Notes: generated by a model from the letters alone, not told the origin. Counted from the first letter of the stretch, positions 1-64,000 are shown. The stretch: 64,000 nucleotides of DNA from a virus (IMGVR_UViG_3300010163_000003:64001-128000), one strand, 5' to 3'. Made by a program: numbers and translations.

Positions 1-1
1 C

Positions 2-532
2 CCGTCAGAAATTCGCAGAGCATATAACAGTGCGCAATGGAAAGCAAAAGAAGACTGGTACGCCGAACAAGTTAACAATTTAGTTATTGGTGACATGCCT
101 ACTCCTGCTGAAGTACAAGGACTTGCATCTCAAATAGATGCTTTACTTTCTATGGCACGTATTGATTATGCCTATGTAGCTCAAGCGTACAATAGGTATT
201 CTATGCAGTTAAAAGCTGAAGAAAAACGGTTATTTGTTGACCTTAAACTTCAGCCTCCTACACAGTATGCTGGACTTAAGCTTACTGTAGACGAGATGAA
301 AGGTGTGGTAACATCTTGTCTCATGAATAATAAATGGGCTGGCACTCAGTACTCATTATATCAGCTTGTAGAAGAATCTAGCTCTCGTGATATATTTATG
401 GAGGCTGTCATTAAAACTCTTCAAGATAAAAAGGATCTCCTCATTACTCATAGTGGTATGCTGAAGATTGAAAATAGTCTTAGCGCTCTCTCGCCTAGTG
501 TACCAAAGGGAGGAAGTATTCCTAATGGATGA
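2..532 (+). CDS. Hypothetical helical protein, 5'-partial (possibly UvsY-like recombination mediator)
   Basis: Frame is open from position 2 (PSEIRRAYN...) into ORF 95..532. The UvsY-like call is a weak impression only. Confidence 0.55.
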   Translation, partial: PSEIRRAYNSAQWKAKEDWYAEQVNNLVIGDMPTPAEVQGLASQIDALLSMARIDYAYVAQAYNRYSMQLKAEEKRLFVDLKLQPPTQYAGLKLTVDEMKGVVTSCLMNNKWAGTQYSLYQLVEESSSRDIFMEAVIKTLQDKKDLLITHSGMLKIENSLSALSPSVPKGGSIPNG

Positions 533-701
533 CAGTATTCATGTTGAAATAACTCCAGATATGATATATATTGCAACTGAAAACTCTAGTAGAGCGCGTT
601 ACAATTTTGGGAACATTGCCTTTAATGATATAGAAAATCGCAAGAGCAGAATTATTGAAGCGTTTAGTAATTATGTTAGAAACTACTACAGGGGTAATTA
701 A
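525..701 (+). CDS. Small hypothetical protein (58 aa), paralogue of 704..898
   Basis: SD AAAGGGAGG precedes ATG at 525. C-terminal FSNYV motif is shared with the next ORF. Confidence 0.65.
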   Translation: MDDSIHVEITPDMIYIATENSSRARYNFGNIAFNDIENRKSRIIEAFSNYVRNYYRGN

Positions 702-703
702 GC

Positions 704-898
704 ATGGATATAACTATTACAATGGATGTCTGTCTTTCGCAAAAATATGTTAATGATAAAAGTCACGAGGTAAGAATTAAAGAAAGAAATCATGATTGGG
801 GATTTTATCGTATTCCTAATGATGATCTTGATAACATAGTTAAAATCTTTTCCGATTATGTTTATACTCATCTTAATGGAGTCAAGAATAATGTGTGA
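704..898 (+). CDS. Small hypothetical protein (64 aa)
   Basis: Tight operon packing; C-terminal FSDYV motif. Confidence 0.65.
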   Translation: MDITITMDVCLSQKYVNDKSHEVRIKERNHDWGFYRIPNDDLDNIVKIFSDYVYTHLNGVKNNV

Positions 899-1457
899 AT
901 ATTATGATATCTGTAAAAATAATCATAGTTGTTATAGATGTTTTAATCATGAGTTATTAAATATTAAAGGTAAAAGACATATGACTCGTATCACAAACAT
1001 CACAGAACCTCATGATTATAAAACATCTATGCGAGATGATTCATGGAAAGATCTTGAGCAACAAGTAGCTGATAAACTTAACAATGTTCCCACCATACAA
1101 GATGCAAGAAGGAGTAGAGCATCAGGCTCTTTATGGTTTGAGAAAGGCGATGTTGTTGACGCTATTCTTCATCCTGAATGTAAAGAACGTACAGGCAAAG
1201 AGTTAAAAACTGGCGAGAAGACCATGACTATTAAAAAGGAATGGCTTGAAAAAGCATCTAAAGAATGCGAACAAGAAGGTACAACAATGTGTTTACCTTT
1301 CAGGTTTAAAGGAGACAAAAATATATATTGTATCTTCAATAATAATGATATTGCTACTCTTATTACAACTATGAAATCATATATGCTTGACAATGAAACA
1401 AAAGATACAGAAATTAAGCAACTAAAAAAATTACTGGAGAATTATAAACATGAGTAA
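858..1457 (+). CDS. PD-(D/E)XK nuclease, Hjc-like Holliday junction resolvase with N-terminal Cys cluster (true start probably ATG 891)
   Basis: Motifs LEQQVA...ASGS...KGDV...ECKE; N-terminal C-x4-C-x4-C-x2-C. Confidence 0.6.
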   Translation: MFILILMESRIMCEYYDICKNNHSCYRCFNHELLNIKGKRHMTRITNITEPHDYKTSMRDDSWKDLEQQVADKLNNVPTIQDARRSRASGSLWFEKGDVVDAILHPECKERTGKELKTGEKTMTIKKEWLEKASKECEQEGTTMCLPFRFKGDKNIYCIFNNNDIATLITTMKSYMLDNETKDTEIKQLKKLLENYKHE

Positions 1458-1485
1458 TAGCTTTCATGAATTTGGAGAATAACAA

Positions 1486-2703
1486 ATGGAATACGTTGCA
1501 TTGTATCAAAAATATAGACCTGATTCGTTTGATATGATATATGGTCAAGAGCCTATCGTTAATACTCTAACAAGTCAGATAGTAAATAATCGTATATTCC
1601 ATTCATATCTTTTTAGTGGTCCAAGAGGAACTGGCAAAACTACTGTAGCAAAATTATTTGCTAAAGCTATTAATTGCAGTGCTCCATTTAAAGCTAATCC
1701 TTGTGGTAAATGTTCTTCATGCATTAATACACAACAAGGAACGAATATAGACATAGTGGAAATAGATGCTGCATCAAACAATGGCGTAGATAACATTAGA
1801 GCAATCATTGAAGAATCTAGATATATGCCTCAGTTTGGTAAGTATAAAGTATATATCATAGACGAAGCTCATATGTTATCAGCTTCTGCTTATAATGCAT
1901 TGCTTAAAACTCTTGAAGAACCACCATCCAATGTTGTATTTATATTGGCAACTACAGAATGTCATAAGATTCCTGCTACAATATTTTCTCGTTGTCAGCA
2001 TTTTACCTTTAGGCTTATACCAGAATATGATATTGTAAATTGTCTAAAATTTATATGCATTAATGAAAGTGTACAATACGACATAAAAGCTTTGCAATAT
2101 ATTGCAAAGCTTGCTAATGGTGGTATGAGAAATGCAATTAGTATGCTTGATCAATGTATAGGTCTTAATCGAGATAGTGTTGACTTATGTATAGTAGAAC
2201 AGTTATTTGAAACAGTGGATTCTGATGTGATATCATCTATTATATCTTATATCAATAATAAAGATAGCGTCTCTATCTTTAAGATACTAGATAAGCAAAT
2301 GGAATTTGGCAAGGATCTTCTTTCATTATGTTCTAAACTGTATGATGCATATAAAGAACAACTTATGTTCAATCAAAACAATCCTCTTTTCCAACGCAAC
2401 ACTAAGATACTTGGAGAAATGGAAGAAAGAATGAAATGGAATAAGAGTCGTACTACTTTTGAAGTAGGTATATTAAAATTATGTGAACCAACTGCTAGTG
2501 ATAATTATGAATCATTGTCAGCAAAAATAAATGGAATTGAGAACACATTGAAAACTTTGATTAATAATATTGCTAGCGCAGGTACACCATTTAATGTGTC
2601 TAATAATCTTATTCCCAGAAATGAAACAAAAACTAAAATTGAAGAGTTTTGTCTCAAATATGGGATTAAGAAAACTAGAAACAAACACTTGATTATTTAC
2701 TAG
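1486..2703 (+). CDS. dnaX: DNA polymerase III gamma/tau clamp-loader subunit
   Basis: LYQKYRP, Walker A GPRGTGKT, Zn motif C..PCGKCSSC, EIDAASN, IIDEAHML, SRC motif. Confidence 0.95.
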   Translation: MEYVALYQKYRPDSFDMIYGQEPIVNTLTSQIVNNRIFHSYLFSGPRGTGKTTVAKLFAKAINCSAPFKANPCGKCSSCINTQQGTNIDIVEIDAASNNGVDNIRAIIEESRYMPQFGKYKVYIIDEAHMLSASAYNALLKTLEEPPSNVVFILATTECHKIPATIFSRCQHFTFRLIPEYDIVNCLKFICINESVQYDIKALQYIAKLANGGMRNAISMLDQCIGLNRDSVDLCIVEQLFETVDSDVISSIISYINNKDSVSIFKILDKQMEFGKDLLSLCSKLYDAYKEQLMFNQNNPLFQRNTKILGEMEERMKWNKSRTTFEVGILKLCEPTASDNYESLSAKINGIENTLKTLINNIASAGTPFNVSNNLIPRNETKTKIEEFCLKYGIKKTRNKHLIIY

Positions 2704-2711
2704 GAGGAACT

Positions 2712-3152
2712 ATGAAAGATGGTATAACATTATCTCCACGACATGGAGTCAATCCATCAATTACAAAATGCTTCTGGTGTGGAGAAGATATAGGCGTTAA
2801 ATTATTTGGTAAGATCGGGAAGAATGATGACGAAGCTCCACGTCATATCATCGTAAATTATGAGCCATGTAACAAATGCAAAGAAGCATTTAAGCAAGGA
2901 ATCTTAATGATTGGCGTGTCTGAGGACCAAGTCATTGATAACATGCCTCCAATCAGTGAGTCTTGCGGCGTTAAATTATATCCTACTGGAGCGCATGCTG
3001 TCGTTACAGAAGACTTTGCTAAGTTTATCTTTAAGGATATTCCAAAAGAAGAACTGGATACAATCCTTAAAGCAAGAAAGGTATTAATGCCTTCAGAACA
3101 TGTGATACAATTATTAAAAGCGTTAGAAGTTAATGAGGAGGAAAACAAATGA
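2712..3152 (+). CDS. Hypothetical zinc-finger protein
   Basis: CFWC...CNKC; SD AGGAGG. Confidence 0.7.
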   Translation: MKDGITLSPRHGVNPSITKCFWCGEDIGVKLFGKIGKNDDEAPRHIIVNYEPCNKCKEAFKQGILMIGVSEDQVIDNMPPISESCGVKLYPTGAHAVVTEDFAKFIFKDIPKEELDTILKARKVLMPSEHVIQLLKALEVNEEENK

Positions 3153-4264
3153 TAATCATTCCTGCAAGTTATGAAGTATACTCTAACCCCGATCCTCTCA
3201 AGAAAATTGAGAGGATCGCACGAATATGCTACAAATCAGAGGATAAGATTTGCGAAGGTTCTGACATTAAAATGATTAAGAACCTGGTAAAGCGTCAGCA
3301 TTATGCGATGCTTGAACATGCTTCTGTATGCGTTGAAGTTAATCCTGAACTGTATAACGATGTAATGAATTCATTGGATTACACGGAACATACTTTGTAT
3401 GATAGTACCTTCTTCTATAGCTTCAAGAAGACAAGGAAACCTTATCTGCTGTTTACTCATTTACATACTCAGAACGAAAACTTAAAAGATCATTACGTTA
3501 TCTCTGGGAATATACGCGCATGGCTTGAAGCATTTGAAATGATGGCAAAAGAGTTTGGAATACCAGAAGCGCTCTATAATGTTATAGTAGAAGCTACTGG
3601 TGGCGAAGATGGCCCTATTGCATTTTCTCGTCCACGCTATGAAGAGCTTGCTAATAGTAAAAATATATTTGCTGACTATAGCTCGAAGCATTCTAATGGT
3701 GGCTATCAGTATTGTGCGCTAATTGAAGATGTAACTAAACTAACGCCACAAGAACGCATAGTTCATGAAGATATGACAGTAATATTTACAGTTGACCGTG
3801 GCGTAGCTCATGAACTTGTGCGTATGCGCGATTGTTCTTTCGCTCAAGAATCTACTCGCTATTGCAATTATGCTAGCGATAAGTTTGGTTCAAACATTAC
3901 TTTTATTAAACCATTTGAGTTCGATAATAAATCACATGAGTATTGGATATGGAGTAATACTATGAAATCGATAGAATCATCATATCTTGCACTCATTGAT
4001 AACGGGATTAAACCACAAATGGCACGTTCTATCCTTCCTAACTCTGTAAAATCAACAATAGCCGTGACTACTAACTTGAGAGAATGGCGACACATATTTA
4101 ACTTACGCGCTTGTGACGCTACAGGGCCTGCTCATCCTCAAATGAAAGAAGTAATGATTCCTCTCTTTAAAGAGGTTAGAAGTACATATCTTTTTGCTTT
4201 TACTGGCTTAAAGTTACCTGGAGAAGAAAATGAAAGTGTTAAAAATAATATGGAAGATAATTAA
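3149..4264 (+). CDS. thyX: FAD-dependent thymidylate synthase, extended form
   Basis: ARICYKS, HYAMLEH, R(M)RDCSFAQESTRY, ARSILP, TNLREWRH, AHPQM. Confidence 0.9.
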   Translation: MIIIPASYEVYSNPDPLKKIERIARICYKSEDKICEGSDIKMIKNLVKRQHYAMLEHASVCVEVNPELYNDVMNSLDYTEHTLYDSTFFYSFKKTRKPYLLFTHLHTQNENLKDHYVISGNIRAWLEAFEMMAKEFGIPEALYNVIVEATGGEDGPIAFSRPRYEELANSKNIFADYSSKHSNGGYQYCALIEDVTKLTPQERIVHEDMTVIFTVDRGVAHELVRMRDCSFAQESTRYCNYASDKFGSNITFIKPFEFDNKSHEYWIWSNTMKSIESSYLALIDNGIKPQMARSILPNSVKSTIAVTTNLREWRHIFNLRACDATGPAHPQMKEVMIPLFKEVRSTYLFAFTGLKLPGEENESVKNNMEDN

Positions 4265-4448
4265 ATTTCTTCTAGGAGTTATATCATTTTGTGGCATGTG
4301 GTTTATAATAATAACACATGATTTCCCAAATGAATATAATGCTTCAATTGCAATGCTCTTATGCGCATGCATTACTGTTTTCTTACTAATATTGCCCAGT
4401 GATTTTCTTGATTGTATAGAATTTTATCGAGTTAAATGGCCTAAATGA
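4230..4448 (+). CDS. Small membrane protein (two predicted TM helices)
   Basis: Two hydrophobic stretches. Confidence 0.6.
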   Translation: MKVLKIIWKIIKFLLGVISFCGMWFIIITHDFPNEYNASIAMLLCACITVFLLILPSDFLDCIEFYRVKWPK

Positions 4449-4461
4449 ATCTTAAAAAAGC

Positions 4462-4490
4462 TTGATAAAGTTACAGTTTTGTGATATCAT
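4462..4490 (+). promoter_or_regulatory. Sigma-A-type promoter for spoVG
   Basis: TTGATA-17 nt-TATCAT with TG extended -10. Confidence 0.55.
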
Positions 4491-4522
4491 ATTATTATCT
4501 TGTTAAGGAGGCTTAAGCCAAT

Positions 4523-4810
4523 ATGAATATCACAGACGTTCGTATGAAATTAATCGACAACGACACAAAGATGAAGGCTGTGGCTTCCATTACTATCGAC
4601 GGAGCTTTCGTAGTTCACGATATTCGCGTGATTGATGGCGATAAAGGTTGCTTCGTTGCTATGCCTTCCAAGCGTGATAGTGATGGAACTCATAGGGATA
4701 TTTGTCATCCTATCAATGGCGAGACTCGTCAGATGATTAAGGATCTTGTACTTAATAAGTATGATGAGATTTGTGCGTTGGAACACGATGAAAATCAGGA
4801 CGAAGACTAA
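4523..4810 (+). CDS. spoVG: SpoVG septation/sporulation regulator (nucleic-acid binding)
   Basis: MNITDVR...MKAVASITID..FVVHDIRVIDG..G.FVAMPS...RDICHPI; SD AAGGAGG. Confidence 0.95.
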   Translation: MNITDVRMKLIDNDTKMKAVASITIDGAFVVHDIRVIDGDKGCFVAMPSKRDSDGTHRDICHPINGETRQMIKDLVLNKYDEICALEHDENQDED

Positions 4811-4820
4811 CCATTAGATA

Positions 4821-4854
4821 GGCGCTCCCCTTACGGGGAGCGCCATTTCGTTTT
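4821..4854 (+). terminator. Rho-independent terminator after spoVG
   Basis: GGCGCTCCCC-TTAC-GGGGAGCGCC followed by ATTTCGTTTT. Confidence 0.8.
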
Positions 4855-4867
4855 AGGAGATGATAAT

Positions 4868-5059
4868 ATGTTTGGCGAGAAACAAACTGTTAGTCAAGTA
4901 TACACTAGCTCATTCGATGGACCAGTTGAAGTAGATTACAATACTGGTGTATATAAGGCGGCACAAAATCAAGGAGCCGCTTTTAATGAAGAAGGGCTAA
5001 AAGATGTAACTTTCCATAAAACAAAAAAAGGTGTATCAAAAGCATTGGATAATTTTTAG
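4868..5059 (+). CDS. Hypothetical protein (63 aa)
   Basis: SD AGGAG upstream. Confidence 0.6.
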   Translation: MFGEKQTVSQVYTSSFDGPVEVDYNTGVYKAAQNQGAAFNEEGLKDVTFHKTKKGVSKALDNF

Positions 5060-5087
5060 TGACAATATGAAGTAAGTATGATATAAT
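5059..5087 (+). promoter_or_regulatory. Sigma-A-type promoter
   Basis: GTGACA-17 nt-TATAAT with TG extension. Confidence 0.6.
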
Positions 5088-5119
5088 GATTTAAAATAAT
5101 ATAAGGAGGGTGCTCTTTA

Positions 5120-5305
5120 ATGAAGCAACCTAAAAAACTTACTAGAAATCAAAAAATTATACTTACCAAAAACGGAATGGATGCTAATTCTTATATGTTG
5201 TTAGAAGATAGCAATGACAGATTTACTGTAGTAATGAAACCAGAATATGATGTAAGACGAACTATAAAGTATACTGGCGAACGGTCAGGTATATTATTAA
5301 CATAA
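5120..5305 (+). CDS. Small phage protein (MKQPKKLTR..QK N-terminus, DUF6906-like)
   Basis: SD AAGGAGG. N-terminal motif recalled from clostridial phages. Confidence 0.6.
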   Translation: MKQPKKLTRNQKIILTKNGMDANSYMLLEDSNDRFTVVMKPEYDVRRTIKYTGERSGILLT

Positions 5306-5310
5306 AATCT

Positions 5311-5352
5311 TTAGGGGGAGGACGCTGCAATATTGCAGCGTCCTCCCCCTAA
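5311..5352. terminator. Perfect 42-bp palindrome; probable bidirectional terminator
   Basis: TTAGGGGGAGGACGCTGCAA-TA-TTGCAGCGTCCTCCCCCTAA between convergent gene blocks, with T-rich tails on both strands. Confidence 0.8.
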
Positions 5353-5357
5353 CTTTT

Positions 5358-5711
5358 TTAAACGTTATTAGATGTGGCTATTTCTTCAACTTTCTCTTTG
5401 CTTGCTTTACTAGCAAGTATGTTCTTCATGTCATTTAATGCATCTTCTATTATTTCCGTAAGCTGTGCCTCTGTAAAGAAGAAAGTTATAATAGGAAATG
5501 CTTCATGTAAATAGCTATATACTTCTGCAAACTTAATACGTCCTGTATTACTGCCCCATGCTTCTTCTGCTGTAGATACAGCATATAAAGCTGCTTTAAC
5601 AAGTAATCCACGCCTATTCCTAAATATAGCTACCAATAAACCAGTGATTATTACTATCGTGCATACGAACATTGCAGGCTCCTTGAACATTTCTAAATTC
5701 ATTATACTCAC
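5358..5711 (-). CDS. Holin, LL-H-like family
   Basis: N-terminal TM helix, then AV..AE..WG..TG..K...V and LTEIIEDAL. Confidence 0.7.
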   Translation of the reverse strand: MSIMNLEMFKEPAMFVCTIVIITGLLVAIFRNRRGLLVKAALYAVSTAEEAWGSNTGRIKFAEVYSYLHEAFPIITFFFTEAQLTEIIEDALNDMKNILASKASKEKVEEIATSNNV

Positions 5712-6706
5712 TCCTTAATATTTTTCATAGCTATTGCTTGTGCTTGTAACTTACGAACAGCTCTTTTCTTGTGTTCATTAATGGTAGACCTGTGACTACC
5801 ATACATCTTTCCTATTTCTATATCGGTCTTTTCTTCTATAAAGCTTAGTACTATTAATTCTCTTTCATAAGGAGTAAGGCATTCAAATAACTCACTACAT
5901 GTTACACCACTTGTCCAGTTAAAATTTAAGCAATTAACATCGTATGCGCTAAGATTTTCTGGTTCTTTCATTGTAAGTTTATCTGTACTCTTTATATCGT
6001 TACGTCTACTTTCTTCTGTAATTATCCTATCTATTTTCTTTGCAGTAGTATCGTCTTTAACAAAGATTTCATCTTGATGGTCTTCATCCATGTCATCAAA
6101 TTGATCTCTTAGGTTTAATACATTTAAATGAACAAGAGGGTCTTTAATTAGTTTAGATAAAAATCTATAAGCTTCCCAATGAAAGCATTTAGATACATAC
6201 ATATGAAACGTACCATTCTTTTTATGGTATATCTCACCTTCATGAGTTATTTTATATTTATTAGCCATGTTCAATAAAGCAAGGACTAATTCATTGTATA
6301 TGTCACTATAATCATATCTATCAAAAAGAGTTTTAATCTTAACACAAGTAAGAGAAAATACTTTCTTCTTCTCTTCCTTTGGTAGTTTTCTTACTGACTT
6401 ATCTATAAATAGAGAAACAAATGAAGATATTGTTGGGCTTACTCTTGTTATTACTTTCCCGCCTTTTGAAGTATATGTAGTGTAAGGTAGATTACCTAAT
6501 TTGATAAATTTCGCATACTTACTTATGAAAGGATGGAACACTTTGATTATATACTCTGTAGCTTCTCTGCTGCCGTCCTTGTACCGAACAAGATTCAACT
6601 GTAACTGTTGATAATCTTGTTCGGTAAAGTAGACATCTTCATTAGGGCCATGAATTGGCTCGTATTCTTTATCTATCTTATTAATAAAGTATTGTTCGCC
6701 AATCAT
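5708..6706 (-). CDS. Phage RNA polymerase sigma-70-family factor
   Basis: Region 2-like DIYNELVLALL...Y...TFHMY; region 4 HTH LTPYERELI...TDIEIGKMYG.HRSTI..HKKRAVRKL. Confidence 0.8.
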   Translation of the reverse strand: MIGEQYFINKIDKEYEPIHGPNEDVYFTEQDYQQLQLNLVRYKDGSREATEYIIKVFHPFISKYAKFIKLGNLPYTTYTSKGGKVITRVSPTISSFVSLFIDKSVRKLPKEEKKKVFSLTCVKIKTLFDRYDYSDIYNELVLALLNMANKYKITHEGEIYHKKNGTFHMYVSKCFHWEAYRFLSKLIKDPLVHLNVLNLRDQFDDMDEDHQDEIFVKDDTTAKKIDRIITEESRRNDIKSTDKLTMKEPENLSAYDVNCLNFNWTSGVTCSELFECLTPYERELIVLSFIEEKTDIEIGKMYGSHRSTINEHKKRAVRKLQAQAIAMKNIKE

Positions 6707-6720
6707 GGCAGCACCGTCCC

Positions 6721-7248
6721 TTAAGGCTGAAGAGAATGAATATAAGCAACACCAATAGATATTGCATCGTATATATCACTAGTCTTGTTTTTATTCTGCT
6801 TGTCACTATAAGGGCCGATTGCTTGTATAATTTGATTGTCTTCTCCAAATATGTTTATTACCTGTTTTGCTACTTCTTCTTTAGTGGCATTACCCTTTAA
6901 GCCAAACAGTAAACGTATTTGAGTAGGTAACATATGTATCACAGGCCATCCTGGTCTAAGGAATGTACCCATAATCGCTCCACGTAACGTTGCCAGTTGT
7001 AATCCTGTTTTAAGATTTCGACCAGAGAACCCATCTTCCAAAACAATAGTGTCTACATCATTCTCCACTGCGAAATAATATAGCTCATCTATTATCTGCT
7101 TGATACGTTCATCTGTAGTATTTTTAGAAGAAGTAGTAATTCTATTTACCTCTTCTAACTCACAACGATTCTTGTTTATAGCTCTTCTTATGATAACTGC
7201 ACCAGTTGAGGATAATGACGGATCAATAGCAAGTATCTTGTTGTTCAT
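6721..7248 (-). CDS. ruvC: RuvC-like Holliday junction resolvase
   Basis: ILAIDPSLSSTG, VLED, GNATKEEV, DIYDAISI. Confidence 0.85.
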   Translation of the reverse strand: MNNKILAIDPSLSSTGAVIIRRAINKNRCELEEVNRITTSSKNTTDERIKQIIDELYYFAVENDVDTIVLEDGFSGRNLKTGLQLATLRGAIMGTFLRPGWPVIHMLPTQIRLLFGLKGNATKEEVAKQVINIFGEDNQIIQAIGPYSDKQNKNKTSDIYDAISIGVAYIHSLQP

Positions 7249-7251
7249 ACG

Positions 7252-7401
7252 TTACTCCTTTATAGTAAACAAAGGCGTTTGTTTATCATCGTCAGGTTTC
7301 TTAAAGTTGTCATTGATATGCTTTGCTATATTATCTGATACAATGGTTTCATTGTTATCTGTAATTTCAAGAGAACCACCATTGATATTCATTTTCATCA
7401 T
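7252..7401 (-). CDS. Small hypothetical protein (49 aa; not in ORF track)
   Basis: MMKMNINGGSLEIT...TIKE* fills the gap between flanking genes and has an SD. Confidence 0.55.
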   Translation of the reverse strand: MMKMNINGGSLEITDNNETIVSDNIAKHINDNFKKPDDDKQTPLFTIKE

Positions 7402-7406
7402 ATATA

Positions 7407-8174
7407 TCACCCTAGTTTTGAATGGCATACGTTACGATACTCACAATGATAACATCGTTTATCAGGCGATACGCATCTGATATTATTATGCAGACATAAT
7501 ACTGTACCATATACAGTATCTTTAAGCAACTGAATATCTTTCTCGGATCTGTAACTTGCAATTACTTTTTTCTTATAAATGTCTACATACAATAATTCAA
7601 ATTGATCTACATTGAATGACTCTTTAAAGGCATAAGCTGCCGCAGATAATTCAATGTCATGATTCATTTGACCTACCATTGCAAACCTGTTATTTTCAGA
7701 ATTGAATTTCATAACCTGAATTGATTTAGTGCCATCAGAATTTGTTACTTCCCTAACATATTCCCATATGCCTTTCAAGATAATGTTATGACCTATGTCA
7801 ACAGCATATGGTTTATTTATTATAATAGGGAACTGTGGTATATTCATAAGCTCTTCAAAGGTTATGATAGCGTCAATACCAGCTTTACGTTTAGCATCAT
7901 ATGTATCTCTTATGTACGAAGAAGGAGTGCATATTAATTGTGAATTAGTTTTTGTCTTAACCCATTGTTTGCCCCATTGGTACTTTAAGAACTTCATATT
8001 GTCCTTTAAAGTACCATCTCTTAGTGCATAGAGATAATTGTAGAAAACTTTATGCAAACTGATATCGTATAACTCTTTTAAGTTATACTCATTTGGATCT
8101 TCTTTTTTAATATCATAATACCTAGGACACCAGCAGAAGTCAACTACGTCCTTTATTTGGATTTCTTTGTGCAC
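7407..8174 (-). CDS. Cas4/AddB-like PD-(D/E)XK-fold protein with Cys 'staple', catalytic motif degenerate
   Basis: N-terminal CPRYY and C-terminal CYHCEYRNVC. Confidence 0.7.
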   Translation of the reverse strand: MHKEIQIKDVVDFCWCPRYYDIKKEDPNEYNLKELYDISLHKVFYNYLYALRDGTLKDNMKFLKYQWGKQWVKTKTNSQLICTPSSYIRDTYDAKRKAGIDAIITFEELMNIPQFPIIINKPYAVDIGHNIILKGIWEYVREVTNSDGTKSIQVMKFNSENNRFAMVGQMNHDIELSAAAYAFKESFNVDQFELLYVDIYKKKVIASYRSEKDIQLLKDTVYGTVLCLHNNIRCVSPDKRCYHCEYRNVCHSKLG

Positions 8175-8493
8175 GCATACTCACTGGCCTTCCAAGCTGT
8201 GGCTTACCGTCTTTTCGTTCAGCTAACAGTCCGGGAGTCTGTCTATCAACTAAGTCCCATATTTCCTGTTCGCATTTCCAATGAATATGCCATTTGAATT
8301 CATGCTTTCTAATCTTAGGATCAGTGCTGAAATCTTCAGGATACATAGGTTGACCACAATGCTGACAGATAATAACCTCTCCGGGTTTAGGAGGTGGCGG
8401 AACCATATAGTTTCTTCCTTTTGCCTTTTCTTCTTCAGTAAGGTAAGCACTATTGGCTGCAACAAATCTTGCTAAGTTTTCTGAGTCAGGCAT
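8140..8493 (-). CDS. Hypothetical zinc-ribbon protein
   Basis: CQHC...HWKC; SD AAGGAGG. Confidence 0.7.
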   Translation of the reverse strand: MPDSENLARFVAANSAYLTEEEKAKGRNYMVPPPPKPGEVIICQHCGQPMYPEDFSTDPKIRKHEFKWHIHWKCEQEIWDLVDRQTPGLLAERKDGKPQLGRPVSMRAQRNPNKGRS

Positions 8494-8524
8494 ATGAATA
8501 GCCTCCTTCAGTATTTGTAATTAT

Positions 8525-8553
8525 ATTATATCAGAAAAATTTTCACTTAACAA
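8525..8553 (-). promoter_or_regulatory. Sigma-A-type promoter
   Basis: TTGTTA-17 nt-TATAAT with TG extension on the minus strand. Confidence 0.5.
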
Positions 8554-8962
8554 CTTCTTTTTCAGCATTGTGAATACATTCCATTACTTCTTTAGGAACA
8601 TATATGGTAAAGTTTTTACGTTTAATCATTCGCTCTCTATCTTTATAAGTATGAGAACAAATAGGAATCTGGCATGTTTGACATGCAACATAAAGATGGC
8701 TTGCTTTATTCATACACTTATCGCAGATAGGACAAGGATTATAACGAGGACAAGTTTTAAACTTGTCCTCGTGCGCCTCGAATACATCGCGGTTGCGTCT
8801 ACCAAGCTTTTGATTTTCATCCAAAGCACGGCGTAACTTCTGTTCATCAAATTTAGGAACGCCAGTAATGGGGTCCACTTGAGAATCAGATTTTGCCATT
8901 TCATAAAGAGCTTGAATACTATGATTTGTTAGCATTGTTCTTTCTCCTCTCTTTAAAGGCAA
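8543..8962 (-). CDS. Cys-rich hypothetical (metal-binding) protein
   Basis: CPRYNPCPICDKC...CQTC..PICSH. Confidence 0.7.
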   Translation of the reverse strand: MPLKRGERTMLTNHSIQALYEMAKSDSQVDPITGVPKFDEQKLRRALDENQKLGRRNRDVFEAHEDKFKTCPRYNPCPICDKCMNKASHLYVACQTCQIPICSHTYKDRERMIKRKNFTIYVPKEVMECIHNAEKEVVK

Positions 8963-9452
8963 GATAATCTTTTCTCATGATTTCATATGTTTTATCATCG
9001 CAATAGTTACCTGCCATGTCCAAAGTAACGTCGTGCCTAACACAAAGTATACGTCCACCAATCTTCTTTACCAATCTATCGTAACTGGCTTCGACAGGAT
9101 TCCCAATGACAACAGAGAACTCCATTCTGTTCATTTGGAATTTGGTGAAGATGTCATCAATGCATTGAGCGAGGTCTCGACCGAATCCAGTTTTGTCTTC
9201 ACTGAAGTTAATAGCCCCGAAACCGATAGCCATATTACAGCCACGATCAACACCGTAACCAATGTAGCCATTTACCTCACCTTCTTTGTTTAACGACACG
9301 AATCTACGACAGTATTTGTCTCCGTTTTCTTTGTCGAGCTTAAAAACACTGTGCGTATCGCCGTAGAAATAATACTGATATTTAGGGTCATACCACACGT
9401 TGTAAAATAATTCTCTAATTTTGTCTTCGTATTTGTAAGCATTGTCAAGCAT
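8919..9452 (-). CDS. GNAT (RimJ/RimL-like) acetyltransferase-fold protein
   Basis: GYIGY..., F..FQMNRMEFSV..GNP...SY..L..KIGG...GNYCD...YEI. Confidence 0.7.
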   Translation of the reverse strand: MLDNAYKYEDKIRELFYNVWYDPKYQYYFYGDTHSVFKLDKENGDKYCRRFVSLNKEGEVNGYIGYGVDRGCNMAIGFGAINFSEDKTGFGRDLAQCIDDIFTKFQMNRMEFSVVIGNPVEASYDRLVKKIGGRILCVRHDVTLDMAGNYCDDKTYEIMRKDYLAFKERRKNNANKS

Positions 9453-9464
9453 AATAATCCTCCA

Positions 9465-9653
9465 TTAATCCTTGTCGGGTATCTTGATGTATAATCCGCA
9501 ATGACACATTCCTTCATTCATCTCTCGAAATTCTTTGCACATACATTTAGTATCTGGATTCTTTAAGAGAGAACATGGGCAGTATCCGTCATTTTCCTTA
9601 AGTTGTCGTTGTACTTCTTTAGCGTACTCTTTGTCTGGATTCATTGTAATCAT
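9465..9653 (-). CDS. Minimal ferredoxin:thioredoxin (disulfide) reductase catalytic subunit-like protein
   Basis: GYCPC...CMC...CHCGLY matches the FTR-c six-Cys pattern. Confidence 0.8.
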   Translation of the reverse strand: MITMNPDKEYAKEVQRQLKENDGYCPCSLLKNPDTKCMCKEFREMNEGMCHCGLYIKIPDKD

Positions 9654-9655
9654 TG

Positions 9656-10141
9656 TTATGAAATCCTTTCTGCGTACTGATTGTCAGATGCAAGAGTAAC
9701 TCCAAGTACGTCATCATACCTACTTGACCTATTGGGAATATAACGTCCGTACTTGATGATGATATTAGGGAGCCTCTTTAAAAACTCAACATCTTCCATA
9801 ATTTCCTCTGGGTTATAGCCAGTGTAAATAACAATGTCATCATTGCAGTGATAAATAAGACGTAATGACTTTATAACACTGAACATTTCATCTGTTTGTT
9901 CAAATGGCTCTAGCCCACCAAAAACAATGGCAGAAGTTATGTCATTATCGAGGTATCTCTTACATAACTTACTTGTTGGAATGTCGATGGAGGCGCATGA
10001 ACGCCATCCATCATTCTGACATACCGACATAGGAATTCCTGCTTCGATACAGCATTTACCGCCACAGGATATTGTACCTATAAACATTGAAGGCTTCTTG
10101 TAATTCACAAAGTCTTCGTCGATAATTTCTTTTACTCTCAT
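9656..10141 (-). CDS. nrdG: Anaerobic ribonucleotide reductase activase (radical SAM)
   Basis: C-x3-C...CQN, FGGLEPF, IYTGY, LASDNQ; adjacent to nrdD. Confidence 0.85.
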   Translation of the reverse strand: MRVKEIIDEDFVNYKKPSMFIGTISCGGKCCIEAGIPMSVCQNDGWRSCASIDIPTSKLCKRYLDNDITSAIVFGGLEPFEQTDEMFSVIKSLRLIYHCNDDIVIYTGYNPEEIMEDVEFLKRLPNIIIKYGRYIPNRSSRYDDVLGVTLASDNQYAERIS

Positions 10142-10265
10142 ATTGTTCCTCTATAGGGATAGTCCTATTAGTAGCAGTAATAGTTGTAGAAATGGTTTCT
10201 GTATTATCTTGTTTTATCCAGACACCATTCTTCTTAATCAAAAAAGATTTAGTACTGCATTTCAT
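10056..10265 (-). CDS. Small hypothetical ORF overlapping the nrdG start
   Basis: SD AAGAAGGA after the displaced nrdD stop. The 86-nt overlap with nrdG lowers confidence. Confidence 0.35.
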   Translation of the reverse strand: MKCSTKSFLIKKNGVWIKQDNTETISTTITATNRTIPIEEQYESKRNYRRRLCELQEAFNVYRYNILWR

Positions 10266-10279
10266 TTTATTTTCCTTCT

Positions 10280-10360
10280 TTAATCACGTTGCATTTCTGC
10301 ATACTCATACCACTGACGGGTAGTAAATTCTTTAAAACGATCCTTTGAATATGCTCTTGT
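10280..10360 (-). pseudogene. nrdD: Displaced duplicate of the nrdD 3' end (TRAYSKDRFKEFTTRQWYEYAEMQRD*)
   Basis: 81 nt encoding a near-identical copy of the final 26 aa of nrdD. It has no start codon. Confidence 0.92.
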
Positions 10361-11144
10361 AAGCCTTTTTATTGAATCGCTTTTTCCATAGTTGAAATTA
10401 TATCTTCTTCTTTGTTAATTTCAACTAGCCTAATATTGTGTTTTAAACAATATTCTTTTTTAGCTATGTCTCTATCCTTAGCTGCTTGAAATACACTGTC
10501 AGGAACTTTGAAAACATTGGAATAATGTTGTTCGCCTTGATATTCAATTAAACATTTCAAAGTACCATCTGCATTGAGTACCGCAAAATCAAATCTTAAT
10601 GGATACTTTTTGCCTCTTAAGTCAGAGAAAGTATATTGTTTCTTAAATAGAATGTTATGCTCTTTTAAAAAATTTTCTATCATAACTTCTCTATAAGATA
10701 TTACGCATCCACAAGATTTTGTTTCTCCAAATCTTAAATAAGAAGATATAACATTAATTTCTCCTCCACAATCACATTCGCAATGCCATAATGCTCTTCC
10801 GTTTTTAGATCCAACACGATGAGTTACAACAAGTTTTCCAAATCTCTGTCCAGTTAAATCAACAGAACGAGCTTTTGAAGTTGCCTCTTTATTTAAACAA
10901 CCACAAGATAATGTTACGCCATTTTTAAGATGAAGTCCTCTTATCTTTTTAATAGTTCCACAGTCACATTTGCATATCCAAACAGGGGTTCCTTTAACTG
11001 TTGTATCTCTTTCAAGAACAGTTAGCCTACCAAATCTTTTTCCAGTTAGATCAATAAGTTTACTCATTCTCTCATATCCTGAGCATATTCATACCATTGT
11101 CTTGAAGAGAATTCTTTAAAGCGATCTTTTGAGTAAGCTCGTGT
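10361..11144 (-). mobile_element. Free-standing homing endonuclease cassette (replacement nrdD 3' end plus endonuclease gene)
   Basis: Bounded by the two copies of the nrdD 3' end; the junction lies just after the glycyl-radical motif RIVGYLVP. Confidence 0.8.
10369..11067 (-). CDS. Putative homing endonuclease: two DLTG.RFG.L...W.C.CDCG...SCGC repeats plus Vsr/DUF559-like PD-(D/E)XK domain
   Basis: Repeated N-terminal Cys modules; LRFDF...LIEYQGEQHY...RDIAKKEYC. The ATG overlaps the nrdD TGA. Confidence 0.85.
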   Translation of the reverse strand: MSKLIDLTGKRFGRLTVLERDTTVKGTPVWICKCDCGTIKKIRGLHLKNGVTLSCGCLNKEATSKARSVDLTGQRFGKLVVTHRVGSKNGRALWHCECDCGGEINVISSYLRFGETKSCGCVISYREVMIENFLKEHNILFKKQYTFSDLRGKKYPLRFDFAVLNADGTLKCLIEYQGEQHYSNVFKVPDSVFQAAKDRDIAKKEYCLKHNIRLVEINKEEDIISTMEKAIQ

Positions 11145-12983
11145 AGGAACAAGATATCCAACTATTCGTGCATAAGTATCAAATACAGGATTACCGCATA
11201 CAGGACAAACATTAGTACCAACAAAACCATGATGATTCTCACACTCATTTATACGGGTATTGAATGCAAAATAAATAACTCCAGATTCAGCAATCTTATT
11301 GAGCATATCCCACGCTACATCTTCATTTGGGAAGTTAGATTCAAGATTTATATGTAGAATAGAACCGCCTGAACATTTAGCGTCAAGGATAGAAGCTACA
11401 CTAAGCTTTTCTTTGATGGTGGCTTTAGCCGATAATGGTATCCACTGATTGCTATAGATGAACGTATCCCCTTGCCTACCATAGATAAGAGAGTCTTTTT
11501 GACAAAGAATAATAGCAGCGCGTTCAGCAGGCACAGATTCAATGTTAAAGGAATATTCATCGGTAAAGTTATCTTTGATATCGTTAAGAACTTCAAAGAT
11601 TTTACTTGCAAATTCTATACCCTCTTTAGTATAGCTTACATAACCCAGTTCATCAACCTTAATATAACCAAAAGCTTTAATTGTTTCATACATACCAAGG
11701 ATGCCCATAGTACAATACTGTTTATCAAGCTCTACAGCACCATCTTGATAGTTAGGAAGAAGGCCCTTTTCAATATTGCGTTTAATGATATGACGTACAA
11801 CGTCAAGAGTTTTACAACACAATACAGCACGTTTACGAAGAAGAGCAAGGTATTTCTCTTCATCAAAATTAGTCTCTAAAGCAATACGCATCAGGTTAAT
11901 CGTATTAACCTTTACAGAACCAATAGAAAGAGCTGTACCACCAATGGAATTGATAAATGCATTTAGCTTTTTGGTATCAGAAAGTAAGCGGCAACAATTA
12001 CTAAGAGTCGTAACATCACCACTGACAAAGAAGTTGCTATCATTCCAGGTAACATTATGATTACTACACCAACGGGCAAACTCTTCATCAACAAACTTAC
12101 CGTTCTGGTACAGCAAACTGTATGAAAGGACCGGGAAAGTGAACATATTCTCGCTTCTTACTTGAGACACTACCTCCATAAACATCTTCTGATGCTCTAT
12201 AAGCCCCTCCACTTCATCAATGACATATGTACCATCTGGATACTGTATGCCGCCAAACAGAGACTCTATATAGTTTCTATCAAAAATAGAAACATTAACG
12301 AAAGCACTCTGATCGATACGCATGAAGGGTTGATTGAGACGATAGATAAGTTTCTGGAACGATTGTTTGATATAGTACTCAGGGTTCTTAAGAACGTAAC
12401 CGTCCTTACAATCCTTCTTCCAGAAATAATATGTCCAGATAAGAATGTTAGGAATACCTACAGCTCCAGAAGACCTATTACTCATGAAGCTAATGTACTC
12501 TATAACGTCATCCAAGAATGTTGTTAAATGTTTCGGTGGCTGATTATTGTAATTTTTGAGGAAGAACAAGCCCTCAGTAGCAAGACGAGTAAGGTCATAC
12601 GCATAGCAATACGGAATGTAAGAAGCAGTGTGAGCATCATGCAAATAAAAACCGCCGCTATATTCTGTCTCTAACCATTCTTTTGCGGTTGGAAGTCCAT
12701 ACTTTTTCGTAATCTCATAGAAGATTTTGCTGAATACGAAAATCTTATCATGAGGCTTGCTCTTCTCAGATAAGAGACTGCGGATATCTTTTGTAGAAGC
12801 ATTGGCATTAGCATCTATCGTAACATCAGCCACATTCTTATCTATAAAACCGTTAATGAAATCGGAAAAATTAAGCTGTGTCTCATGAAATCCGTTAAGA
12901 AGCTCGAAAGATTCACCGTACCTATCTCCTAAACGATGAAGCGCTCTTTCGAAATCCTTACATGTTTTTATTGGCATATTCAT
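11064..12983 (-). CDS. nrdD: Class III (anaerobic) ribonucleoside-triphosphate reductase, no ATP cone
   Basis: YLHD..., TFPV, SNCCRL, ESVPAE, Zn site CENH...CPVC, glycyl-radical RIVGY. Confidence 0.95.
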   Translation of the reverse strand: MNMPIKTCKDFERALHRLGDRYGESFELLNGFHETQLNFSDFINGFIDKNVADVTIDANANASTKDIRSLLSEKSKPHDKIFVFSKIFYEITKKYGLPTAKEWLETEYSGGFYLHDAHTASYIPYCYAYDLTRLATEGLFFLKNYNNQPPKHLTTFLDDVIEYISFMSNRSSGAVGIPNILIWTYYFWKKDCKDGYVLKNPEYYIKQSFQKLIYRLNQPFMRIDQSAFVNVSIFDRNYIESLFGGIQYPDGTYVIDEVEGLIEHQKMFMEVVSQVRSENMFTFPVLSYSLLYQNGKFVDEEFARWCSNHNVTWNDSNFFVSGDVTTLSNCCRLLSDTKKLNAFINSIGGTALSIGSVKVNTINLMRIALETNFDEEKYLALLRKRAVLCCKTLDVVRHIIKRNIEKGLLPNYQDGAVELDKQYCTMGILGMYETIKAFGYIKVDELGYVSYTKEGIEFASKIFEVLNDIKDNFTDEYSFNIESVPAERAAIILCQKDSLIYGRQGDTFIYSNQWIPLSAKATIKEKLSVASILDAKCSGGSILHINLESNFPNEDVAWDMLNKIAESGVIYFAFNTRINECENHHGFVGTNVCPVCGNPVFDTYARIVGYLVPTRAYSKDRFKEFSSRQWYEYAQDMRE

Positions 12984-13001
12984 TATTGCATCCTCGCCCT
13001 T

Positions 13002-13202
13002 CTAGGGAATTTGATTCACCCACCTTACGGCAGCATTAAAGTCAAGTAGCTTGCCATCAATAGAAAGCATTGGGACAGTGGTTATCCCCATATCAAGCAT
13101 ATCTTGCATAGAATTATTAACTGTATAGCAAATGTTTTTACCATCAAGTTTTTGCTTTAAGACGTTACACTTGGGGCAACCAGTTGAGTATAATATAGTC
13201 AT
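13002..13202 (-). CDS. nrdH: Glutaredoxin/NrdH-like redoxin
   Basis: LYSTGCPKC, TVPML. ATG at 13202 overlaps the upstream TGA. Confidence 0.8.
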   Translation of the reverse strand: MTILYSTGCPKCNVLKQKLDGKNICYTVNNSMQDMLDMGITTVPMLSIDGKLLDFNAAVRWVNQIP

Positions 13203-13351
13203 ATTAACCACCTTATAAAATCAATCAATAGATTTACTAAGCATATGTATCCTAATGAAAGTACATACATACTAACTATTACGATAACAATAGCTAATAG
13301 AATATGACGTTGCATCCAATCTTCTATCGCAAGATAGAATTTACGTATCAT
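13199..13351 (-). CDS. Small membrane protein (50 aa; not in ORF track)
   Basis: MIRKFYLAIEDWMQRHILLAIVIVIVSMYVLSLGYICLVNLLIDFIRWLI*; overlaps both neighbours. Confidence 0.6.
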   Translation of the reverse strand: MIRKFYLAIEDWMQRHILLAIVIVIVSMYVLSLGYICLVNLLIDFIRWLI

Positions 13352-13679
13352 TTTTTTCAAGCTCCATAACCGTCATAATGCAGTAGTTTGCCATATCAAG
13401 AAGCGTATCGATGATAGACTCATCGCCAGTATCAACATCGTGATTTTTTGCTAGTGTCTTGACGCGATTATATTTGTCACTGATACGAGTAATAGCTGAC
13501 ATTATTCCAAGATCAGCATAAGTTTGATGGAATGAGTCACCATAAGCAGCATTCTTTTGTACATAGGTATCATGTATCTTCTTTAACAATTGAGTATGAC
13601 GAATAGTATCGGTCACTTCTCCATCACCTATTGGCTTGAGACCCATAGCTTCGTAAGCAAGATTATTTGTGTATTCCAT
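13341..13679 (-). CDS. DUF1599 / nucleotide-modification-associated (MazG-like helical) protein
   Basis: KNAAYGDSF...RISDKYNR...ESIIDTLLDMANY. Confidence 0.8.
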   Translation of the reverse strand: MEYTNNLAYEAMGLKPIGDGEVTDTIRHTQLLKKIHDTYVQKNAAYGDSFHQTYADLGIMSAITRISDKYNRVKTLAKNHDVDTGDESIIDTLLDMANYCIMTVMELEKNDT

Positions 13680-13690
13680 AATTGTCTCCT

Positions 13691-14071
13691 TTAAGTATAA
13701 ATCCAGTTGGTTTCTCCATTATGCTTCAAATCGTTTTCTTCAAACTTTAAAAGCATAGCTTTTATTGTGTGTTGTAATTCCGCTTCGATAGTCTTTGACT
13801 GACATATCTTAAGGAACTCTACTACAGGCCATAACTTTCCTACGATAACCTTGTCTTCTTGGCTGTAAAGATATAGGTCATAAGACATTGAACTTAATGT
13901 AGTCTTTATATAATAATCAGATGGATAATCTGACATTGCTTCTATCATATCAGTAACCATCTTTTTAATCTGAGCATCAATCTTGGCCCATGACAAAAAG
14001 TATTTTGTGTATTTGGGATTAGATTTAGCCATGGATTCAAGTTCAGTCGTATTGAATGCATCCATTGTCAC
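13691..14071 (-). CDS. Hypothetical protein
   Basis: Operon packing. Confidence 0.6.
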   Translation of the reverse strand: MTMDAFNTTELESMAKSNPKYTKYFLSWAKIDAQIKKMVTDMIEAMSDYPSDYYIKTTLSSMSYDLYLYSQEDKVIVGKLWPVVEFLKICQSKTIEAELQHTIKAMLLKFEENDLKHNGETNWIYT

Positions 14072-14465
14072 AATCCCTCTTTCGTAATATTTCTTCTATG
14101 GGCATTTCTTTACCCAAACGATACATGATAGTTGTTCTTGGTATGCCAGTCTCTTTAGACCATTCAGAAATGTTCTGTGTCTTACCTTCATAAGTAAGAT
14201 ATACAGCGTTAGGAGTAGGATTTTCTTCTTTAATTTTGCACAAAGTTTCTGCGGCTTTTTTGGAACGATAATGACCACAGCTCTTAATAAGACCATGAAC
14301 TACACCATATAGAGGAAGCTCTACTGTGCTACCGCAACTGCAATCACATTTCGCCCATTTATTGGTGTTCCAAGATTTATATTTTTCAGTTGTGGGTTTG
14401 TTGATAAGCTCTCTAATGGTAAGTTCATTAAAGGTCTTATTAATGAGGCTCTCCATACATTTCAC
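14043..14465 (-). CDS. Homing-endonuclease-derived DNA-binding protein lacking the nuclease core
   Basis: N-terminal CDCSCG...KSCG module joined directly to C-terminal LTYEGKTQNISEWSKETGI...YRL HTH-like module. Confidence 0.65.
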   Translation of the reverse strand: MKCMESLINKTFNELTIRELINKPTTEKYKSWNTNKWAKCDCSCGSTVELPLYGVVHGLIKSCGHYRSKKAAETLCKIKEENPTPNAVYLTYEGKTQNISEWSKETGIPRTTIMYRLGKEMPIEEILRKRDCDNGCIQYD

Positions 14466-14477
14466 CAGCCTAAAATT

Positions 14478-14591
14478 TTATTTATGCTTTATCCTTTTAC
14501 GGATTACTTTTCTATACATAAACTTGTAAATGAGACCAGCACAAGCTCCTATAGTAAAGCCTCCAATAGCGCCAATAATATAGTAATGCAT
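14478..14591 (-). CDS. Small membrane peptide (37 aa; not in ORF track)
   Basis: MHYYIIGAIGGFTIGACAGLIYKFMYRKVIRKRIKHK*: one TM helix plus basic tail. Confidence 0.5.
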   Translation of the reverse strand: MHYYIIGAIGGFTIGACAGLIYKFMYRKVIRKRIKHK

Positions 14592-14599
14592 TTTATACC

Positions 14600-15736
14600 T
14601 CAACCAAATATTATTTGTGAATATGTTTTCTGGGCAACTGGGTCACATTCTTTCATGAAAGCCATCTCTGGATAAAACTCAAAGAATGCTCTACCTTTAT
14701 ATGTTCCAAACTTGTTCTTTGCAAAGTGTACTTCAAATATTGGTTGCTTAAAGGGAACCCCTTGTTTCATGAAAAAGACATCTGCTCCGTCACCTTTGTA
14801 ATGAACTTCGTTATATACAAGAAGAACAGCCTTGGCTTCGTACTTAATCTTTACAGCTTCCCTTATGTCATCCAGTATAGGACGACGGTTGCCATTGAGC
14901 TTCTTAAGTTCCGCTGTGCAGATTACAGTGATGTTATAATTCTTTGCCAAATCAGAACACCATTGAGCAAGAAAATCATATTTCTCTTTGTCTTGTAGCT
15001 TAGGTTGGTTCATGATGTTTAAATCATGAAAGTTGTCTATACAGACAACTATCTTCTTGTCTATACCATTGGCATCAAAGTAAACCAATCTTTTCTTTAC
15101 CTCCTCCTCTATATCTTCTATAAAGGAAGAGAACGTAGAGTCATATGCACAATACTTATCAACATTAGCACGTATATTAAGTATGGCTTGCTTACGACGT
15201 ATAAGCATCAGAGGATATTGAACATAGTTCAACGGAGTTTTTACCGCATTGATTATCAATCTGTTAGAGCAAGCGGCTACTCTTGATAATTTATCTGCCA
15301 TAGCATCATCAAGTGAAAAATCCATAACATATACATTATCATTGTTTTGAGTAATTTGCCACGCTAACTGAGTAATGAAGCCTGTCTTTCCTAGGTTACT
15401 GTCTCCGCCTATTATAATAAAACCAGGAAATAATCCTCCCTCAAATGCTTTATCAACGCAATCGAATCCTGTCTTGATACCTACATTTTTTGCTTGCCAT
15501 GCTGCAACCTCGAAATTATCGAGCGTCTGCCACATGGCAAGCTGATAATCCTCTGTAGGCTTATCTGGAAACGAGAATGTAATGTGTTCAGCTTGTGATT
15601 GGTCTATCTGTATGGAGCAACTGGTGTCAACATATGCGCTATCCTGTGTGTTGATAGCTGGACCATAAAAGTTCGGATTATCTATCGTTATTACTTTTTG
15701 AGTTTCTTGGTCATTGATTGTGATTTTGTTGCTCAT
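14600..15736 (-). CDS. DnaB-like (SF4) helicase, divergent
   Basis: TGF..D..F.GG, Walker A GDSNLGKT, FSLD, IDNF, AEL, KNK. Confidence 0.8.
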   Translation of the reverse strand: MSNKITINDQETQKVITIDNPNFYGPAINTQDSAYVDTSCSIQIDQSQAEHITFSFPDKPTEDYQLAMWQTLDNFEVAAWQAKNVGIKTGFDCVDKAFEGGLFPGFIIIGGDSNLGKTGFITQLAWQITQNNDNVYVMDFSLDDAMADKLSRVAACSNRLIINAVKTPLNYVQYPLMLIRRKQAILNIRANVDKYCAYDSTFSSFIEDIEEEVKKRLVYFDANGIDKKIVVCIDNFHDLNIMNQPKLQDKEKYDFLAQWCSDLAKNYNITVICTAELKKLNGNRRPILDDIREAVKIKYEAKAVLLVYNEVHYKGDGADVFFMKQGVPFKQPIFEVHFAKNKFGTYKGRAFFEFYPEMAFMKECDPVAQKTYSQIIFG

Positions 15737-15749
15737 ATCATTACTTTAC

Positions 15750-16205
15750 TTACTTAGTTCCAGTAGAACCAAATCCGCCTTCCCCACGTACTGTTTCATC
15801 AAGCTCTTCTACTTCGTGGAATACGGGATGTACTATTGGATGAAAAATGACTTGTGCGATACGCTCTCCATCTTCAACCACTTGAGTTACCTCTCCATGA
15901 TTATGTAATGGCATGAACCATTCGCCACGGTAATCAGCATCAACTACGCCTACCTTATTAGCGGGAGCAAGGCCACTCTTAGTGGCGAGACCGCTACGAG
16001 CGTATTCGAGGGCCACATAGTTAGGATCAAACGATGCAGAAAAACCGAGAGGGATAAGTTTAGTTTCATGAGGAGGGATAGATATCACCGGAAAATCTAA
16101 GCATGCATACACGTCATACCCAGCGGAATCAGGTGAACCAGCAGTAGGAAGCTTAGTGTTAGGTCTGAGCTTTTTTATCTTGATATCGATTAACTGTTTT
16201 GCCAT
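15750..16205 (-). CDS. dut: Trimeric dUTPase
   Basis: SAGYD, RSGLA, GVVDADYRGE, GERIAQ, RGEGGFGSTG. Confidence 0.97.
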   Translation of the reverse strand: MAKQLIDIKIKKLRPNTKLPTAGSPDSAGYDVYACLDFPVISIPPHETKLIPLGFSASFDPNYVALEYARSGLATKSGLAPANKVGVVDADYRGEWFMPLHNHGEVTQVVEDGERIAQVIFHPIVHPVFHEVEELDETVRGEGGFGSTGTK

Positions 16206-17226
16206 TTTTATTGTCTCCTTTTTGTGAAAGCTTACACGATGATGAATTGCATTCGGATATAGTCTTTAAAGTACTACATCCAAATTGTTTATCTCCAAGA
16301 AATATACTACGCACAGTACGTTCCAATTCTTTCTCACCTGTCGGTTTAACGTTACGAGAGTTCCATTCTGATATAAAAGTAATGGTTTCATTTAATGACT
16401 TACCACTACTTTTACAAAAGCTTGAAAGACATGCTATGGTAATATTTCTACTACCTTCTACGGCACCATGTTCTAAAATATATTCTATACATGGTGGAGT
16501 AAAATTTAACACAGCTTTATATCTTCTATCTTTATTAATTTCCTTATGATATTTATAGAACTCTTCTATTGTACGCTTAAATTGTTGTTGAGCATATGAA
16601 TTGAGATGATAATCCAGAACATGAGAGGTGCGTGAGCACCGCGCCATCTCTCGGATTTCATCTATTGTACTGTTTCGTAATTCGTCAGGAGTCAAAGGAA
16701 TTTTATATAGAGATGTTTTTTCATGTATAGAATTAGGTATTCTAAACATGCGCTTAGAGTCATAGATTTGCAAGTCAATCGTTTTGTATTTAGTAAAGGA
16801 ACTAATAGACCCAGCCATATGCTTATATACCTGATTAAGTATCGGCGTAGGTTCTACACCTAGAATATAACTGGGCACTATTAGATGTACACCTTTACAT
16901 CCACTGAAATATATAGATACGTATTCATCTGATATATGATAACAAATTTTTAAATAGCTTAATGCTGTAATGGCATCAGCCCTGACTTTTTCAAAGTCTT
17001 CTTCATCATCAAAATCCAGATAGAAGTCTCCATATAAATCTGCGTTATCAACATCAGAACGATTATACCTATAAGCAGTTTTAAATACGGAGAAATTGTT
17101 TCTCTCCTGCGCAAAGATGCTAACTGTTTTATAGGGTATATACCTGCCACGGCTAAACCCTTTGTGTCCATTAGCAACATAACCGTACCCTACTTCACAC
17201 AGATAGCACTCTTTTTCTGAGCACAT
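16159..17226 (-). CDS. Archaeo-eukaryotic primase (AEP) with PriCT/PriL-like C-terminal domain
   Basis: LDFD, FSGCKGVH, RMFRIPNS; PPCI...GSRN...GC...C...C. Confidence 0.8.
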   Translation of the reverse strand: MCSEKECYLCEVGYGYVANGHKGFSRGRYIPYKTVSIFAQERNNFSVFKTAYRYNRSDVDNADLYGDFYLDFDDEEDFEKVRADAITALSYLKICYHISDEYVSIYFSGCKGVHLIVPSYILGVEPTPILNQVYKHMAGSISSFTKYKTIDLQIYDSKRMFRIPNSIHEKTSLYKIPLTPDELRNSTIDEIREMARCSRTSHVLDYHLNSYAQQQFKRTIEEFYKYHKEINKDRRYKAVLNFTPPCIEYILEHGAVEGSRNITIACLSSFCKSSGKSLNETITFISEWNSRNVKPTGEKELERTVRSIFLGDKQFGCSTLKTISECNSSSCKLSQKGDNKNGKTVNRYQDKKAQT

Positions 17227-17815
17227 AAGAATCTCCTCCTGAGTAGGAACAATTATTTTTTATTTCATTCAAATACTGTCTAGCTACTGGCAAGTTATCC
17301 CTGAATGAACCAAAATTGAATTCAATGTGTTCGCTATGATATAAGCGACCAACATGTTCAATCATAAATAATACAATATCGACACCATATTCGGCTATGT
17401 AACTATTCAAGAAACCCTGAACTCTTTTAGGAAACCATACGCTTCTATCTGCACCAGTCTTGTTATAAAAGAATTCAGCTAACTCTTGTATAGTATAGCT
17501 GGCTCTTGGCTCTATCCAATATTCATTGGTACTGCTAGTTATGGCTCCAGTATCTACATCATGATGTACTGGATTTAAGCTGCTCATTATATTCAATTCC
17601 CTATGATAGTATCGACACCCAGACTTAATGATATTTTTATTTATATTTTTAATGAACCTGTTCCACGTAAAAGACGTGTGATGATGGAATGAGTACATGA
17701 TACAATTACGAATGTCATCGTATGTATAACCTCTATCCAATATACCATTAAATTGAGACACGATACTATCATAAGTAGAATTGTCTTTTAGTAACATCAT
17801 ATATGTAGCAGCCAA
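17195..17815 (-). CDS. Hypothetical protein in the replication operon
   Basis: Operon packing; start codon uncertain. Confidence 0.6.
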   Translation of the reverse strand: MAATYMMLLKDNSTYDSIVSQFNGILDRGYTYDDIRNCIMYSFHHHTSFTWNRFIKNINKNIIKSGCRYYHRELNIMSSLNPVHHDVDTGAITSSTNEYWIEPRASYTIQELAEFFYNKTGADRSVWFPKRVQGFLNSYIAEYGVDIVLFMIEHVGRLYHSEHIEFNFGSFRDNLPVARQYLNEIKNNCSYSGGDSYVLRKRVLSV

Positions 17816-17838
17816 GTCATATACGGAACCGTTCTTAA

Positions 17839-18633
17839 CTAGCTGCCCGTTTTTCCCAGGCGTTCAGCCCAAGCCAAGAAGTCTTCAATGTTTTCAGGAG
17901 TGATTTGCATTTTGCTTACGAAGTTTGGATTCCACATGTGTACATAGTTTCCAAACATCTCACTGTTGATAATCTCTTGATCCTTCTTGAACTGATTCAT
18001 TCTGTCTATTTGATGCTGTGTAAAGCCATTTAATTTGGCCTGTGGTGTATCGTAATCAGAAGTAACATTAGTATTAGGGTTAGATTGTGAAGGCTGTTGT
18101 GGCGTATCCTGAGCTGGTTGTTGAGCATCTTTTGGTGCATTAGGATCATTAGGCCCAAAGTAAAATGGAATGTCTGGTTCTACTGGGAATTTGCTAGCAT
18201 CTACCTTATATGTAGAAGCTGGCTTCTTTTCTGTACCATTTACAGCATTCATAATCTGTTCTGGTGTCATACCAGCGGGAGTTTCTTTTACTTGATGTGA
18301 AAGATTTTTGTCATCACTACGCAAAATAGTATTCCCACTGCCATTATCAAGCATCCTGTAAGCACTGAGAAGAGCATGTAAATGGCTTTCTCCGCAATTA
18401 TTGGCATTACAAGCGTACCTCCCTGTAAGTACTCGTCCAAAGACATACAATGTAACGGTGGTAGCTATCATTGTACCATCCATAAGGACTACCTCGTTTG
18501 ATACTTCCCATGTCCAATCGTTACCAAAAATGTGGTTAAGAGTATCAATTATGTGTGAGCTGTCGGTTTTTTCGTACTTATAAGCACTCATTTGGTGGCT
18601 CATGAAATGCTTAACAAGTTCTGGATTACTCAT
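17839..18633 (-). CDS. Rad52/Sak-family single-strand annealing protein
   Basis: Y...SHIIDTLNHIFG.DWTWEV; Q/P-rich linker. SD AAAGGAG places the start at 18633 (MSNPEL). Confidence 0.7.
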   Translation of the reverse strand: MSNPELVKHFMSHQMSAYKYEKTDSSHIIDTLNHIFGNDWTWEVSNEVVLMDGTMIATTVTLYVFGRVLTGRYACNANNCGESHLHALLSAYRMLDNGSGNTILRSDDKNLSHQVKETPAGMTPEQIMNAVNGTEKKPASTYKVDASKFPVEPDIPFYFGPNDPNAPKDAQQPAQDTPQQPSQSNPNTNVTSDYDTPQAKLNGFTQHQIDRMNQFKKDQEIINSEMFGNYVHMWNPNFVSKMQITPENIEDFLAWAERLGKTGS

Positions 18634-18663
18634 AGTTATTCTCCTTTCTGAGAAGGTACTTCT

Positions 18664-18692
18664 ATCATACAACTTAAAAACCTGAATGTCAA
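18664..18692 (-). promoter_or_regulatory. Strong sigma-A-type promoter for the sak/replication operon
   Basis: TTGACA-17 nt-TATGAT. Confidence 0.75.
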
Positions 18693-18697
18693 TACCT

Positions 18698-18733
18698 AAA
18701 ATGAAAAGAGTCCAGAAAAAATATCTGGACTCT
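18698..18733 (-). terminator. Rho-independent terminator
   Basis: AGAGTCCAGA-7 nt-TCTGGACTCT followed by TTTCATTTT on the minus strand. Confidence 0.8.
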
Positions 18734-18782
18734 AGCCACCACCTATTGAGTAATCCCATGGATATGGAACCATTCAGCTCAC
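18700..18782 (-). ncRNA. Candidate small RNA (or 13-aa peptide MVPYPWDYSIGGG, 18732..18773)
   Basis: Lies between a promoter (18788-18816) and a terminator, with no protein-sized ORF. Confidence 0.35.
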
Positions 18783-18787
18783 ATACT

Positions 18788-18816
18788 ATTATATGCTGTC
18801 AGAAGAAGAATTGCAA
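18788..18816 (-). promoter_or_regulatory. Sigma-A-type promoter
   Basis: TTGCAA-17 nt-TATAAT. Confidence 0.6.
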
Positions 18817-18824
18817 GCATAAAT

Positions 18825-20093
18825 TTATGATAATTTATATTTTACTCTAGCGCCATATATATTAGGAGTCTCCTGCGTACCATCTATTGTAAACCTTACC
18901 ATCATTTTGTGACCTTGTAGCCTAAATGGACAAGTGTTGACTACTTTATGGGTATTTCCGTCAGAATCATAATAGAAATATTCTTTTGAAATACTATATG
19001 TAGTGTCTTCCAATGTGTTATTATACAATGGCTCAACATTATATATCATAATATTTCTATCAGTCTCTTTAAATGTATATATCATTTCAAAATCGCTATG
19101 GTCACGAGTATAGGTATTATGTGTAATATTTATATTCCGGATGCCAAGATACCATATGCGTCTGTTGTTCTGCAAATCAGGGATTGAGTTAGCTTGTCTC
19201 ACTCGAAGTTTAATACGTATTTGATTTGCTTGTACAGCAGGGAAATTAAATTTAAGATTACTTGCATCTCTTATAGCAGAATAGTATACTGGGTTGCCAA
19301 ACGTATCTTGTATATCACTATATTCTTTGCAGCTATGATGAGCTTGAAAACCAGGAACGAGTTCCCATGCTCCATTAGTTTTATAATATACACCAAGGAC
19401 ATCTACTTGACCTATTGGGAACAAAGATATATCTATTTGATTAATAAGACGTGTAGTGATAATATCTTCAGGAAGACCTATTACAAGCTCATTATCGATA
19501 TAATCTAAATCTATTGTAGAAATAATTTTTCTAAACCATGCATCTGTATTGCTTCCACTAAAAGCATTTAATGGATCTGTATCTTCTATAGTTATCACAC
19601 TAGGATTGTCCTTAAAAGAATCAGGGCCTATATATACTTGTAAGCTGGGAGGAACAAGTATCTCATCATAGGTTTCATCATACAAACACGTTTTACTTAC
19701 AGAGTTAGACACATGAGCTGTTACCGAACTAGAATTGCAATCTACCATAGCAGCAAAATCGTCATTATTAGTTGTAGCGTCATATACATACTCTGTCATG
19801 ATACGAAAATCTAAATCAGGATCTGTCATATTTTGATATTGTTCATGTAATTGAGATACGTTAGCCATTACTTCTTGTAACTTTCTAGCATAGCAATATG
19901 ATTCTATGTCATTCATAAGCTTTAATTCGTATATGCTTTTCTGTATTTGATTTGCTCTATTAAATAAATCTAATATATCATCGAATGATTCCTTTTGCAT
20001 GTTATTTAATTCAGAGCTACTCATAATAGAACGAAATTTAAATTCTCGTTCTTTAATGCTAGGAATATTTCTAGTAGATAATTGATTACTCAT
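18825..20093 (-). CDS. Virion structural protein (paralogous tail/baseplate family)
   Basis: Shared N-terminal S.E(L/Y)N...D(I/L) helix and C-terminal TP.I..Y motif. Confidence 0.65.
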   Translation of the reverse strand: MSNQLSTRNIPSIKEREFKFRSIMSSSELNNMQKESFDDILDLFNRANQIQKSIYELKLMNDIESYCYARKLQEVMANVSQLHEQYQNMTDPDLDFRIMTEYVYDATTNNDDFAAMVDCNSSSVTAHVSNSVSKTCLYDETYDEILVPPSLQVYIGPDSFKDNPSVITIEDTDPLNAFSGSNTDAWFRKIISTIDLDYIDNELVIGLPEDIITTRLINQIDISLFPIGQVDVLGVYYKTNGAWELVPGFQAHHSCKEYSDIQDTFGNPVYYSAIRDASNLKFNFPAVQANQIRIKLRVRQANSIPDLQNNRRIWYLGIRNINITHNTYTRDHSDFEMIYTFKETDRNIMIYNVEPLYNNTLEDTTYSISKEYFYYDSDGNTHKVVNTCPFRLQGHKMMVRFTIDGTQETPNIYGARVKYKLS

Positions 20094-22224
20094 TAGTATC
20101 CCCCTTTGCTGATGAGATATATGCTCCAGTACTAAATCTAGTATCAGTATCCCATAAATTAATGTAGTATCTAGATTTATCTACCGCATTTAATATAGGA
20201 TGTTTAATATTATTAGAATTATTAATGATAGTATCTAATGTTTTAAATTGTTTTTCTAAGTCATTATATATTTTATATAACTCTGTAAGGTTATCAAATA
20301 ACATCTTGTTCATGTCTTGATGTTTCTTTGATTCTGATGGACCTCTATATCTATTGTTTAATCTAGTCGCTTCAGGATATTTATTTTTTATTTGTATTTC
20401 ATTAAAATTACTTTCTGTAGTATCTTCAGGGGCTATACCAGTTATTAAACATGTAGTCTGCTTACGAACACCATTGCGTTCAGAATATGAAACTGTAATA
20501 GTATTAATACCTACATGTTCTATCTTATTTGCATTTGTTACAAAGTTCTTAACTATAGATACAGTGCCATCACTGTAATAAGCTTTTACGGTCATGTATG
20601 CTGTACTAAAAGATTTACCGACTACTATGTCTGGACCGAAATACTCAGCAGTAATTTCAGTTAATTGCACATCTGGAACAATGCCTATAACAGGCATTTT
20701 AGTTGTTAAATCTCCTTTTTCTCCAAAGGATTTTTTAACTAGTATATAATTAATGCCTTCATGGTCTACAGTAACAGGTAAGAAACTACATTCTTTATAG
20801 TCAACATCTTCATATATACTATCACTAGTAGTAGTGCTTGTATAATATATTTTTATTCTACATTTATCTTGCAGAAATTCTTTACCCACTTCTACACTGC
20901 CACCAGTATAATATGCAATAAGATTAGCAGGTACTAAATCAAATGCTTTAAGGCCAGCTAAATAACATTCATAGCCTTTATAGTACACACGGAACTTACT
21001 AACATTAGTTGCAGATACAATATCTCCTTCAGGAAAACTATAGTCAGATACAACTTGGCTAGAGCCATCAGAGAAATAAGCAACAACAGTACAATATCTT
21101 CTTTTTATAGATTTACCATAAGCAATATTAGGGCCATCATATATAGCTTCTATACGAATTAATTTCTTAATACCAGGAACATATACTGTAGCAGTAAGTT
21201 CATCACTATCTTCGGTAATATATTTAACAGTAAATGTGTTACTTCCGCTGCTGTGTATTGTTCTATCAACAGGTGTAATAGAATATCCAGTTCCTACTGT
21301 TACTGATGATGGAATGTTAATAGAAATAGAATTGGTAGCATTAGTAGGTAACACACCAGTAGCATATGCATCTGGAAGCATAGATATAGTAATATTAGTT
21401 TGCCTTCTTACTATGCCATTTAATTTTAATTCCAGTTCACGAGCATTTAGAGATTCCAAAGATGCTACGCTAGATATATCAAATTGCTCATCAGTATTTG
21501 GGTTAGAATCGGTAAGGGTAAACCAATCTGTAGTTGGTGTCACAGAAGAACCTGTTTTAAATCCTTTACCTTGTATTCTAAAAACAGGGGAACCTTTTCC
21601 CAAAGTTAAATAATTTGGTTTAAAAGTTATACTTGGAGCGTTGGTAACTGCTGGAATATCTCCTCCATACCATATAATAGCTTCATTACCATCTCTAAAG
21701 TGACCCGTTACTGTAAGATAATTAATATCAAAAGCTTCATCAACAGGCACAGCAGGGCCATTATATGATGCACTAATGCTTACTATGGGTTCAGTTGCTG
21801 TTTGATCTACAAATACTATTAGAGTATGGTCAAATGTACTTGCCTCTCCATCAGCATAAAACACGACAGAGCTTTCTGTAAGAGCAAATGGTTCCATATA
21901 ATATTGAGCACTGTTATTATTTACAGCAGTTTGTACTGTCTTATCTAATTTATTAATATCTGCTACAAATCCATTGTAATCTCTATCTACTTCAAATAAA
22001 TTACTATAAATAGACTTAAGTTCTCTAAATTTAACTACTTTATATACAACACCATTTATAGGGTCAGTAGGATTATATAGCTTTACTTCAGGTGCAGTGT
22101 AAAATATACGAAAATCAGGATCTTTATTTAAATTAGTAAATACTTGAGGAGCATATTCTTGAGCTATGTCGGTAACGCAACTCCCCTCTAAGATATACCA
22201 GTTCTTGGTGTCTCTATATACCAT
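20086..22224 (-). CDS. Structural protein with ~4 bacterial Ig-like (Big_3-type) repeats
   Basis: Repeated I.A.Y.GP...G..F....TV.AYYSDG. Confidence 0.7.
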   Translation of the reverse strand: MVYRDTKNWYILEGSCVTDIAQEYAPQVFTNLNKDPDFRIFYTAPEVKLYNPTDPINGVVYKVVKFRELKSIYSNLFEVDRDYNGFVADINKLDKTVQTAVNNNSAQYYMEPFALTESSVVFYADGEASTFDHTLIVFVDQTATEPIVSISASYNGPAVPVDEAFDINYLTVTGHFRDGNEAIIWYGGDIPAVTNAPSITFKPNYLTLGKGSPVFRIQGKGFKTGSSVTPTTDWFTLTDSNPNTDEQFDISSVASLESLNARELELKLNGIVRRQTNITISMLPDAYATGVLPTNATNSISINIPSSVTVGTGYSITPVDRTIHSSGSNTFTVKYITEDSDELTATVYVPGIKKLIRIEAIYDGPNIAYGKSIKRRYCTVVAYFSDGSSQVVSDYSFPEGDIVSATNVSKFRVYYKGYECYLAGLKAFDLVPANLIAYYTGGSVEVGKEFLQDKCRIKIYYTSTTTSDSIYEDVDYKECSFLPVTVDHEGINYILVKKSFGEKGDLTTKMPVIGIVPDVQLTEITAEYFGPDIVVGKSFSTAYMTVKAYYSDGTVSIVKNFVTNANKIEHVGINTITVSYSERNGVRKQTTCLITGIAPEDTTESNFNEIQIKNKYPEATRLNNRYRGPSESKKHQDMNKMLFDNLTELYKIYNDLEKQFKTLDTIINNSNNIKHPILNAVDKSRYYINLWDTDTRFSTGAYISSAKGDTNE

Positions 22225-22231
22225 ACTACAC

Positions 22232-24271
22232 CTACTTTCCTGTTAGTCTAAAGTTAATTAATGCAGGAGATACATTTGAGTTATTGCTATGTAAAATAGC
22301 CATGAGCCTAAACTTTAAATGAGCATTAGGGAAATAATTTTTCATATCATCTCTTAAGCATCTAAAAGTTATAAAGTATCCCATGTCTTCCATAAGATTA
22401 GCAACTACATCATCAGCGCTTGGTCTAACGCATACATAGTCATCTTTAATTGTATAGTATTCATATGTTTCTCTAGTAGCAGAAGTTAAAATGGTAGGAT
22501 TAGTATACTTCATTGCAGGCATAGCAAATACATTATCACTAATACATTTAAGATTTACATTATGATATAACATTTTAATAGCGTTTCCTCCAACTGGACA
22601 ATATACACAAAATTGTATCTTATTAGGTCCTTTACGGATTGCAAAAGAGTACTTGTTAGTGTCCACAGCAGTAATTTCGCAACCATTTACAAATACTCTA
22701 ATTTGAGCGTTTGTTACAAATTCAGTTAGATCTTTATCACACACTTTAATAAACTGATTGAGAACGTTAGTGGTTTCATCAGACATGATATATTGAGTAA
22801 ATGTATACAATTCTCCAGTATTAATTTTAAAAGAAGAATAATTTTCGCAATCCATAAACATTTGATATTCATCGCATATATCTATAAAATTAGTAAAATC
22901 GTCAACTTCTAAATTAAAGTCATAATTATCTTGCTGTTTTTTAGGAGCATATCTTTTAACTGACCACATATTATATCCTGGTCGCAATTTAATACTATTT
23001 CTATTAGTGCCTTCTGGTAACTTTATCAATCTAGTAAGGCCATCCGACATTGCTTCCCCGAAGCCCTCTAAGTGATAGTTAAGTATTTTATGACGCTCTT
23101 CAAACATAAATAATTCATGGTCTTTATGATTGTCGATAGAATCCCATCCTATTTTATCTTTTTCATTATCGAAACCAATAAAATAATCTATTCTAGTACC
23201 AGCAAATATCATGTCTTTAGCATCTAATCTAATTGTACTACTAAGGTCAGCAAAATCTATTAGTTTACTTACAAAGATAGCTTTACTTTCATAATTCTCT
23301 AAAGCAATGGATATATTCTTAAGGATAAAATAATATTGATAATAAACTATGCCGCCATCGCTAGATTGTATTCCATCTGGTTCTGACTTTTTACATATAA
23401 TCTTTAAATATCTAACAGTCTTTTTATTGAAATTCCATTCGATAAAACTACTATTAGAAGTGTCATAAACACTTACATAATTCTCTGCATCTTCTGATAA
23501 CCATAGTTCGCATGGTAAATCTTTAGTGGCAGTAAATGAAAAAGATACAGAATTGATAGTAACAAGCTTACCAATGTCAACAATTATAGTAATACTTTTA
23601 GAACCATTTTCCATATTAAGAAATGATGCAATAAAAGTATCATTGAAAGTATCATTTAATACTCCCTTTAAAGAACCTTGAGTTTTTACTGTAGAATTAT
23701 GCCCAATTTCTTGTATAGATATCTTGGCACCATCAAGACTAATTTTATTTACTTTAGTATTTGTTTTATCTATTACTACTTTCTTTTGAAGTAAATCTAC
23801 AAATGCAGAGGTATATGGAATATTGCGATAAGTATCACCATAGAACTCTATGTTATACATATCATCAAATACTTGAACATATTGTTGCACATTACTATTA
23901 CTTTTTAATGCTTCAGATATATTTTCAATACGAAGATGAAGCTTACTAAGAGCAGCCCAAACTTTATCTTTTTCTAGATCATAATATTCCTGCATTGCTA
24001 CAGCTTTATTGTTTGCTTCTACATTAGCCTCATAAGCAGTTTCAATGTCTTCCTTGAAAGTTTGAAAATTATGATTATAATCATCTTTGCTTGACTCTTC
24101 ATAAGGTTTTTGCTTTATAGGAGAGTAATATGGCATGCCTAATGTATGTTGATTGAAATAATCTATAAGTAGTCTATTCAATTCAAAGTTATTAGGCTCT
24201 ATACCTTTTTGTAAAAGCTCTTGTGCTATTTCATTTTTCTTTCTTTCGTATTGTATAGAACTAATACTCAA
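22232..24271 (-). CDS. Virion structural protein (paralogous family)
   Basis: SSKDDYN...DIE; C-terminal SPALINFRL. Confidence 0.65.
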   Translation of the reverse strand: MSISSIQYERKKNEIAQELLQKGIEPNNFELNRLLIDYFNQHTLGMPYYSPIKQKPYEESSKDDYNHNFQTFKEDIETAYEANVEANNKAVAMQEYYDLEKDKVWAALSKLHLRIENISEALKSNSNVQQYVQVFDDMYNIEFYGDTYRNIPYTSAFVDLLQKKVVIDKTNTKVNKISLDGAKISIQEIGHNSTVKTQGSLKGVLNDTFNDTFIASFLNMENGSKSITIIVDIGKLVTINSVSFSFTATKDLPCELWLSEDAENYVSVYDTSNSSFIEWNFNKKTVRYLKIICKKSEPDGIQSSDGGIVYYQYYFILKNISIALENYESKAIFVSKLIDFADLSSTIRLDAKDMIFAGTRIDYFIGFDNEKDKIGWDSIDNHKDHELFMFEERHKILNYHLEGFGEAMSDGLTRLIKLPEGTNRNSIKLRPGYNMWSVKRYAPKKQQDNYDFNLEVDDFTNFIDICDEYQMFMDCENYSSFKINTGELYTFTQYIMSDETTNVLNQFIKVCDKDLTEFVTNAQIRVFVNGCEITAVDTNKYSFAIRKGPNKIQFCVYCPVGGNAIKMLYHNVNLKCISDNVFAMPAMKYTNPTILTSATRETYEYYTIKDDYVCVRPSADDVVANLMEDMGYFITFRCLRDDMKNYFPNAHLKFRLMAILHSNNSNVSPALINFRLTGK

Positions 24272-26090
24272 TGCTATCGCCTCCTGTAGTAAGCTTTAAC
24301 TTGTAGTAATATACTATGGGGGTAGCATATTCAAGAGGATAATAATTTGGATCTTCATCTTCAGCAGTCTTTGCTTCCAATACCAATGGCTGAGATAAGG
24401 TAACTGGACGTTCCATATATATTTTAATCATGATTTGTTTTGGCTCTCCTACAACCATGATATGTTTACTACGCTTATTTTCTGTAGTAGAAGCAATTAA
24501 ATTATCAATAGAATTATTATTTACATAGTATTTATAAATGCCAGAATACGCTCTATGAATAGGATATATTGGATGCCATGTTACACCATAATCTAAACTA
24601 ATATAGTATTTTAGAATTTCTGGATCGTCTCCAGGGATATATTCTTTTGTTTCCAATACTACGCTAGTTATGGGTTCTTCAGTAGTATATACACAACTTA
24701 CATATTCTCCGCTTCTTGCAAACGTACAACTACGTATACTTATTTCACGTATACCTATCATATATCTATAAGCATCTATCATCTCATGAGATGCTTTTTT
24801 CTCTATTGTACTGGCAGGAGTTTGGAATAAATTATTTTTAATATAATAATCATTGGGATAAGTAGTAGAAGTAGAAGGATATTTAAGCCATTTCGTAGTG
24901 GGTTCATATTTGCATCCTAATAAAGATACAGATGGTTTATCTCCATCTACACGAGCATACATATCAGAATAATCATATTCCTGAAATATAGACATATTAC
25001 TTGTATTAGCTACAGTGTAATAGAAATGACCTACCTTAGTTAAATATTTAGAAGGCTGTAAAAAAGTAATTTCTATACGTTGTACTTTTTGAGGAGGAAA
25101 TGGAAATACTAACGTACCATCAAATGCTATATTGGTAGCTACTTGATAGGCTACATTAGAAGCAGCGATAACTTCACATTTTTCAATGATAGCTGGTTTA
25201 ACACCTTTAATATCTGATAAGTAAGGATTAAGAGTTACCCAAGAACATACTTTTTCTTTAGTAAGCTTGACCACAAGTTTTAATCTTAAGGGGTCATTGT
25301 TATTAATCCAGCTTATTCCCTCATCATATTCAAATCCAAAAGAATTACAGTCGATTCTAATTTGATCTGTAATAGAAAACAGCTCATATTCAAACCATGT
25401 ATCTACATTTTCATCAGCTAGCTCAGTTAGCTTCATATGTAAACCGTTTTGTCCAACAAAATGTAATTCATTGTTCAAAGTATCTACGCAATGAGTATTG
25501 CCAGGAAATCCATTACTAACTGTTTCATCTATTTCAATATATTTAATAGGAGAATTAGCTATAGTCTCATGACGTAATGTTAATATAGAATCATTGGTAT
25601 TTACATAACATGAATTACTTGCAGCGATATTACCAGTGTAATTAATATCGCTGAACATTTCTGTAAAGATAACAGTATTAGTACCTTGATTAACACTAAT
25701 GCTTTCACCTATAGCAGCTATCTTTTTAGATAGATATGCCACTTCATTAGTTAGCATAGTACGCCCAAGTTCTGCATCAATTAAGGACTGTGAGACTAAA
25801 TCCTTCAGAGTCTCACAGTCCTTAATGAGGTATTGCATGTCATTATACGATTCCGTTATCATGGCATTATACTCATCAGATATTGGAGTACTCACTGCTG
25901 GCCTATATTTAAACGTAGGCTTAGTCAGTGAATCATAAAACTCTGATAACATCTTTTTAATACGATAATAGTACTCAGTTTTTGTGCGTATTTTGCCATT
26001 GTTATAATCATATTCTATTTGGGCTAACATGGTACGAAGCTTGTTATCTATACTCTTACTTTTATCAGTATATTGTAACAAGTTTCCCAT
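24261..26090 (-). CDS. Virion structural protein (paralogous family)
   Basis: PISDEYN...NDM; LKYYIS...TW.PI.P; TPIVYYYKLK. Confidence 0.65.
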   Translation of the reverse strand: MGNLLQYTDKSKSIDNKLRTMLAQIEYDYNNGKIRTKTEYYYRIKKMLSEFYDSLTKPTFKYRPAVSTPISDEYNAMITESYNDMQYLIKDCETLKDLVSQSLIDAELGRTMLTNEVAYLSKKIAAIGESISVNQGTNTVIFTEMFSDINYTGNIAASNSCYVNTNDSILTLRHETIANSPIKYIEIDETVSNGFPGNTHCVDTLNNELHFVGQNGLHMKLTELADENVDTWFEYELFSITDQIRIDCNSFGFEYDEGISWINNNDPLRLKLVVKLTKEKVCSWVTLNPYLSDIKGVKPAIIEKCEVIAASNVAYQVATNIAFDGTLVFPFPPQKVQRIEITFLQPSKYLTKVGHFYYTVANTSNMSIFQEYDYSDMYARVDGDKPSVSLLGCKYEPTTKWLKYPSTSTTYPNDYYIKNNLFQTPASTIEKKASHEMIDAYRYMIGIREISIRSCTFARSGEYVSCVYTTEEPITSVVLETKEYIPGDDPEILKYYISLDYGVTWHPIYPIHRAYSGIYKYYVNNNSIDNLIASTTENKRSKHIMVVGEPKQIMIKIYMERPVTLSQPLVLEAKTAEDEDPNYYPLEYATPIVYYYKLKLTTGGDSIEY

Positions 26091-26104
26091 AACAATCCTC
26101 CATG

Positions 26105-26392
26105 TTAATTTAGAGCCTTAATGATTTCGTTACGTAATGTAAATATCTCTGATTCAGGATACATTTGCCGACACATTAAAGACATTGTGATATTACCTGA
26201 GAAATTAAAGTCAGCCATATCGTAGACAGCATCGCCTACATCTTGAGGGTCATTAGATTCTGTCTCACCGTCCATAACTGATTTAGCACATCTCTTTAAA
26301 GAGTCACGGCAATAATTATCAAGATATTCTGAAGTAAGATTATCTATTACTTCATTGACGGCTTTAACCTGTTCATCAGTATATGTTTTCAT
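26105..26392 (-). CDS. Small acidic helical protein D (YTDEQ family)
   Basis: Paralogue of 26402..26728. Confidence 0.75.
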   Translation of the reverse strand: MKTYTDEQVKAVNEVIDNLTSEYLDNYCRDSLKRCAKSVMDGETESNDPQDVGDAVYDMADFNFSGNITMSLMCRQMYPESEIFTLRNEIIKALN

Positions 26393-26401
26393 TATGATTC
26401 A

Positions 26402-26728
26402 TCACCTATTATATACGCATATTGGTGTACCGGTATGTAATTCATTATGAAGAGCATCACATAAAAGATCAAGAACTGCATTAGGTATAGTATTAGGGCA
26501 CCCACCCATTTTATATTCCTTAACGCACATATCATTTTTAATATAATCTCGTAATGTATCTTCTATGAAATCACAATGTTTATTTGCTTGCATTTGTTCA
26601 TGGGTCATATCTTTTAATACTGTACGATATTCTTCATCCATAAATTCTGTAGTATACTTGTCGATTATTTCGGCTGCACGTACTACCTGTTGCTCTGTGT
26701 AGAGCATTTTAGGTTCTGTAAAAGCCAT
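26402..26728 (-). CDS. Small acidic helical protein C (YTEQQ)
   Basis: SD AAAGGAG places the start at 26728 (MAFTEPK). Confidence 0.75.
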   Translation of the reverse strand: MAFTEPKMLYTEQQVVRAAEIIDKYTTEFMDEEYRTVLKDMTHEQMQANKHCDFIEDTLRDYIKNDMCVKEYKMGGCPNTIPNAVLDLLCDALHNELHTGTPICVYNR

Positions 26729-26741
26729 TATAAAAACTCCT

Positions 26742-27065
26742 TTAATCGGTTGACGGAACTGGTTCCTCTTCTGGTGTACCTTCTTCAAGAGCGTCAATAC
26801 GTTTCTTTACTTCTCCTGCCATATACATAGCAACGTTGTGCATAGTATCACCAGTACCAACAAGTCCATAGCCAGTCTGACGCAATGGCAAATCAATGAT
26901 AGAATCATAAGCGTCATTGGCAATCTCTTGAGACGACTTGCCAGCCTTCATACCAGCAATAATAGCGGCGGATGGGAACGTACAATTTTGTACGTCAGTA
27001 AAATGTCCCATCACTTCGTAACCAGCATCACATACTTGCTGGATTTGTTCATCTGTATATGCCAT
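26742..27065 (-). CDS. Small acidic helical protein B (YTDEQ)
   Basis: Paralogue of 27065..27361. Confidence 0.75.
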   Translation of the reverse strand: MAYTDEQIQQVCDAGYEVMGHFTDVQNCTFPSAAIIAGMKAGKSSQEIANDAYDSIIDLPLRQTGYGLVGTGDTMHNVAMYMAGEVKKRIDALEEGTPEEEPVPSTD

Positions 27066-27361
27066 TAATCAATACTCTCCTCTTCCGTATTTAATCCATC
27101 AATAACTTTCCGTACTTCAGCCATGCCATAACGTACTTGGTTATTAGTAAGTGCTTTAGTGTTTACAGTTTGAAGAGGAACAAATTCCTTATCAAACTTA
27201 TCTAAGTAACGAATCATTTCGTCACAAGTTTCAGGCGTTGGATCTTTACAAATTTCATTAGCTGCATGAGTAATTTCCTGAACTGGAATATATCCATGGC
27301 AATACTCATAAAGAGCATCGTGAATCTTTTGCTTATTTTCATCGGATAATGTAGCCATCAT
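27065..27361 (-). CDS. Small acidic helical protein A
   Basis: SD AAGGAGG; paralogue of B. Confidence 0.75.
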   Translation of the reverse strand: MMATLSDENKQKIHDALYEYCHGYIPVQEITHAANEICKDPTPETCDEMIRYLDKFDKEFVPLQTVNTKALTNNQVRYGMAEVRKVIDGLNTEEESID

Positions 27362-27370
27362 ATAACCTCC

Positions 27371-29686
27371 TTAAATAGTTGTAAACATTAACTTATAGCT
27401 TTTAAGTACAGGAGTAATCCATGTGTCACGTTTAGTATTTCTACGTAATATAGCTTTAAGTCTCATGCTACAATCAAAGCTAGGATAGTTTATTTCTATT
27501 TTTTGATGAGAACTAATAGGTTGATTAAAATATACATAACCACCATTGGTATAATATTGTACTATGTTACTATCTGAATTGAAATTTTTATAGCTATCAG
27601 CAGGACACTGTTTATTGGTTACGCATTGTATAACACTATTAGAAAGGCTAGTTTGATTATAAGTTTTATTTGTGTCCATGTCAATAATTTTCACGAAACT
27701 CGTTGTAGAATCTGGATTTATCTTACTATAATAAGGATAGCCAGATAATTTATAGCAAGCAGTACCATTACCCATAATCTCATCGAAAGAATTAGATGGT
27801 TCTGGTTCCCCTGTCACATCTATTAATGTAAGTTCTTTAGAAATATCAGCGGGGGTATAAGACACAGTGTACATAGCAAAATGATCTATATTAGATATTT
27901 CTATTGCAATTACATCAGATTCTGGGTCATCTGGATTTTCCCTACGTATTCTATAATCTGCTTCTTCTACCAGTGTTATATCATTCATAGTAACAACAGG
28001 ACGTTCCATTTCTATAGTAGGAGTACTAGTACCATCTGCTTCTAGTTTATTGATTACTACATTTCTACATACAGCAGGATGTCTTAAGTAGCATACATCA
28101 TAATCAAGTTGCAACAATTCATTATGTACGTAAGATTTATTAATAGGGCATATAGGTTTCCAATCCTGATACGATGGATTATCCTTAGTAGATACATAGA
28201 ATTCTATATCGGTTACTATTTGTCCATTAGAATCATAAAAATGTTCTTCCTCTGTTTCTAACCTAATGGTATCTATAGGGCCATTACAATCTATCTTTTG
28301 AGATACCCATATACCTGCACGTTGAAATTCTACAAAGTTAGGAGCTATATTATAAAATCCATACGTATATTGATATTTAGTTACTGGAAGCACTTTATCT
28401 CTATTGTTAATAAGTAAATCATTAATGTCAATATTATCATTGGAGACAAGTTTATTGTTAATATATTTCCATACTGCATCATCAGCGGCTCTATCTAAAT
28501 ACAGTGGCTTGAATACCGCTGTATTGGGCATATTAGCATCTGAACCATCATTATATGTAGCATTAAACCATAATTCATTTTTAAACATTTGATTGCATGA
28601 CATGAGATAGGTGCTTTTAATGCAATGTAATTGATTGATTAATATATATAAACGTTTACAGCTTATAGTTGGGAAATGAAATGTATGTTCTTGCTTTACG
28701 CTTGTTTCGTTAAGCCAGCTATAGCTTTCGTTATCAGGATATACAATACTATATATCTCGTCATCTTCATCATCACTTAAAGAATACCTTATGGCAATAA
28801 TATCAATAGGGAAATTGCCATATGGTCTTAGAGTGATTTCATTTATCTTTGCAAGAGCTTCAAATACAAGACATATTTCGCACATAGCGCCGCGAGGTAA
28901 ATCATAATAAGAGCGGTTAAGTTTACCTAAGCCAGTGGCATCATCATATTCTAACCCTTTTATCTTTAATTCAGAGTCAGCCAATATAGTCTCAGACCAA
29001 TATGTGCTCATGGATGTATCAATGGCGTTTTCTAACTTGGTCTCAGAATTTTTTGCTTTAATAAATCCTGCTCCATATTGTTTAGTTAAAATTATTTCAC
29101 CAAGTTGAACCCCTGATTTATATACCATAACATTTTGTTGTCTAGTATACCCAAGAGTAATATTCTCTTGTTCAGAGTTAAAATGTGCATAAGTATCAAG
29201 AGGCATTTTTTCTCCATAGCGTTCTGTATAATACTTAGAGTCTAACTCTTGAAAGTTAGTAGTACGGAATCCCTCTATAAAACAATATGGATTGCCTGCC
29301 GTGCCTATTACAGCTTCATATTCATCTAACTTATCGTTAAGGCCAGCTATTGTAGAAAATAAAGTATTAACAATACTTTCATTAAGCATTTGATGCTGGT
29401 TTAAAGAATCGTATAAATCATTAATATAATAAAATGTAGTAAGAATATCTATATATAATTCAAATGCGGTTTGGTTATAATCATCTGCATTAGTAATACC
29501 ACTTTGTGTTCTTACGGTAGTTATTAGATTCTTTTGATTAATACCAGATAGTAAATTTTCTTTATACCTTTCTTTTTCAGAAGAAGTCATGTAACGCATA
29601 TCAGTAAGCTCAGAAACAACTTTGGCGGTAATTTCTTCTTTAAGTTTACTCAGATGTGTTTCCATCTTTCTTACTCCTTCCTCCAA
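27371..29686 (-). CDS. Virion structural protein (paralogous family)
   Basis: NADDYN...DIL; IEFYVS...W.PI.P; TPVLKSYKL. Confidence 0.65.
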   Translation of the reverse strand: MEEGVRKMETHLSKLKEEITAKVVSELTDMRYMTSSEKERYKENLLSGINQKNLITTVRTQSGITNADDYNQTAFELYIDILTTFYYINDLYDSLNQHQMLNESIVNTLFSTIAGLNDKLDEYEAVIGTAGNPYCFIEGFRTTNFQELDSKYYTERYGEKMPLDTYAHFNSEQENITLGYTRQQNVMVYKSGVQLGEIILTKQYGAGFIKAKNSETKLENAIDTSMSTYWSETILADSELKIKGLEYDDATGLGKLNRSYYDLPRGAMCEICLVFEALAKINEITLRPYGNFPIDIIAIRYSLSDDEDDEIYSIVYPDNESYSWLNETSVKQEHTFHFPTISCKRLYILINQLHCIKSTYLMSCNQMFKNELWFNATYNDGSDANMPNTAVFKPLYLDRAADDAVWKYINNKLVSNDNIDINDLLINNRDKVLPVTKYQYTYGFYNIAPNFVEFQRAGIWVSQKIDCNGPIDTIRLETEEEHFYDSNGQIVTDIEFYVSTKDNPSYQDWKPICPINKSYVHNELLQLDYDVCYLRHPAVCRNVVINKLEADGTSTPTIEMERPVVTMNDITLVEEADYRIRRENPDDPESDVIAIEISNIDHFAMYTVSYTPADISKELTLIDVTGEPEPSNSFDEIMGNGTACYKLSGYPYYSKINPDSTTSFVKIIDMDTNKTYNQTSLSNSVIQCVTNKQCPADSYKNFNSDSNIVQYYTNGGYVYFNQPISSHQKIEINYPSFDCSMRLKAILRRNTKRDTWITPVLKSYKLMFTTI

Positions 29687-32051
29687 ATACTTGATAGTAT
29701 ATTCTTGGATTTTGATAATAATTACTTAAATATCTTGGGGTATACGTATATATATATTTTCTTTTAGTTTGATTATAACAGTCATCTACTGCCATATAAC
29801 CATCTTTATTTATATATAAAACATGGGAATTATAAAGACGTTCTGGAGGTTGGTTAGCAGCCCAATCAAAATACTCTAACTTTTTTAGATCACTTGTTAG
29901 AAAGCCACGCACTGTTTCATCAGTTTCAGGATTCCAATACATACCATAATGACCATCAATAAAATATTCTTCTCCAGGATTCATTAAACCAGATATTACA
30001 GCAAAGTCTTCGGCGCTAGTAACCGGGAATAATTGATATCTTGTTGCTAAAAAATTATTTACAATACTTATATATGTTTCTGGTATATCTGAAACAATAA
30101 TAACCTTATCTTTGTAAGTGGTACTAGCTGTAATACTATCATTAATTTTTTCTAGTATTTTTGCTTGGGCAGTTATATAACCATTTTTATTATAAAAACC
30201 TTGTACAAGTATAGGTATTCCAGAATAAGTCATATACATATATGGTATTGGAACTTCCATAGTATAAGGAAAATCTTTAAATGTAGCATCTTCTTGCCAT
30301 ACAGGTCTATCTTCATCATATCTAAAATAAAATTTAATATGTTCCACATTGCCCATGTTTGTTGCTATATCGTTTGGTAAAGTAATTTTAACTTCTGATG
30401 TACTATCTACATTAGTTACATATCCATCATTAGATTCTTCCGTTCTATTGGAGCAGAAGAATACGTCTTTAAAGTAAGAACTTTCTTGAGAATAACATGC
30501 GTATCCATAATGAGCTTCTTGATCAACAAATTCAGAAAGAGCAGAGAAATCTTCTAAATTAAAATCAAATAATGGGTTCTCAAGTGGATCTGGAATATCT
30601 ATAATCTCTTCATTAACAACACTATTCCACGTATGTGGCTGATTATATTTTAACCATATTCTAAAATTGTTTCCATTCCGTTTTACTAGAACAGTGATGC
30701 CATTGCTTAAACTATTCCATTTAACACTTGATGTAGAATGTATCATTTTACATAAAGAATTATCAACAGGTTTTATGGCATAATATTTTACATTATTAGT
30801 TGTTCCATCTATATTACTGTTTGTATAATTCTTTCTTATATATGCAACGCATCCATTCATGAAATATGTAGAATTTCCAAGATGCTGTCCACCTAAAATA
30901 CACACTAAAGATATTCTATCATGTGTAACATCATTATACATTAATTCAACGCCTATAGCATCATCATCTTCGCTATTAGAAAACAATGTTACTCTATGTG
31001 TATAATTTTTATATGTACCTTTACTTAAAAAAGCGTCCCAATAATACTCATTGTTCATTGTACACATAAAAGATTTTAATGAGTCATCCCATATCCAGTT
31101 ATTATTATTTGGATCTCCATAATGAATACCTTCATCAAAGATCTTCTTTAAGGTTTCTGCATCTCCATCTTGTATTATGTCTGTTGTTACATCTTCTTTT
31201 ACTCTAACAAAATTGATATTACCATTTGGAAGAGGGATTTCATCCTCATATATTAAATAAATATTATTTTTAGCTTTATCTTCATAAAATATAAGTTCTT
31301 CTTCTGTCAATAAATTATTTATATATTGTCTTAATTTAGCAAGTTCTTCATCTGTATACTTAATGGCTTCTTCATACCAGATACAAAGATGTTTTTGTAA
31401 TTCTTCAAGTTCTTGCACATATTTCATTATAATATCTAAAATATTTATTAATGGAGCAATAGCTAAATTATATCTCATAATTAAACTTTGTTCTAATCCA
31501 TTTAAATATTCTATATATGTCTTTAATGATTGTTCTAAATATTCTAATTGAATTAAATCTATTTGCACTTTACTTCCGGTATATACTAACATATCTAAGA
31601 CATCTTTGTTGGGATGATAGTGCTTCCCAGAAGATATTGAAAGATTGTTTAGCTTATCCTCTAATCCATCTATGTTCCCAATTGTATGTATATGCTCTAA
31701 AGGGGTTCTACTGTCAAAAAGCCTAGAGTCATTCCCTTGGCAAATAGTATCAGCTTGATTACCAAAATCTTTATTAAAAGCTGTATTTTTGTCGAAAGCT
31801 ACTTCTCCATTAAAATCTTGTACTGTTAAAGTAATATGACCAGTCTTTCTATTTATATGGAATACTCCGCCACTATCTTTTAATATATCTCTTTTTACTC
31901 TAGTTAAAGATTCTACGATAATAGCCTCTATATTGTTAGTATTTTCACTGATTTCTATTGTGAAATATCTATTGATAATTCTAAGTAAATACTTCTCTAT
32001 TCTAGAGCTTTCTTTGGTGAGTATTTGATTATCATGTTCAACAACATTCAT
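29646..32051 (-). CDS. Tail fibre-like protein with lectin-like domains
   Basis: GND.RL.D.R.P..H.H.I..I.GL fibre motif, coiled coil, DDDAIG lectin-like region, C-terminal degenerate C-type-lectin-like WAANQP. Confidence 0.65.
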   Translation of the reverse strand: MNVVEHDNQILTKESSRIEKYLLRIINRYFTIEISENTNNIEAIIVESLTRVKRDILKDSGGVFHINRKTGHITLTVQDFNGEVAFDKNTAFNKDFGNQADTICQGNDSRLFDSRTPLEHIHTIGNIDGLEDKLNNLSISSGKHYHPNKDVLDMLVYTGSKVQIDLIQLEYLEQSLKTYIEYLNGLEQSLIMRYNLAIAPLINILDIIMKYVQELEELQKHLCIWYEEAIKYTDEELAKLRQYINNLLTEEELIFYEDKAKNNIYLIYEDEIPLPNGNINFVRVKEDVTTDIIQDGDAETLKKIFDEGIHYGDPNNNNWIWDDSLKSFMCTMNNEYYWDAFLSKGTYKNYTHRVTLFSNSEDDDAIGVELMYNDVTHDRISLVCILGGQHLGNSTYFMNGCVAYIRKNYTNSNIDGTTNNVKYYAIKPVDNSLCKMIHSTSSVKWNSLSNGITVLVKRNGNNFRIWLKYNQPHTWNSVVNEEIIDIPDPLENPLFDFNLEDFSALSEFVDQEAHYGYACYSQESSYFKDVFFCSNRTEESNDGYVTNVDSTSEVKITLPNDIATNMGNVEHIKFYFRYDEDRPVWQEDATFKDFPYTMEVPIPYMYMTYSGIPILVQGFYNKNGYITAQAKILEKINDSITASTTYKDKVIIVSDIPETYISIVNNFLATRYQLFPVTSAEDFAVISGLMNPGEEYFIDGHYGMYWNPETDETVRGFLTSDLKKLEYFDWAANQPPERLYNSHVLYINKDGYMAVDDCYNQTKRKYIYTYTPRYLSNYYQNPRIYYQVFGGRSKKDGNTSE

Positions 32052-33274
32052 AAGCTCACCTTTACCTTAGAATAAAAATTTATAATTATTGTAGCATTGT
32101 TAATTTCTTTAGCTTTATCTGGATCACGATCTAATGCTTTTTTATTTAAAGAAGCTTTTGCCCAATATTTAGGAATATTAGAAGGATCATATGCAATACC
32201 GCCAAACAAGGAACCAGATATAGCATTATTAATAGTATACATGTATGGCAAATTTGCTATCAGCCTATTACCATTAGATTCAAAATCTAATAAAGTATCT
32301 ACTTCGCAGCTGGAAAGTTCCTGTTCTCTTTCTTTTAATTCTTCTAAAATAGAATTAGGAATATTATTTTCTAAATAATATCCTGTAGGAGTGTTGTTTT
32401 CTTCTACCAATAAGTCAGAAACTTTTATAGTTATTTGACCAACGAAACTTAATCCATTTTTAATTGCATCACTTACTTTATCTTTTACGACATAATCATT
32501 AAGATTAAGCTCTAATTTTAATTTGTCAATTTCTTCGTCTGTGTATTGTTTTGACATTGCTAAGTACTTTTTATTTTCTGATTCTATATTTAGGCGTATT
32601 TGCTTAATAAGATCTTCAATGTATTTAACTTTATCATCAATATTTTTAATTTTATTTGGAATATCTTTAATGAAGTCATCAATTTGTTTTTCTATTCTTT
32701 TAACAACTTTATCGATATCTGTTTCTAAGGTTTCTATAAAATATAAATCTATCTGTTTTTTCTGCCCTGTATAAATTAATTTATCTAATACACCTTTATT
32801 ATTGTGTTCATGAACATAACCATTAACTCTATTAACTTCTCCAGCTAATTTACTTAAGACACCATCAAGGCCAACTACTTCTGATATCTGGTGTTGATGT
32901 GGCAATGGATTTCTTGCATCAGATAACCGAGGGTCATTACCTTCGCAAGCAGTATTGGCTTTATCTCCAAAGTTTACATTGAATGCTGTAAGCTTTGGAT
33001 TTATAGCTGGCTCTCCTCCAAGATCTTGTATACTAAGATTAACTGGACCAGTATGGACAGACCCATCTGGAAGAGTAATACTTAATACGCCTATATGATC
33101 AAAAGACAATTCTTCTTTCATTCTCTTGACAGCTAGTTTAATAATATATTCTTTAGATGTAACTTGAGCTACATTAGAATCTCTAAAATATCTACGAACA
33201 AGTTCTAGTAAATATCTTTCTACGCTATCTGTACTTTTATTGTATCTGCTATTAGTAAGTTCTTCCATGCGCAT
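32048..33274 (-). CDS. Tail fibre-like protein, paralogue of 29646..32051
   Basis: Shared N-terminal ~250 aa motifs. Confidence 0.65.
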   Translation of the reverse strand: MRMEELTNSRYNKSTDSVERYLLELVRRYFRDSNVAQVTSKEYIIKLAVKRMKEELSFDHIGVLSITLPDGSVHTGPVNLSIQDLGGEPAINPKLTAFNVNFGDKANTACEGNDPRLSDARNPLPHQHQISEVVGLDGVLSKLAGEVNRVNGYVHEHNNKGVLDKLIYTGQKKQIDLYFIETLETDIDKVVKRIEKQIDDFIKDIPNKIKNIDDKVKYIEDLIKQIRLNIESENKKYLAMSKQYTDEEIDKLKLELNLNDYVVKDKVSDAIKNGLSFVGQITIKVSDLLVEENNTPTGYYLENNIPNSILEELKEREQELSSCEVDTLLDFESNGNRLIANLPYMYTINNAISGSLFGGIAYDPSNIPKYWAKASLNKKALDRDPDKAKEINNATIIINFYSKVKVSL

Positions 33275-33284
33275 ATATAATCAC

Positions 33285-33689
33285 CTACTTTGTATATACG
33301 ACATCTGGGTCTAAATCTGCTGGTCCAACAGTTGTTTCTTTTAGTATATCTAGTTGTTCTACTTTATTTTTAAGTTGGTCAAATAGCATACATTGCTTAC
33401 AGCTTCTTATAAGTTTGACATTGTCCAAAACTTTGTCTCCAAATTCAGTGGATTGCTGTACCTTTTTCAGAACGGTAATGGTTTCATCTTCACTGGTCAA
33501 ATACGGTCCATAGAATAAAGAATGAATCTGATTGACTTCGACACCGTTATAATTAGGCCAATTGGTCGATACGTAGGCCAGCCGTCTTTCCTCATCTTCT
33601 ATGTTATAGGTCAATCTAACAGTGTCCAGTGGTTCAATGACTTTAACTACTTTATCGTCTAATGCTCTATCACGAATAAGTATAACCAT
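33285..33689 (-). CDS. Hypothetical protein
   Basis: Operon packing. Confidence 0.6.
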   Translation of the reverse strand: MVILIRDRALDDKVVKVIEPLDTVRLTYNIEDEERRLAYVSTNWPNYNGVEVNQIHSLFYGPYLTSEDETITVLKKVQQSTEFGDKVLDNVKLIRSCKQCMLFDQLKNKVEQLDILKETTVGPADLDPDVVYTK

Positions 33690-33714
33690 ACCGTCATCTG
33701 AACCTATTTCGACG

Positions 33715-34371
33715 CTAGGGAAATCGCTGGAGGTCCGGGTTGGTTAGACCCAGAGCCTCCTCTACACCAGCATCCCAAAAAAGAACAGCATAACCATTAA
33801 TAATTGGTACATTGCCAAGATTGTTGGCATTTAATTCTACAACAACTTTAAATCCATATTTAAGATTATTCATCAAATGCATAGGTGTTTTAACTGCATT
33901 TGGGGTCAAAGGCCAACGCTCACCTAGACTATTCTCAAGATAATATTTTATTGAAGCACCTACTGGAATTACTTCATTAGCAATGAGAATAAAATCATTC
34001 ATTTCAACGCTTAATCCATAAGTGCTTTCTATTAACGTACTTGTCATTAAACCAGTGATTGAGTTTTGTATAAGAGTAAGATGACCGCTTTCAAAGTCAA
34101 CTTTAACATTGTTTGATTCATTCATATTAACATATTCGCCAGTATTAAATATATCTAAAAACATGGCATTGGTATATAAGTTGTTCTCAAATATAGTATA
34201 AACACGTTCTTCAAAAGCGGTATCTTTAACTCTATTTGTTTGAAGTTGTTGAGCGTTAAGATCATCTTGAAGGCTATTAACAGTAGAGGCATCAACACGC
34301 TCACTTGTATTATTGACATGTCTTTTATATTTAGTATATTGTCTTGTTCCATCATACTGATTCATAGCCAT
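33715..34371 (-). CDS. Short structural protein (related to the paralogous family)
   Basis: IKYYL..S.G..W...P and P.INGYAV motifs. Confidence 0.6.
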   Translation of the reverse strand: MAMNQYDGTRQYTKYKRHVNNTSERVDASTVNSLQDDLNAQQLQTNRVKDTAFEERVYTIFENNLYTNAMFLDIFNTGEYVNMNESNNVKVDFESGHLTLIQNSITGLMTSTLIESTYGLSVEMNDFILIANEVIPVGASIKYYLENSLGERWPLTPNAVKTPMHLMNNLKYGFKVVVELNANNLGNVPIINGYAVLFWDAGVEEALGLTNPDLQRFP

Positions 34372-34385
34372 GATGATCTTCCTTT

Positions 34386-35393
34386 CTATCCTTTAAATAA
34401 ATCAGATTTCTTCATGGCGGCAATTATGTCTCCACCATAAGAAATAACAACTCTATCACCTTTAACTTCAGTAACGGTATGAGTTACTTCATATACAAAT
34501 GACGCGAGATATTGATTAGTATAACTATGAGCACCAGGTTTAATCTTAACTTTATCGCCAACTTTAATATTGACAACAGGAGTCGCTAAGGTATTATCGC
34601 TTTTAACGATTGTACCACCAGTAGTGGTCATAAATGTACTAAATCCAGCTTTCTTCATCTTAGCCTGTAATGCTGCTGCGTTATCTTTAACAGCAAATGC
34701 GCCTGTCTGTACTTTGTACAAGCCACCAGCATGTACAAGAATAGCATCGAATCCCGCAGCTTCTACTTTTTTAAGTTCGGCATCAGCATTAGATTTATCT
34801 TTAAAAGCACCTGTCTGTATCCTATATAAGGTTTTTGTTGTGGCTGGTTTAGAAGACGATGTTGAAACTCCCAATAATTTATTTACTTCATCAGCAATAT
34901 AACCTTGTTTACTCATTAAGTATTCGCCAGGACAATCAGTATTAGCAAACCAACGATGTACAGTCATGTTTTGTTTATCAACCTGACCAATTAAGCTCTT
35001 ATCGTTCTTCCATATAAGTTTCTTAATGTCGTTGCGCTTACAAATATCAGCTACAAGCTTAATAAGAGCGTTCATTGCTTTATCATTTACATGCCAGTTA
35101 GGAGCACCACCATCATTGGCAACTTCTATAGTAACAGCACGATTATCATTAGAGCGACTAGCTGTAGTCCATGCTCTATCTTTTTCTTCTACATACATAC
35201 CAATGCGACCTTTTGAGTCAACACCGTAATTAGAAGATGCTTGTCGTGAAGTAGGAGCAAACACATTTGCACAAGATTCTACTGTAAGATTACCAGCCAT
35301 GCAATGGATTGTAATAGTATCAATCTTATGATTACGAGGTGAAGATTTGTTAGGAGAAATTTTAGTATAATTTACTAATGGACTGTTGCTCAT
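34386..35393 (-). CDS. Endolysin: N-acetylmuramoyl-L-alanine amidase (Amidase_2) plus two SPOR domains plus SH3/KOW-like C-terminus
   Basis: ITIHCMAG, ASSNY, RAW, TIEVAN, HRWFANTDCPG; Y(R/K)(I/V)QTGAF twice. Confidence 0.92.
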   Translation of the reverse strand: MSNSPLVNYTKISPNKSSPRNHKIDTITIHCMAGNLTVESCANVFAPTSRQASSNYGVDSKGRIGMYVEEKDRAWTTASRSNDNRAVTIEVANDGGAPNWHVNDKAMNALIKLVADICKRNDIKKLIWKNDKSLIGQVDKQNMTVHRWFANTDCPGEYLMSKQGYIADEVNKLLGVSTSSSKPATTKTLYRIQTGAFKDKSNADAELKKVEAAGFDAILVHAGGLYKVQTGAFAVKDNAAALQAKMKKAGFSTFMTTTGGTIVKSDNTLATPVVNIKVGDKVKIKPGAHSYTNQYLASFVYEVTHTVTEVKGDRVVISYGGDIIAAMKKSDLFKG

Positions 35394-35408
35394 AACAGTA
35401 CACCTACC

Positions 35409-35903
35409 TTAAATAATAACATTATGAGAACCATATTCATAGTTCTCCTCAAAAACAGGGGTTACATAAATAGTACAATCATCCTCCAATACATATGATC
35501 GTTTAATTACATCTTGAAAATAAGTCATTTCCGCTTTTACTGTAGAATCATATGTAATTATAGCTTTATCTAAAGTAATAAGCTTACTTATGCGATTAAA
35601 ACTATAATGCATTGTACTTTGTAACACACCATTAAGATATATTTTAAATTTATGATCGGTATCTAAGTAAGCATCGTCTGGCAGTTTCCACGTTCCATCT
35701 TCGTTATATGGCAATATAATAGTTTTTTGTACAGGAGAAGGAACAGAAGGATTATCAAAGACTTCTAAAGTTTCATATCGTATACCACTAGTATAAGTAG
35801 AATCTTTAAATGCAGCTTGTATTTTGTATTGCTTAACATGCTTATCTTTAATTCTTCTAAATGTAATATTTTTAGTAATCAATCCTGGCAGGAATTCAGC
35901 CAT
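35409..35903 (-). CDS. Hypothetical structural protein
   Basis: Context; beta-rich IYLNG motif. Confidence 0.6.
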   Translation of the reverse strand: MAEFLPGLITKNITFRRIKDKHVKQYKIQAAFKDSTYTSGIRYETLEVFDNPSVPSPVQKTIILPYNEDGTWKLPDDAYLDTDHKFKIYLNGVLQSTMHYSFNRISKLITLDKAIITYDSTVKAEMTYFQDVIKRSYVLEDDCTIYVTPVFEENYEYGSHNVII

Positions 35904-35914
35904 AGTACCACTCC

Positions 35915-37084
35915 TTATATCTTAAAGATTATAGTAGTAGGTGGCGATATATTACCATATACATCTTGTAAGTAAAATGTTAACCTGAAAGGAATACCAG
36001 GAGCGGCTTGTATTTGTTTTGTAATATAGTCTTCAGTAGAGTTTTCTGAGAAGATAGCTATATCTTCTTCTAATGGTATATTATACTTGTTTAATCCTAA
36101 GTGACTATGCTCCTTAGTATTATAATATACACCATCTCTACGAATAATACTATATCTTTTAAATCCAATTTCCTTGCCTAATTCTGGAGTATCAGGAGAA
36201 TATTCAAAAGGAATATGAGAATTTCCCATCTTATCACAATACATTTGCAGAATAGTCATTTTCTCTATGGAAACTGGCAATAAACTTTGAAATGTAGGCT
36301 CACTAAAATCGCCAATAAAATCATTAGAAACATTACGTATTTTAAATGATTTTAATTTACGATAATTGAAACGTGTGTTGTTCTTTTGCCATACATTTGG
36401 TATATCAACAGTTATATAATTATATGTGGCAAGATATTTGGTTGAATATTTTATTTCATCTTCTGTGAAAATAGGAACATTTTTGGGAAATGGAATTCCA
36501 TATTTACTTATTGAAGAAACATCTGTAATGTCTCCAATAATGATATCATTTCCCCAAGGAGCTACACCTACACGTTCCCAATCATTATCTTCAATAGAAG
36601 TTAAGTCTTTAGTGCAAAATATTTCACACTGTATATCTTTTTCTAAATCTATTGGCAACAATATTTCTCTTATAGTAGATAGGTGAGTTATTGTGTTATT
36701 TGATTGATCTACTCCTATCACAGAATAATATAATATTGTACCTTTAGATTCTGTAACTATATTACTAAAAGTAATAACATTTACATATGTATAATCATTA
36801 ATTTTAGCAATGTCAACAAATTGTTCATATTCTGTAACTGGCATGATATTTGCCAAAGGACCATTCCATGTTACGCCAGGTTGATTTAAGTTAGGTTTAT
36901 CTTGAACAACATAACATTCTTTACCGTTTACCATATGTGTATCAGCAAGTGACTCGTTAATAATTATGTTGGGTATAAGCGTGCGCACTTTTGATATTGT
37001 ATTTATATCATTAGGATTTTTGGAGCAATACACATACAATAGGTAATTCCCGGACAGTTTAGGTATGGTAATCTCAGTATACAT
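35915..37084 (-). CDS. Hypothetical structural protein (FN3-like ends)
   Basis: YYSVIGVD...; DVYGNISPP. Confidence 0.55.
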   Translation of the reverse strand: MYTEITIPKLSGNYLLYVYCSKNPNDINTISKVRTLIPNIIINESLADTHMVNGKECYVVQDKPNLNQPGVTWNGPLANIMPVTEYEQFVDIAKINDYTYVNVITFSNIVTESKGTILYYSVIGVDQSNNTITHLSTIREILLPIDLEKDIQCEIFCTKDLTSIEDNDWERVGVAPWGNDIIIGDITDVSSISKYGIPFPKNVPIFTEDEIKYSTKYLATYNYITVDIPNVWQKNNTRFNYRKLKSFKIRNVSNDFIGDFSEPTFQSLLPVSIEKMTILQMYCDKMGNSHIPFEYSPDTPELGKEIGFKRYSIIRRDGVYYNTKEHSHLGLNKYNIPLEEDIAIFSENSTEDYITKQIQAAPGIPFRLTFYLQDVYGNISPPTTIIFKI

Positions 37085-37103
37085 AAGTATTCTCCTTTAA
37101 TAA

Positions 37104-37129
37104 TTTAGGGCAGGAGAACCTGCCCTAAA
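37104..37129 (-). terminator. Intergenic hairpin (terminator or mRNA stabiliser)
   Basis: TTTAGGGCAGG-4 nt-CCTGCCCTAAA; U-tail is weak. Confidence 0.5.
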
Positions 37130-37149
37130 GCCTCTATTCTATTATATAT

Positions 37150-40100
37150 CTAATCTCTTTTACATTCAAGATATATTTCTGGAGTAATATCAATTACATT
37201 GCTGTACGTATCTTCAACTACTAGACTGTATTGAGGCATATCATATTTATTATATGTGTCTACATATTCTATGATAGGATATACGCCAAGACCAAGCCAT
37301 CGTTTAACTTTTTGCTCTACGTCTCCTTGAGTAAACATGCCGCCAAATTCTTTAAGAACTTTCTTATCAAGTCTGATAATTATAACTCCATTTTCTTGAT
37401 AAGGTTCTCCATCATAATACCCTATATCAAGATAATAATCAGAGTCTGGTTCAAGTTCATGTCTTAAATCATCTTTCATGGATTCGATAATACCGCCACC
37501 ACGAGTACGTGAATCTACAAGTACAGTAGAATGTAAAGACGTGTTCTGTCTGATGTATACAGAACCTATTTGAATATCTACACTACTCTGTGGCATTGGA
37601 TTGTCTATTTGATGATATATACATGCTTTATTGAGCTGAACTACATCTTTAATCATACTATCGTCTTCTCTATCAACTACCATACTGTTATAATCAGGGT
37701 CTACTTCACATATAATAGTAGGCTTTAAGAAGAAATAAATAACTTTATTGAATAAATTTTTAGATGGTTTATCTTCAGATGGAGTATATGTCAAATCAGA
37801 ATAAGTATGATACATATTCGGATTTAAGTCTATACGAGCAAAGTCACTTTTATTGCGCCAAAATCCACGATATACATAGCTTTCTTCTATATAAGTATAA
37901 GTACATACTATGTTATCATTTTCACTTATAGCTTCGTCTGTAATAATTATTCCATCAGAAAAAGATACGTCTTTAATTTTAACTTCATATAATACATTAT
38001 CTACTTTTTTATAAAGCTTAATTGTATTAAATGGTTCAAAACTACATATAAATCCATTAAGCTTATGACTATCATTATAATCGTTCCAAGTACCATTATT
38101 ATATATGCACATGTAATCTTCATTGCCACCAGTTTGATTAGGCTCTCCTGGTGCCCAGTTAGTGTATGTCATTGGTGTTTGTAATGGATCGTCTAACCAA
38201 TACCATGTTCCCTCTTGCATTTCATCAGTGCCACCTACCCAAGCAGAAGGTAATGTGGTTTTTTTAAGTATTTCAACAAAGAAGTCATTTTCTTTTGGTG
38301 TCTTAATAGAAGCTAAACATCCATTTGCATTTTCACAAAATTCTTTTGCTTGTTTCCATGTGGTAGGTTTACTGTATAAACGATAATACTTACCAAATTT
38401 ATAATAAGTATTCTCATCCATATTTATGTCATTAATAAATAATGGATAACATTTAGTTTTAACCATATGAGAATTAATAATAGTTACTGGTTCTTCTACT
38501 ATGTCTACATATGGTCTTTTAAATTTAGGAGAATAATGTTGTAAATCATATTCAGGCATGCTATAGCTTACTTTAGTATGTGTATGATACTGGTCCATTA
38601 TTTGACTATAATGACCAAACTGAATACGGGGATGCCAAGATTCTAACAACCCTTCTTCTCTTGGAGGTAATACAGTAATCTGTCTACTATCTACACATTT
38701 AACTTTAATTCCTGGATAAATCCATGTGCAAGGAAGCTCTTCTTTCTTTTTGCTTATAGGATCTTCATGAATATAGCTTCCACGTTCAACGTAATAAGGA
38801 TTGTTAAATACAAGCTTTTTAGTATATGTTTCTGTATTATCATCTAAAAACCCAGTATCTATAGTAGTTTCAGCTAAAACATAGCCACTGCCATCTGGGT
38901 TACAATATACATTTACGCCACCAATAACTAGCGAATCTTCCTCTGTGTTATTAACTTCAATATAATATATCAATTCAGGACTTTTTAATACATTATTATA
39001 ATCTCCACTAACATCTAATCCACTAATGGTTTTCAAAATTATATCTTTAGGACTAAGATATACACCATCTGACATTGGAGATATAATCATAGCTCTATCA
39101 ACAAATTTTTCATACTCAACTGCAAGAGCATAATCTTTGTTTAGTATATCCGCTTGCATCCATGGAGACATAAATTTCTTATATGGAATAACGTTATTAT
39201 TATTTGAAATAGAGGGTAAATCTTGATGTTCAGCTATTACCCTAAACGAAAAACGAACGTACCTGCGAGTATCTCTTATCCTTAATGGCTGTGCAAGACG
39301 TATTCTATTAACTCTTAAATTTGTATCAATAGCTTCTACAAAGTAATCTCTATTCTGAACCATGTAAGGATAATTATATATATCTTCAGTAACACCATTA
39401 TCTAGCGCTACATTATCTTTATCGTTATCATCATATGCATTATACGTAACTTTAAATGTGTCTGTGGAACTAGATATAAATGATGTAAATAAATCAGCTC
39501 GATATCGCAAAGGACGCTCTACATCTTGAAGTTTATTATCTATTAATTCTTTTGTTGTTTCTGTTTCTTCTATTGTTAATTTCAAAGCATGTTTATACGT
39601 ATTAGGGATATCTTTAAAATTAGAAGTAAATATCTTTACGGCATCGCCTTCATAAAATCCTCGTTCATCAGGGCCGCGATAATCATATATAGGTTTCTTA
39701 AGTGTATGTTTATAGAAACAAGCAACGCCATCTTTAAATACATCTGTAAGATAAACGAAATCTGCTTCTACCCTTGTATAATTCTTTACTTTAGGGATAC
39801 CATTAGCATCTACGCGCTGATTACCTTCTTCATCTAAATCAGGGAAAGGTCTTCGTAATACTCCTTCTGCGTCACTATACATAAGGATTTCATTATCGTC
39901 AGTTACATTCATATTACCAATGGCATTTCCTTTGGTTACAGCTCCTCTATAATAAGCCATTCCATCGTAATCGTACCATACCATTCTAATAACACCGACA
40001 TAAGTAGCAGTTGCTTTGTATTCACTTATTACTTCTTTATACGAAGTTATAGTTTTCTTAAGTAAACCAGCGTATGATACAGTTACATTATATAAATGAC

Positions 40101-41346
40101 TTCCAAATGAAATACCAGAACTAATCTTGCCTTTATATTTAAATTCAAAATGAAATTTAGTATATAACTCTGTTTCTTGATCTACAACTATTTCTGAACT
40201 TTCCATTTGAATACAAATATCTGAATATTTAGATGTAATAGCATCGTTTATTTGTCTTTCAGCATTACTTGGGTCTCCATCAGCTCCACTTAGTAAGTAG
40301 AGAAACTCTTTAATTGCATCATATTTGTAGATATAACTTGTGTCATCAAATTCTGCAAGATAAGAACCTTGTACTTCATCGCCAATTAGATCTTCTAATT
40401 GTTTGCTCATGAACTTTTCCATCTTATCTATTTTTTCTTGTATAGAAAGATTACTGTCCGCTTTAGCTTTGTCATATTTAAAAGTCCTACTTAATATTGT
40501 AACGCCATCTAAATCTATTTCAGTAATTTTACTGGTTTCATTTGTAGGAGAATCTGGATCTTCTACAATATCAAGATTAGGACCGTCGCTAAATGACAAT
40601 GTGCCAGTAGCTTGATCTAATGTATTGGGTCTACCCTTAATAAAGTTTTTTACATCAGTATTACATGAGCCAACAACACCACAGTTTCCATCATTTATTG
40701 TGATACCGCTAGGCCATAAGCCACCTTTCTTTGGAGACTTCATCCATTTATCTACTTCAGATGCTGGCATATAATGTCCATAGATATCATAATAACTTAT
40801 TTCATAGTTATTAATTTGTCTATCAAGAACTTCTGTTTTAGGAATTTTTTCTGTTTTACTTTCTTCATATGTAACAGTATCTAAGTATAGAGTTCCTTCA
40901 TACCCTCTTGAATCCTTTTTGTATTCATAAGATTTGGGAATGCTATCTTTATTTTTGCGAGGGAGATAATAAGTTTCAGTTTTAGTTGCAGATTCTATTT
41001 CTATATGGGCATCTTTATTCCATTGCACATACATACGTCCTAGTTTACCAGAGTACCCTTCTTCGTCTTCATAAGTAATGAACCCTGGGAAAAGATTATC
41101 ATCTGCTACAGCTTTATTAAAAAGATATCTATACCCTTCTTCTATACGATGATCTACAGTATTTCTAGGTGCATCAGACGTTAAAACTTTTTCCGCATCA
41201 GTTGCAACAGGATTATAATAGTATGCAAGATTAACTGCCTCTGGCGGGACAGTGCGCCCAATCCGAAGGGAAGGTTCCTTCGGATGGGTAGATATAGTAT
41301 CGCTAAAAGGTCTTGTTGCTTTAAACATATTGCACCGTCCATTCAT
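37150..41346 (-). CDS. Large virion protein with inserted C-type lectin domain
   Basis: TW..A..FC....LASI...EN...WVGG.D...EG.W.W...NW.PGEPN...EDY...WND...FIC at ~38037-38392. Confidence 0.8.
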   Translation of the reverse strand: MNGRCNMFKATRPFSDTISTHPKEPSLRIGRTVPPEAVNLAYYYNPVATDAEKVLTSDAPRNTVDHRIEEGYRYLFNKAVADDNLFPGFITYEDEEGYSGKLGRMYVQWNKDAHIEIESATKTETYYLPRKNKDSIPKSYEYKKDSRGYEGTLYLDTVTYEESKTEKIPKTEVLDRQINNYEISYYDIYGHYMPASEVDKWMKSPKKGGLWPSGITINDGNCGVVGSCNTDVKNFIKGRPNTLDQATGTLSFSDGPNLDIVEDPDSPTNETSKITEIDLDGVTILSRTFKYDKAKADSNLSIQEKIDKMEKFMSKQLEDLIGDEVQGSYLAEFDDTSYIYKYDAIKEFLYLLSGADGDPSNAERQINDAITSKYSDICIQMESSEIVVDQETELYTKFHFEFKYKGKISSGISFGSHLYNVTVSYAGLLKKTITSYKEVISEYKATATYVGVIRMVWYDYDGMAYYRGAVTKGNAIGNMNVTDDNEILMYSDAEGVLRRPFPDLDEEGNQRVDANGIPKVKNYTRVEADFVYLTDVFKDGVACFYKHTLKKPIYDYRGPDERGFYEGDAVKIFTSNFKDIPNTYKHALKLTIEETETTKELIDNKLQDVERPLRYRADLFTSFISSSTDTFKVTYNAYDDNDKDNVALDNGVTEDIYNYPYMVQNRDYFVEAIDTNLRVNRIRLAQPLRIRDTRRYVRFSFRVIAEHQDLPSISNNNNVIPYKKFMSPWMQADILNKDYALAVEYEKFVDRAMIISPMSDGVYLSPKDIILKTISGLDVSGDYNNVLKSPELIYYIEVNNTEEDSLVIGGVNVYCNPDGSGYVLAETTIDTGFLDDNTETYTKKLVFNNPYYVERGSYIHEDPISKKKEELPCTWIYPGIKVKCVDSRQITVLPPREEGLLESWHPRIQFGHYSQIMDQYHTHTKVSYSMPEYDLQHYSPKFKRPYVDIVEEPVTIINSHMVKTKCYPLFINDINMDENTYYKFGKYYRLYSKPTTWKQAKEFCENANGCLASIKTPKENDFFVEILKKTTLPSAWVGGTDEMQEGTWYWLDDPLQTPMTYTNWAPGEPNQTGGNEDYMCIYNNGTWNDYNDSHKLNGFICSFEPFNTIKLYKKVDNVLYEVKIKDVSFSDGIIITDEAISENDNIVCTYTYIEESYVYRGFWRNKSDFARIDLNPNMYHTYSDLTYTPSEDKPSKNLFNKVIYFFLKPTIICEVDPDYNSMVVDREDDSMIKDVVQLNKACIYHQIDNPMPQSSVDIQIGSVYIRQNTSLHSTVLVDSRTRGGGIIESMKDDLRHELEPDSDYYLDIGYYDGEPYQENGVIIIRLDKKVLKEFGGMFTQGDVEQKVKRWLGLGVYPIIEYVDTYNKYDMPQYSLVVEDTYSNVIDITPEIYLECKRD

Positions 41347-44300
41347 TAAACATTGTCTATACTTAATGATTTATAAATATAATCAGTACCGCCTCTGTAA
41401 ACTGTTGCAGTAAGAATATCTGTACATTTGCCATTAAATGAAGTATACGTTGCTTTAGCAGTTCCTTTGCTATCTGTTTTAACAATTCCTGGAGTAAGTT
41501 TACCATAGTTAGTTGTACATTTAAAGTATACTTGTTGATTAGGTATGGGTTGACCATTTTGATCCATAACTTTAACTGTAACATTTACTTTTTCTGTTCC
41601 ATTGCCTTGTACTATAGATTTATTAGAAGTCATAGTCATTCTATCTATAGTAGTAATAAAATTCATTGCATTCTTTTCGTTAGTAATTTGTATAGAATTA
41701 GATATTGTTCTTCCGTCATCAGTAATTACACGAGCAGTAATAATATCCATACATTCTACTACAGCAGATTGATATAATACATGAACAACTCCATTTATAT
41801 CAGTAATATATGAGTCGGAATCTATAATACCTCCGCCAGGTTCAAATCTTCCGCCTGATGTTGGTCTGTATGCATTGCCACAATCTATATATACTTGTTT
41901 TTCAATAACAGGATTATCAAGTATATCTAATACTTCTATGCAAATATCAAGTTTATCGTAACCGCCAGCTTCGATAGTAGTTGGATTACAATATATATTG
42001 ATTTTATAGGCATCATTATGATCATCAGTAAGATATATAAATCCTTTATAATCTGTTCTATAAACAGGATTGAGGCTTAATGTACTTGCTACTAATTTAT
42101 TGTTAGATGTATTAGTTTCAAAGTATACTTTAACTTTATTAGGGACAGGAATATCTTCACCAGTGTGTAGATATATGATAGTAGTATTAGCATCTCTATC
42201 TATATCAGCTATGAAGCTATACAAAATACAATATTCTACTTTAATTTTATGACCACTTTCAATAAGGTCTTTAAAAATAGCATAATGATTAGCTAACTTA
42301 TAATCGTTATCTTTATCGAGTTCTTTCCCATCTAAGAAAAGCTTGATTCGTTTTGGATCATATCTACTAGTTGGTAACTCAATGTATTTAGTATCTTCTA
42401 TAAGTTCATATTCTTTTTCTAATAAGAAAGAATCTTGATGATGCAATTCTATGTAAGTATTACCTTCAGGGTCTTCTATAGAAATAGGAGCATATTGTTG
42501 AGGAGTACCTATAATTTTTACAATATCATGCTCATCTCTTTCATCTCGTTCAACAAAAATATATGGAGTCTTCACTGGGTTAATCTTAGGAGTTAATGGA
42601 GCTTTTGCTTCAATAGCCGTGTTAAGGTAATCCCATGGTCTTGCTCCTAATATATTTTTATTATATCTAAGAGTAATAGATTTAGCAGAACATTGAATAT
42701 TAATCTTATCTATTTCAGAATACGCATAATTACGCTCTAATATATCTGCCCCAATAACTTTTTCTATATCTTCAAATACGGTATGATATTCTCCGTCCAT
42801 TGGAATTTCTATAGCCTCAGTATTAATAAAGTTTTCTACGATATCACTAGCTGCATATGTACCAGTCATAGAAATCTTTTTAATATATGGTAAGTTGTCT
42901 TCTACTGTGCGTTTAGTGGTAATTTGCTTGTGAAGCCAATATACTTTTTGTCCGCTAGGGATAATGATTTTATATCTAACGTAACGACCTTTTAAAGAAC
43001 CACTAATGCTATTTGCATTTTTCCATGCAACACGTTCCATCAATAATGAATCTTCATCATTGGATGCTGCATAATATAATGCACATTTAGCGCCTTTATA
43101 TTTTTTTGCGTCAGTAGAAGCAAATATACTTAATTTAATTTCAGATTCGCAACCAAAATCTATTATGCGAGATACGAATTCACCATTATTAGGTAATCCA
43201 CCGGTAGTAATATGGTCAGTAATAGTGACAACATTTAGAGAATTTGCTTCACTAATATCATCTTTCCAGTCAAGATAACAACATGCATAATCATTCCATG
43301 TAAATTCTTCATTAACTGGTGCTGCACTTAATGTGCAACAAATTTGATATGCGTTACTTAATGGGATGCTAGATGTAATTGGTACTGAATTATTTGCAAT
43401 ATATGTCCAGTCAGACCATTTACCAGTTTCAATAATGTAACTACGAGCCATAAGGAATGGGATTGTAGCTCCATTATTTGCTTCAAAATCTACACTGATA
43501 GTGCCTGCTGTTGTAAGTTTATTTGGGAATAATATAACAGGAGACTCATATATTTGAGGTTCATACTCTCTATAATATTCGCCATTAATAGTTGGTTTTA
43601 GCGTAAGACCTTTTTCTTTTTCCCATATAAATAGATTTTCGTTTTTTAGTAAAGAAGAACGAGTCTGTTTTACAATTTCATAATTTTCAGGAGCAGCAGC
43701 TTTGTGCCTTAATGTTACATCAAAGATAACATGTCCCCATGCAATATCAACGTTATTTTCGTCATATGTTTCAAAGTTAGCTTGGACATCAAATTCACTA
43801 TAAGCGTAATATTCGTGTTGATTCAAATAATAATATCCATTGTGAACATGAGGAGACCATTTACTAGTAGCATTAACAACGCCTTTAAATGCAACTGTAA
43901 CATTTGCCTTACCAGCGTCATCAAACATAATTTCATTTGGATACCTTAGAGGCATTACATCTGAGTTATCAGTTGCAACATCAAGATAATAATTCTCATA
44001 AGTATATACAGTACTTGGTTTTTCTAACTCATATGTTGTTTCTCTTGTCTTATTGTCGAATATCTCTTGATTCTCTCTATTGATAGTTTGAATAACATCG
44101 TAATAATCGACATCTTTCCATACTACAGAATCGCAACTAAATATAGCTGTATCTCCATTAAATCTAGTAATATCATCTATTGGCTTTTTAGTTATCGAAT
44201 CAGTAATAGGATGACTCCAACGATAATATACTATAGAATCTTCAGGATAGTATTCTGTGATTAGCATATATATCTCTATAGTTTTACGATCTACGCTTGT

Positions 44301-47300
44301 AGGAATGTTAAACTGTGGAGTGTCTACAACTAGATCTTTTTTACCATTAACATTTCCTGCACTATATTGACCGTTTACCTGGCCATAAAATTCTGGCATA
44401 TTTGGCCCTGGTAATTCATCATAATATGGAATAACTTTATCTTTTGGCTTAGATCGAAAATGTATATAATCGTCTACTGTCCAACCGTTATCAATTTCAC
44501 CTTTCCACTCACGTTGTGTCCATTGTATAACTCCTTCTTTAATGGAAGGAGACCATGTTCTATCTCCTACGATTGGTGGATCAGACATTGGATCTGGAGA
44601 AATATCAGGGCTACAATAATTGCTAATATAATATTTATCTGTATCACCCATACTATATATATTATTGGCATAATATATCCTAAGAAATACAATATGTAAG
44701 TATTCATTATATGGGTCACAATCAGGTAAAATTTCTTTTATAGGTGTATCAGCCATTGGGTCTTCTATATTAAAACGATAATCAAGTATAGGAGAAGAAT
44801 AATATCTAGATATTTCTGCAACAATATCTTTTTTAAGCGGGTCAAAAGTTTCTTCGTCACCAGCAGTCTTTAATTTTTTAGCTCCAGATATAGTAACATC
44901 GTCGTCTAATTGTATTAACGTAAGATGATGATTTATATCAGAAGGACTCATTCCTGTTGGAGATAAACCTTTGCGTTTTCTATTATGTAAATCACTGCTA
45001 TAATTTTTGTTGGAATCCAATAATATTACCCTGTTCATGTCATAGGCATTAAGTTCATGTTCTATATACCTATCCCCATCATAGATAATAGCGTCGGTAT
45101 ACCCACTAATTTGGAGTTTGCTATTGTTTGTAATAAAATATACGTCATCACCAAATGTAGTACTCTTACCTTTGTTCCATATATTACAGGTAGCGTCAAC
45201 AGTGCCTTCTATACCAGATGACTCATCTGAGAATAAACTTTCAGACGAATCAGTATTATCTTCATCTGATAATCTAAAATCTTTAAAGATACGAAAGTTA
45301 TTAACAAGAATAGTGTCTTTCCCTTTTACTTTTATAAAATCATACCCGTCTGGTAAATCCACTTTATCTTTTATTGCTTGTAAAAGATTATTACATAATA
45401 TTTTGGGATTACTTTTTGGGATGACACTGCCAATTATAGCTCTCTTTTCAGATTTAGAGTATCCAACTGGAGTAACGGTATTGTCGAATGTAAAAGGATA
45501 TGGATCACTTTCTACATGAATAGATTTTAGCGTATCGATTTCAGCAGGAGCTTCTATTTCTACATCAGTTTCTGAAGTTGGAACCCATTCTTTAAAAGCA
45601 TCTTCTGTCTCTGTGCTAGGTTCATCCATTTTAGTTCTAATCTTTACAGTAGGAAGAGAATCAACAATATTTTTAGCAACTTCTTGGAATAAACTATAAT
45701 GACTTTCGGTAAGGAAGCCAGTGTTGTCCATGTAACGGACTCCTTCATATAACACATCGACACTAGGAACGCCATAGCGTTTCTTATTTTCTTCTGTCAT
45801 CCATGCGAAATGCCATTGATAGATAAATTCAAACCAATCTCGGCCTTTAGTTGTATCTATTGTTGGATGTCCACCTGGTTTGATTTTCTCTCTTTCTAAA
45901 ATTGTTTTTATTTGTTGTGTCCAAGATGCATTCTTGTGACTTTCTGGATATAGAATCATTTCAGGCCATACTTCTCTTTTAGCTCTAAGTCTACATGTTT
46001 CTATTGCGGTTGCACATGGATTGCCTAAAAATGTTCTACCTGCTTTATGTGGATAGAACACTTCGCCCATTGCATAACTTCCATCATCTTTTTTTCTTTT
46101 ATATTTACTATCATAAGCATGCCAAAATGCTTTTATAGTCATTGCCATATATCTGGTAAGTTGACAATCATTATCTGACTGCATTATCGCTCCATTATTA
46201 TTTCTACCGTCAAGACCACCTATATAGTTACCTCCTCCAACTTTTCTATAGGTTCCTCCCATACATAATGGAGGTAGATGACCTTGAGGATCGTTCGGGC
46301 CATGTTCGCCAGCTAAATATTTATAAGAGTCAGAATTAAACATTGCATCAGTTATAGCAAATGAAGTTAAACTTGCAGGATCATTAACATTTGTACCGCC
46401 CTCATTGGGTAATTCCATTGACCAAGTAGCTTCGGAAGTTAATTTAAATCCAGACATTATGAATACAAAATTTCTAACATCGCTTTTAAGTTTTCCACCC
46501 CTGAATTTTGCGCCAGGGGCAACTTCTGTGTCTTCACCAAATGCTGCACTGATTGAATTGTATATTCTATGGTCTTCATATTTATATATTTCATTTCCTC
46601 CTCTTGGGAGGTACATATAGTCGGATTTTTCTTTATTGCTAGCAAACCAGTGAGAAGGGTTATTAGGATCATGTCCGTACTCATGTCTTCCCTTGCTGTT
46701 ACTTTCGTACCATCGAGTTCCTCCGTGTCCAATATTGGTTCCGCCATCAGTAAAAATACATTGAATCACAGTTCTTTTTATCTTTGTAGCACTTAAGTAT
46801 CCTACTCCGCCTATACCTGGGTCTGTGTCTTTTACTAATTCGCCAAATTTAGACTTAGTAGTATTCCATGACAATCCTTTCATAAAATTGCGATTGTAAT
46901 CTATACTTTGATGAGGACCCACAGCCACTCCCCAATAAGCACAAGAGCCATCACCAGCAGGATATTGATCTCTATCGCCATAATTTCTAGCTTGATCAGT
47001 ATCAGGATAACCATTACAATTTTTATTATATTGACTCGAACCGTTTAAGCTATAATCACCTAAAATACATAGTTCTTTGGGAATTGGTGGATTAAATTTA
47101 TTTTTAGCCCATGAGTAACAAAACTTTTCTATATAGCCGCCATTGATTACTTTTTTAGCAACTTCAGGACTATATCCTTTATAAAAAACTTTAGCAGTTA
47201 CTGCACCACTATCGCTTCCGCCCATTATACTATTATATTTTACTGTTTCTCCGCCTGGACCAAATCTATCTCTTGCGCAAATATTCCCGCCGAATCCAAC

Positions 47301-48857
47301 AATCACGTATTGAACCGCTATACTCTCATTCATATTGCTTACTGGATCAGGACCGCCTTTAGGATCTGGTCTTAGGCTGCGTCCAACAGGCCATTCCAAA
47401 ATATATTTTCTTAATTCTGGTTCATATCCAGGTTCTTTTGCTTGAATTTTTTTATCTATTTCTTGAACTACTTGCATGTATCTTGCGCGTTCTTTTTCCG
47501 CTTCTCCGCCGATATAATTAATTATGATAGTAGCTCCATCTCTTGAAGCACCAAACGTAGTAGTACTTACTTGCTGCCCATTATAGTTATGCCATTTACT
47601 ATCGGCTGTAGGAGGCTTAGTATCCCATCCATTACATCTTATTGACTTATGAGGAACACTTTCATCAAACATAGAACCAGACATATCTATAGAAATTACT
47701 AATGTTATAGGCATAATGAATTTAAATGTATCATTAGCTCCTGGAACACCAGGAATTGTAACTCCTTCTTCATAAACGCCTTCAGCCATTGTAATATTAA
47801 CGTCGCTCGTCTCATCAGTAGTTTTGCGAAGAAATACGTCACAACTAAAATAAGTATTAATTGTAATTGGTTTAACGCACCACATATAATCATGAGCGCG
47901 AACCCATTCCCTTGGGTATGCAGTTAAATCAAAAGCAACTTCACCTTCTTGATCTGTAACCGTTTGTTCTCCTTCAAGGCATATTTTATAATTAAAGTTC
48001 ACTTTATCAAAACGTTTTTCTTTTTGAATACGTCTACCAGTAATCTTAAAATATGCTTTAAACTTTTGATAAAAATCTGCATCCATTTGTTTATAGACTT
48101 TTAAATCTGTAAAATCTCCAACACCAGAATGAAACGCTTTCATTCTAGAATTCATAATTAAACATTTGCCTTCATCAGTAATCAAATCATAGCTCTTAGC
48201 AATACCATACTTTTCAAGAGAAATGGATGGATTTACAGTCTCTGTATGAACAGTACAGTTAGCAGATGGAAATGATATTTGTTTATCATTGAAACTGATA
48301 AGACGACGTGTATATGCAGTGTTGGGTTTAAGTCCAGTTTCGGTATATATATTTACGCCTATAGGTAACTCAGCTATGATAGCTTCTTTGTCATCCTCAT
48401 TATCAAAATCTATAGCTCTTGTAACAAGACGATGAGCACATCCATCATCTTCCCATGACCATATGATAGTCGTGCTATCATATGCTTCACCATGTAGTTC
48501 AGGAATGTCTAAAGGTTTTAAAAAAGGATGTATATAACATTTAAACGTGGGTTTTAATGAAGCCTCATTTTGTTCATTTGTAAATTCAAAATATACATCA
48601 ACCATTTCATCTGCACTAATGGCTTCAAATTCATCTATTTCTATATCACGTTCGGTAAGTTTATTATTTTTTAGATATTGGTTTATCTCTTTACGAAACA
48701 ACTCTAAGAGGTAAACATTCTCCTGAAGAACATGGTGATTGTTATATAATAAATCACCTGATTCTTGAATGTCTTTTTCAAAGAGTTTAATAAATGTTTC
48801 CTTTGCATTCGTAATAAGATTTACGATAGTTACGGATAACTCATATTGTATAACCAT
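41346..48857 (-). CDS. Giant virion protein (2503 aa): FN3, expanded vWA, C-terminal Big_1 domains
   Basis: IIWSW...GLKPNTAY; IDMSGSM...FTDG; V.V.D..G.P...V.F...TD..G twice. Confidence 0.75.
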   Translation of the reverse strand: MVIQYELSVTIVNLITNAKETFIKLFEKDIQESGDLLYNNHHVLQENVYLLELFRKEINQYLKNNKLTERDIEIDEFEAISADEMVDVYFEFTNEQNEASLKPTFKCYIHPFLKPLDIPELHGEAYDSTTIIWSWEDDGCAHRLVTRAIDFDNEDDKEAIIAELPIGVNIYTETGLKPNTAYTRRLISFNDKQISFPSANCTVHTETVNPSISLEKYGIAKSYDLITDEGKCLIMNSRMKAFHSGVGDFTDLKVYKQMDADFYQKFKAYFKITGRRIQKEKRFDKVNFNYKICLEGEQTVTDQEGEVAFDLTAYPREWVRAHDYMWCVKPITINTYFSCDVFLRKTTDETSDVNITMAEGVYEEGVTIPGVPGANDTFKFIMPITLVISIDMSGSMFDESVPHKSIRCNGWDTKPPTADSKWHNYNGQQVSTTTFGASRDGATIIINYIGGEAEKERARYMQVVQEIDKKIQAKEPGYEPELRKYILEWPVGRSLRPDPKGGPDPVSNMNESIAVQYVIVGFGGNICARDRFGPGGETVKYNSIMGGSDSGAVTAKVFYKGYSPEVAKKVINGGYIEKFCYSWAKNKFNPPIPKELCILGDYSLNGSSQYNKNCNGYPDTDQARNYGDRDQYPAGDGSCAYWGVAVGPHQSIDYNRNFMKGLSWNTTKSKFGELVKDTDPGIGGVGYLSATKIKRTVIQCIFTDGGTNIGHGGTRWYESNSKGRHEYGHDPNNPSHWFASNKEKSDYMYLPRGGNEIYKYEDHRIYNSISAAFGEDTEVAPGAKFRGGKLKSDVRNFVFIMSGFKLTSEATWSMELPNEGGTNVNDPASLTSFAITDAMFNSDSYKYLAGEHGPNDPQGHLPPLCMGGTYRKVGGGNYIGGLDGRNNNGAIMQSDNDCQLTRYMAMTIKAFWHAYDSKYKRKKDDGSYAMGEVFYPHKAGRTFLGNPCATAIETCRLRAKREVWPEMILYPESHKNASWTQQIKTILEREKIKPGGHPTIDTTKGRDWFEFIYQWHFAWMTEENKKRYGVPSVDVLYEGVRYMDNTGFLTESHYSLFQEVAKNIVDSLPTVKIRTKMDEPSTETEDAFKEWVPTSETDVEIEAPAEIDTLKSIHVESDPYPFTFDNTVTPVGYSKSEKRAIIGSVIPKSNPKILCNNLLQAIKDKVDLPDGYDFIKVKGKDTILVNNFRIFKDFRLSDEDNTDSSESLFSDESSGIEGTVDATCNIWNKGKSTTFGDDVYFITNNSKLQISGYTDAIIYDGDRYIEHELNAYDMNRVILLDSNKNYSSDLHNRKRKGLSPTGMSPSDINHHLTLIQLDDDVTISGAKKLKTAGDEETFDPLKKDIVAEISRYYSSPILDYRFNIEDPMADTPIKEILPDCDPYNEYLHIVFLRIYYANNIYSMGDTDKYYISNYCSPDISPDPMSDPPIVGDRTWSPSIKEGVIQWTQREWKGEIDNGWTVDDYIHFRSKPKDKVIPYYDELPGPNMPEFYGQVNGQYSAGNVNGKKDLVVDTPQFNIPTSVDRKTIEIYMLITEYYPEDSIVYYRWSHPITDSITKKPIDDITRFNGDTAIFSCDSVVWKDVDYYDVIQTINRENQEIFDNKTRETTYELEKPSTVYTYENYYLDVATDNSDVMPLRYPNEIMFDDAGKANVTVAFKGVVNATSKWSPHVHNGYYYLNQHEYYAYSEFDVQANFETYDENNVDIAWGHVIFDVTLRHKAAAPENYEIVKQTRSSLLKNENLFIWEKEKGLTLKPTINGEYYREYEPQIYESPVILFPNKLTTAGTISVDFEANNGATIPFLMARSYIIETGKWSDWTYIANNSVPITSSIPLSNAYQICCTLSAAPVNEEFTWNDYACCYLDWKDDISEANSLNVVTITDHITTGGLPNNGEFVSRIIDFGCESEIKLSIFASTDAKKYKGAKCALYYAASNDEDSLLMERVAWKNANSISGSLKGRYVRYKIIIPSGQKVYWLHKQITTKRTVEDNLPYIKKISMTGTYAASDIVENFINTEAIEIPMDGEYHTVFEDIEKVIGADILERNYAYSEIDKINIQCSAKSITLRYNKNILGARPWDYLNTAIEAKAPLTPKINPVKTPYIFVERDERDEHDIVKIIGTPQQYAPISIEDPEGNTYIELHHQDSFLLEKEYELIEDTKYIELPTSRYDPKRIKLFLDGKELDKDNDYKLANHYAIFKDLIESGHKIKVEYCILYSFIADIDRDANTTIIYLHTGEDIPVPNKVKVYFETNTSNNKLVASTLSLNPVYRTDYKGFIYLTDDHNDAYKINIYCNPTTIEAGGYDKLDICIEVLDILDNPVIEKQVYIDCGNAYRPTSGGRFEPGGGIIDSDSYITDINGVVHVLYQSAVVECMDIITARVITDDGRTISNSIQITNEKNAMNFITTIDRMTMTSNKSIVQGNGTEKVNVTVKVMDQNGQPIPNQQVYFKCTTNYGKLTPGIVKTDSKGTAKATYTSFNGKCTDILTATVYRGGTDYIYKSLSIDNV

Positions 48858-48861
48858 ATGG

Positions 48862-49188
48862 TTACTCCTTTACTGTATAATTACCTCTTTGAATTACATA
48901 ATAGTCGTTAGAGAGTTTATAAAACTTGCCATAAATCTCACTATTAACAATAGCTTTTATCTTATATGATACATTAGCAGGCATAGGGCCAACTATATGC
49001 TTAGGGTCTAATGTAGGCATTTTACGAAAAACAGATTTATTATCGTTAGCGATAACAAATGGATATGTATGCTTTTCTTTAACTGGAGCATCATTTTTAA
49101 TCTCAATAACAGGTTCAATATTATTTTTTTCTTTTTGAGGAATGTTTTCTTCAATTATTGGAGCCTGATATTTCTTTGGTCTTGCCAT
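48862..49188 (-). CDS. Small protein with SH3b-like C-terminus
   Basis: SD AAGGAGG before MARPKK; FRK.P....IVG...Y.I...FYKL...YV. Confidence 0.55.
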   Translation of the reverse strand: MARPKKYQAPIIEENIPQKEKNNIEPVIEIKNDAPVKEKHTYPFVIANDNKSVFRKMPTLDPKHIVGPMPANVSYKIKAIVNSEIYGKFYKLSNDYYVIQRGNYTVKE

Positions 49189-51121
49189 TATTAATGTCCT
49201 CCTTAATTTCATTATCGTATATTTCTGCTATACTAGCGTTTACATTATAATCTTGAAAACAAAATACATCCCATATAGATGCATATTTGTTTAGCAAACC
49301 TGTTTGCTTTGGAGCCATAATTCTAAATAGCCCAAAATAGTGTCTATCTTCTTTAGATTCTAAATCCTGCAAGCATATAATAAATTGCTCCCAAGTGATT
49401 ATAAATTGATTGGCCCACGTAAAATATGGTCGAAATTCTTCTGTCAAGTCTATATCTTTCATAGTTTCTTTTTCAACATAGATTATTTGAAATGTAATAT
49501 CTGGATATTTTTTATAAATAATGCCAGGCACATAATACATATGCTTAAATTTATATAAACCATGTTTATACATTATGGTGAACCAATTGGGGCCTTCTTT
49601 TTTAATCTTAATATTTGATTCTATTATAATACCTTCATCAAGATAATTCAACCTTAATCTGTCCTTACCTGGTTCACATAAATATATTACTACATTTTCT
49701 ATGTCATAATCATTTCCAACTTCTATTGCAGGGCCTTCATACCATACTTGCAATGATGAAGTTTCAAAATTAACAATAGGAATAGTCACCTTTTCAAGTA
49801 ATTTTCTATATTGCCAACTTGCTTGATATCCTATTTTGTTTCCATCTTCATCAATGTGATACTGCCACCATGGATATAATCTTTTCCATTGAATGAATAA
49901 AGCGCCATTATTATATTGAGTAACGATATTAGAAAAAGCAAAATCCCACTCTTCTCCTTTAGCATCAAGTTCTTCAATAAAATGTATTTCACCATTTCTT
50001 ATTTCTCGTATATATTCTATTTTTACATGTATTTCATCCTTTTCTACTATATCGCCATAAGTTTTAATCCCTCCAATGTATTCAGGAATAATTCTATATG
50101 GTCTAGCTATTGTAGGGATTTCAACTTCTAATAAATGTTTCCCTCCAAATTCATCAGTACATTCTACAGTTCTTAGGATAGTTATATCATTATTATCATT
50201 AAAAATAGGTCCAGAATCTATTAAAAGATCAAAACACTCATATTCTTCTCTATCAAGATCGCGTTTCTTTCCATCTGAATATGTGAATGTTATCCATATT
50301 TCATATGGATTATATTCCTCACCAACTATCACAGCAGCTCCAGTATATTTAATGCTAATATCTATATCATAACCAATAACATTAAATGTAGCAGTTATAT
50401 TTATATCGTCCACATAAGTTATAGTAAATGTATTTATTCCTTCGACATTAACATATACATCAGATAATATATACTCGCTTGAATCTAACCTTTTAGAGTC
50501 TCCATCATCCCAGGAAATAGTTACGATAAGATCTTTTACATTATATTTATTACCTATATATATATCTGGTCCATTATATATTACAGTAAAACCAGTGATA
50601 CTTCTTTGTATGCTTGTATAGATGCTTCCTAATGGCTGGTTACGTTGATCATATACATATAGTCTATTACCTTTATAAGCATATTGCTGATAATGATCTA
50701 AACACTTTTTGCCAACATTATCATTAAGAGTATCTATTATATACTTACATAGTATAGTTCCGTTGGTAAATGTAATATCATCTACAGGAATATATAAATT
50801 TAATGCTCTATTTAATGCACTTGCATTTAATTGTTTCACATATGGATCAGGTGTTATTGATTTCTTAACAAATATAATAGTATAGTGGGCTTGGCATGTA
50901 GCACAAGTCGTGTCTATGCCAAACCCCACTAAATCTGTTGCTTTATAATCTTTGCCCAATCCATTAAAATCTACAGATACACACGTAAATCCACTCGGAT
51001 TTTTTGATGGGTCATTTTTGTTAAAGTCATGATCTATAGCAATATCATCATAATCAGAAGGTATAATATCATTCATATTAATAGCATTATTGCCTATAAT
51101 ATCTATTAACGTTTTTGCCAT
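49151..51121 (-). CDS. Structural protein with Big_3-type repeats and N-terminal CxxC domain
   Basis: Four Y.G..I.VG..Y repeats; TCATCQAHY. Confidence 0.7.
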   Translation of the reverse strand: MAKTLIDIIGNNAINMNDIIPSDYDDIAIDHDFNKNDPSKNPSGFTCVSVDFNGLGKDYKATDLVGFGIDTTCATCQAHYTIIFVKKSITPDPYVKQLNASALNRALNLYIPVDDITFTNGTILCKYIIDTLNDNVGKKCLDHYQQYAYKGNRLYVYDQRNQPLGSIYTSIQRSITGFTVIYNGPDIYIGNKYNVKDLIVTISWDDGDSKRLDSSEYILSDVYVNVEGINTFTITYVDDINITATFNVIGYDIDISIKYTGAAVIVGEEYNPYEIWITFTYSDGKKRDLDREEYECFDLLIDSGPIFNDNNDITILRTVECTDEFGGKHLLEVEIPTIARPYRIIPEYIGGIKTYGDIVEKDEIHVKIEYIREIRNGEIHFIEELDAKGEEWDFAFSNIVTQYNNGALFIQWKRLYPWWQYHIDEDGNKIGYQASWQYRKLLEKVTIPIVNFETSSLQVWYEGPAIEVGNDYDIENVVIYLCEPGKDRLRLNYLDEGIIIESNIKIKKEGPNWFTIMYKHGLYKFKHMYYVPGIIYKKYPDITFQIIYVEKETMKDIDLTEEFRPYFTWANQFIITWEQFIICLQDLESKEDRHYFGLFRIMAPKQTGLLNKYASIWDVFCFQDYNVNASIAEIYDNEIKEDINNGKTKEISGSNN

Positions 51122-51133
51122 AATTACACCCTC

Positions 51134-52936
51134 TTACTCAAAAGTAACACTAATTATAGTTTCTCTTATGCCAGAAGAAGTATTGCTATATTCTACAGGC
51201 ATACCAAGGTATGATAAATGAGGCATACTAGCTATATATATCATATCATTTAAAATAGAATACATGTCATTTGATGTTATTCCTCCATTAATAGTAAAAT
51301 CTGTACGCTGATCTTCACACTTAGCAATAATCTTAAGATGCGTTGTACCTTTAGGAACAGTAATATTATATCTTGCTATGTTAGGATCAAATGCAGGAGT
51401 TAAAACACCAGGAGATACTTCTAATTGGGATAACCTCAATGATACTTTGTCAACTTTTTCTTTAACAATCTTAAATCTATATTCTCTTACCATATTGTTA
51501 ATGTTGCCGCCTATGGTTGGAATTTCATTATATTCTATTCTAGAAAAACAAGATATTACAAAAGTATCTGTTTCCATGTGATCAATAAGATATTTACCGT
51601 CGGAAGCAAGACCTACAGTAGAAGAAAAAGTAGCTCTATTGTCTGCTAATGTACAGGGAATTTCAATAAACACAGCGTCTTCTGGTAACGTAGCCACATA
51701 ATCTGTAATATAAGGATTAAATTCTGGTTCAAGTTTCCCATTAAGAAGACTAAGAGTTTTTAGATATAACGATATAGGCTCTGGCTTTGGAGGCTCCACA
51801 ACCTTTGGAGGTTTATATTCAATTAAACCATATTTAGAAAATCCATTTATATAACCATCATAAAGATGAGGAATATATCCTACACCAGAAACATCGGATG
51901 CGTTTTGATCCCAGTAATGCTCATTCCAATGGAACGAATCCCAAAAGATAGGAGATTCAGAATTTAAAATACTTATGTATTTCTTAAGTCTGTTTTTTGC
52001 TTTATGTTCAGCAGTAAATAATTCATTGTATAGTTTAATGTCATCTTTATTGTGTAATTGATGCATTTCTAATCCATGTACATAGCTTACAACATGATTT
52101 CGTATGGGAATATATTTGTTTACATCACTTGCTTTAAGAAGAACAGTGCCAACGTCTGTAATGAATACACTAGAATCTTGCACTGGTTGCTTATCTATGG
52201 TAATAGAATTTAGCACTATCATTGAATCTTTTAATTCTATATCAGACATTGGATTATCCCAATGAATAAAGCGCCTTAATGACAGTTCTCTTCCGATACC
52301 ATTTATTAAACCAGGCTTGCTGGCTCCAGCAGGATTAATAAATACATCTACAATGCGTTTACCATAATCAAAATTAGATTCTTCTGGTAAACGAGGACAA
52401 GATAATAAGTTACCGATTTCATCAAAAAAATTCCATACGTGATGAGGCATTAACTTATATGTTTGTTCTTTATCATCTTTAAATACTATTCGTATTTTAC
52501 CATTATTGTTTATTGCATCTACATTAAATTTTTTTCTTACATATATTATATTACGTTTAGTGTCTACGTAATATGTTTCAAATGAATATGCGGTGGTATC
52601 AACAATACCATTTCTATTTACCCCAAAGAATTCTCTTACGGTATCTACTTTAGATAAGCCTACATTATTAGCAAATACACCTTTAATGTCTCCACTTTTA
52701 AATGGCATAGGTAATATTACTTTATAACAGAAATCTGCTTGATCCATATCCAATGTATTGACATAACATTGGCGATAAGCATAATCTATTACATAACGCA
52801 TATCATCTAATTCTAGTCCACATACGTTAAGAAATCTAGCACCTATGCTGTCTTTAGAATATTTTCGTATTTGAAACCAATATGGGAGCATATTTAATAT
52901 AGCGTTCGTATATCGTGCAAATACTAAGTCTGCCAT
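51134..52936 (-). CDS. Baseplate wedge-like protein with two C-terminal cadherin-like beta-sandwich domains
   Basis: FDEIG.LL..PRL..E.N..Y..RI; L..L....G.L.P.F.P....Y...(L/V)P twice. Confidence 0.7.
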   Translation of the reverse strand: MADLVFARYTNAILNMLPYWFQIRKYSKDSIGARFLNVCGLELDDMRYVIDYAYRQCYVNTLDMDQADFCYKVILPMPFKSGDIKGVFANNVGLSKVDTVREFFGVNRNGIVDTTAYSFETYYVDTKRNIIYVRKKFNVDAINNNGKIRIVFKDDKEQTYKLMPHHVWNFFDEIGNLLSCPRLPEESNFDYGKRIVDVFINPAGASKPGLINGIGRELSLRRFIHWDNPMSDIELKDSMIVLNSITIDKQPVQDSSVFITDVGTVLLKASDVNKYIPIRNHVVSYVHGLEMHQLHNKDDIKLYNELFTAEHKAKNRLKKYISILNSESPIFWDSFHWNEHYWDQNASDVSGVGYIPHLYDGYINGFSKYGLIEYKPPKVVEPPKPEPISLYLKTLSLLNGKLEPEFNPYITDYVATLPEDAVFIEIPCTLADNRATFSSTVGLASDGKYLIDHMETDTFVISCFSRIEYNEIPTIGGNINNMVREYRFKIVKEKVDKVSLRLSQLEVSPGVLTPAFDPNIARYNITVPKGTTHLKIIAKCEDQRTDFTINGGITSNDMYSILNDMIYIASMPHLSYLGMPVEYSNTSSGIRETIISVTFE

Positions 52937-52947
52937 ATACTCACCCC

Positions 52948-53790
52948 TTATATTATAACAACGTTATCAGCTTCATTAGATGGAGCAAATATTTCAAACC
53001 ATCTACAAGATTGATTTACATACAAAGCTTTCTCTCCATTAATCTTTAATTCAATGTTGGCTTCTTGAATGATGTGATTTGATACATTCATAATTAATTG
53101 TGTAATTTTATCTACATTAAAGTCTTCTCCTATGGTAAGAGATGACAAATATTTTATTAATTCTGCTTGAACAGTATATCTAATTTCCTGTTTTTCCAAT
53201 GTAGATAATTTGTCATCAAAAAATATTTGATGTTTAATTGATATATACGTAAGAGTTGGAGTAGTTACATTATATCTAATTCCATATCCATGTATATTAG
53301 AAAGTCTAGTGTAAACCCTATTTATAACATCTTGTTCTGTAAAATCGGATGATAGTACGCTTGTATCTAATATCAATATAACAGAAAAAGAACCTGCACC
53401 CATAGCATATGGTTTTAATACAACATCGCTTACGCCATATGTAGTAAGAACAGTTAAACGAATTGACGTTGCATTAGATGTAGCAAGAGTAAGACATTGT
53501 CTTGTAATTCTATATCTATAATTATTGTCAGTTTCATCTGTTTGCCTGAAACATTGTAATAATGCTCCTATTGCATCAAGAGCATCTCCATCGGCAGTAG
53601 TTACAAATGCACGCAAATGATTTACTGTTAATGTTTGATATAAGTCTGCTATATTCTTATTAACGATATTCATAAATAATTTTGCTACACTACCTGGACT
53701 TGTATCAAACCCTATAGCTTCCAAATCTTTAGTTGACTCTTTTCGTAATTCTTCAAAAGTTTTTGTATTCAAAACAATCATATATGTCAC
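52948..53790 (-). CDS. Baseplate J/gp6-like protein
   Basis: TA.G.ALD.IG...R...ETD..YR.RI; YGV.DV. Confidence 0.75.
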   Translation of the reverse strand: MTYMIVLNTKTFEELRKESTKDLEAIGFDTSPGSVAKLFMNIVNKNIADLYQTLTVNHLRAFVTTADGDALDAIGALLQCFRQTDETDNNYRYRITRQCLTLATSNATSIRLTVLTTYGVSDVVLKPYAMGAGSFSVILILDTSVLSSDFTEQDVINRVYTRLSNIHGYGIRYNVTTPTLTYISIKHQIFFDDKLSTLEKQEIRYTVQAELIKYLSSLTIGEDFNVDKITQLIMNVSNHIIQEANIELKINGEKALYVNQSCRWFEIFAPSNEADNVVII

Positions 53791-54314
53791 CTCTGTTCGG
53801 GGGCTGGTATCGACCGTTTATAGTCGATACCAGCAAAATTCCCTGTACGTTTAGGATTCCACCCTAAACGTACATAAACACCTTTAACTAAATCAAGAGT
53901 AACATTTATCTCGTAGCAATATGGATCGTTAGTAGTAGTAGATATAGGATTAACAGTAGTATCTTCTGGGTCATATAATTTGAGATAGATATTATATTCT
54001 ATCAAAACATTATTTTTTATGGTAGCCATTATAAATACCTCATGACTAAGCCATAACTTATCATAGGTTAATACGTCTAATATTTTTTGCTTCCCATATT
54101 CTACTATGTCTTGTGTACAATGTTGCCCTATTAATTCTTCAAGATTGGCTCCAATATTATCTATAAACCAGTCATGTGTTATAGACTTAATGCGACTATA
54201 TGAAAGTTGAACTTTTAAATCATTTTGAGTTACAGTTTCTATCTCATGATTGCTTTGGTTAACTTCAATTTCCCCTTGAGGAAGAAGTTTAAAATCGAAA
54301 CCATTAGCTGCCAT
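53787..54314 (-). CDS. gp25-like baseplate protein
   Basis: DWF...IGANLEELIG; position just before baseplate J. Confidence 0.6.
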   Translation of the reverse strand: MAANGFDFKLLPQGEIEVNQSNHEIETVTQNDLKVQLSYSRIKSITHDWFIDNIGANLEELIGQHCTQDIVEYGKQKILDVLTYDKLWLSHEVFIMATIKNNVLIEYNIYLKLYDPEDTTVNPISTTTNDPYCYEINVTLDLVKGVYVRLGWNPKRTGNFAGIDYKRSIPAPEQR

Positions 54315-54468
54315 GTGAGTCTTCCTCTTTTATTTTATTAACATTTACTTTTTTAACGTTCATTCTTTTTTTTAAAGCGTCTAGCTCTTCTTTTGATATT
54401 CCTATATTGGGTAAACGCTTCTTGAATTTTGAATCATTCCCCGGAGACTTAAAATCAATTTGTTTCAT
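54304..54468 (-). CDS. Small basic hypothetical protein
   Basis: SD GGAGG before MKQIDFK. Confidence 0.5.
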   Translation of the reverse strand: MKQIDFKSPGNDSKFKKRLPNIGISKEELDALKKRMNVKKVNVNKIKEEDSHGS

Positions 54469-54469
54469 A

Positions 54470-57412
54470 TTAAAATCCTCCATATAGAGTATTACCTTCG
54501 TACTTGTTAGAGTTACATGTGCCAATTGGATATTTTAAATATGTGCCAATTTCTTGAGAGCCATCAGGATTGTATCCGCTATCTTGATTTTCTTTCTGGT
54601 ATGTATCCCTAAACCTAGATGGGCCTTGATGTTCGGAAAAAGCTAGATCGGTTCCTGGAATTTGAATTTGCCCAACATAAATACCATTATTGATTTCAGC
54701 AGTAGGAACATTAAAATGATTCCATATACAAATACTTGCAAGAGCTGATTCTGTAAATCCTTGAGATGCAGCACTATCGGCCAATGAACGAGATGATACA
54801 TCGTCATGCGTACAATCTACTTCTTGCCAATAAGAACCTGTCATTCCGCATTCTTTTGGTGTTTTTTGTTCATAAGAAACCATGTTCCAGTCATGGTTTC
54901 CATCCCGTTCATTGCCAACATGCCCTACGACAATAAGGCAAGAGATTCCCCATCTATCACAGCAATATTTAAATGCTCTTGCGTAAGATGCACAAATTGG
55001 ATCATATTCTCCCTTAGAAAGAGCAGGATATGCGATTTGATTAAGCATAATCCCATCGACCCATGGCGGCTTAGTAGCTTCCATCGAAGTATCTCCATAA
55101 TGATTATGTGTTTCTATCCAATCATGAATGACTTTGGCAATTTGTTTCTTCTGTGTTTTTGTATATCTTCTATTATTATTATAAAATGTATCTTCAACAT
55201 AATCAATATTGTAATACTGTTTAATAATTCCACATATTTCTTTAAATGTAGAGTCCATAGTTTTAAGCATTTTATTTGCCGTACTTTCATTAAAGTATGG
55301 GACAAGGTGAAAATATATTTGTCCAGTGTCTGAGTCATAAAGATCTCCATCTGTTTCATATTTCCATTGATAAAGAAGATGTGGACAATCATATTCAACA
55401 ATTCTTTGGACACGATCGACATCATAATAATCTAAATTAAGATCTTCAACGGGGATACAGAGATATTTGCCATTCATTTCATTAAACATAGAATCGAAAC
55501 CTTGCTCAGAAGAATTGAATATGGCATTTTGAGTTATTTCACCAGAACCATCAAAAGATGTATAAATAATAGGCTTTTTGCCATTGTTTACATAAGAATT
55601 ATAAATTCTAGTATAAAGCTCTTGTAATGCCTTATTTCCAGATAACTCATCCCATCCCCATTGATCTGTAAAATCCTTAACTTCGCTAATATTATAATAT
55701 TCAGAAGTGTCAGAAGGCGTTGGAGGGTTCGGAGGTGGGTCAGGATCATCTGTGGAAGGACCAGGGTTAGGAGATTCGCCTGGGTCTTCAGGCTTAGGAG
55801 GATCATTATTATCAGACTCGTATAAATCTATATCAAATTCATAGTCTATGTCATAATTAATTATAGCATTATCCATACAGCTAGGTGTATCATGTGCGCT
55901 AAATACAAAGAATCTTACTTGTCTTATATCATCATTCTTTGTAAATGTCATTCTTTCAGCTTCAGACTTGCCAGGAACATAATGATTAACATCATTTAAA
56001 TCAGCTCTTTGTAATGTAACATTTCCAAATACAAGAGGACCATGTGGACCATCAGTAACCATTGCAGTTGTCCCAAGGTTAGTAAGGTTAACCCTTCTTT
56101 CTTCAGTGTTACCTAAGTCCCATATTGTATAAGTTTTACCATCTGTTTTCTTTGCAAATATTGCAAGTGCATCAGTCTTTTTACTGTTACCATGCCCATC
56201 AAATTTTAAATGGAACTTAACAGCAGATATATAAGCACCAAATACAACTGATGTGGTAATCCATCCACTATCATACCATGAGCCATAACCCTTATTTACA
56301 CTCATAGTTCCGTTGCCACTCATATTACCATCGCTACCCATTACTTTTATAACGCCAGCAGCAGTCTTTGGTTCAACAGATGGAGCATTATGTGTTACTA
56401 CAACCGGATATATGCCTACTTCATTAAAAGTGAATTGATGCTTATAATAAATAGCTCTTTTTTCAATATCTTCCTTAACATCTTTATATCCAGAACAATC
56501 ATATGTCCTTTCAAGGTTTGGATAACTTGGATCTTGTCCTTCAACTTTCATTATGACAGTTTCAATCCCAGTTTTTTTATCTAATTTTCCATCATTAGCA
56601 TATTCAAAAGAAAGCGTGATATCATCTAAATTCATTAATTGCCAAAGAGCATATACTACCCCGTCAGGAATTAAATGAGTAACTGTTTTATTAGTAATAG
56701 CTGAAGTAGAATCTGGAGCTTCTCCCCAACCCATAAAACGGTATGTAGCTTTGGATGGAACGATAGACGTATTAAGAATAAAGTTATGTTCTTCATCTGA
56801 AGTAGGTCCGTATGTATCTACAGGAGGCTCTCCAGTTCCACCATTAGGATTATAGGTTAATGTATACATATAAAGTTTACGCCATACAGCATATAAATAA
56901 GCAATATGCTCTGGAGTATCTAGATCTCTTTCAAATTCAAAATTGGACACTAACATATTTGGAAGATAATGAGGCTCTTCGGCCTTCCAATTAGAGGACC
57001 ATCCAAGAAATTCTTCATTAGGAACTTCAGGATGCATATTGGAACCTTCTAAAAAATCAGGTACAGTAAATGATTCTCCAATGTTTACATATTGTCGTTT
57101 TGCTTCGCATCCTTGACGGTTCCATACGTAACCAATAACATAATCCTTTAAAAATGCTTTAACTCCATTTTTATAATATCCTCCAGGTAACTCTTTCTGT
57201 TTTTCATTTACAGAAAGAGTTATATTTCCATCTTGCTCTGGAACTTCTCCAAGACAAGTTATAGCTCTTATTTTTTCTGCCATTTCTGATGACTTCATTG
57301 GTGATTCAATAGGTTCAGGAGAACCATTAATTTTGTATTTTTCATTAATAGCCTCACGAGCATTGTCTATATCTTTAATGACTTGACTTAACTCATTTGA
57401 TAATATTGCCAT
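54470..57412 (-). CDS. Fibre-like protein with Flg_new (Listeria-Bacteroides) repeats, Pro-rich linker and C-terminal transglutaminase-like domain
   Basis: YNPNGGTG...F.GW...YA.W; PKPEDPGESPNPGP...; ICASYARAF...HDWNMV...VDCT. Confidence 0.75.
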   Translation of the reverse strand: MAILSNELSQVIKDIDNAREAINEKYKINGSPEPIESPMKSSEMAEKIRAITCLGEVPEQDGNITLSVNEKQKELPGGYYKNGVKAFLKDYVIGYVWNRQGCEAKRQYVNIGESFTVPDFLEGSNMHPEVPNEEFLGWSSNWKAEEPHYLPNMLVSNFEFERDLDTPEHIAYLYAVWRKLYMYTLTYNPNGGTGEPPVDTYGPTSDEEHNFILNTSIVPSKATYRFMGWGEAPDSTSAITNKTVTHLIPDGVVYALWQLMNLDDITLSFEYANDGKLDKKTGIETVIMKVEGQDPSYPNLERTYDCSGYKDVKEDIEKRAIYYKHQFTFNEVGIYPVVVTHNAPSVEPKTAAGVIKVMGSDGNMSGNGTMSVNKGYGSWYDSGWITTSVVFGAYISAVKFHLKFDGHGNSKKTDALAIFAKKTDGKTYTIWDLGNTEERRVNLTNLGTTAMVTDGPHGPLVFGNVTLQRADLNDVNHYVPGKSEAERMTFTKNDDIRQVRFFVFSAHDTPSCMDNAIINYDIDYEFDIDLYESDNNDPPKPEDPGESPNPGPSTDDPDPPPNPPTPSDTSEYYNISEVKDFTDQWGWDELSGNKALQELYTRIYNSYVNNGKKPIIYTSFDGSGEITQNAIFNSSEQGFDSMFNEMNGKYLCIPVEDLNLDYYDVDRVQRIVEYDCPHLLYQWKYETDGDLYDSDTGQIYFHLVPYFNESTANKMLKTMDSTFKEICGIIKQYYNIDYVEDTFYNNNRRYTKTQKKQIAKVIHDWIETHNHYGDTSMEATKPPWVDGIMLNQIAYPALSKGEYDPICASYARAFKYCCDRWGISCLIVVGHVGNERDGNHDWNMVSYEQKTPKECGMTGSYWQEVDCTHDDVSSRSLADSAASQGFTESALASICIWNHFNVPTAEINNGIYVGQIQIPGTDLAFSEHQGPSRFRDTYQKENQDSGYNPDGSQEIGTYLKYPIGTCNSNKYEGNTLYGGF

Positions 57413-58443
57413 TAATCAAGCCCCCATTTCTTTCTACCAAGAGCAAGCTCTTTACAGAAGTAATTATAATAGTCCATAACTTGGTTATATACTGCTTTAA
57501 CTTTATCAAGAGTATCATATTCATAAAAGCGATATTGACTTTTAAGAGTTTCATACTGTTGAATTTGTTCATCTATGTCGCTAAATACTTGTGTATCTCC
57601 AGTAATAATTTTTGTATTGGCAACACACTTTTTGAATTCTTGTATGTCTCCATCTATACGCATAAATAGTTTTTCAATGTCTTTCATAAGATCATCAATA
57701 AGCTTTTTGTTTTCTTCAGGTTCTGGTTCGTATGGACAGTTCTTGCACTTATTTAATATCTCAATTAAATTATACTCTCCATTGATACCAATTTCAAACC
57801 CATAAAAATATATCTTATGGTTTTTCTTAGAAATTCTAATGCCTATATTGTTTTCAACAAAGATATCTATATCTCCATTACTTCTCATTTTTAAAGTAGA
57901 TTTAGTATCCAAATTTGTTATACCTACTTCATCTTGTTTGTATTTATCTAAATCCATTATTAAATCATGAGAAACGGCGTTAGCATCTAATGAAGAATAT
58001 ACGCCAATATAGTTGTCATATTTATCTTTATCGATATTGTCTTTATCGATCCAATCCTCTACCATAGGAACAATGGTAGAGGATTGGATTTCGCGAATGT
58101 CTTCGTCTATAAGATAAGCCCCTTGTCTTGTGTTAGTTTTATCGTTATATGTACTATCAGTAATGCCAGTTATGACCGGAGCAAGTATGTTTCCATTGAT
58201 AAATGTTATAGAACATGTTTGACCTACTTGTAATCCTCCAGTTGTCATAGCTCCTAAACTATTTGCAATTGGAGTAGCTTCTTTAATAAGATATCCTTCG
58301 CCAGTTGGATTAGAATACCTTATTTTTGCAAGATTATATATTTTATCATATTCAAGAATTGTGGCTGCTGAGGTATGTATTTCAAGTCTATTATTGGTAT
58401 TTATCTGATTCTGAATAGCATTCTTAATAATACCCATATACAC
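57412..58443 (-). CDS. Baseplate spike/gp5-gpV-like protein
   Basis: OB-like N-terminus (VGQ.C.I.F..G...PVI.G); position after the hub gene. Confidence 0.5.
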   Translation of the reverse strand: MYMGIIKNAIQNQINTNNRLEIHTSAATILEYDKIYNLAKIRYSNPTGEGYLIKEATPIANSLGAMTTGGLQVGQTCSITFINGNILAPVITGITDSTYNDKTNTRQGAYLIDEDIREIQSSTIVPMVEDWIDKDNIDKDKYDNYIGVYSSLDANAVSHDLIMDLDKYKQDEVGITNLDTKSTLKMRSNGDIDIFVENNIGIRISKKNHKIYFYGFEIGINGEYNLIEILNKCKNCPYEPEPEENKKLIDDLMKDIEKLFMRIDGDIQEFKKCVANTKIITGDTQVFSDIDEQIQQYETLKSQYRFYEYDTLDKVKAVYNQVMDYYNYFCKELALGRKKWGLD

Positions 58444-58449
58444 ACCTTC

Positions 58450-61400
58450 TTATTTTTTAGTATCCCATGAATCTTGCATAGTAGGATCGCCTGATAACGA
58501 AGCTCCGCCCATTCCAGGAGCCATGCTGTAATCATCGGATAGAGAATAACTAGGGTCTTTTGCTCTTATGTTACTATTGCTATTTGTTACAAATTCAGAC
58601 TTATGCATGCCTTGTTCTATATTAGTCGCCCCAATAGCATCTCCTTGGTCATTCTCATCAGTTAAAAGATAATCTCCCATAAGAAGAATTTTTTCTCCAG
58701 AATGTACACCGCTAACAAAAGCCGAATTTTCCCACCACATTGGGAGTAAGACAATAACGTTACGATTATCGAGCCATTCAAATACACTTGTAATAAGTTT
58801 ATCAATAATAATAGATACAGCAAACCATACAACAGCACCTATACCAGTAGGGGCAACTATAGCACCTATGCCAGCTCTTAGCTTTTCTAAAGCAAATTTA
58901 ACAGAGACAACTTTACTTTTTGTAAAAAGAGATGCAAGATGATAAGCGCGTCTTGTTCTTTTTATGGTTTTAACAACGGAGCTATATAACCCCTTAGCTG
59001 CTATTTTTAAAGCTGCGAAATCTTTTATTTTTAAAGTATTTCTCATTAATGAAGTAGCCTCATATATTTGGCTAACAGTCCATACTCCAGTAAAAATATG
59101 AGTAGCAGTAGTAACATTTTCATGCCATTGATTTGTTGCCTCTACAGACATTATACCATGTTTATATTTTTCCATCATAGTATCAGATAATGCGTCTATA
59201 GAATAATATTGAGTATGAGTCTTAACAAGTTGTCTCCTTGCATTTGTAATGGCAGAAAATACATTCAATGTCCCAAGTAAGTTTTGACAATGCACTATGA
59301 GTCCAGAATTTTGATGAGTATCAAAAGCTATCATCCCTGGAGTAACAGATGTAGTAAATCCAGTCATAGAACTAAAACTATGAATTACTTCTCTTGCAAA
59401 AGATAAACCATAAACATATGAAAAAGTATCATTAATCATCATATAGTCATTAGGCTTAATTCCAGGCCAACCATAAAGGATTAGCTGTCCTTGATATTGT
59501 TGATTCCAACCATATATTAATGTACTAATGCCTATACGAGTTGCTGATTCTTTACCTATTTTATACCCTAAAAATTCCCATAAAGCATCAGGGCCTAGTG
59601 CATCTTGTACTATGGGGCTATCTAATATAGTAGTTTTTTGATATGCAAAATCAATAGTGTCATCACTATGAAGAACAGCAGTAGAAACAGGTTTATTCCC
59701 ACGAACATACATTACCTTAACGTTAGTAGAACTAAACTTAGATGTAACACGAATTTGATTATCTATAATAGAAGTTAAAGAATCAAGGTAATGAACCTGT
59801 GCAGCCGTTTTACATTCTTCATACAAGACTTCTCCAAAATTTTTATAAGTTACTTTTTGTGTAGTTTTTTTTGTATTTTGTTTATTTACTACGACATCGT
59901 CATAAATAATTTCCCAGTCTAATACAGTTGCTTTTTGACAACAATTAACATGACTAGAAGGTACATGTACAAAAAAATCAGCATAATCATAATTTTCAAG
60001 AGAACCAATACTACCTGTGCCACCAATGACATCATCTGGGACGCAAAGAACATTTAAACCAGAACCTAGATTTCCACTAAAAACTTCACATGGAACGCTT
60101 CTACCACTTGAATCGTGAAGCGTAATAATAACTTTATCAGGGTCACTTCTAGAGCCATTATTATGCCCTGGCAATTGGATTCTAAAAATAACTTTTTTCA
60201 TTCCTTTTATCCATTGCCCATTTTCATATTTACCTTGTTTAACTGCTCTAAATTCTGACGCTCCGTTTTCAAATTTAGCACCATTAGAAAGGCTATCTCC
60301 CTTAACCGTAGTTTCTTGTGAAGACCCACCTGAATTTACCATTCCTTCTGATGTGCCAGGAATACCACCAAAATAATCATACCTAAACTTTTCCATAAAG
60401 CATGGAAGCCCATAATATACACGAGAATCAAATTGATGGTATGAAGATTTAAATATGTATTCTGGAGTATTTTGAGTAGCAACCTGAAATACGTCCCATG
60501 GAGTCATATTATATTTATTAAATGCTACATTTTGTTCTCCATCAAAAATAGGCATATAGTCACGACATACATATGATATTCCGTCATAATTTCCCACATA
60601 TACATTTTTTAATATATCATAAAATTCTTGTCTATCATTCCATATATCTTCTAAGTTTACACCGCCACTACCAGTTACTATATCGCCAATAGTGCCAACA
60701 GCTCCGCCAGCAATAGTTCCTATGGCAGCTCCACTAACAGCTCCGGTAGCTACACCAATAGGATTACCTGTAACGACTCCTCCAAGTGCGCCAACTGAAC
60801 CACCTACTATTCCTGTCATTGCTGCCGCAAAACTAGCTTTTTGTCCGAATAATGTTTGCCTGAAATATATTCCATAATGTTCTATACCATATTTACTACC
60901 TTCATATATATTTTTATGAAGATGAGACATCCAGCTTTGTCTTTGTGTCATTATATGTGCAATAATATTGCTAGATTCTTGTACTGCCCCTAATCCAAAT
61001 AGTCCAAGCCATCCAGTGTCTACATCGTGCTCTTTAGCACTTGTAATATGATTAATTAATTCATTGCCATCAGACATAGCTACAATAGAAACTTGCTCAC
61101 CGATAGTGATATCGCTAATATGACCATTTAATACTGGCGCTAATGACATTGGGTCTGAACCATAGCCGATTCTTAAATGTATACGCGCGCCTTCACGTAA
61201 TTTAGCATGATCATATATCATTTGATGTACTTTAATAAGTTTATCGGTAAGTTTCATGCCCAAACTTATAAACATACCAGTATATTTATAAATACCCTTA
61301 ACAACCTTGCCTAACAAATTACTATCATCAATAGCATCACTCAAACTTGTGTATGGCAAATTTCTTTGTGTTCTATCAAGATTATGATAATAATTAGTAA

Positions 61401-63990
61401 TGGTTAAAGTAGCAGTTTCTATTGGCATATCATTAGCAGCGTGCGTATTAATATCTATAATTGAACGATACACATAAAAATTAGTCCATAACTTTCTTCC
61501 GTCAAACCATTGTGCATTATCATCTAATATGCAAAATAGATACGCAGGGAATGCTCTTACTAACCTTCCTCGTGCAGAGTATTGATACATATCACAAAAG
61601 CTACTATTGTATACACATCTATAATCATTTAATTCGTCTCTTACAAAACGTGTTTTGGTTAATTCGCTAGTATTACATATAGATGGTTCCGCAAAATATT
61701 TTAAGTCATTACTCGTCATTGTTATAGAGTCATACTCAACATTATTATCTGTTTTTGTTGGAGTAATATTTACACTGCCAATACCTTTTTTGTCTACAAT
61801 GGTATATTGTACTTTAGATGATGGAGTAGATTTTCCCCAAAATGTATGATCATCCACTTTTCCTACCCTAGTCATATATTTATTATAGGTGGCAAAATCA
61901 CTGACAGAGTTGTCGGATGTTAAAAAATTAGTTACTATTTTAGAAGATAGATATTTGTTACCATCGCAAAATACTTTTTTAACATTACTTTTAATGCTTT
62001 CTGTAACAGTACCTGTTTTCCCACTGAAAGGAGGAGAGGCCAATATTTGATTTAATGTACCATATCCATTTGTTAGCCTATCATAAATTACTTGCGCAAC
62101 TGCTTTTTCTATAGTTCTATCACTAGCACTACCTTCATCTTCTGTTTCTCCAGCAACTGCCTTGCATATAGCATCAAACTCATCTTCAGTTAATATTGCT
62201 GTAGATTCACTTGTACTTTTATAAGAGCTATCAGTGTTAACAATATTATTAGATATATCTGCATTTTTTATATCACTAGTGGTCGCCCCGCCAGTATATC
62301 TAACAAATGTTCTACTGGATGGGTTAGTAAGAGTAGCAAGTTCCCATTTATTATTTTTAGTATTCAAATGCCAATATTTATTATTACCAGCATATATACC
62401 AACATCTTTTTTACCATCAGCACAAACAAGATCATTTGGTAATGCTTCTGAATGTTTAATAGTTGTAAATAATCCACTGTTTTTAAGATTATAAAAATTA
62501 ACATAGCTTTGAGAAATAAGCCCTTGTTCTTTAAGAAGTTTTTGCACATAATCAAAAGAGCTATTATATTTTTTATTTACTGTCGTAGTCTTGTTATAAC
62601 TTGATACAAATTTATTCCCAGTAGATATCAAATTATTACTTTTTATTATATTATTTGTAACAGTGCTAGATGTAGGAGTATTATCTACCCAATTATCATT
62701 GTTGCCTTCGATATCATACGTATTAATATTTTTCTTTATAGTATCACGTTGTATAGGAGTGTATCCATAATAATCCTTATCTTCTTCTAAATAAGAAGCA
62801 TAAGTGTCATGATAGAAAACATAAAAATCTGGGTCTACGTATAAATCATATTCATATAAAGATGTGTCTATGTCGGATGGATGAAATCTTACTCCTGGAG
62901 CAGTTGTCGATCCCGCAGAAAAACTGTTATATAAAATATTAGTAGGATTTGTTGGATATTTTTTGTACGGCAAATCAGACAAATTAAATTCTTTTCTAAA
63001 TGCAATACACTTACTTATAAATTCATCGGTTTCTTTATAAGTTGGTAATCTTAAATCTGGATATATTTCCATATGTGCTCTTAAATAAGCCTCAGTATAA
63101 TTATCTTGTTGTACTTTAGTCAGCACTCCAGACGGATCTTGTTCTATAGCCTGTTCCCAATGAATTTCTCCATTGTCATTATCTATATCATGATAATCTG
63201 AAGTTCCATTACTTTTTTCATCAGATTTTGCTCCAACTCCACATGCAAACGGCCTAAAACCATTCAAAGTTTCTCTTTCAGATTGCCACATATCAAATCC
63301 AACGCATTGCATTTGTATATGGAATAAACCAGGAAAACCGGGAACAGTATTTACATTTATAGTATCTATCATGACAAATAAAGAACCAGTAAATTCAACA
63401 AGTTCAGATTCAAGTTTTACAAAACCACATGAATGAATTTTAATATTTTTGCGCGTTAATATGTCATTTGCAATTTGACATTGCTCTAAAGATTGAACAA
63501 CATTAATATCTGTAGTTTCAATAGTAATATTATATATAGTGTCCATACCGCCCATATATTGAACGGTAGGACTGTTAGCGTCAGACATTTGTAAATTAGC
63601 TAATAAGTTAGAATAACCGCATTGAAATTCTACAATCTTAGCATCGTCTACCGTACTATCTACCCATGTGATATAATTAGTTTCTTGATTAGTACATACT
63701 TTTACTTTATCAGTAATAATATCGTACATATTATATTTATATTCTTTATCAAGATAATTAGTTTCATTAGTGTCTTCAAATGCTTCATCGCTTAAAATAC
63801 TAAGTTTAAAATGATTATATTCTTTGTTAGCTGGTAGGCTTTGTAGTTTTCTGTATTCATGAGTATCTGTAAGTAATCTTTGATAATAAAATCTAAATAA
63901 ATCCCAATCAATCATATATTTAAACGCCAAATCAGGCATTTCTATATAAGGCATCATGTTAATTTCCTGAAGAGAAATCTGTGCAGTCAT
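58450..63990 (-). CDS. Large tail hub / tail-associated lysin, 5'-partial: degenerate NlpC/P60, SleB-like hydrolase, glycine zipper
   Basis: A.AGE...E...AVAQVI.DR...HTF; RIHLRIGYGS...GHI; frame runs off the window. Confidence 0.7.
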   Translation of the reverse strand: MTAQISLQEINMMPYIEMPDLAFKYMIDWDLFRFYYQRLLTDTHEYRKLQSLPANKEYNHFKLSILSDEAFEDTNETNYLDKEYKYNMYDIITDKVKVCTNQETNYITWVDSTVDDAKIVEFQCGYSNLLANLQMSDANSPTVQYMGGMDTIYNITIETTDINVVQSLEQCQIANDILTRKNIKIHSCGFVKLESELVEFTGSLFVMIDTINVNTVPGFPGLFHIQMQCVGFDMWQSERETLNGFRPFACGVGAKSDEKSNGTSDYHDIDNDNGEIHWEQAIEQDPSGVLTKVQQDNYTEAYLRAHMEIYPDLRLPTYKETDEFISKCIAFRKEFNLSDLPYKKYPTNPTNILYNSFSAGSTTAPGVRFHPSDIDTSLYEYDLYVDPDFYVFYHDTYASYLEEDKDYYGYTPIQRDTIKKNINTYDIEGNNDNWVDNTPTSSTVTNNIIKSNNLISTGNKFVSSYNKTTTVNKKYNSSFDYVQKLLKEQGLISQSYVNFYNLKNSGLFTTIKHSEALPNDLVCADGKKDVGIYAGNNKYWHLNTKNNKWELATLTNPSSRTFVRYTGGATTSDIKNADISNNIVNTDSSYKSTSESTAILTEDEFDAICKAVAGETEDEGSASDRTIEKAVAQVIYDRLTNGYGTLNQILASPPFSGKTGTVTESIKSNVKKVFCDGNKYLSSKIVTNFLTSDNSVSDFATYNKYMTRVGKVDDHTFWGKSTPSSKVQYTIVDKKGIGSVNITPTKTDNNVEYDSITMTSNDLKYFAEPSICNTSELTKTRFVRDELNDYRCVYNSSFCDMYQYSARGRLVRAFPAYLFCILDDNAQWFDGRKLWTNFYVYRSIIDINTHAANDMPIETATLTITNYYHNLDRTQRNLPYTSLSDAIDDSNLLGKVVKGIYKYTGMFISLGMKLTDKLIKVHQMIYDHAKLREGARIHLRIGYGSDPMSLAPVLNGHISDITIGEQVSIVAMSDGNELINHITSAKEHDVDTGWLGLFGLGAVQESSNIIAHIMTQRQSWMSHLHKNIYEGSKYGIEHYGIYFRQTLFGQKASFAAAMTGIVGGSVGALGGVVTGNPIGVATGAVSGAAIGTIAGGAVGTIGDIVTGSGGVNLEDIWNDRQEFYDILKNVYVGNYDGISYVCRDYMPIFDGEQNVAFNKYNMTPWDVFQVATQNTPEYIFKSSYHQFDSRVYYGLPCFMEKFRYDYFGGIPGTSEGMVNSGGSSQETTVKGDSLSNGAKFENGASEFRAVKQGKYENGQWIKGMKKVIFRIQLPGHNNGSRSDPDKVIITLHDSSGRSVPCEVFSGNLGSGLNVLCVPDDVIGGTGSIGSLENYDYADFFVHVPSSHVNCCQKATVLDWEIIYDDVVVNKQNTKKTTQKVTYKNFGEVLYEECKTAAQVHYLDSLTSIIDNQIRVTSKFSSTNVKVMYVRGNKPVSTAVLHSDDTIDFAYQKTTILDSPIVQDALGPDALWEFLGYKIGKESATRIGISTLIYGWNQQYQGQLILYGWPGIKPNDYMMINDTFSYVYGLSFAREVIHSFSSMTGFTTSVTPGMIAFDTHQNSGLIVHCQNLLGTLNVFSAITNARRQLVKTHTQYYSIDALSDTMMEKYKHGIMSVEATNQWHENVTTATHIFTGVWTVSQIYEATSLMRNTLKIKDFAALKIAAKGLYSSVVKTIKRTRRAYHLASLFTKSKVVSVKFALEKLRAGIGAIVAPTGIGAVVWFAVSIIIDKLITSVFEWLDNRNVIVLLPMWWENSAFVSGVHSGEKILLMGDYLLTDENDQGDAIGATNIEQGMHKSEFVTNSNSNIRAKDPSYSLSDDYSMAPGMGGASLSGDPTMQDSWDTKK

Positions 63991-64000
63991 TGTATCTGGA

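What the first reader, a model, noticed from the sequence alone, without database searches (positions are those of the whole stretch)
10280..11144. Homing endonuclease cassette that swapped in its own recoded nrdD C-terminus, leaving the old tail stranded
Seen: nrdD ends ...RIVGYLVP-TRAYSKDRFKEFSSRQWYEYAQDMRE* (last 81 nt, 11064-11144). Its TGA overlaps the ATG of a Vsr/DUF559-type endonuclease gene. Eight nt after that gene's stop is a second 81-nt, start-less copy: TRAYSKDRFKEFTTRQWYEYAEMQRD* (10280-10360). Many conserved residues use different synonymous codons (CGA/AGA, GCT/GCA, TAC/TAT, AAA/AAG, CGC/CGT, TTC/TTT, AGA/CGT, CAA/CAG, GAA/GAG). The junction is right after the glycyl-radical motif, the most conserved part of the gene. 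Known: 3'-end-replacement homing is described for fungal mitochondrial genes, and intronless homing near nrd genes in T4-like phages. Inference: this element inserts inside an essential gene without splicing, repairs it with a donated cleavage-resistant tail, and gains translational coupling to nrdD. I do not recall this being described for this nuclease family in phage class III RNR.
Basis: partly seen in the sequence, partly recalled or inferred. Interest (0 to 1): 0.85.

Follow-up and report, generated by a model that had tools for sequence, protein, structure and literature searches.

The report
Homing endonuclease replaced nrdD's tail
A selfish DNA-cutting-enzyme gene sits inside the end of a gut phage's anaerobic ribonucleotide reductase gene without breaking it, because it came with a foreign copy of the gene's last 26 codons and pushed the original end downstream as a dead fragment; this is well known in fungal mitochondria, but I found no published phage example.

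Summary
On the minus strand, nrdD (11064-12983) ends in a 26-codon tail A. Its TGA overlaps the ATG of a 232-aa endonuclease gene (10369-11067). Eight nt after that gene's stop lies a start-less second tail, B (10280-10360). A and B are 77% identical in protein and 68% in DNA.

- **The nuclease.** Its C-terminal domain has the Vsr/I-Bth0305I fold (Z 9.8 and 9.6).
- **Which tail is native.** The two nearest endonuclease-free relatives end nrdD in a tail that is 80% and 77% identical to B but only 64% to A. The same stop and ribosome-binding site follow. So B is the native tail, and A arrived with the endonuclease gene.
- **Where relatives sit.** The closest homologues of the endonuclease lie exactly between nrdD and nrdG, with no duplication.
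- **Likely origin.** I read this copy as a one-sided, illegitimate homing event from a diverged donor.
- **Recurrence.** The same endonuclease family left the same kind of scar in an RNA ligase gene and a DNA ligase gene of other phages.

The design matches the fungal mitochondrial "mobile ORFs" that carry a foreign gene C-terminus. I found no phage paper describing it. This scan has noted similar cases on other DNA. Cleavage, tail resistance and present-day mobility are untested.

The parts
11064..12983 (-). nrdD, anaerobic (class III) ribonucleotide reductase large subunit, 639 aa, intact
   Evidence: ORF; PF13597 E 5e-87; 60-85% identical to hundreds of phage NrdD proteins
11145..11168 (-). 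codons for RIVGYLVP, the glycyl-radical motif; the duplicated segment begins at the next codon
   Evidence: translation; the motif is invariant or nearly so in all relatives
11064..11144 (-). [quoted passage not shown]
   Evidence: 64% nt identity to the tails of the nearest relatives L169/L170 against 75-76% for the gene body; best match to any natural tail is 21 of 26 residues
10369..11067 (-). free-standing homing endonuclease gene, 232 aa. Two N-terminal CxC...CxC beta modules (about aa 1-122) and a C-terminal Vsr-like nuclease domain (aa 124-232). The ATG overlaps the nrdD TGA
   Evidence: PHROG 374, 559 and 9084 (HNH/homing endonuclease; E 7e-37 to 2e-24); AlphaFold model pLDDT 82.8; Z 9.8 to I-Bth0305I 3r3p_B and Z 9.6 to Vsr 1cw0_A; E127, D160, E175, H181 and D200 are invariant in 18 homologues
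10397..10424 (-). promoter-like site TTGAAA-16-TATAAT (11 of 12) inside the 3' end of the endonuclease gene, pointing at tail B and nrdG
   Evidence: a consensus match only, and the total number of sites in the region is not above that in shuffles
10361..10368 (-). 8-nt right junction (aaaggctt) between the endonuclease stop codon and tail B
   Evidence: sequence; no counterpart in donor-type loci, where the endonuclease stop overlaps the nrdG ATG
10280..10360 (-). tail B: the displaced native nrdD end, 26 codons plus TAA, with no start codon; a pseudogene fragment that has not visibly decayed
   Evidence: 80% and 77% nt identity to the L169/L170 tails; up to 24 of 26 residues identical to natural full-length tails; frame closed upstream with no start codon
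10142..10279 (-). spacer. Its first 10 nt (agaaggaaaa) correspond to the ribosome-binding site that precedes nrdG in L169/L170. The remaining 127 or so nt are extra, of unknown origin, and open a 69-codon ORF (10056..10265) with no known relative
   Evidence: junction comparison; no family or homologue for the ORF
9656..10141 (-). nrdG, the activating radical-SAM enzyme, 161 aa, with its own ribosome-binding site
   Evidence: PF13353 E 6e-6; 45-79% identical to the nrdG that follows nrdD in all relatives

Best explanation
A free-standing homing endonuclease gene of the Vsr-like (EDxHD-type) fold entered this phage at the 3' end of nrdD together with a foreign copy of the last 26 codons of nrdD.

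Shown: the working gene is a hybrid of a native body and a foreign tail A. The endonuclease gene follows tail A with an ATGA overlap. The native tail B lies 8 nt behind the endonuclease gene as a dead fragment, still followed by what was the nrdG ribosome-binding site.

Inferred mechanism:
1. In a mixed infection, the endonuclease from a donor phage cut the endonuclease-free nrdD of this phage's ancestor. In the donor, the endonuclease gene sat in its usual place between nrdD and nrdG.
2. The cut fell near the codons just after the glycyl-radical motif.
3. The left end of the break invaded the conserved donor nrdD and copied the donor tail and the endonuclease gene.
4. The right flank of this lineage differs from the donor's (a TAA, 11 nt and then nrdG, instead of overlapping genes). 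The right end was therefore joined without homology, almost unresected. This is a one-sided, illegitimate homing event.

That event duplicates exactly the stretch between the cut and the end of the gene. The product keeps nrdD whole without splicing. It could now move as a tail-plus-endonuclease unit into genomes with a B-type tail, but this is not shown.
For: - **Native against foreign tail.** Tail B is 80% and 77% identical to the L169/L170 tails. Tail A is 64% identical, and the gene body 75-76%. The TAA plus GAAGGAG that follows is shared.
- **Tail typicality.** B matches natural tails at up to 24 of 26 residues; A reaches at most 21 of 26.
- **Divergence under selection.** All 11 codon changes at the 20 conserved residues are synonymous. 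A and B therefore diverged as working genes in separate lineages, not after a duplication on the spot.
- **Presence/absence polymorphism.** 74 of 79 IMG/VR relatives with the junction have nrdG directly after nrdD and no endonuclease gene.
- **Usual position of the endonuclease gene.** The closest homologues (53-65% identical) sit exactly between the nrdD stop and the nrdG ATG in L083-L089. More distant members do so in L098, L108 and L109, and one copy is decaying in L092.
- **Nuclease identity.** Vsr/I-Bth0305I fold at Z 9.8 and 9.6, with invariant E, D, E, H and D residues.
- **No intron.** No Rfam match at E up to 1.
- **Recurrence in an RNA ligase gene (L116).** The functional 55-codon tail has GC 0.32, like the endonuclease gene (0.33). 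The gene body has 0.46 and the stranded tail 0.48. Endonuclease-free relatives L174/L175 carry tails 87.5% identical to the stranded copy and 55% identical to the functional one.
- **Recurrence in a DNA ligase gene (L130).** The first 12 codons are duplicated upstream of the endonuclease gene.
- **Published mechanism.** One-sided homing with illegitimate repair at microhomologies is documented for T4 introns (review PMC2988022).
Against: - No donor is sampled. The nearest endonuclease homologue is only 65% identical. The tails next to those homologues are no closer to A (60-64%) than to B. The best nt matches of A are endonuclease-free loci (L045 at 80%).
- No relative closer than about 76% nt is available, so 'native' rests on 81 nt. 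By my own normal-approximation estimate, made in no tool call, A's lower identity is roughly 2.5 sd below the body level.
- The left edge of the foreign tract cannot be placed.
- Among 87 loci of this endonuclease family, only the window has a nrdD tail duplication.
- The cleavage site, the activity of the enzyme and the resistance of tail A are all untested.
- The extra 127 nt before nrdG are unexplained.
Confidence: 0.78

Rival explanations
1. A standing, adapted cassette. Tail A plus the endonuclease gene is the regular mobile unit. It homes repeatedly into B-type nrdD alleles, using the nrdD body and tail B as its two homology arms. Tail A has been selected to resist cleavage and to carry the endonuclease's ribosome-binding site.
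For: - The same design recurs in this endonuclease family in an RNA ligase gene and a DNA ligase gene.
- In L184, a tail-A-type ligase end (93% identical) and its endonuclease gene (95% identical) occur together on a second contig.
- Tail A ends in AGGATATGAGAGAATG, which offers a Shine-Dalgarno-like run before the endonuclease ATG.
- Fungal mobile ORFs of this design are mobile (PMC3630166).
Against: - No second genome with this nrdD arrangement was found among 87 family loci, 80 nrdD loci and the top protein hits.
- All the closest homologues use the clean intergenic site.
- The A/B divergence is no greater than ordinary lineage divergence.
Confidence: 0.3
2. A duplication on the spot, then an insertion. 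The last 81 nt of nrdD were duplicated in tandem in this lineage, an endonuclease gene later landed between the copies, and the copies then drifted apart.
For: The first 36 nt of A and B are more alike (83%) than an average pair of relatives' tails (68%).
Against: - All 11 changes at conserved residues are synonymous. That is not expected if one copy had been drifting as a dead fragment.
- B is much closer than A to the nearest relatives.
- The last 45 nt of A and B are only 56% identical, below the family average.
- In the sibling case L116, the base composition shows the functional tail is foreign.
Confidence: 0.05
3. An intron or an artefact. Either 10361-11144 is a self-splicing intron whose removal joins the nrdD body to tail B, or the arrangement is a chimeric metagenome assembly of an endonuclease-bearing strain and an endonuclease-free strain.
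For: nrdD of related phages does carry other insertions, including genes split by HTH ORFs in L085, L087 and L088 and an intein-length insert in phage c-st. The genome has introns elsewhere according to unchecked notes from this scan.
Against: - No Rfam family matches 9500-13100 at E up to 1.
- Tail A is in frame and complete with its own stop, so no splicing is needed.
- A and B share no exact run long enough to mislead a k-mer assembler.
- The contig is a complete genome with terminal repeats.
Confidence: 0.03

Closest known systems
Mobile endonuclease ORFs (mORFs) of fungal mitochondria that carry a foreign gene C-terminus: Allomyces macrogynus atp6; Glomus sp. atp6, atp9, cox2 and nad3 (PMC3630166); C-terminal duplications of atp6 and cob flanked by endonuclease ORFs in Endoconidiophora (PMC6279837)
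   Same: The order is the same: gene body, inserted in-phase C-terminus, endonuclease ORF, displaced native C-terminus. The native copy is closer to the near relative than the inserted copy is (91-98% against 64-81% there; 77-80% against 64% here). Many of the differences are synonymous. No splicing is needed.
   Different: The genome here is a tailed phage, not a mitochondrion. The nuclease is Vsr-like rather than LAGLIDADG or GIY-YIG. The host gene is nrdD. The endonuclease ORF is a separate cistron coupled by an ATGA overlap, not fused in phase. Mobility is not shown here.
Free-standing homing endonucleases of T4-like phages at the nrd genes: mobC between nrdG and nrdD, mobE and hef at nrdA/nrdB, SegH (review PMC2988022)
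   Same: An intron-less endonuclease gene lies between the two class III reductase genes. It is present or absent among relatives and has no promoter of its own upstream, riding on the host operon. Hef belongs to the same Vsr-like family according to PMC3239194.
   Different: Those genes sit between intact genes, and the review does not report a duplicated gene end. Their families are HNH or GIY-YIG, apart from Hef.
I-Bth0305I and the Vsr-like (EDxHD) homing endonucleases of phage fractured genes and introns (PMC2677866; PMC3239194)
   Same: The C-terminal nuclease domain has the same fold (Z 9.8, rmsd 2.8 over 88 of 98 residues). The architecture is two-part, with DNA-binding repeats in front of the nuclease. 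The hosts are phage DNA-metabolism genes, including ribonucleotide reductases.
   Different: No similarity is detectable at sequence level. The N-terminal modules here are two cysteine-rich beta units, not NUMOD/helix-turn-helix motifs. The gene lies neither in an intron nor between split-intein halves.
[quoted passage not shown]
   Same: Homology is available on one side of the break only, and the other junction forms without homology. This is the route I propose for the right junction at 10361-10368.
   Different: That was an experimental system using the td intron. I could not read the original paper, so I cannot say whether its products included flank duplications.

Membership tests
Vsr-like / EDxHD homing endonucleases (prototype I-Bth0305I) | C-terminal catalytic domain with the Vsr endonuclease fold | tested here: met
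   AlphaFold model from 18 homologues, pLDDT 82.8. Residues 124-232 align to 3r3p_B at Z 9.8 (rmsd 2.8, 88 aligned) and to 1cw0_A at Z 9.6 (rmsd 2.5, 99 aligned); these are the top two of 48,161 chains.
Vsr-like / EDxHD homing endonucleases (prototype I-Bth0305I) | Composite catalytic motif E...D...H...D, plus an extra conserved acidic residue (PMC3239194) | tested here: inconclusive
   E127, D160, E175, H181 and D200 are invariant in 18 homologues and occur in the right order. I could not make a residue-by-residue superposition on E170, H213 and D222 of I-Bth0305I.
Vsr-like / EDxHD homing endonucleases (prototype I-Bth0305I) | N-terminal NUMOD / helix-turn-helix DNA-binding repeats | tested here: not met
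   The N-terminal 122 residues form two repeats of a beta-rich unit with W-x-C-x-C...C-G-C cysteines. They match PHROG 374 and 559, not a NUMOD family.
Vsr-like / EDxHD homing endonucleases (prototype I-Bth0305I) | Sequence-level homology to family members | tested here: inconclusive
   The profile of 18 homologues against all PDB sequences returned only chance kinase hits at E about 0.03. Pfam gives DUF2726 at 21.8 bits, under the 24.7 cut-off, and no DUF559 or Vsr hit at E up to 0.01.
Free-standing (intron-less) homing endonuclease genes of phages | Own ORF outside any intron or intein | tested here: met
   No Rfam match at E up to 1 in 9500-13100. nrdD is complete and in frame up to its own stop.
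Free-standing (intron-less) homing endonuclease genes of phages | Present or absent at the same locus among related genomes | tested here: met
   Absent in 74 of 79 IMG/VR relatives and in L169/L170. Present at the nrdD-nrdG junction in L068, L083-L089, L092, L098, L108 and L109.
Free-standing (intron-less) homing endonuclease genes of phages | Cuts the endonuclease-free allele and is copied into it | not testable with these tools
   Needs enzyme assays or crosses.
mORF-type gene-end replacement elements (fungal mitochondria) | An inserted C-terminus in phase with the host gene, then the endonuclease ORF, then the displaced native C-terminus | tested here: met
mORF-type gene-end replacement elements (fungal mitochondria) | The displaced copy is closer to near relatives than the inserted copy is | tested here: met
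   80% and 77% against 64% nt to L169/L170. In the sibling case L116, 87.5% against 55% aa.
mORF-type gene-end replacement elements (fungal mitochondria) | LAGLIDADG or GIY-YIG nuclease in a mitochondrial genome | tested here: not met
   Vsr-like fold in a 218-kb phage genome with terminal repeats.

The most novel reading that the evidence does not exclude
Vsr-like homing endonucleases of gut phages routinely travel as 'cut and rescue' units. The enzyme cuts an essential gene at its most conserved codons (here the glycyl-radical motif). The element carries a diverged, uncuttable copy of the gene end (a tail or a head) that restores the gene. The left edge of the stranded copy marks the cut site. 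This would be a natural phage counterpart of both the fungal mORFs and the engineered home-and-rescue gene drives, and a regular source of mosaic gene ends in phage replication genes.
Probability: 0.3. Interest if true: 0.75.

Novelty: new variant of a known kind. Interest (0 to 1): 0.6.

Why it matters
It shows that an intron-less homing endonuclease can occupy the inside of an essential phage gene without a ribozyme or an intein, simply by bringing a replacement gene end. This solution has so far been documented in fungal mitochondria.

The stranded tail acts as a dated footprint. It identifies the native allele, gives a candidate cut site next to the glycyl-radical codons, and yields a directly testable pair of substrates (body+B against body+A).

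The same endonuclease family left the same scar in an RNA ligase gene and a DNA ligase gene of other phages. Gene-end replacement may therefore be a general, overlooked route of mosaicism in phage replication genes. It would also produce short orphan ORF fragments that annotation pipelines miscall.

The logic (cut an essential gene, supply a diverged rescue copy) is that of engineered home-and-rescue gene drives (title and abstract of PMC7968924, listed).

Tried and rejected
- **Near-identical relatives.** Megablast of the locus against 50,697 phage records found no match. No relative above about 85% aa for NrdD or 79% for NrdG exists in the 5.8-billion-protein collection. A near-identical endonuclease-free allele could therefore not be examined.
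- **Cultured phages.** tblastn of the 45-residue nrdD end against cultured phages found only the Clostridium c-st group, once per record.
- **Weaker structure and family searches.** Foldseek against the PDB with the whole three-domain model gave only weak rows (best E 4.5e-3; Vsr at prob 1.00, TM 0.51). The sequence profile against the PDB gave chance kinase hits. NCBIfam gave nothing meaningful.
- **Left crossover.** I tried to place it inside the tail by comparing the first 36 nt with the last 45 nt. The result is suggestive (A and B are 83% and 56% identical in the two halves), but the synonymous-only pattern argues that the whole of A is foreign. I left this open. The sliding comparison of the gene body showed no switch of nearest relative, but only L169 aligned without gaps.
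- **The 8-nt junction.** Reading it as a remnant of donor nrdG or of the native GGCTAC codons fits 6-7 nt. That is too short to count.
- **The 69-codon ORF (10056..10265).** No Pfam, PHROG or phage match. RNA folding of 10130-10400 gave z -2.9 and no recognisable element.
- **Literature.** Parker et al. 1999 (PMC1460845) is not held in the library.

Full report
**What is there**

The window is bases 64001-128000 of a complete 218,431-bp IMG/VR phage genome with direct terminal repeats. On the minus strand the order is as follows:
- a glutaredoxin-like gene;
- nrdD (11064..12983, 639 aa; PF13597, E 5e-87);
- a 232-aa ORF (10369..11067), whose ATG overlaps the nrdD TGA;
- 8 nt;
- an 81-nt start-less copy of the nrdD end (10280..10360);
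- a 138-nt spacer;
- nrdG (9656..10141).

The working tail A and the orphan tail B each begin at the codon after the glycyl-radical motif RIVGYLVP. They share 20 of 26 residues: 9 codons are identical and 11 are synonymous variants. Six residues differ. DNA identity is 55 of 81. The similarity is far beyond chance (E 2e-10 and 9e-14). The frame of B is closed 19 codons upstream and has no start codon.

**The inserted gene**

- Pfam gives only a sub-threshold DUF2726 hit.
- PHROGs places the protein in families annotated as HNH or homing endonucleases (E 7e-37 to 2e-24).
- I built a structure model from 18 homologues (pLDDT 82.8). It shows two beta-rich, cysteine-bearing repeats (about residues 1-122) and a C-terminal domain (124-232).
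- The best matches of the C-terminal domain among 48,161 solved chains are the catalytic domain of the homing endonuclease I-Bth0305I (Z 9.8) and E. coli Vsr (Z 9.6).
- E127, D160, E175, H181 and D200 are invariant in the 18 homologues. That order is the one expected for the composite EDxHD motif described for that family (PMC3239194).
- No sequence-level link to solved structures was found, and the N-terminal modules are not the NUMOD motifs of I-Bth0305I.

My reading is that this protein works like a Vsr-type homing endonuclease and shares that fold. Membership of the EDxHD family in the strict sense is not established.

**Relatives without and with the endonuclease gene**

Of the 80 IMG/VR loci whose NrdD is 60-83% identical, almost all have nrdG starting at or within a few tens of nt of the nrdD stop. 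None has a second tail. The exceptions are L068 (a homologue of this endonuclease), L006/L073/L077 (an unrelated insert of about 970 nt), L075 (an extra 149-aa ORF) and the truncated L080.

The closest homologues of the endonuclease in the 5.8-billion-protein collection are only 53-65% identical. I fetched the contigs of three of them (P0004, P0005, P0009) and the IMG/VR locus L089. On each, the gene lies exactly between nrdD and nrdG. Its start overlaps the nrdD stop and its stop overlaps the nrdG ATG, which leaves no room for a spare tail.

More distant members occupy the same junction next to NrdD proteins that are only 45-52% identical (L098, L108, L109). One copy is decaying (L092). The family is thus an old tenant of the nrdD-nrdG junction. 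T4 is known to keep an unrelated HNH gene, mobC, at the same place (PMC2988022).

**Which tail is native**

The two nearest relatives by NrdD, NrdG and gene order are L169 and L170. Both lack the endonuclease gene.
- Their nrdD body is 75-76% identical in DNA to the window.
- Their tail is 80% and 77% identical to B, but only 64% identical to A.
- After their TAA comes GAAGGAGAACC and then the nrdG ATG. After the TAA of B comes AGAAGGAAAA.
- At protein level, B matches natural full-length tails at up to 24 of 26 positions. A reaches at most 21 of 26.
- All differences at conserved residues are synonymous. The two copies therefore diverged while both were working genes, that is, in different lineages.

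B is therefore the native end, and A came in with the endonuclease gene.

'Recoding' needs no special explanation. The A/B divergence is the ordinary divergence between lineages of this gene family.

**How it probably arose**

In donors the endonuclease gene is wedged between overlapping genes. The window's lineage instead has a TAA, an 11-nt spacer and then nrdG. A break made in nrdD could be repaired from such a donor using homology on the nrdD side only. The other end would then be joined without homology.

If the right end was barely resected, the product is exactly what is seen: donor tail, endonuclease gene, a few junction bases, and then the recipient's DNA from the break onward. One-sided homing with illegitimate junctions is documented for T4 (PMC2988022).

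On this reading, the left edge of B approximates the cut site, next to the glycyl-radical codons. This step is inference. I could not place the left edge of the foreign tract, and no donor is sampled.

**Is it a one-off?**

I compared the two flanks of 87 loci of this endonuclease family. Two further cases turned up.

*L115/L116.* These are contigs of a phage that reads TAG as glutamine, shown by in-frame TAGs at conserved Q positions of the endonuclease.
- An RNA ligase gene (PF09414) ends in a 55-codon tail and is followed by the endonuclease gene.
- Sixteen nt after the endonuclease stop lies a 48-codon orphan tail that is 55% identical to the functional one.
- The functional tail has the base composition of the endonuclease gene (GC 0.32 and 0.33). 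The orphan tail has that of the gene body (0.48 and 0.46).
- Endonuclease-free relatives L174/L175 carry tails 87.5% identical to the orphan and 55% identical to the functional tail.
- A second contig (L184) carries the same tail-plus-endonuclease pair at 93% and 95% identity, with the orphan tail truncated.

*L129/L130.* The first 12 codons of an ATP-dependent DNA ligase gene are duplicated upstream of the endonuclease gene (29 of 36 nt identical, counted by eye from the two sequences printed). This is the mirror-image, 5'-end version.

Gene-end replacement is therefore recurrent in this family, even though most copies sit in clean intergenic sites.

**Alternatives**

- *Intron.* No Rfam match, and tail A is complete with its own stop.
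- *Assembly chimera.* A and B share no long exact run, and the genome is closed by terminal repeats.
- *Tandem duplication followed by drift.* The synonymous-only pattern and the asymmetry towards L169/L170 argue against it.
- *Standing cassette or accident.* Whether the tail-plus-endonuclease unit is a standing, adapted cassette or the scar of one accident remains open. I put the accident-origin reading ahead for this locus, because all close homologues use the clean site.

**Comparison with what is known**

The architecture and the identity pattern match the mobile endonuclease ORFs of fungal mitochondria that bring a foreign C-terminus. Examples are Allomyces atp6 and Glomus atp6, atp9, cox2 and nad3. 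There the native copy is 91-98% identical to the sister species and the inserted copy 64-81% (PMC3630166; see also PMC6279837).

Six full-text searches found no description of this arrangement in a phage. That is a limited search, not proof of absence.

Unchecked notes from this scan report the same kind of thing on other DNA: an Enterococcus phage nrdD with 27 duplicated codons, T4-like phages with a duplicated nrdG start, and a stack of nrdD tails in an archaeon. I did not test those notes.

**Verdict**

I class it as a new variant of a known kind: a mORF-like gene-end replacement carried out by a Vsr-fold homing endonuclease in a phage class III ribonucleotide reductase gene. Enzyme activity, the cut site, resistance of the donated tail and present-day mobility remain to be shown.

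Noticed in passing
window 10142-10279 (ORF 10056..10265, minus strand): Between the old ribosome-binding site after tail B and nrdG lie about 127 nt that L169/L170 lack. An ATG sits where the nrdG ATG lies in those relatives and opens a 69-codon ORF that runs 86 nt into nrdG in another frame. It has no homologue. It may be the scar of an earlier, deleted element at the canonical junction.
   Followed up: partly
window 10397-10424, minus strand: A near-consensus promoter-like site (TTGAAA-16-TATAAT, 11 of 12) lies inside the last 60 nt of the endonuclease gene and points at tail B and nrdG. It may restore nrdG transcription after the insertion. It is not conserved in the homologue L084.
   Followed up: no
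window 14043-14465, minus strand: A 140-aa ORF carries one copy of the same cysteine-rich DNA-binding module as the endonuclease N-terminus (PHROG 374, E 2e-9), plus a PHROG 3377 'HNH endonuclease' C-terminal match. It has no Vsr-like domain. It could be a second, different or truncated homing-endonuclease-like gene.
   Followed up: no
L116 2044-4090 (also L115, L171, L172, L184): In a phage that reads TAG as Gln, an RNA ligase gene had its last 55 codons replaced by an AT-rich foreign copy. A 307-aa endonuclease of the same family follows, and the native 48-codon tail is stranded 16 nt behind it. Endonuclease-free relatives L174/L175 match the stranded tail (87.5% aa).
   Followed up: yes
L130 2880-3820 (also L129): This is the mirror-image case. 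The first 12 codons of an ATP-dependent DNA ligase gene are duplicated (29 of 36 nt) upstream of an endonuclease gene of the same family. The genome also uses TAG as a sense codon.
   Followed up: partly
L068 5934-7280: A three-repeat homologue of the endonuclease lies between nrdD and nrdG. It has lost its stop and reads in frame into nrdG, giving a 448-aa fusion ORF.
   Followed up: no
L092 3040-3590: An endonuclease gene at the canonical nrdD-nrdG site shows internal stops and has lost one DNA-binding repeat. This is the decay stage of the homing cycle.
   Followed up: no
L085, L087, L088 (nrdD 640-3530); L081 (phage c-st nrdD): nrdD of related phages is interrupted by other elements as well. 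HTH-bearing ORFs split the gene into two pieces at two different positions. The c-st gene carries an in-frame insert of about 1 kb. nrdD is a hot spot for several kinds of mobile element.
   Followed up: no
L006, L073, L077 at 5914-6880: A different insert of about 970 nt, with two ORFs (99 and 208 aa, families not checked), lies between nrdD and nrdG in three contigs.
   Followed up: no
window 13002-13211 and 9465-9653, minus strand: nrdD and nrdG are flanked by a glutaredoxin/thioredoxin-like gene (E 1e-5) and a small protein with a near-threshold match to the ferredoxin-thioredoxin reductase catalytic chain (21.6 bits, cut-off 22). The same neighbours occur in relatives (L083-L086).
   Followed up: no
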